Part shown: positions 1-10,605 of the stretch, in pieces
How positions within the stretch are numbered: the stretch's first letter is position 1
Layout: every line of letters starts with the position of its first letter
Virus record (IMG/VR): IMGVR_UViG_2582580933_000002
Origin: a virus
Lineage: Duplodnaviria > Heunggongvirae > Uroviricota > Caudoviricetes
Length of the DNA stretch: 10,605 bases
Direction: 5' to 3' (one strand)
The notes under the pieces: generated by a model
Database searches by the model: none
What the model was told of the DNA's origin: nothing
The model's input: only the letters and a program-made list of their open reading frames with translations
Program-made: the position numbers and the translations under genes

Positions 1-1
1 C

Positions 2-886
2 GCTATACAGGTATGTTCCGTACACCGGAAAAATGTTCTCGTAGCCATTTGCCACAACCACTTTCTGCACAAAGCAATTGGCATTATTGGCTACCGTTCC
101 TGCTGAAGTGGTGTCGTGAACAACATATCCAAACCGGTTTTTACTGCTGCTTGCCCATGCGCACAATTCTGTTTTCTGGTCATCGGTCAGTTCGACCAGC
201 GAGTTAAACAGGATCCAGTTCTGGTTGACGTTGATGATGTTATTCATCGTGTCTGTCAGCGTTACCGCATCAGAACCCGGTGATACAATCGCTGCGGAAT
301 CCTGCGTCAGTAATAACCCGGCAGCCAGAGCGCCAGCAGAGGCATAAGACACTTCACTCTCTGCGCCAGTAGTGGCAGAGCGAATGATGAATCGGTTAGC
401 GATTGGCAACCATTCAACCACCACCTTGCTTGCACCAATTCCAACCTGCAACTTGGACGCAATGTCACTAAAACTTGTGGCTGTGGACAAATCAATTGAT
501 GTGCTGGTAGTCGACTCACCGTCAATGGAAAGGGTGATTGTGCCTGCTGGTATTGCTTTCAGTGTCGCCAGGGTAACACCTTTCAGGTTGCCGGACAGAA
601 GGTACCCAGCCACTGGTGAAGTAACAATACGATACATCAGCAGTTCACCTGGAATAACAGATGAGTTTTCGTATCCGTTAAAATACTGTTGTGCTGCGAG
701 GAATTCTTTCGATTCACTCCCCATCAAAGCTGATACATCAGATGAGGAGTAATAAGATTGTACCGCGCCAACCGGGATAAGCTCGTTATCGGTCAACATC
801 AGGCCGTTAGCATCAACCGCAGAACCGGCAGGCGTAACGACATTGGGCGTGATATTAAAATCTACAGATAAAGGGATTGTGCTCAT
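2..886 (-). CDS. large tail structural protein, possibly tail sheath-like; 5' portion only (295 codons, 3' end lies beyond the window start)
   Basis: ATG at 886-884 overlaps the TGA of the upstream gene (885-883). I checked this frame codon by codon from 886 down to position 2 and found no stop. N-terminus reads MSTIPLSVDFNITPNVVTPAGSAVDANGLMLTDNELIPVGAV. The ORF track misses it because it runs off the window edge. The product call rests on position (first large gene after the neck-type ORFs) and is inference. Confidence 0.5.
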   Translation of the reverse strand, partial: MSTIPLSVDFNITPNVVTPAGSAVDANGLMLTDNELIPVGAVQSYYSSSDVSALMGSESKEFLAAQQYFNGYENSSVIPGELLMYRIVTSPVAGYLLSGNLKGVTLATLKAIPAGTITLSIDGESTTSTSIDLSTATSFSDIASKLQVGIGASKVVVEWLPIANRFIIRSATTGAESEVSYASAGALAAGLLLTQDSAAIVSPGSDAVTLTDTMNNIINVNQNWILFNSLVELTDDQKTELCAWASSSKNRFGYVVHDTTSAGTVANNANCFVQKVVVANGYENIFPVYGTYLYS

Positions 887-1398
887 GGGCGGTTATCCAC
901 CTGTTCAGTTGAAATTTCTGCTTTGTCGAAATAGTCCTGCTGGAACGACACGGTGATGTGTGCTTGCAGGGAAAGAGTTAACGTGTAACGCTCCTGCCAC
1001 TGACTCTCGGCGTTGATCATCGGCGCCTGAATGGCAGGAGATGAGTAAAGCGGCGCAAGCCGTGCATCAATAGCCTTGATGATGTCGTAGCCATATCCAC
1101 TGGTGAATGTTGTTTCCAGTGCAATAGCTCTATCCCCTGCCCCCTGACCATAGATATCTACCTGAATATCAGCCTGGCGAACTTCCGTATATCCCATGGT
1201 GCTTGTGTCCGGAGAGCCGGTATCTTGCTTAAGCTCTCTCGTCGTGGATAGTCTGGTGAATCGCAAAGGGGTCAGGATACAGAACTGATCTTTGGGCATT
1301 GGTACACGGTTAGCATGAGCCTGCAGGCATTTACCAGCGATAGGTTCTATGTAGCCAGCAAGTACATCGATAATATTATCGACAGTGAAATCATTCAT
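883..1398 (-). CDS. hypothetical phage structural protein (neck or tail completion candidate), 171 aa
   Basis: ATG at 1398-1396 overlaps the TGA (1397-1395) of the upstream gene. The ORF track extends the frame to a GTG at 1431, but the ATG with the start/stop overlap is the more likely start. No recognisable motif; role inferred from position. Confidence 0.55.
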   Translation of the reverse strand: MNDFTVDNIIDVLAGYIEPIAGKCLQAHANRVPMPKDQFCILTPLRFTRLSTTRELKQDTGSPDTSTMGYTEVRQADIQVDIYGQGAGDRAIALETTFTSGYGYDIIKAIDARLAPLYSSPAIQAPMINAESQWQERYTLTLSLQAHITVSFQQDYFDKAEISTEQVDNRP

Positions 1399-1766
1399 GG
1401 GCTTACCTGCAATACAGCAATCAGCCGGCACCAGTCAGGCCACAACTCTATTGGCTCAACAACAAGCCATTGCTCCCCGTTAATCACGAAGATATCTCCG
1501 CCCTGCTCCAGTTCTCGCTGAACACTGAAGTAATTACCATTGACGTAGATCACTTTTGCCAGCCCCTGAATATTCAGTCCATCGACGTGTTGCATGTCGC
1601 CGCGACTGATTGGCTGTAGTTGAATGGTAACGTTCTGGTCAGGGAGATAAGACGGAACCGGCTTGCGACCGGGGCCGATAGTTTCACCTGCATACTTTTT
1701 CAGGATTGCCGGGATGTTGGGGTTAATGCTTGTGATCGCGTTATTGGCTATCTGTCGAAGATTCAA
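1395..1766 (-). CDS. hypothetical phage protein (head-tail/neck region), 123 aa
   Basis: Track ORF begins at TTG 1766-1764, preceded by GAGGTGA about 9 nt upstream, and overlaps the upstream gene by 26 nt. There is no in-frame ATG until residue 58, so the start is uncertain. Confidence 0.45.
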   Translation of the reverse strand: MNLRQIANNAITSINPNIPAILKKYAGETIGPGRKPVPSYLPDQNVTIQLQPISRGDMQHVDGLNIQGLAKVIYVNGNYFSVQRELEQGGDIFVINGEQWLVVEPIELWPDWCRLIAVLQVSP

Positions 1767-2187
1767 TTTCGCTCACCTCATAGCTGACGCTTTTTTGCAT
1801 ATCGCCTGTATCAATTAGCGGCTTATCGAACCCCTTGCGGGCAATTGTTATCGGAGATAGCGGTGGGCTTTCAAATGCCCTTATGGACTCTTTGATATCA
1901 TTAACAATAGTGGTGCCAAGTATTGAAAATATCTCTCCAATATCATCGCCGCGTTCAATCAGGAGTGCTGTTTGCTCTTTCCATTCTTCTTCATGCTCTG
2001 CGATTGCATTTCTAAAAAAAGGTCGAGGAGGCTGATTATGAGCCGGATTCCCAAACTCGTTGGTAGCGGCAACCATGGGAACCGGGATTACACCGCCGTA
2101 AGTTGCCCCCTCAAGGAAGCCAACCTTTAGCTGAATGTTGGAGAATTGCTTTTCAACCTCATCCAGCGCATCCATCACCTTATCCAT
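1741..2187 (-). CDS. hypothetical head-tail joining / neck protein, 148 aa
   Basis: ATG at 2187-2185 shares one nucleotide with the stop (2189-2187) of the upstream gene. The C-terminal segment IARKGFDKPLIDTGDMQKSV is reminiscent of HK97 gp10-type head-tail joining proteins; this is a weak recollection. Confidence 0.5.
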   Translation of the reverse strand: MDKVMDALDEVEKQFSNIQLKVGFLEGATYGGVIPVPMVAATNEFGNPAHNQPPRPFFRNAIAEHEEEWKEQTALLIERGDDIGEIFSILGTTIVNDIKESIRAFESPPLSPITIARKGFDKPLIDTGDMQKSVSYEVSEIESSTDSQ

Positions 2188-2618
2188 CAGTACCTCCGGT
2201 AATACCCATACGGGTAATTTGATGGAGAATGCCCACTTATATACTGGAAGGTGCGAAACGGCGCCGTAGCATTCCAGTAATCAGCCCCGTACTTTGTTTG
2301 CATGTACCATGCTGAATTTGCTGTTCCCCCTGGCATATCGGCATGAACGCTAACCGAACCCTCTGAAGCACTGTCGATTCTTCCAACCAATCCGGATGGA
2401 GACTGCCCATTCGCTCCTGAATACAAACAGGCGATATGGGCAACCAGCATATTCAGCAGCATTGAGCGTACAGCCAAATCCGACACACGACTTGAGTCTG
2501 TGTTATCGAGATAAATGGTTGCTTGCGTGAAATACTGCTGAAGAAGTACGTCGTCGACAGATGAGAATTCAGGATAGCGTAGCTTAAATGCGGAGGGGGC
2601 AAATATTACGACGCCCAT
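2187..2618 (-). CDS. DUF4054-like head-tail connector candidate, 143 aa
   Basis: ATG at 2618 preceded by GGGAG. The N-terminus ([18 protein letters not shown]) resembles my recollection of DUF4054 phage proteins, which co-occur with this capsid type. Family assignment is unverified. Confidence 0.55.
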
Positions 2619-2630
2619 TTGCTGCTCCCG

Positions 2631-2978
2631 CTATTTTTCGTCAGCCTTTTTTACGCCCGGAGCCGGATTTTCCGGGTCAAGGCCTTCAAGGCCAGTTTTT
2701 GATTCTTTCAGATCTTTACCCTGCGCATTCAGACTGCGAATATCTTTCTGAATGAAGATTGCATTGTTCTGAATATACGCGGCATCCTTATAGGTCTCGA
2801 TGAACTTATCCATGAAGTCTTTCTCGACCATGGTAACTCCGAAAGCCCCCTCAGGAATTGCACCATCAAGACCACGGAGGGCAGTTGTTGCCGCCCCGTT
2901 CAGGATTACTGTTTTGCCATCCAGAGTCACCTGAAGGCCATTTGGCAATTTGCAGCCAACGCTTACCATTTCTGCCAT
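2631..2978 (-). CDS. hypothetical phage protein immediately downstream of the major capsid gene, 115 aa
   Basis: ATG at 2978; its GGGAG ribosome-binding site lies inside the last codons of the capsid gene (3 nt gap). Gly/Ala-rich N-terminal half and Lys/Glu/Asp-rich C-terminal tail. No family recognised. Confidence 0.55.
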   Translation of the reverse strand: MAEMVSVGCKLPNGLQVTLDGKTVILNGAATTALRGLDGAIPEGAFGVTMVEKDFMDKFIETYKDAAYIQNNAIFIQKDIRSLNAQGKDLKESKTGLEGLDPENPAPGVKKADEK

Positions 2979-2981
2979 GAA

Positions 2982-4022
2982 TTAAACTCCCAACATGCTT
3001 GCAAATGCCAGCGGCTGGCGAATGATTGCGCCCCAGGTGCCACCGGTTTTCTTTTGTTTATACGCGGACAGATCAACAACAACCGGATGCGCACGCATTT
3101 TTTCGGTAAATGCGCAGTAGCCGGTGTCCTGACCATCCAAATCGTCGGCGATCAGCTGAACCAGTTCGCCGGATTCGGTTTTGTACTCGACAGCAGTAAC
3201 AACGCGCAGGTTCGGGAAGTTTTTCTTCAACTGATCAGACACGTTGACGTTGTACATGTTGGTCTTGGTCAGATTTGCTTCTGACTCTGGAGACATCGCC
3301 AGCGTCATCTTGCTGTCTCGCTCAACGTACCCCTTGGTCTGCTTCACTAACTGCATGTAAAGCGCCTGGATATCGTCATACACCGCCTGACCGTCTTTTG
3401 TTGCCCAGGTGGTTCCGCCGCTCGCACCAGTTGCACCCGGGGTGATTGATGCCGGAAGGTTAGGGTCATTCAGAATGCCGTAGTTCTTCAGGCCAGCAAC
3501 GCCGAAGAAGTAGGACTTGTTCTGAAACTTATTCAGGGTCAGCGCAGAAGAAGTATTCAGTTGTTGAGACCATGCAATGCGGGCTTCACCGTAACGGTCA
3601 AGTTCCAGCTCACCCCACTGAGTAATGGTCTGGTACAGATAGGACTCACGAGCAACCCAGTTGACGTTAGCATTTACCTGCCCATTATTGTTGTAGTCAC
3701 CATAACTGGAAACCTGACCCGTTGATTCCACAACCGGGAATTGTGCGGTCATGGTGGTCCAGTCTCCCTTCTTCGTTTCCCCCAGAATTTCCACCGCTTT
3801 CATCGGAGTGACAAGGATGCGAATCAGTTCCGGGTCAACGTAATTAGTGAAGTACCATGGAATGCCAGAGTTGCTGGTTGTTACCAGTGAAGGCTGAGAG
3901 TCCATTGCATAGGAATAGCTATTAGCAACAGCATCCGTCAGATAGGCTTTGGCTTCCGGAAGGATTACACCGTAATCTCGCTCAGCCATAGCTTTATGTT
4001 GTAAAAATTCTGCGTTATTCAT
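2982..4022 (-). CDS. major capsid protein (DUF2184-like), 346 aa
   Basis: ATG at 4022 preceded by GGAGCTAA. Size and position (after scaffold/protease and decoration-like genes, before the head-tail ORFs) fit the major capsid of this head-module type. Assigned by synteny and recollection. Confidence 0.72.
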
Positions 4023-4025
4023 GTA

Positions 4026-4505
4026 TTAGCTCCAGGTGCCCATCTGAATCAATTCGCCAGCCTCGCCAGCACTGCCAACAACAAATTTTGTTTCAACGTA
4101 ATCCGAGATTGACGCCCCGGCATCGCCAGCGGTAATGGTTCCATCTGACAGTTTGGCGAAAATCTTCTGCCCTACGGTTGCCGCACCGGCAGTTTTCACC
4201 CAGTAGTCGCCAGCAGTCATCAATGTCATCTGAACTCCAGGCTGAATAGTCATAGATGATTCACCAAGCCATGTGGTGACAGACGCCTGCCCTTCCCGAT
4301 GAACGAAACCGGCAGGAGCACCGGTTCCAGTGTTATTGACAACACCATTGCTTACCCATGCAAAGCGACCAACAACAACCCCATTTGCACCGGCAACAAG
4401 AGCGCCCTCACCTGCAAGAAGACTTGCTTTAGGGTTAGCCGAAGCGAAATCCCCTTCAACTCCCGGCGCCTGTTGCTGATTAATTACACTTTGAAAGCCA
4501 CTCAT
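4026..4505 (-). CDS. head decoration / cement-like protein, 159 aa
   Basis: ATG at 4505 preceded by GGAGCTAA. Gly/Ala/Val-rich small protein between the scaffold/protease gene and the capsid gene, the usual place for a decoration protein. Functional call is inference. Confidence 0.5.
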   Translation of the reverse strand: MSGFQSVINQQQAPGVEGDFASANPKASLLAGEGALVAGANGVVVGRFAWVSNGVVNNTGTGAPAGFVHREGQASVTTWLGESSMTIQPGVQMTLMTAGDYWVKTAGAATVGQKIFAKLSDGTITAGDAGASISDYVETKFVVGSAGEAGELIQMGTWS

Positions 4506-4508
4506 TTC

Positions 4509-5735
4509 TTAGCTCCGTTTCAGTTTAGTTGCGCCAGGAAATGCCTTGGCGAAAGAATTGGTTGCAGCAGAATCCATCCCCATACCATGAGATGGTTTGC
4601 GAACTACCGCTTTCTGGCTGATAGCAAATTCAACCATCGATTTAAGTGCTGAAGGATGAACGCCTTTATGTTCGGCACCGATTGAATCAAGAGCAAAGCG
4701 ATAAATAGACTCTGCGGAATCCATAGCGACCAGACTCACATCACCAACCAAAGCACGAACACATTCTCGAGCCTCATTGGCTTGACGGATACGCCCCATC
4801 ACATTCTCTTCAGCTTTTCGAATCAATGCGGCATCCATAGCTGCTTTATTCTCATCATCGTCTTCATCCTCGGCAGTCTTTTTATCCTTGCCGTCATCAT
4901 CTTCGTCTTCCGCTTCTTTGCGGTCACGATCGCGATCCTTTCGCTCACGTTCTTCACGCTCTTTTAGTTCATCCTCTTCACGTTTCAGACGCTCTGCTTC
5001 TGACTCATTATCTCTCTCAGCCTGAGTGGCTTCGTCTTCAACAACCTTTTGCACTTTCTTTTCCACTTCTTCTGGCTTCTCATCACTTGCCAGCATCGGC
5101 GTGATAACTGCCATCAACTTTTTAGTAAGTTCTGACATTGATTTCATTCCTGTTGGTATTGAATCCCCGACAACAACGTCGGATCCGGCTCTTCCCTCTG
5201 TTACGAGAGCAACGTGGTTCCCGACGATATCGCGCATTACACCATCGTATGGCTGGCCTTCATGCACGCCGGGGGTCATGTCAGCTACATATCTGTAGGC
5301 CGACGAAAGTTCTTTCTTCTCGTCTGTCTCGATTCCAGCGATAGAATCTGCGTCCCATACGACAAGCGAGTTCTTGAGATAAGTCCCGTCAAACTCAGCA
5401 TCAGTACCAGTAGAACCAACCACAGCCATCTTCTGAGGGTCTGCAGCAGTAACCGGAATGTGTTCGTTAAGGAGCGGGATGTTGTTGAATGTAGATGCTG
5501 CTTTGGCTAACTCTTTCGGGTCACGAAGCAGGTAGTAAAACTTGTCAGGCTGTAAACCTAGCGATCTGTAATTAGGGATTTCACGCCCATAATAAGGGCA
5601 AACGTTAGCCTTACTGATTGGCGTCACTTCGATATGCAAACGCCCATCCTTATCAAAGGAGCGCACCGTTGCCTTGTCGAATGCCAATCCGTGATATCCC
5701 CATTGCCAGTCGCCTTTAACTTTGCGTAATGGCAT
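4509..5735 (-). CDS. prohead protease / scaffolding-like protein (DUF2213-like N-terminal domain with charged coiled-coil linker), 408 aa
   Basis: ATG at 5735 preceded by AAAGG. Residues ~217-298 are extremely charged (for example [39 protein letters not shown]), as expected of a scaffold. Position between the Mu F-like gene and the capsid gene. DUF2213 assignment is from recollection. Confidence 0.65.
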
Positions 5736-5755
5736 GCTTTTACCTTTCGGCAGGC

Positions 5756-5780
5756 AATAAAAAAGCCGCAGTAGCGGCCA
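5756..5780 (-). terminator. intrinsic-terminator-like hairpin followed by a U-tract
   Basis: The minus-strand RNA would read GGCCGC-UACU-GCGGCU followed by UUUUUAUU: a 6 bp stem (one G-U pair), 4 nt loop and T-run, directly after the stop of the small ORF and 21 nt before the scaffold gene start. Confidence 0.35.
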
Positions 5781-5873
5781 TTATTTCCTCTTGGACATAG
5801 CTATTTTCAGTAGTGCAATCATTAAGCAACCAAAAATCAACACTAATCCCAGAGACCATAAAACCTCAATCAT
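5781..5873 (-). CDS. small hydrophobic single-pass membrane peptide, 30 aa (candidate moron, toxin or membrane effector)
   Basis: ATG at 5873-5871 overlaps the TGA (5872-5870) of the head morphogenesis gene; TAA at 5783-5781. I translated it by hand as [30 protein letters not shown]: about 20 hydrophobic residues followed by a KRK tail. It is absent from the ORF track, which lists only ORFs of 60 aa or more. 32 of its 93 nt are G/C (~34%), below the surrounding genes, and it uses rare codons (TTA, CTA, ATA, AGG). Confidence 0.35.
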   Translation of the reverse strand: MIEVLWSLGLVLIFGCLMIALLKIAMSKRK

Positions 5874-6688
5874 TTTCTATCTATCCCAGGGATAACAGGA
5901 GACCACGTACAACGGCAGTTGATAGCCTCTCCCGGCAGCACCCATTCACCATCGAGATACAGCCCTTTATCGAGGTCGAACTCTTTACCGTCAGCTTTCA
6001 CATGGGATGGCCTTGGCTGCTTCCCGGCGTGTGAGTGACGCCAGATTCCTTTGGTGATTCCTAACTTCTTCTGCCGTTCAGACTGAATTACCGCTGTAGC
6101 TTTGTTGTTCTGGTCGCGTGCAATCGTCTCAGCGCGTCTGCGTGTAATGCCATATCGCTTAACCAGTTCATCAGTGAGATAGCCAAGGTCACGACCACGG
6201 CTGACAGACTGCATGACCATCGTCTCCACCTGCGTGTGATATTGCTCAGGTATCGACTTAATCAGGTTGACGTTCTCGTTAACGACAGCCTGCATCACGT
6301 TCTTAAGCTCGTCATTCATTGTGAACTTAACGGTAAATCCGCCAGCCTTTAACGCTGAGTGTAACGAAACGTCGGTGTTGCGCAGTGTCTTATCAACGAA
6401 GCGATCAGCCAGTTTCTTGGCAAGCTCATTGAACTTGCTTTCCCACTGCTTTCCGAGCTTAGCCAGCCTGCGCTTTAACTCATCCGCCGGACTGGCATCC
6501 ATCGCCATGCTGTCTTTGTATGCAGCCTCAAGCCAGTACCGGTAAGACTTATTCATCTCACTGACCAACTTGAGAAGCTCAGAGCGATACCACTCATGAA
6601 CTCCGGCATTAGCTCTGACTGGACGAAGGGTTTTCCGGGTCTTCGAATCCTTCTTCGACGGACTCGTTTTCGTGCTCTTCTTCGTCAT
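5870..6688 (-). CDS. phage head morphogenesis protein, Mu F-like / SPP1 gp7 family, 272 aa
   Basis: The C-terminal region carries the cysteine motif typical of Mu F-like domains ([13 protein letters not shown]...[13 protein letters not shown]). Position directly after the portal gene. The ATG at 6688 gives an 80 nt overlap with the portal gene; alternative in-frame starts downstream (a TTG, and an ATG at Met45, about 6556) cannot be excluded. Confidence 0.8.
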
Positions 6689-8144
6689 ATTCAGATTCCA
6701 TCATGTGGTATGGGCTGGCCTTATCCGACTGGCGCATGCTTCTTATTGCATCAAGGTCGAACACGCCAGCTTCGGCATAGTTCTTATCAGCCTCAGACTG
6801 ATGTTTCATGATCTCGGCTTTCTCTGCTTCTGTAAGCTCGTACAGCGGCAGGAATTCAAAATCAATGTCAGGGTCAATCTCGCCAAATTCATTCAACTGG
6901 ATAACATCCAGCACTGTTTTCAGCGGCACCCTGAACAGATTCTCCTGCATGGCGTGTATTGAGTCATAGAAGACGCGGATTTCGCCATCAGATGAAGCGT
7001 TTAGCCCGTTAGGAGTGATGCCAAGGAGCTTAACCAGAGGAATGCTTGATACCGATGCCATTTGTTCCTGCGCTTGCGCCTGAAGAGCATCAACTCCGGA
7101 CAGACTTGTCACAAACTGGAAGAATTCTTCTCCATCCTTATCAATAAGGAACATTCCGCGATTGTCGCGAACCTTATTGAATAGCTCGGCACGCATAAAC
7201 AGGTTTGGGTCTGCAATTCCAGACAAGGCATTCTGCATGTTCGTCTTCAGCCCATAGACCACAAACGAATGAACCAGATCGCTAACGCTGTCACGTGTTC
7301 TCAGCCAGTTTTGCACATATGGCTCTGCCATCTGACTCAGCGACAAGCCGCCGAAGTTGTACGCCGCTTTGAGAATGTCTGGCACCTGGCGAGAAATCAT
7401 TGTCAACATACGGCTGGCGTGAACAGTCCGCCCCATGACATACCATTCAGATGGATTGAAGAAATCAGGACTGAGAGGGTTGTCAGCGTTATACACACCA
7501 GGGTATGTCCACATGGCCTCGATAACGCGGAAACCATTCAGGCTTCCTTTGGTAATCTTGCGTGGGCTGATATAGAGCTTCTTATCCAGTTCGTCGGGAA
7601 CCAGCCAGGCTGAGTTACCGCTTGGCGTCTTCACGTCGATATAAATCTGTCCGCGCCCGAAGTAACCGTCATGTTCCGCCGCCTCGCGAAACTTCTCTCG
7701 CACTCTGAAACGCTTTAATGCTTCGTCAAGCTGGCGAATCTTATCGGCCTTGTCGTCACCATCGTCTTTACCTACATGCTTCAGCTCAATCCATTTTCTC
7801 GTCATCTCTTCTGCTATCGTGCCAGTAATCTTGCGATACTCCGGCAACTGAGCAAGTTGAGACAGATATGGGTAGCCAGGAAATCCACCGTAGCCATATG
7901 CGGTGATGTTTGCTGAGTTAAGGTAACTGTACGGCGTGGAGTCCATCGCCAGAGCTGACTCCCCAATATGTTCAGGAATAACGCCTGGCGGGGGTACGTA
8001 TCTCTCAATTCTACGCAATGCCTCGCCTTCATTTTTAATTCGCTCCTGTTCGTTAATAATCGCAAGAACATTCGCCAGAGACATTGGCTGTTTCGCCTCT
8101 TCTTTCTGAGGCTCAGATTTTTTCTTTCTCAAAAAATTAAACAC
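6609..8144 (-). CDS. portal protein (DUF1073-like), 511 aa
   Basis: Large ORF directly downstream of the terminase large subunit; canonical position and size for a portal. The track start is a GTG at 8144-8142 (GAGG about 8 nt upstream, overlapping the terminase TAG); an alternative ATG lies at 8084. Basic N-terminus and very acidic C-terminal tail. Confidence 0.75.
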
Positions 8145-9664
8145 TATGCGAGCCTCAAAAGGTCTTCAGATATACGTAACGGACCATTGCCATTTTTCAT
8201 CTCATCGATGGCATCCATCATCGGATCAAGCTGGTCGTCGTGCGTATTGAAATCAGGATTAATGGCTTCCATCTCAACGAGGAAGTCATTGATGAATGGT
8301 GCGCTGCTGGGCAACTTGATGTAACCGGACTCGATATAACCCTGTACGTCCATCAGTCGTGTGTACTTATCCTTATCGCGCTGAATTGCTTTGATGGGGC
8401 ATATCGCTTTTTTACGGATGTTCTGTATCAGGCCTGTGCCAGATGACTTGTCCTCTATCGCCATGTGGCGAAGCGGCCCATTCTTCAGAGTTTTGCACTT
8501 TTCCCAGAATGCAACAGCACGGCGTTGTAATTCATCGGCCTCCCATTTACCGCGAATCATATCGATCAGATAGATGTACCCGTCAGTACCAAGCCCCCAG
8601 TGCTCGAATACTGAGAAGTCGTTGACCTCTTTTGTTTTCTGTGCGGTGTCTCCATAGACGGCACGCCATTGCATGGGAGGGAGTACCGAATATTCACCAA
8701 ACCATTCAGACTTAATAAGCCCCCCGCCTTTGGCGGTTGGTCGTTGCTGATAAAGGGCATTCCATACAAGAGAACCGCGCTGTTTGCACTTCTCTACGAA
8801 CTCTCTCGGCATGCGCTCAGGAAACAGAATTTCACCGGGATTGCGCAGTCGATACACATTACCGTTGAGTTCATGAATCTCTTCCTTTTCAGCCTCCATT
8901 GGGAAGCTAACTACGCGCCAGCGTTCCCCGCCCTCTTCAGCTAGTTTTAATAACTGTCCGGCGAGATCGTTTTGATGCCAGCGTGTCAGGATGATGACAA
9001 TTCCGTTTATCTTCGGGTCAACACGAGTGAAGAATGTCGTGTCATACCAGTCCATCACCGCTTCCTGGTAAGTTGGAGACGATGCGGTTTTGTAATCTTT
9101 CGCGGGGTCATCAATAACCCCAATGTTCATACCCTGACCGGTGATACCACCGTTAACGCCAGCAGAACGATATGAGCCGCCGTGTAGTTCGCCTTTGGCA
9201 TCAACTGGTTCCCATAGCTCGGTTTTGTTGATGCCTCCCGCCAAACTGCGTCCTGAGGGTATTTTCACGTCAGGGAAAACATCAGCGTACTTATCAGAGG
9301 TGATAATGCGTTTAACGTCACGGCTCATTCGGTCTGACAGGTCAGAAGAATATGAGCACGAGATAATGTTCCATGATGGATGCTGTCCTAACACATACGC
9401 TGGGAAGCGGCGAGAGCACAACTCACTCTTTCCTGAGCGCGGAGGGGCAAACACCATTAGCCTGGGCATGTTTCCGGCTTTAACTTCATCCAGAAAGTGA
9501 TCCAGCTCAGCACAAAGCAGCTCGTTAAACCAACCTGTTTCGTATTGCGGATTAGTGTACAAAGTGAAATCGAGAAGGTTTTTTCTTGCTGAGCGGATAG
9601 CCAGCTCTTTGTGCAACTCATAAATCTGAGCGTTTCGATTCAAGCTGATTGGAGCGCCTGCCAT
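8144..9664 (-). CDS. terL: terminase large subunit (ATPase and nuclease), 506 aa from the ATG
   Basis: Walker A-type P-loop [12 protein letters not shown] near the N-terminus; length and position after the small subunit. I chose the ATG at 9664-9662, preceded by AAGGAG with a 7 nt spacer, over the TTG at 9670 used by the ORF track. Confidence 0.9.
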
Positions 9665-10208
9665 TACCAAGCTCCTTCAGTTTCTCTTCAAGTAACTCTT
9701 CTGACATATCGGCATAACGAACAGGCCCACCATCAGCGCCAGTTATTTCTGTAGATGTTTGCTCTTTAAATGCCTGAACAGAAACATGCTTACCAAGAAG
9801 TTCGAGGTTTTTGACCTTATCAGGCCATTTGATTTTCTTCAGGAGAGCAGCACTATCTGCTGATGCCATCTCGACGACATCCATACCCGATAGAGTCGTT
9901 CTCCATACTTTGGGCCAGTCTTTAATCGGCTTCAGCTCGCCATTGGCAAGCAGAATGTCAAGCACGTCCATCTGATCGATTTCAGTCAGCCGTCGCAATA
10001 CATAGGCAGCGTCTATACCTATCTCTTCATTGCGTTCAGCCTTTAGCTCAGCAATGCGATCTGCTATGTCAGGTTTTGACAGGTTCTCGCTACCAGTGGC
10101 GCGAGCAGTTTTCTCGCTGTAACCCGCCCTGATAGCTGCCTGAGTGGCATTTAAATCTTTCAGGTACTCACGGGCAAACAGCTCTTGTTTGTCGGTGAGC
10201 TTTGCCAT
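9618..10208 (-). CDS. terS: terminase small subunit (Terminase_2 / P27-type), 196 aa
   Basis: The N-terminus MAKLTDKQELFAREYLKDLNATQAAIRAGYSEKTA is the characteristic helix-turn-helix signature of this small-terminase family. ATG at 10208 preceded by GGAG. It lies immediately upstream of, and overlaps by 47 nt, the large subunit gene. Confidence 0.9.
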   Translation of the reverse strand: MAKLTDKQELFAREYLKDLNATQAAIRAGYSEKTARATGSENLSKPDIADRIAELKAERNEEIGIDAAYVLRRLTEIDQMDVLDILLANGELKPIKDWPKVWRTTLSGMDVVEMASADSAALLKKIKWPDKVKNLELLGKHVSVQAFKEQTSTEITGADGGPVRYADMSEELLEEKLKELGNGRRSNQLESKRSDL

Positions 10209-10437
10209 TATTTGTGCTCCGTTTATCCGCTTGTGGGGATATCAGTTAAGTTATCCCGTGTAGGGTATAAGCCATTGTCGAGACCACTCATTGAATGGCC
10301 TCTGCAATAACCGATGTCTTTCCATTAGTCCGCCACCACAAAGAATCTTTTTTGCCATAAGGCTGGAGGTTCATCTTTCAGTGGCTGCCAGTGTTATTTC
10401 CCCACTTACTGGCTTGGGTTGTTTCGCTGTACTGCCG
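10209..10437 (-). promoter_or_regulatory. intergenic region upstream of terS; candidate late promoter, antitermination or packaging-related site
   Basis: About 229 bp without a convincing ORF, between the stop of an upstream gene (10438) and the terS start. Contains a short inverted repeat on the minus strand, GGGATA-(10 nt)-TATCCC, and a nearby GGATAAAC repeat. No confident sigma70 -35/-10 pair identified by eye. Confidence 0.25.
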
Positions 10438-10605
10438 TTAATTAGTGAGTCCTGGGATTACGGTTTGCCCGTGCTGTTCAAGGCGTTCAATTCTCGCCAG
10501 TAGCTGAGGCTTCTTAATTTTTCCCCAGCGATTAAGCAGGCGACCTGACATGCTGGCAACATCCTTCTCTTTCATGTACTCCAGCATTACGGCGTTACGT
10601 TCTGC
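10438..10605 (-). CDS. 3' end of an unknown upstream gene (55 codons visible, 5' end beyond the window)
   Basis: Open minus-strand frame from the window edge to TAA at 10440-10438. I translated it by hand as AERNAVMLEYMKEKDVASMSGRLLNRWGKIKKPQLLARIERLEQHGQTVIPGLTN. No family recognised. Confidence 0.45.
   Translation of the reverse strand, partial: AERNAVMLEYMKEKDVASMSGRLLNRWGKIKKPQLLARIERLEQHGQTVIPGLTN

Follow-up and report, generated by a model that had tools for sequence, protein, structure and literature searches.

A gene for a predicted membrane peptide in an optional slot between head genes of an enterobacterial prophage

The 30-codon open reading frame at positions 5781..5873 (minus strand; ATG at 5873-5871, TAA at 5783-5781) of the 10,605-nucleotide stretch of viral DNA analysed here (hereafter referred to as the window) is, judging from the frame and the amino-acid character that it has kept over about 40-50% DNA divergence, a real protein-coding gene for a candidate single-pass membrane peptide. 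The reading that we favour, and consider slightly more probable than not as a whole, is that the product is a late, low-abundance and optional single-pass inner-membrane peptide, which would self-associate to depolarise or permeabilise the membrane.

The ORF sits in the 134-nt gap (positions 5736-5869) between a Mu F-like minor head (head morphogenesis) gene, which lies upstream of it (5870..6688, minus strand; Pfam PF04233 Phage_Mu_F, 58 bits), and a DUF2213 or Pa193-gp24-like scaffolding gene, which lies downstream (4509..5735, minus strand; Pfam PF09979, 169 bits). The sole PDB match of the DUF2213 protein was 9b40_G, ‘gp24 Scaffolding protein’ (E 1.4e-5). This is the only sizeable intergenic gap of the head module; elsewhere in the window, the head and neck genes, for the two terminase subunits (small and large), the portal, the cement protein and the major capsid protein, follow one another closely on the same strand. 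The TGA of the Mu F-like gene (5872-5870) and the ATG of the peptide gene, as read from the sequence, form an ATGA stop/start overlap at 5870..5873 on the minus strand. Both the placement of a 30-residue ORF in the 134-bp gap and the overlap of its ATG with the Mu F-like stop had been reported in a preliminary description of the locus; both are correct, with the clarification that the ORF runs on the minus strand, from 5873 to 5781.

The region covered by the window is present as a prophage in 20 of 5,426 complete Escherichia coli genomes, at 97-100% identity, and a megablast search of 50,697 phage records returned no sequenced phage matching it at that level; all known copies of the prophage come from bacterial genomes or IMG/VR. 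In all 20 E. coli carrier genomes, PGAP made no call between the Mu F and DUF2213 genes, and it annotated the former as ‘phage minor head / head morphogenesis protein’, choosing a later start that gives 228 aa. Thus, the expectation that standard gene callers would miss the ORF holds for RefSeq/PGAP, but near-identical peptides do appear among the calls of other sources (DAM87198.1, SQK24869.1 and EPH0496656.1). DAM87198.1 bears the database name ‘chitin synthase regulator’, for which nothing in this analysis provides a basis.

To assess whether the ORF is coding, we assembled 125 loci with Mu F relatives from GTDB genomes and IMG/VR and mapped, for every locus, where Mu F stops and DUF2213 starts. 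In each of the 33 loci with a Mu F at least 90% identical to that of the window, an ATG lies on the Mu F stop and opens an ORF in the same frame. This ORF is intact in 32; the remaining locus (L066) has a frameshifted copy caused by a 1-nt deletion. In the copy of locus L002, residues 22 and 27 are prolines. Three versions of the ORF can be distinguished, type A (the window), type B (MIEVFKALGLTLIFGGIIIAALTITSLKKNNGR; 33 aa) and type C (MIEVFKALGLTLIFGGVIIATLVITALAKK); between them, DNA identity is 54-79% and protein identity 50-57%, and there is no indel over 29 codons. Types A and B, for instance, share 60% of their DNA and about 56% of their protein sequence over these codons. Twelve positions of the peptide are invariant across ten variants. 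The comparison of homologous head modules that had been proposed in the preliminary description therefore revealed a conserved frame and amino-acid character in the relatives that carry the ORF, and not the freely tolerated indels and frameshifts by which, according to the same description, a spacer would have been recognised.

Pairwise pN/pS values ranged from 0.18 to 0.54 overall (0.18 inside type B and about 0.3-0.5 across types), with synonymous sites near saturation. The dN/dS of the first 150 nt of DUF2213 was left out as unreliable, the N-terminal regions having probably been compared unaligned. We also simulated 35 random substitutions, the number observed, on the type A sequence. The ORF stayed open in 24% of the trials, stayed open and kept a comparable hydrophobic window in 1%, and reached a protein identity at least as high as that observed in 0.013% (p about 1e-4). 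Taken together with the pN/pS values of 0.3-0.5 across types, the L066 frameshift and the L002 prolines point to a coding constraint that is moderate rather than strict.

Because of the frame conservation, the pN/pS values and the simulation results, we reject the fallback proposal of the preliminary description, that the ORF is non-coding spacer that happens to be open. This proposal, or a variant of it in which the conserved ORF is really on another frame or strand, draws on the ease with which AT-rich intergenic DNA yields short hydrophobic ORFs (PMC11188072), and on a plus-strand ORF (5791..5895) that shares third codon positions with the peptide gene and is open in all 21 variants. The openness of this antisense frame is, however, what its shared codon positions lead one to expect, and its start is not conserved; a 39-aa ORF overlapping on the minus strand (5859..5740) is present in variant A only, and the other reading frames are closed or have no conserved start. 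With frame, start, stop region and amino-acid character all kept in the peptide gene, we regard the spacer or wrong-frame explanation as very improbable.

The base composition of the ORF differs among the versions. Its GC content is 0.34 in the window, compared with about 0.50 on either flank, and 44-45% in the sister variants B and C. The earlier characterisation of the ORF as AT-rich relative to its neighbours thus applies to the window copy, but not to the sister variants: the AT-richness is limited to the E. coli variant (type A), and hydrophobic-helix coding in itself lowers GC.

Residues 4-22 of the peptide make up a 19-residue hydrophobic stretch (-3.5 kcal/mol when summed on the Hessa scale). 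It is flanked by a single acidic residue on the N-side (charge -1) and by a C-terminal tail with a charge of +4, and this layout of helix and flanking charges is common to all the variants. By the positive-inside rule, the peptide is predicted to be a single-pass inner-membrane helix with its N-terminus out and its C-terminus in; the hydrophobicity of residues 4-22 and the charge of the C-terminal flank agree with the one transmembrane helix and basic tail that had been proposed earlier. An invariant LIFG core with the conserved small residues G9, G15, G/C16 and A20 would suit helix-helix packing. A phmmer search with the 30-aa peptide against 1.84 billion representatives retrieved only its own cluster, of which one member, P0037 (470 aa), is an unrelated histidine kinase brought in by a clustering artefact. 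A pattern search in IMG/VR yielded no contigs beyond those already found through Mu F, and a literature search for the peptide strings returned nothing.

A profile search headed by a 44-aa, N-extended database version of the peptide returned 65 small proteins, many of which are 31-aa Salmonella peptides (MIEVFEAFGWTLLLGGLAVAVLFITALDRKR and variants). Bridging sequences such as MIEVFQWFGATLIFGGVLIAGLAIAAMKK connect these to the phage types, and tblastn with a type-B query independently recovered the Salmonella form (E 4e-3), which is very widespread in Salmonella enterica assemblies (more than 4,500 index blocks of the collection). The Salmonella gene lies near cybB and hrpA, between a methyltransferase gene and the gene for a 516-aa PMT_2 membrane glycosyltransferase, with which it is arranged tail-to-tail. 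By its position beside cybB, the methyltransferase gene would be the STM1638 of the literature, next to rydC; the supplements of a Salmonella small-protein census (PMC10117436) contain no match to the homologue or to STM1637/1638. The homologue is preceded by a GGAGG of its own, and the 370 bp upstream of the gene are AT-rich and contain many promoter-like sites; no terminator was found after the gene. Because it stands free with its own GGAGG and upstream region, the peptide appears to be a self-contained functional unit rather than an appendage of Mu F.

In the window, a simple consensus scan of both strands between 4400 and 7000, which may miss a weak or atypical promoter, found no sigma-70-like promoter where 2.5 were expected, and the scan of the whole window gave no site near the ORF. 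All Rfam matches between 5400 and 6300 were far below their gathering scores, and no antisense RNA signal was seen there. The Shine-Dalgarno sequence of type A is weak (GGGATAGATAGAAA); types B and C have GGAG 5 nt upstream of the start. Termination-reinitiation coupling at stop/start overlaps is a phenomenon that Huber and colleagues reportedly described in 2019. Because of the ATGA overlap and the lack of a promoter of its own, transcription as part of the late head operon with translation by termination-reinitiation at the ATGA would be the economical reading of these features. The poor Shine-Dalgarno sequence of the E. coli variant counts against the explanation that we favour, and a terminator placed right before scaffold and capsid genes that are strongly expressed sits uneasily with a reading based on the late operon alone.

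This terminator-like hairpin (5759..5779, minus strand; GGCCGC-TACT-GCGGCT and then a T run) begins 1 nt beyond the TAA of the peptide gene. Six consecutive T occupy 5764-5759, the first of which the scan assigned to the stem as its final base, and the site is the top-scoring terminator-like site of the whole 10.6-kb window, in agreement with the hairpin noted previously. The 23-position spacer that follows (5736..5758, minus strand) contains the ribosome-binding site of the scaffold gene, GAAAGG (5748-5743), and is kept together with the hairpin.

The gap between the two head genes proved to be a variable slot, of which the DUF2213 gene is the right-hand boundary. Forty-five relatives have Mu F and DUF2213 side by side (gap of at most 20 nt), and 3 nt separate the two genes in ST899-OXA48phi17.1 and RCIP0114, two isolated Klebsiella phages. 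Other inserts occupy the slot in 33 relatives, among them an HNH-AP2 endonuclease, a family of 170-184 aa and several proteins of 50-115 aa, and the type C loci retain the peptide and have extra genes after it. Because the flanking genes adjoin in the 45 relatives, isolated Klebsiella phages among them, the peptide gene is, as far as comparative genomics can tell, accessory and dispensable for head building. A role as a head-assembly factor, for example one that anchors prohead initiation to the membrane as T4 gp40 does, would fit the constant position of the peptide gene, always immediately after Mu F and before the scaffold gene. We consider it the least probable of the explanations discussed here, as the gene is absent from many relatives, including Klebsiella phages that form plaques, and has a homologue in a non-phage locus of Salmonella.

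The slot is closed by a near-identical element of 30 nt, GGTCGC-N4-GCGGCC-T6-ATTGCC, followed by the scaffold ribosome-binding site. This element is found in nearly all the peptide loci, in 16 loci without the peptide and in Edwardsiella phage GF-2; three loci have it without any cargo, and it also occurs in phages in which Mu F is 43-68% identical and the cargo is unrelated. The stem is almost invariant and the loop variable. One locus (L171) is informative about the mobility of the cassette: its Mu F is 43% identical to that of the window and has no DNA match to the type-C locus L102, but its peptide gene, which follows Mu F after a 7-nt spacer and has its own GAGG, is 91% identical to that of L102 over 67 nt, and the hairpin/ribosome-binding-site block is 82% identical. 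Because of this pattern, the peptide gene and the terminator block appear to recombine independently of the head genes, in the manner of a moron-type accessory cassette. The idea of a moron-type insertion, which had been put forward in the preliminary description, is thus upheld as regards the optional slot, the unrelated cargo and the closing terminator, but not as regards autonomous expression, as no promoter was found within 2.6 kb and the ATGA ties translation to Mu F. A 90-nt conserved leader of the variant-C loci showed no significant fold (z -0.98).

The DNA of the hairpin is more strongly conserved than the flanking genes. In more than 20 different cargo arrangements read by hand, the final gene of the slot ends close to it, with a stop codon anywhere from inside the loop to 21 nt before the stem, the median distance being about 6 nt; in variant B, the peptide stop codon is inside the loop itself. 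Both the conservation and the stop-codon spacing would be understandable if the ORF acted in cis, the reinitiating ribosomes masking the 5′ arm of the hairpin so that polymerase reads into the scaffold and capsid genes while untranslated transcripts terminate. Such a role requires neither the amino-acid sequence nor the membrane helix, which are nevertheless conserved; moreover, the Salmonella homologue has no terminator to act upon, and variant C keeps the peptide although further genes part it from the hairpin. We therefore think a cis role unlikely as the explanation of the ORF, while it could coexist with a function of the peptide.

The helix itself leaves room for a different function. 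The peptide could be a non-toxic small membrane protein that binds a specific membrane protein of the host or the phage through helix packing and leaves the bilayer unperturbed, for example to block DNA entry of a superinfecting phage or to modulate a transporter or a protease, comparable in this to AcrZ, MgtS, HK97 gp15 or T4 Imm. Most characterised enterobacterial small membrane proteins bind specific membrane partners. The conserved glycine and alanine positions with the LIFG core, the accessory and mobile character of the gene in a prophage, and the tail-to-tail arrangement of the Salmonella homologue with a membrane glycosyltransferase would all be compatible with this explanation. Against it, no partner is identifiable, PADLOC gave no match, and no promoter was found for expression from a repressed prophage, which superinfection exclusion normally needs. 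On balance we hold partner binding to be the main alternative, though a minority possibility.

As a lead to mechanism, we compared the peptides with known families. The window peptide scored 12.9 bits (E 0.1) against Pfam PF16935 Hol_Tox, which we take to be one family with InterPro IPR031616, and this is below the gathering score of 23.3. Two type-B variants reached 25.1 and 23.8 bits over the full 34-position model, scores that exceed this threshold but belong to short hydrophobic matches, which are prone to composition bias; the remaining sister variants scored 22.7, 20.9, 17.9 and 15 bits, and type C, the Salmonella type and an S27P variant gave no match to Hol_Tox. The scores against the NCBIfam equivalog NF052249 ComI, 13.9 bits (the window peptide) and 14.3 bits, were short of the cut-off of 55. 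One N-extended relative is named ‘putative holin-like toxin’ by PGAP. PHROGs had nothing for the window peptide and only marginal matches of sister variants to phrog_9488 (E 0.006) and phrog_6569 (E 0.014), families of unknown function. We do not claim membership in Hol_Tox, because the window copy is below threshold and composition easily produces short hydrophobic matches; the borderline kinship to Hol_Tox and ComI may, however, indicate how the peptide works. ComI, encoded by plasmid pBS32 of Bacillus subtilis, is a 30-aa single-pass peptide that above a critical concentration permeabilises and kills cells, and its authors assign it to the BsrE-like type I toxin family (bioRxiv 10.1101/2024.02.02.578676).

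The borderline similarity to Hol_Tox and BsrE-like peptides also bears on the possibility that the ORF is transcribed on its own from the repressed prophage, as a classical moron or as the toxin of a type I toxin-antitoxin module, with an antisense RNA to restrain it and a benefit to the lysogen or to the stability of the prophage. In size, hydrophobic helix and basic tail the peptide resembles the Hok, Ldr, TisB and Fst-type toxins. Further points in favour are the terminator behind the gene, the unusual composition of variant A and the free-standing position of the Salmonella homologue behind its AT-rich, promoter-rich region. The absence of promoter-like sites on either strand around the ORF, the lack of any Rfam match near a family threshold, and a start codon that overlaps the stop of a late structural gene, leaving no 5′ UTR for the usual translational control, all run counter to this explanation, which we judge improbable. 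The preliminary description had likened the ORF to small toxic or membrane-acting peptides, such as type I toxin-like, superinfection-exclusion or lysis-timing peptides. The scores of the sister variants give the resemblance to a toxic membrane peptide borderline support, but with no promoter, antisense RNA or Rfam RNA found the type I framing is not supported; the more general idea, of a gene for a small accessory membrane peptide that lies in a moron-like slot and was passed over by annotation, was right.

The favoured explanation, of a late and optional membrane-active peptide, can be stated as a sequence of steps. The ORF would be the first, and in this phage the only, gene of an optional slot in a temperate, myovirus-type prophage of Enterobacteriaceae, and would be transcribed as part of the late head operon. 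Ribosomes ending at the Mu F stop would restart on the overlapping ATG and make small amounts of peptide late in infection. The 30-aa product would enter the inner membrane as a single helix, with its short acidic N-terminus outside and its basic tail in the cytoplasm, and would there depolarise or permeabilise the membrane by concentration-dependent self-association, as do ComI and the BsrE-like ‘Hol-Tox’ peptides. This action would tune lysis timing or shut down membrane functions of the host late in infection, and the conserved hairpin would close the cassette. The membrane-perturbing activity, considered on its own and argued from analogy, is the part that we advance most tentatively, as possible rather than probable.

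The peptide gene is far from any lysis cassette, an observation that counts against the favoured explanation. A canonical phage holin is ruled out by the location of the gene between the Mu F and scaffold genes and not in a lysis cassette.

The gene and the hairpin might also form one device, in which a Hol-Tox-like permeabilising peptide is combined with a ribosome-dependent antiterminator, the translation of the gene ending at the terminator stem or within it and so gating transcription of the scaffold and capsid genes. We regard this combination as improbable too; if true, it would couple the information that head genes are being translated to read-through into the structural genes and to a membrane timer. 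It would also mean that the mobile Hol-Tox-like family, whose members characterised to date are Gram-positive type I toxins, is active in Gram-negative phages and on the Salmonella chromosome.

The locus is a concrete case of a conserved small membrane-protein gene that was skipped by a standard pipeline, and it is located in a phage structural operon, where accessory genes are rarely sought. The slot between Mu F and scaffold genes is marked by a terminator block conserved at the DNA level and could be mined for other phage accessory genes. The comparison also links a phage peptide to a very widespread Salmonella homologue and, tentatively, to the ComI/BsrE-like toxin family. Should the peptide permeabilise or depolarise the membrane, it would offer a new and compact means of approaching lysis timing or host shut-off in the temperate phages of enterobacteria; should it be without measurable effect, it would simply add to the small ORFs that have no known function.

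Small hydrophobic peptides of mobile elements are a kind already known, and the window peptide can be set against several such systems. Like the lambdoid morons, which Juhala, Hendrix and their colleagues reportedly described in phages HK97 and HK022 in 2000, the window gene sits between genes that adjoin in related phages, has an intrinsic-terminator-like hairpin downstream, belongs to a slot whose cargo differs among phages and, in the window variant, deviates in composition (34% versus about 50% GC). The position and the terminator of the moron definition attributed to these authors are thus present, and a promoter of its own was not found: unlike those morons, the window gene has no detected promoter and a start that overlaps a late-gene stop, and its sister variants are not AT-rich. 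Hok/Gef, Ldr, TisB, ShoB, DinQ and ZorO are small hydrophobic membrane toxins of enterobacterial type I systems. The peptide shares with them a small hydrophobic helix with a charged end and, by analogy, a possible membrane-depolarising action; it differs from them in that no sequence match, antisense or sRNA partner, leader or promoter of its own was found, so that of the features of a type I system the small hydrophobic peptide is present, and no sign of the antisense RNA or of the independently transcribed leader mRNA was found. With holins and antiholins it has in common a small size, a membrane location, a basic C-terminus predicted to be cytoplasmic, and presumed late synthesis, but its gene lies in the head module and not beside an endolysin, is optional in close relatives, and encodes a shorter product.

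The closest mechanistic parallel may be with Hol_Tox and ComI. The phage peptides, like these, have 30-34 aa, one membrane helix and a short basic C-terminus and are carried by a mobile element, and the window peptide, with 30 aa and a helix at residues 4-22, is within the size (about 30-50 aa) and the single transmembrane segment of Hol_Tox. Unlike these, the phage peptide has a Gram-negative host, its translation would be coupled to a phage head gene, and it has no detected promoter or antisense RNA of its own. As a gene, the window ORF resembles the cryptic small ORFs of Enterobacteriaceae catalogued by Fesenko et al. in ‘The Cryptic Bacterial Microproteome’ (PMC11188072), a set of 67,297 clusters with hydrophobic intergenic ORFs of 15-70 codons; like them, it is unannotated, intergenic and under purifying selection, and it encodes a predicted membrane helix.

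The variable slot between the Mu F-like head gene and the DUF2213 scaffold gene is closed by a block in which the terminator-like hairpin is followed by T6, the sequence ATTGCC and the RBS, preceding the scaffold gene (window 5736-5779, minus strand). The block is nearly identical, base for base, across phages that share no more than 43-68% identity in Mu F, and its conservation is independent of the type of cargo, the gene or genes occupying the slot, that lies upstream of it; three loci with cargo-less slots keep it as well. Besides the window, the block was found in the compared loci L004, L026, L083-L107, L126, L131 (phage GF-2), L171 and L172. In addition to a terminator, it resembles an element for recombination at, or for bounding, the variable slot. 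In L079, L082 and L091, which lack the hairpin, the slot is filled by an HNH-AP2 homing-endonuclease-like gene of 168 aa. Short, 34-nt matches to the block also occur in Mannheimia and Klebsiella phages, within their tail regions. The longest ORF for Mu F encodes 272 aa and shares 80 nt with the portal gene (window 6609-6688); PGAP places the start later, at about window 6556, giving a protein of 228 aa.

Differing cargo genes of the slot are preceded by a conserved leader, non-coding and about 90 nt long, in L069 (about 3520-3640), L102 (about 3895-4010) and L131 (Edwardsiella phage GF-2; 1225-1320). It reads ATCTGGCTAGGGTAGC...GCCTGCCAGAT, an inverted repeat around two small hairpins, and 28-nt exact matches to it were found in seven IMG/VR contigs. 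Its computed fold energy was not unusual (z -0.98). The leader may serve the cargo as its promoter or as a regulatory region.

The gene for the 30-codon membrane peptide itself has damaged or variant copies. In L066 (IMG/VR 648276647_000004), a 1-nt deletion truncates the product to 21 aa, and the peptide of L002 (E. coli EcE.CRE.COL) carries L22P and S27P. These changes are signs either that the constraint on the peptide is not absolute or that those prophages are decaying. At least the copy in L001 (E. coli Z1323CEC0006) may be a disrupted prophage, because IS100 (IS21-family; 1-1073) adjoins its KilA-N gene, which directly precedes the terminase genes.

Very many Salmonella assemblies encode a homologue of the peptide that is free-standing and 31 aa long, MIEVFEAFGWTLLLG[GS]LAVAVLFITALDRKR (L167 6001-6096, in a Salmonella enterica chromosome; L130 455-550). 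A GGAGG of its own and an AT-rich, promoter-rich region lie upstream of it, and no mention of it was found in searchable papers or census supplements. The gene is situated near cybB/rydC, with a PMT_2 glycosyltransferase gene on one side and, on the other, a methyltransferase gene that its location beside cybB identifies as STM1638.

The slot of the metagenomic relative L171 encodes a second small protein, of 63 aa with two hydrophobic segments. The same locus encodes a DUF2213 scaffold-like protein of 635 aa (3886-5793), and the ADP-ribosyltransferase exotoxin domain (PF03496) within it suggests that a toxin domain could be delivered on a head-internal protein.

Follow-up and report, generated by a model that had tools for sequence, protein, structure and literature searches.

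Comparative evidence for an 80-nucleotide dual-coding overlap between the portal and MuF-like head protein genes of an E. coli prophage

Introduction

The muf genes typically lie directly downstream of portal genes (PMC5576092). In Bacillus phage SPP1, strong binding to the portal targets gp7 to the procapsid interior, and gp7 is also a DNA-binding protein (PMC6316719). Neither PMC6316719 nor PMC5576092 describes the SPP1 gp6 and gp7 genes as overlapping at length or as jointly encoding charged tails. The gene pair studied here resembles SPP1 gp6/gp7 in that the muf gene comes right after the portal gene and in that the second gene also belongs to PF04233. Unlike SPP1 gp6, the portal protein is E217-like and falls into another Pfam family, PF06381. 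Moreover, portal binding, low copy number and DNA binding are known for SPP1 gp7, whereas the prophage pair is known from sequence.

The closest solved homologue of the portal protein was gp19 of Pseudomonas phage E217 (PDB 8fvh and 9b41; E ~1e-32, residues 83-490), and the Pam3 portal was also found in the PDB. The alignment with E217 gp19 ends at an SPYH-like motif that precedes the acidic tail of the portal described here, so this tail lies outside the aligned region. The two proteins also differ in length, the 9b41 chain having 765 aa and the present portal 511 aa. When the MuF-family profile was searched against the PDB, no match was obtained in 9b41 or in any other chain.

Terminal overlaps that arise when a stop codon is lost or when translation begins at a start codon further upstream are among the classes described by Delaye et al. 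2008 (PMC2268670), and the evolutionary signatures of viral overlapping genes and overprinting have been reviewed (PMC8227390). The overlap reported here belongs to the known class of terminal out-of-frame overlaps and represents no new class of biology. As in known overlaps of this class, adjacent same-strand genes share their ends and synonymous change is suppressed in both frames. As in known overprinting, the new segments are compositionally biased, and the MuF one is predicted to be disordered. Unlike de novo overprinted genes, the pair appears to consist of two pre-existing genes extended into each other, and it is conserved across genera. A literature search, incomplete in its coverage, returned no description of a long portal/MuF overlap. 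The present case provides a long (47-98 nt), clade-conserved same-strand overlap in the head module of tailed phages, with comparative support.

Results

The gene pair and its shared region

The window, which is the whole stretch of 10,605 nt that was analysed, carries a head module on the minus strand in the order terS, terL, portal, MuF, DUF2213, cement and major capsid, and the MuF gene lies directly 3′ of the portal gene in this packaging/head module. The portal gene (6609..8144, minus strand) encodes 511 aa from a GTG start to a TAA stop at 6611-6609, and its coordinates are identical in RefSeq. Its product matched the Pfam HMM PF06381 (Phage_portal_3/DUF1073) from profile position 2 to 356 of 357, with a score of 306.9 bits. 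For the MuF/SPP1 gp7-family head protein, the longest ORF (5870..6688, minus strand) begins with an ATG at 6688-6686 and encodes 272 aa, of which residues 153-261 matched PF04233 (Phage_Mu_F) with 58 bits against a cut-off of 29.6.

With these boundaries, the two genes share an 80-nt dual-coding region (6609..6688, minus strand), which contains the last 26 sense codons and the stop of the portal gene in one frame and, in the other, the first 26 MuF codons together with part of the 27th. The MuF frame is +1 relative to the portal frame. There is no earlier stop in the portal ORF, and both frames are open through the overlap. The ORFs were re-derived, and the sequences, coordinates, length and +1 relation given in a preliminary description of this DNA were correct. 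Its reading of GAA GAA as AAG AAG also held, as portal GAC GAA GAA GAG becomes ACG AAG AAG AGC in the MuF frame. The overlap had been called unusually long, and this was borne out by the comparison of 80 nt here, and 47-98 nt in the clade, with the usual 1-4 nt of bacterial and phage overlaps.

Positions 5800-8200 of the window (2,401 nt queried) were 100% identical to a prophage in E. coli chromosomes. A search of a phage collection for close genomes gave a sole match of 57 nt, to Edwardsiella phage GF-2. The relatives used for comparison were drawn from IMG/VR contigs and from chromosomes of E. coli. Among 5.8 billion proteins searched, 1,986 MuF homologues with PF04233 were found.

Opposite charges follow from the genetic code

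The protein sequence of the portal tail was kept and its codons were redrawn at random, either uniformly or with the portal's own usage. The +1 frame was stop-free in 75% of the trials with uniform codons and in 88% of those with portal usage. The net charge of the recoded +1 frame was always between +6 and +12, with a mean near +8, and the real value is +8. A Glu codon (GAA/GAG) before G is read in the +1 frame as AAG/AGG (Lys/Arg), and an Asp codon (GAC/GAT) before G as ACG/ATG (Thr/Met), so that an acidic tail forces a +1 frame rich in K, R and T with frequent ATGs. ORF persistence was therefore rejected as coding evidence. The bare observation of an open frame is no more than what chance provides, and the reality of the overlap rests on comparative data.

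The preliminary description had also proposed that an acidic portal end and a basic MuF start encoded together could matter for a portal/MuF interaction. The opposite charges themselves were confirmed; they give the interaction no support, because any synonymous recoding gives a basic +1 frame and charge complementarity is thus not independent evidence. The distribution of charge among relatives was as code coupling predicts, with extreme charges accompanying long overlaps. At 75 long-overlap junctions, the charge averaged -11.2 over portal positions -27..-8 and +6.6 over the 18 aa of MuF that precede TLR, whereas in relatives with short or no overlap the corresponding values were -3.4 and +1.7 (12 aa). 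The pair exemplifies how two tails encoded by one stretch of DNA must take on opposite charges because of the genetic code; the MuF tail is predicted to be disordered.

Start site of the MuF-like protein

The ATG at 6686..6688 (minus strand), which lies in the portal codons TAT-GAC (Tyr-Asp), is the sole canonical in-frame start upstream of the conserved N-terminal motif of MuF. A TGA in the MuF frame is located four codons upstream of it (6701..6703, minus strand), indicating that the reading frame cannot open earlier. In the MuF frame, the only ATG, GTG or TTG codons before residue 46 are ATG 6688, the TTG of Leu41 and the ATG of Met45. The last of these (6554..6556, minus strand) is the start chosen by RefSeq/PGAP and by most gene callers. 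It encodes a nearly invariant Met that lies inside the protein, midway along a predicted helix. The RefSeq MuF accordingly extends over 6556..5870 with 228 aa and shows no overlap with the portal gene. The close MuF relatives named at NCBI, with 228-229 aa, begin at the position that corresponds to Met45.

If the annotation were right, MuF would start at Met45 (6556), the 44 upstream codons would be an untranslated frame artefact and the two genes would not overlap. The preliminary description had raised the same alternative, that of a downstream start with the basic N-terminus as a frame artefact. The length of the PGAP product and the 228, 212 or 198 aa of named NCBI/UniRef cluster members speak for it, and chance alone is expected to produce an open +1 frame with an ATG start across an acidic tail. 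The Shine-Dalgarno-like match before Met45 is also slightly better, at -4.0 kcal/mol, than that before ATG 6688, which consists of a weak GGA (6697..6699, minus strand; -3.3 kcal/mol) placed 8 nt upstream of the ATG in the portal Met-Glu codons (Leu-Asp/Glu in relatives). Because 30% of the positions inside the portal gene scored as well as this GGA, it gives no real support to ATG 6688, and ribosome-binding-site scoring was discarded as uninformative for choosing between the two starts.

Conservation of the protein upstream of Met45 argues against the annotated start. The motif TLRxxRPNAGVxxWYRxxL was aligned in homologues of 55-67% identity that have a longer N-terminus on other contigs. In these homologues N27, G29 and Y34 did not vary and A28 and W33 hardly did; each of these residues lies upstream of Met45. 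Residues 20-44 were kept in homologues down to 41% identity. Within the basic N-terminus of the preliminary description, the TLR motif, which begins at residue 20, was retained; the tail preceding it varies widely in sequence and length in the clade.

Codons 28-44 lie between the portal stop and Met45 and would be non-coding under the RefSeq model. Their substitution pattern was measured over 161 loci from genomes and IMG/VR. The p-distances at codon positions 1, 2 and 3 were 0.10, 0.00 and 0.26 in relatives of at least 90% identity, 0.28, 0.20 and 0.54 in relatives of 55-90% identity, and 0.50, 0.42 and 0.64 in relatives below 55% identity. This periodicity, with its third-position excess, stands against a non-coding segment. 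Moreover, position 45 was not ATG in 14 of the 161 loci, where 12 had Leu codons (11 CTG and 1 CTT) and 2 had TTG.

The AlphaFold2 model of MuF, with a mean pLDDT of 76.5, contains a confident first helix at residues 28-60 (6509..6607, minus strand), which starts right after the portal stop and is continuous through Met45. The 10-residue block means of pLDDT for residues 21-60 were 75-92, and residues 1-16, with pLDDT below 50, were predicted to be disordered. Initiation at Met45 would halve the predicted helix.

ATG 6688 is the sole start able to give the conserved N-terminal region, which argues that the 80-nt overlap is real. From conservation, codon periodicity and the structure model, it is very probable that the portal and MuF genes overlap by 80 nt in different frames and that MuF is translated from ATG 6688 rather than from Met45. 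Initiation at Met45 we consider very unlikely, even though RefSeq annotates it. Homologues that start at the downstream Met were found as annotations alone, and neither conservation nor codon periodicity nor the structure model reproduced such a start. Of the two possibilities in the preliminary description, the one in which both frames are real was favored by these three lines of evidence and by the loss of synonymous variation in the overlap described below.

Distribution of the overlap among relatives

For 134 unique portal-MuF junctions, the length of the overlap was compared with the identity of MuF to its counterpart in the window. All 23 junctions with at least 90% identity had an overlap of 30 nt or more, as did 54 of 58 junctions with 55-90% identity, which makes 77 of 81 with at least 55%. 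Below 55% identity such an overlap was present at only 5 of 53 junctions, where overlaps of 1-8 nt (ATGA/GTGA type) or gaps were the rule. The main clade with long overlaps includes Escherichia, Pluralibacter, Pantoea, Serratia, Enterobacter, Pseudomonas and others. Across the junctions compared, the overlap is conserved within one clade of prophages from enterobacteria and pseudomonads.

The ends of the overlap were similarly regular. In the main clade, with Tyr34 as a tblastn-derived anchor, the portal stop was always TAA, 19 nt before the Tyr34 codon, and the first MuF start, usually the sole ATG, was 47-89 nt upstream of the portal end. At all 14 listed junctions the TAA followed xCC/xCT and combined the final T of a Pro/Ala codon with the AA of the Asn27 codon. 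In the window, the TAA at 6611-6609 takes its T from the end of the Ala26 codon and its AA from the beginning of the invariant Asn27 codon (GCT AAT). Where the TAA was lost, the portal became 4-5 codons (12-15 nt) longer, as in L095 through a MuF-silent change of TAA to CAA, and in L144-L159, which end 12 nt later.

A programmed +1 frameshift at or before the portal stop could in principle use the same arrangement to produce a portal-MuF fusion, the overlap then serving frameshifting and not internal initiation. MuF is in the +1 frame, the portal stop coincides precisely with the beginning of the conserved MuF core, and MuF-family proteins bind portals (PMC6316719), all of which would suit such a fusion. 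However, inspection of 14 clade junctions revealed no conserved slippery heptamer, and the last portal codon varied among AGC, ACC, GCC, TCC and GGC, none of them a CCC/CUU-type shift site. The conserved ATG also closely follows an in-frame stop, at 0-4 codons in 13 of the 14 listed junctions (9 codons in L015). The position of the portal stop is explained by the invariant Pro/Ala-Asn codons of MuF, and the stop is displaced downstream when the TAA is lost. The chance that frameshifting accounts for the overlap therefore appears extremely small.

Long overlaps were also found in other registers, in Photorhabdus (59-95 nt), in a Rhodanobacteraceae MAG and in a distant gammaproteobacterial MAG (L080), suggesting that the arrangement arises or slides easily.

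Silent variation and codon choice in the overlap

The 32 loci with at least 90% MuF identity gave 30 distinct haplotypes of 1.3 kb centred on the overlap. Observed and possible single-base alleles were counted relative to the window, and the flanks used for comparison were taken from the same 30 haplotypes. Counted in this way, as alleles that share a phylogeny and not as independent events, portal synonymous variants amounted to 5 of 40 (0.125) in the overlap versus 231 of 389 (0.594) in the portal-only flank (Fisher P=6.5e-9), and MuF synonymous variants to 12 of 55 (0.218) in the overlap versus 247 of 407 (0.607) in the MuF-only flank (P=6e-8). The suppression persisted when codons of different degeneracy were considered. 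In two-fold codons of the portal, 64 of 84 alleles were observed in the flank versus 4 of 17 in the overlap (P=6e-5), and in four/six-fold codons of MuF 171 of 295 versus 10 of 45 (P=9e-6).

Non-synonymous variation did not show such a drop. The portal non-synonymous rate was 0.128 in the overlap versus 0.046 in the flank (P=7e-5), and the MuF rate was 0.089 versus 0.057, a difference that was not significant. Simple conservation of the DNA is thus not the explanation. Both frames have lost silent variation, as is classically expected of dual coding, and both are, by this measure, under purifying selection. The synonymous-site comparison proposed in the preliminary description therefore gave a positive result among the 30 haplotypes. 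If MuF started at Met45, the five-fold suppression of portal synonymous change in the overlap would need a second constraint.

In a more diverged set of 14 clade members, divergence at the three codon positions was 0.40/0.27/0.47 in the overlap versus 0.29/0.22/0.57 in the flank, and the alignment of this low-complexity region was unreliable. The flattened pattern in the overlap is only suggestive.

Codon choice was compared in 73 unique long overlaps. Portal Glu was encoded by GAA in 76% of cases in the overlap versus 38% in the upstream 300 portal codons, and portal Asp by GAC in 75% versus 57%. The preference for GAA and GAC yields Lys-AAG and not the rare Arg-AGG in MuF, and Thr and not Met/Ile. 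Reciprocally, G occupied 54% of MuF third positions in the overlap versus 35% in the rest of the gene, and ACG (59% versus 35%) and TCG (62% versus 26%) were raised. The third-position G of MuF is the first base of the portal Asp/Glu/Gly/Ala codons. In these sequences, each frame visibly distorts the synonymous codon choice of the other.

Proximal and distal parts of the overlap

The overlap can be divided into two parts. The proximal part (6632..6688, minus strand) encodes the strongly acidic portal tail and residues 1-19 of MuF, a basic tail. The distal part (6609..6631, minus strand) encodes T20-L-R-P-V-R-A26 of MuF together with the last, non-acidic portal residues (N)PSSSQS and the stop. 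The N-terminus of MuF is accordingly a lysine/threonine-rich tail followed by the conserved TLRPVRA, which leads into the first helix.

The two parts differed in the variants of the close set. In the distal part (positions 59-79), 5 of 6 variants were synonymous in MuF, whereas all 6 altered the portal, with five residue changes and one change of the stop to Gln. MuF dominates the constraint in the distal part, and the portal residues there look like a read-through extension. In the proximal part, 5 variants were synonymous and 16 non-synonymous in the portal, versus 7 and 14 in MuF. The frames changed at similar rates there, and the changes were conservative in character.

The proximal variants bear on whether the basic tail of MuF has any function. 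With a real overlap, residues 1-19 might still be functionless, produced by read-through to the nearest ATG, with a composition passively dictated by selection on the acidic tail of the portal. Their charge is fully forced by the portal sequence, residues 1-16 are predicted to be disordered, clade members differ greatly in the sequence and the length of this tail, and non-synonymous variants are twice as many as synonymous ones in proximal MuF, as would be expected of a passive by-product. On the other hand, portal third positions, which are MuF second positions, were strongly constrained (the 5 of 40 given above), and portal Glu and Asp codons were shifted to those that give Lys-AAG and Thr in MuF. 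Several lineages contain internal ATGs from which a shorter tail could be made, and still their first ATG stays at 65-89 nt. Moreover, relatives without the long overlap start with short basic stretches, such as MAGKKKVKTIRP, MAKKIKTLR and MTGVRRRKPKTNDKVLRP, suggesting that basic residues before TLR are wanted in their own right. Taken with these observations, a functionless tail seems improbable.

Discussion

The overlap may have originated by mutual extension. MuF would have captured an upstream ATG within a pre-existing acidic portal tail, and the portal would read about 7 codons into the ancestral 5′ end of MuF, to a TAA frozen in the Pro/Ala-Asn codons of MuF. Ribosomes would initiate at ATG 6688, a weak site inside a translated portal message, and this weak initiation could keep MuF scarce relative to the 12-subunit portal. 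A low level of MuF agrees with SPP1, in which gp7 is present at 1-2 copies per capsid versus 12 portal subunits (PMC5576092). By analogy with SPP1 gp7, the basic, flexible tail of MuF may plausibly contact DNA or the portal inside the capsid.

A more specific proposal is that the acidic tail of the portal and the basic tail of MuF form an electrostatic docking interface, through which the portal's inner crown would recruit one or two MuF molecules. The restriction of extreme charges to the clade with long overlaps fits co-amplification of two partners, and it is equally predicted by code coupling alone. That SPP1 gp7 binds its portal (PMC6316719) and that selection acts on both tails leave some room for such a contact, but we regard the interface as speculative and rather doubtful. 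If it existed, the same 60 bases would encode both partners of one contact, whose charges would stay matched during evolution through the genetic code itself. A T-to-C change at 6687, which would convert the MuF ATG to ACG and be silent in the portal (TAT to TAC), offers a handle on the role of the MuF N-terminus, and of MuF itself, in a Gram-negative phage.

The same evidence bears on the database entries for this family. The 272-aa form was called by automated pipelines on 7 contigs and the 228-aa form on at least 188 contigs, and in a cluster of 610 database sequences the named NCBI/UniRef members that were read were all short. Conservation and the structure model together make a well-supported case that the Met45 start is a systematic start-codon misannotation, probably placed 44 codons too late. 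The RefSeq/UniRef forms would then lack at least 44 N-terminal residues, including the conserved motif and half of the first helix, and work that relied on these shortened forms for cloning, structure prediction or virion proteomics would be misled. Gene callers in wide use disallow same-strand overlaps longer than ~60 nt or score them down; this would account for the shortened MuF calls and weakens them as support for initiation at Met45. Relatives with an internal ATG at 47-65 nt (such as P0039, P0120 and P0009) were annotated with an overlap, whereas the 80-nt E. coli form was not.

Variation at the portal/MuF junction among homologous loci

The end of the portal gene, which in the window lies within the 80-nt overlap with MuF (6609-6688, minus strand), was displaced in several relatives. 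In L095, a homologous portal-MuF locus from IMG/VR, the portal stop TAA was changed to CAA, a change that is silent in MuF; the portal is therefore 5 codons longer and the overlap reaches 95 nt. In the Pseudomonas-type group of loci (L144-L159), the portal end was displaced 12 nt downstream, only TTG was found as the MuF start, and the overlap spanned 65-98 nt.

A different arrangement was observed in another IMG/VR locus, L130, whose MuF (protein P0004) is 66% identical to that of the window and has the N-terminus MAGKKKVKTIRP. Its partner portal, however, carries a non-acidic C-terminus (…LEGEQFKPIKE) unrelated to that of the window portal, and the two genes do not overlap, being separated by a 3-nt gap. 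The pairing of a similar MuF with an unrelated portal C-terminus suggests that the portal/MuF junction has undergone recombination.

Portal homologues in structures and databases

The E217-type gp19 portal was deposited as a chain of 765 aa (PDB 9b41_L), compared with 511 aa for the window portal. The MuF profile gave no match in its ∼250 extra C-terminal residues.

In two E. coli RefSeq genomes (NZ_CP035850.1 and NZ_CP022279.1), the portal homologue was labelled "anti-CBASS protein Acb1 family protein", and the other genomes label it "DUF1073 domain-containing protein". Because it carries PF06381 and is homologous to E217 gp19, the Acb1-labelled protein is clearly a portal, and the label looks like an annotation artefact.

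Other gene boundaries in the head module

The two ends of the portal gene differ. In contrast to the 80-nt overlap with MuF, the large terminase stop TAG and the portal start GTG have a single base in common (TAGTG, 8142-8146, minus strand), which is an ordinary type of coupling.

A second long same-strand overlap was present in the same head module, between the small and large terminase genes (9618-9664, minus strand). The small terminase ORF has its 3′ end at 9618, and ATG 9664 is the most probable start codon of the large terminase, giving an overlap of ∼47 nt. GGAG is located 8 nt 5′ of this candidate start, and the RefSeq large terminase length of 1521 nt is consistent with it.
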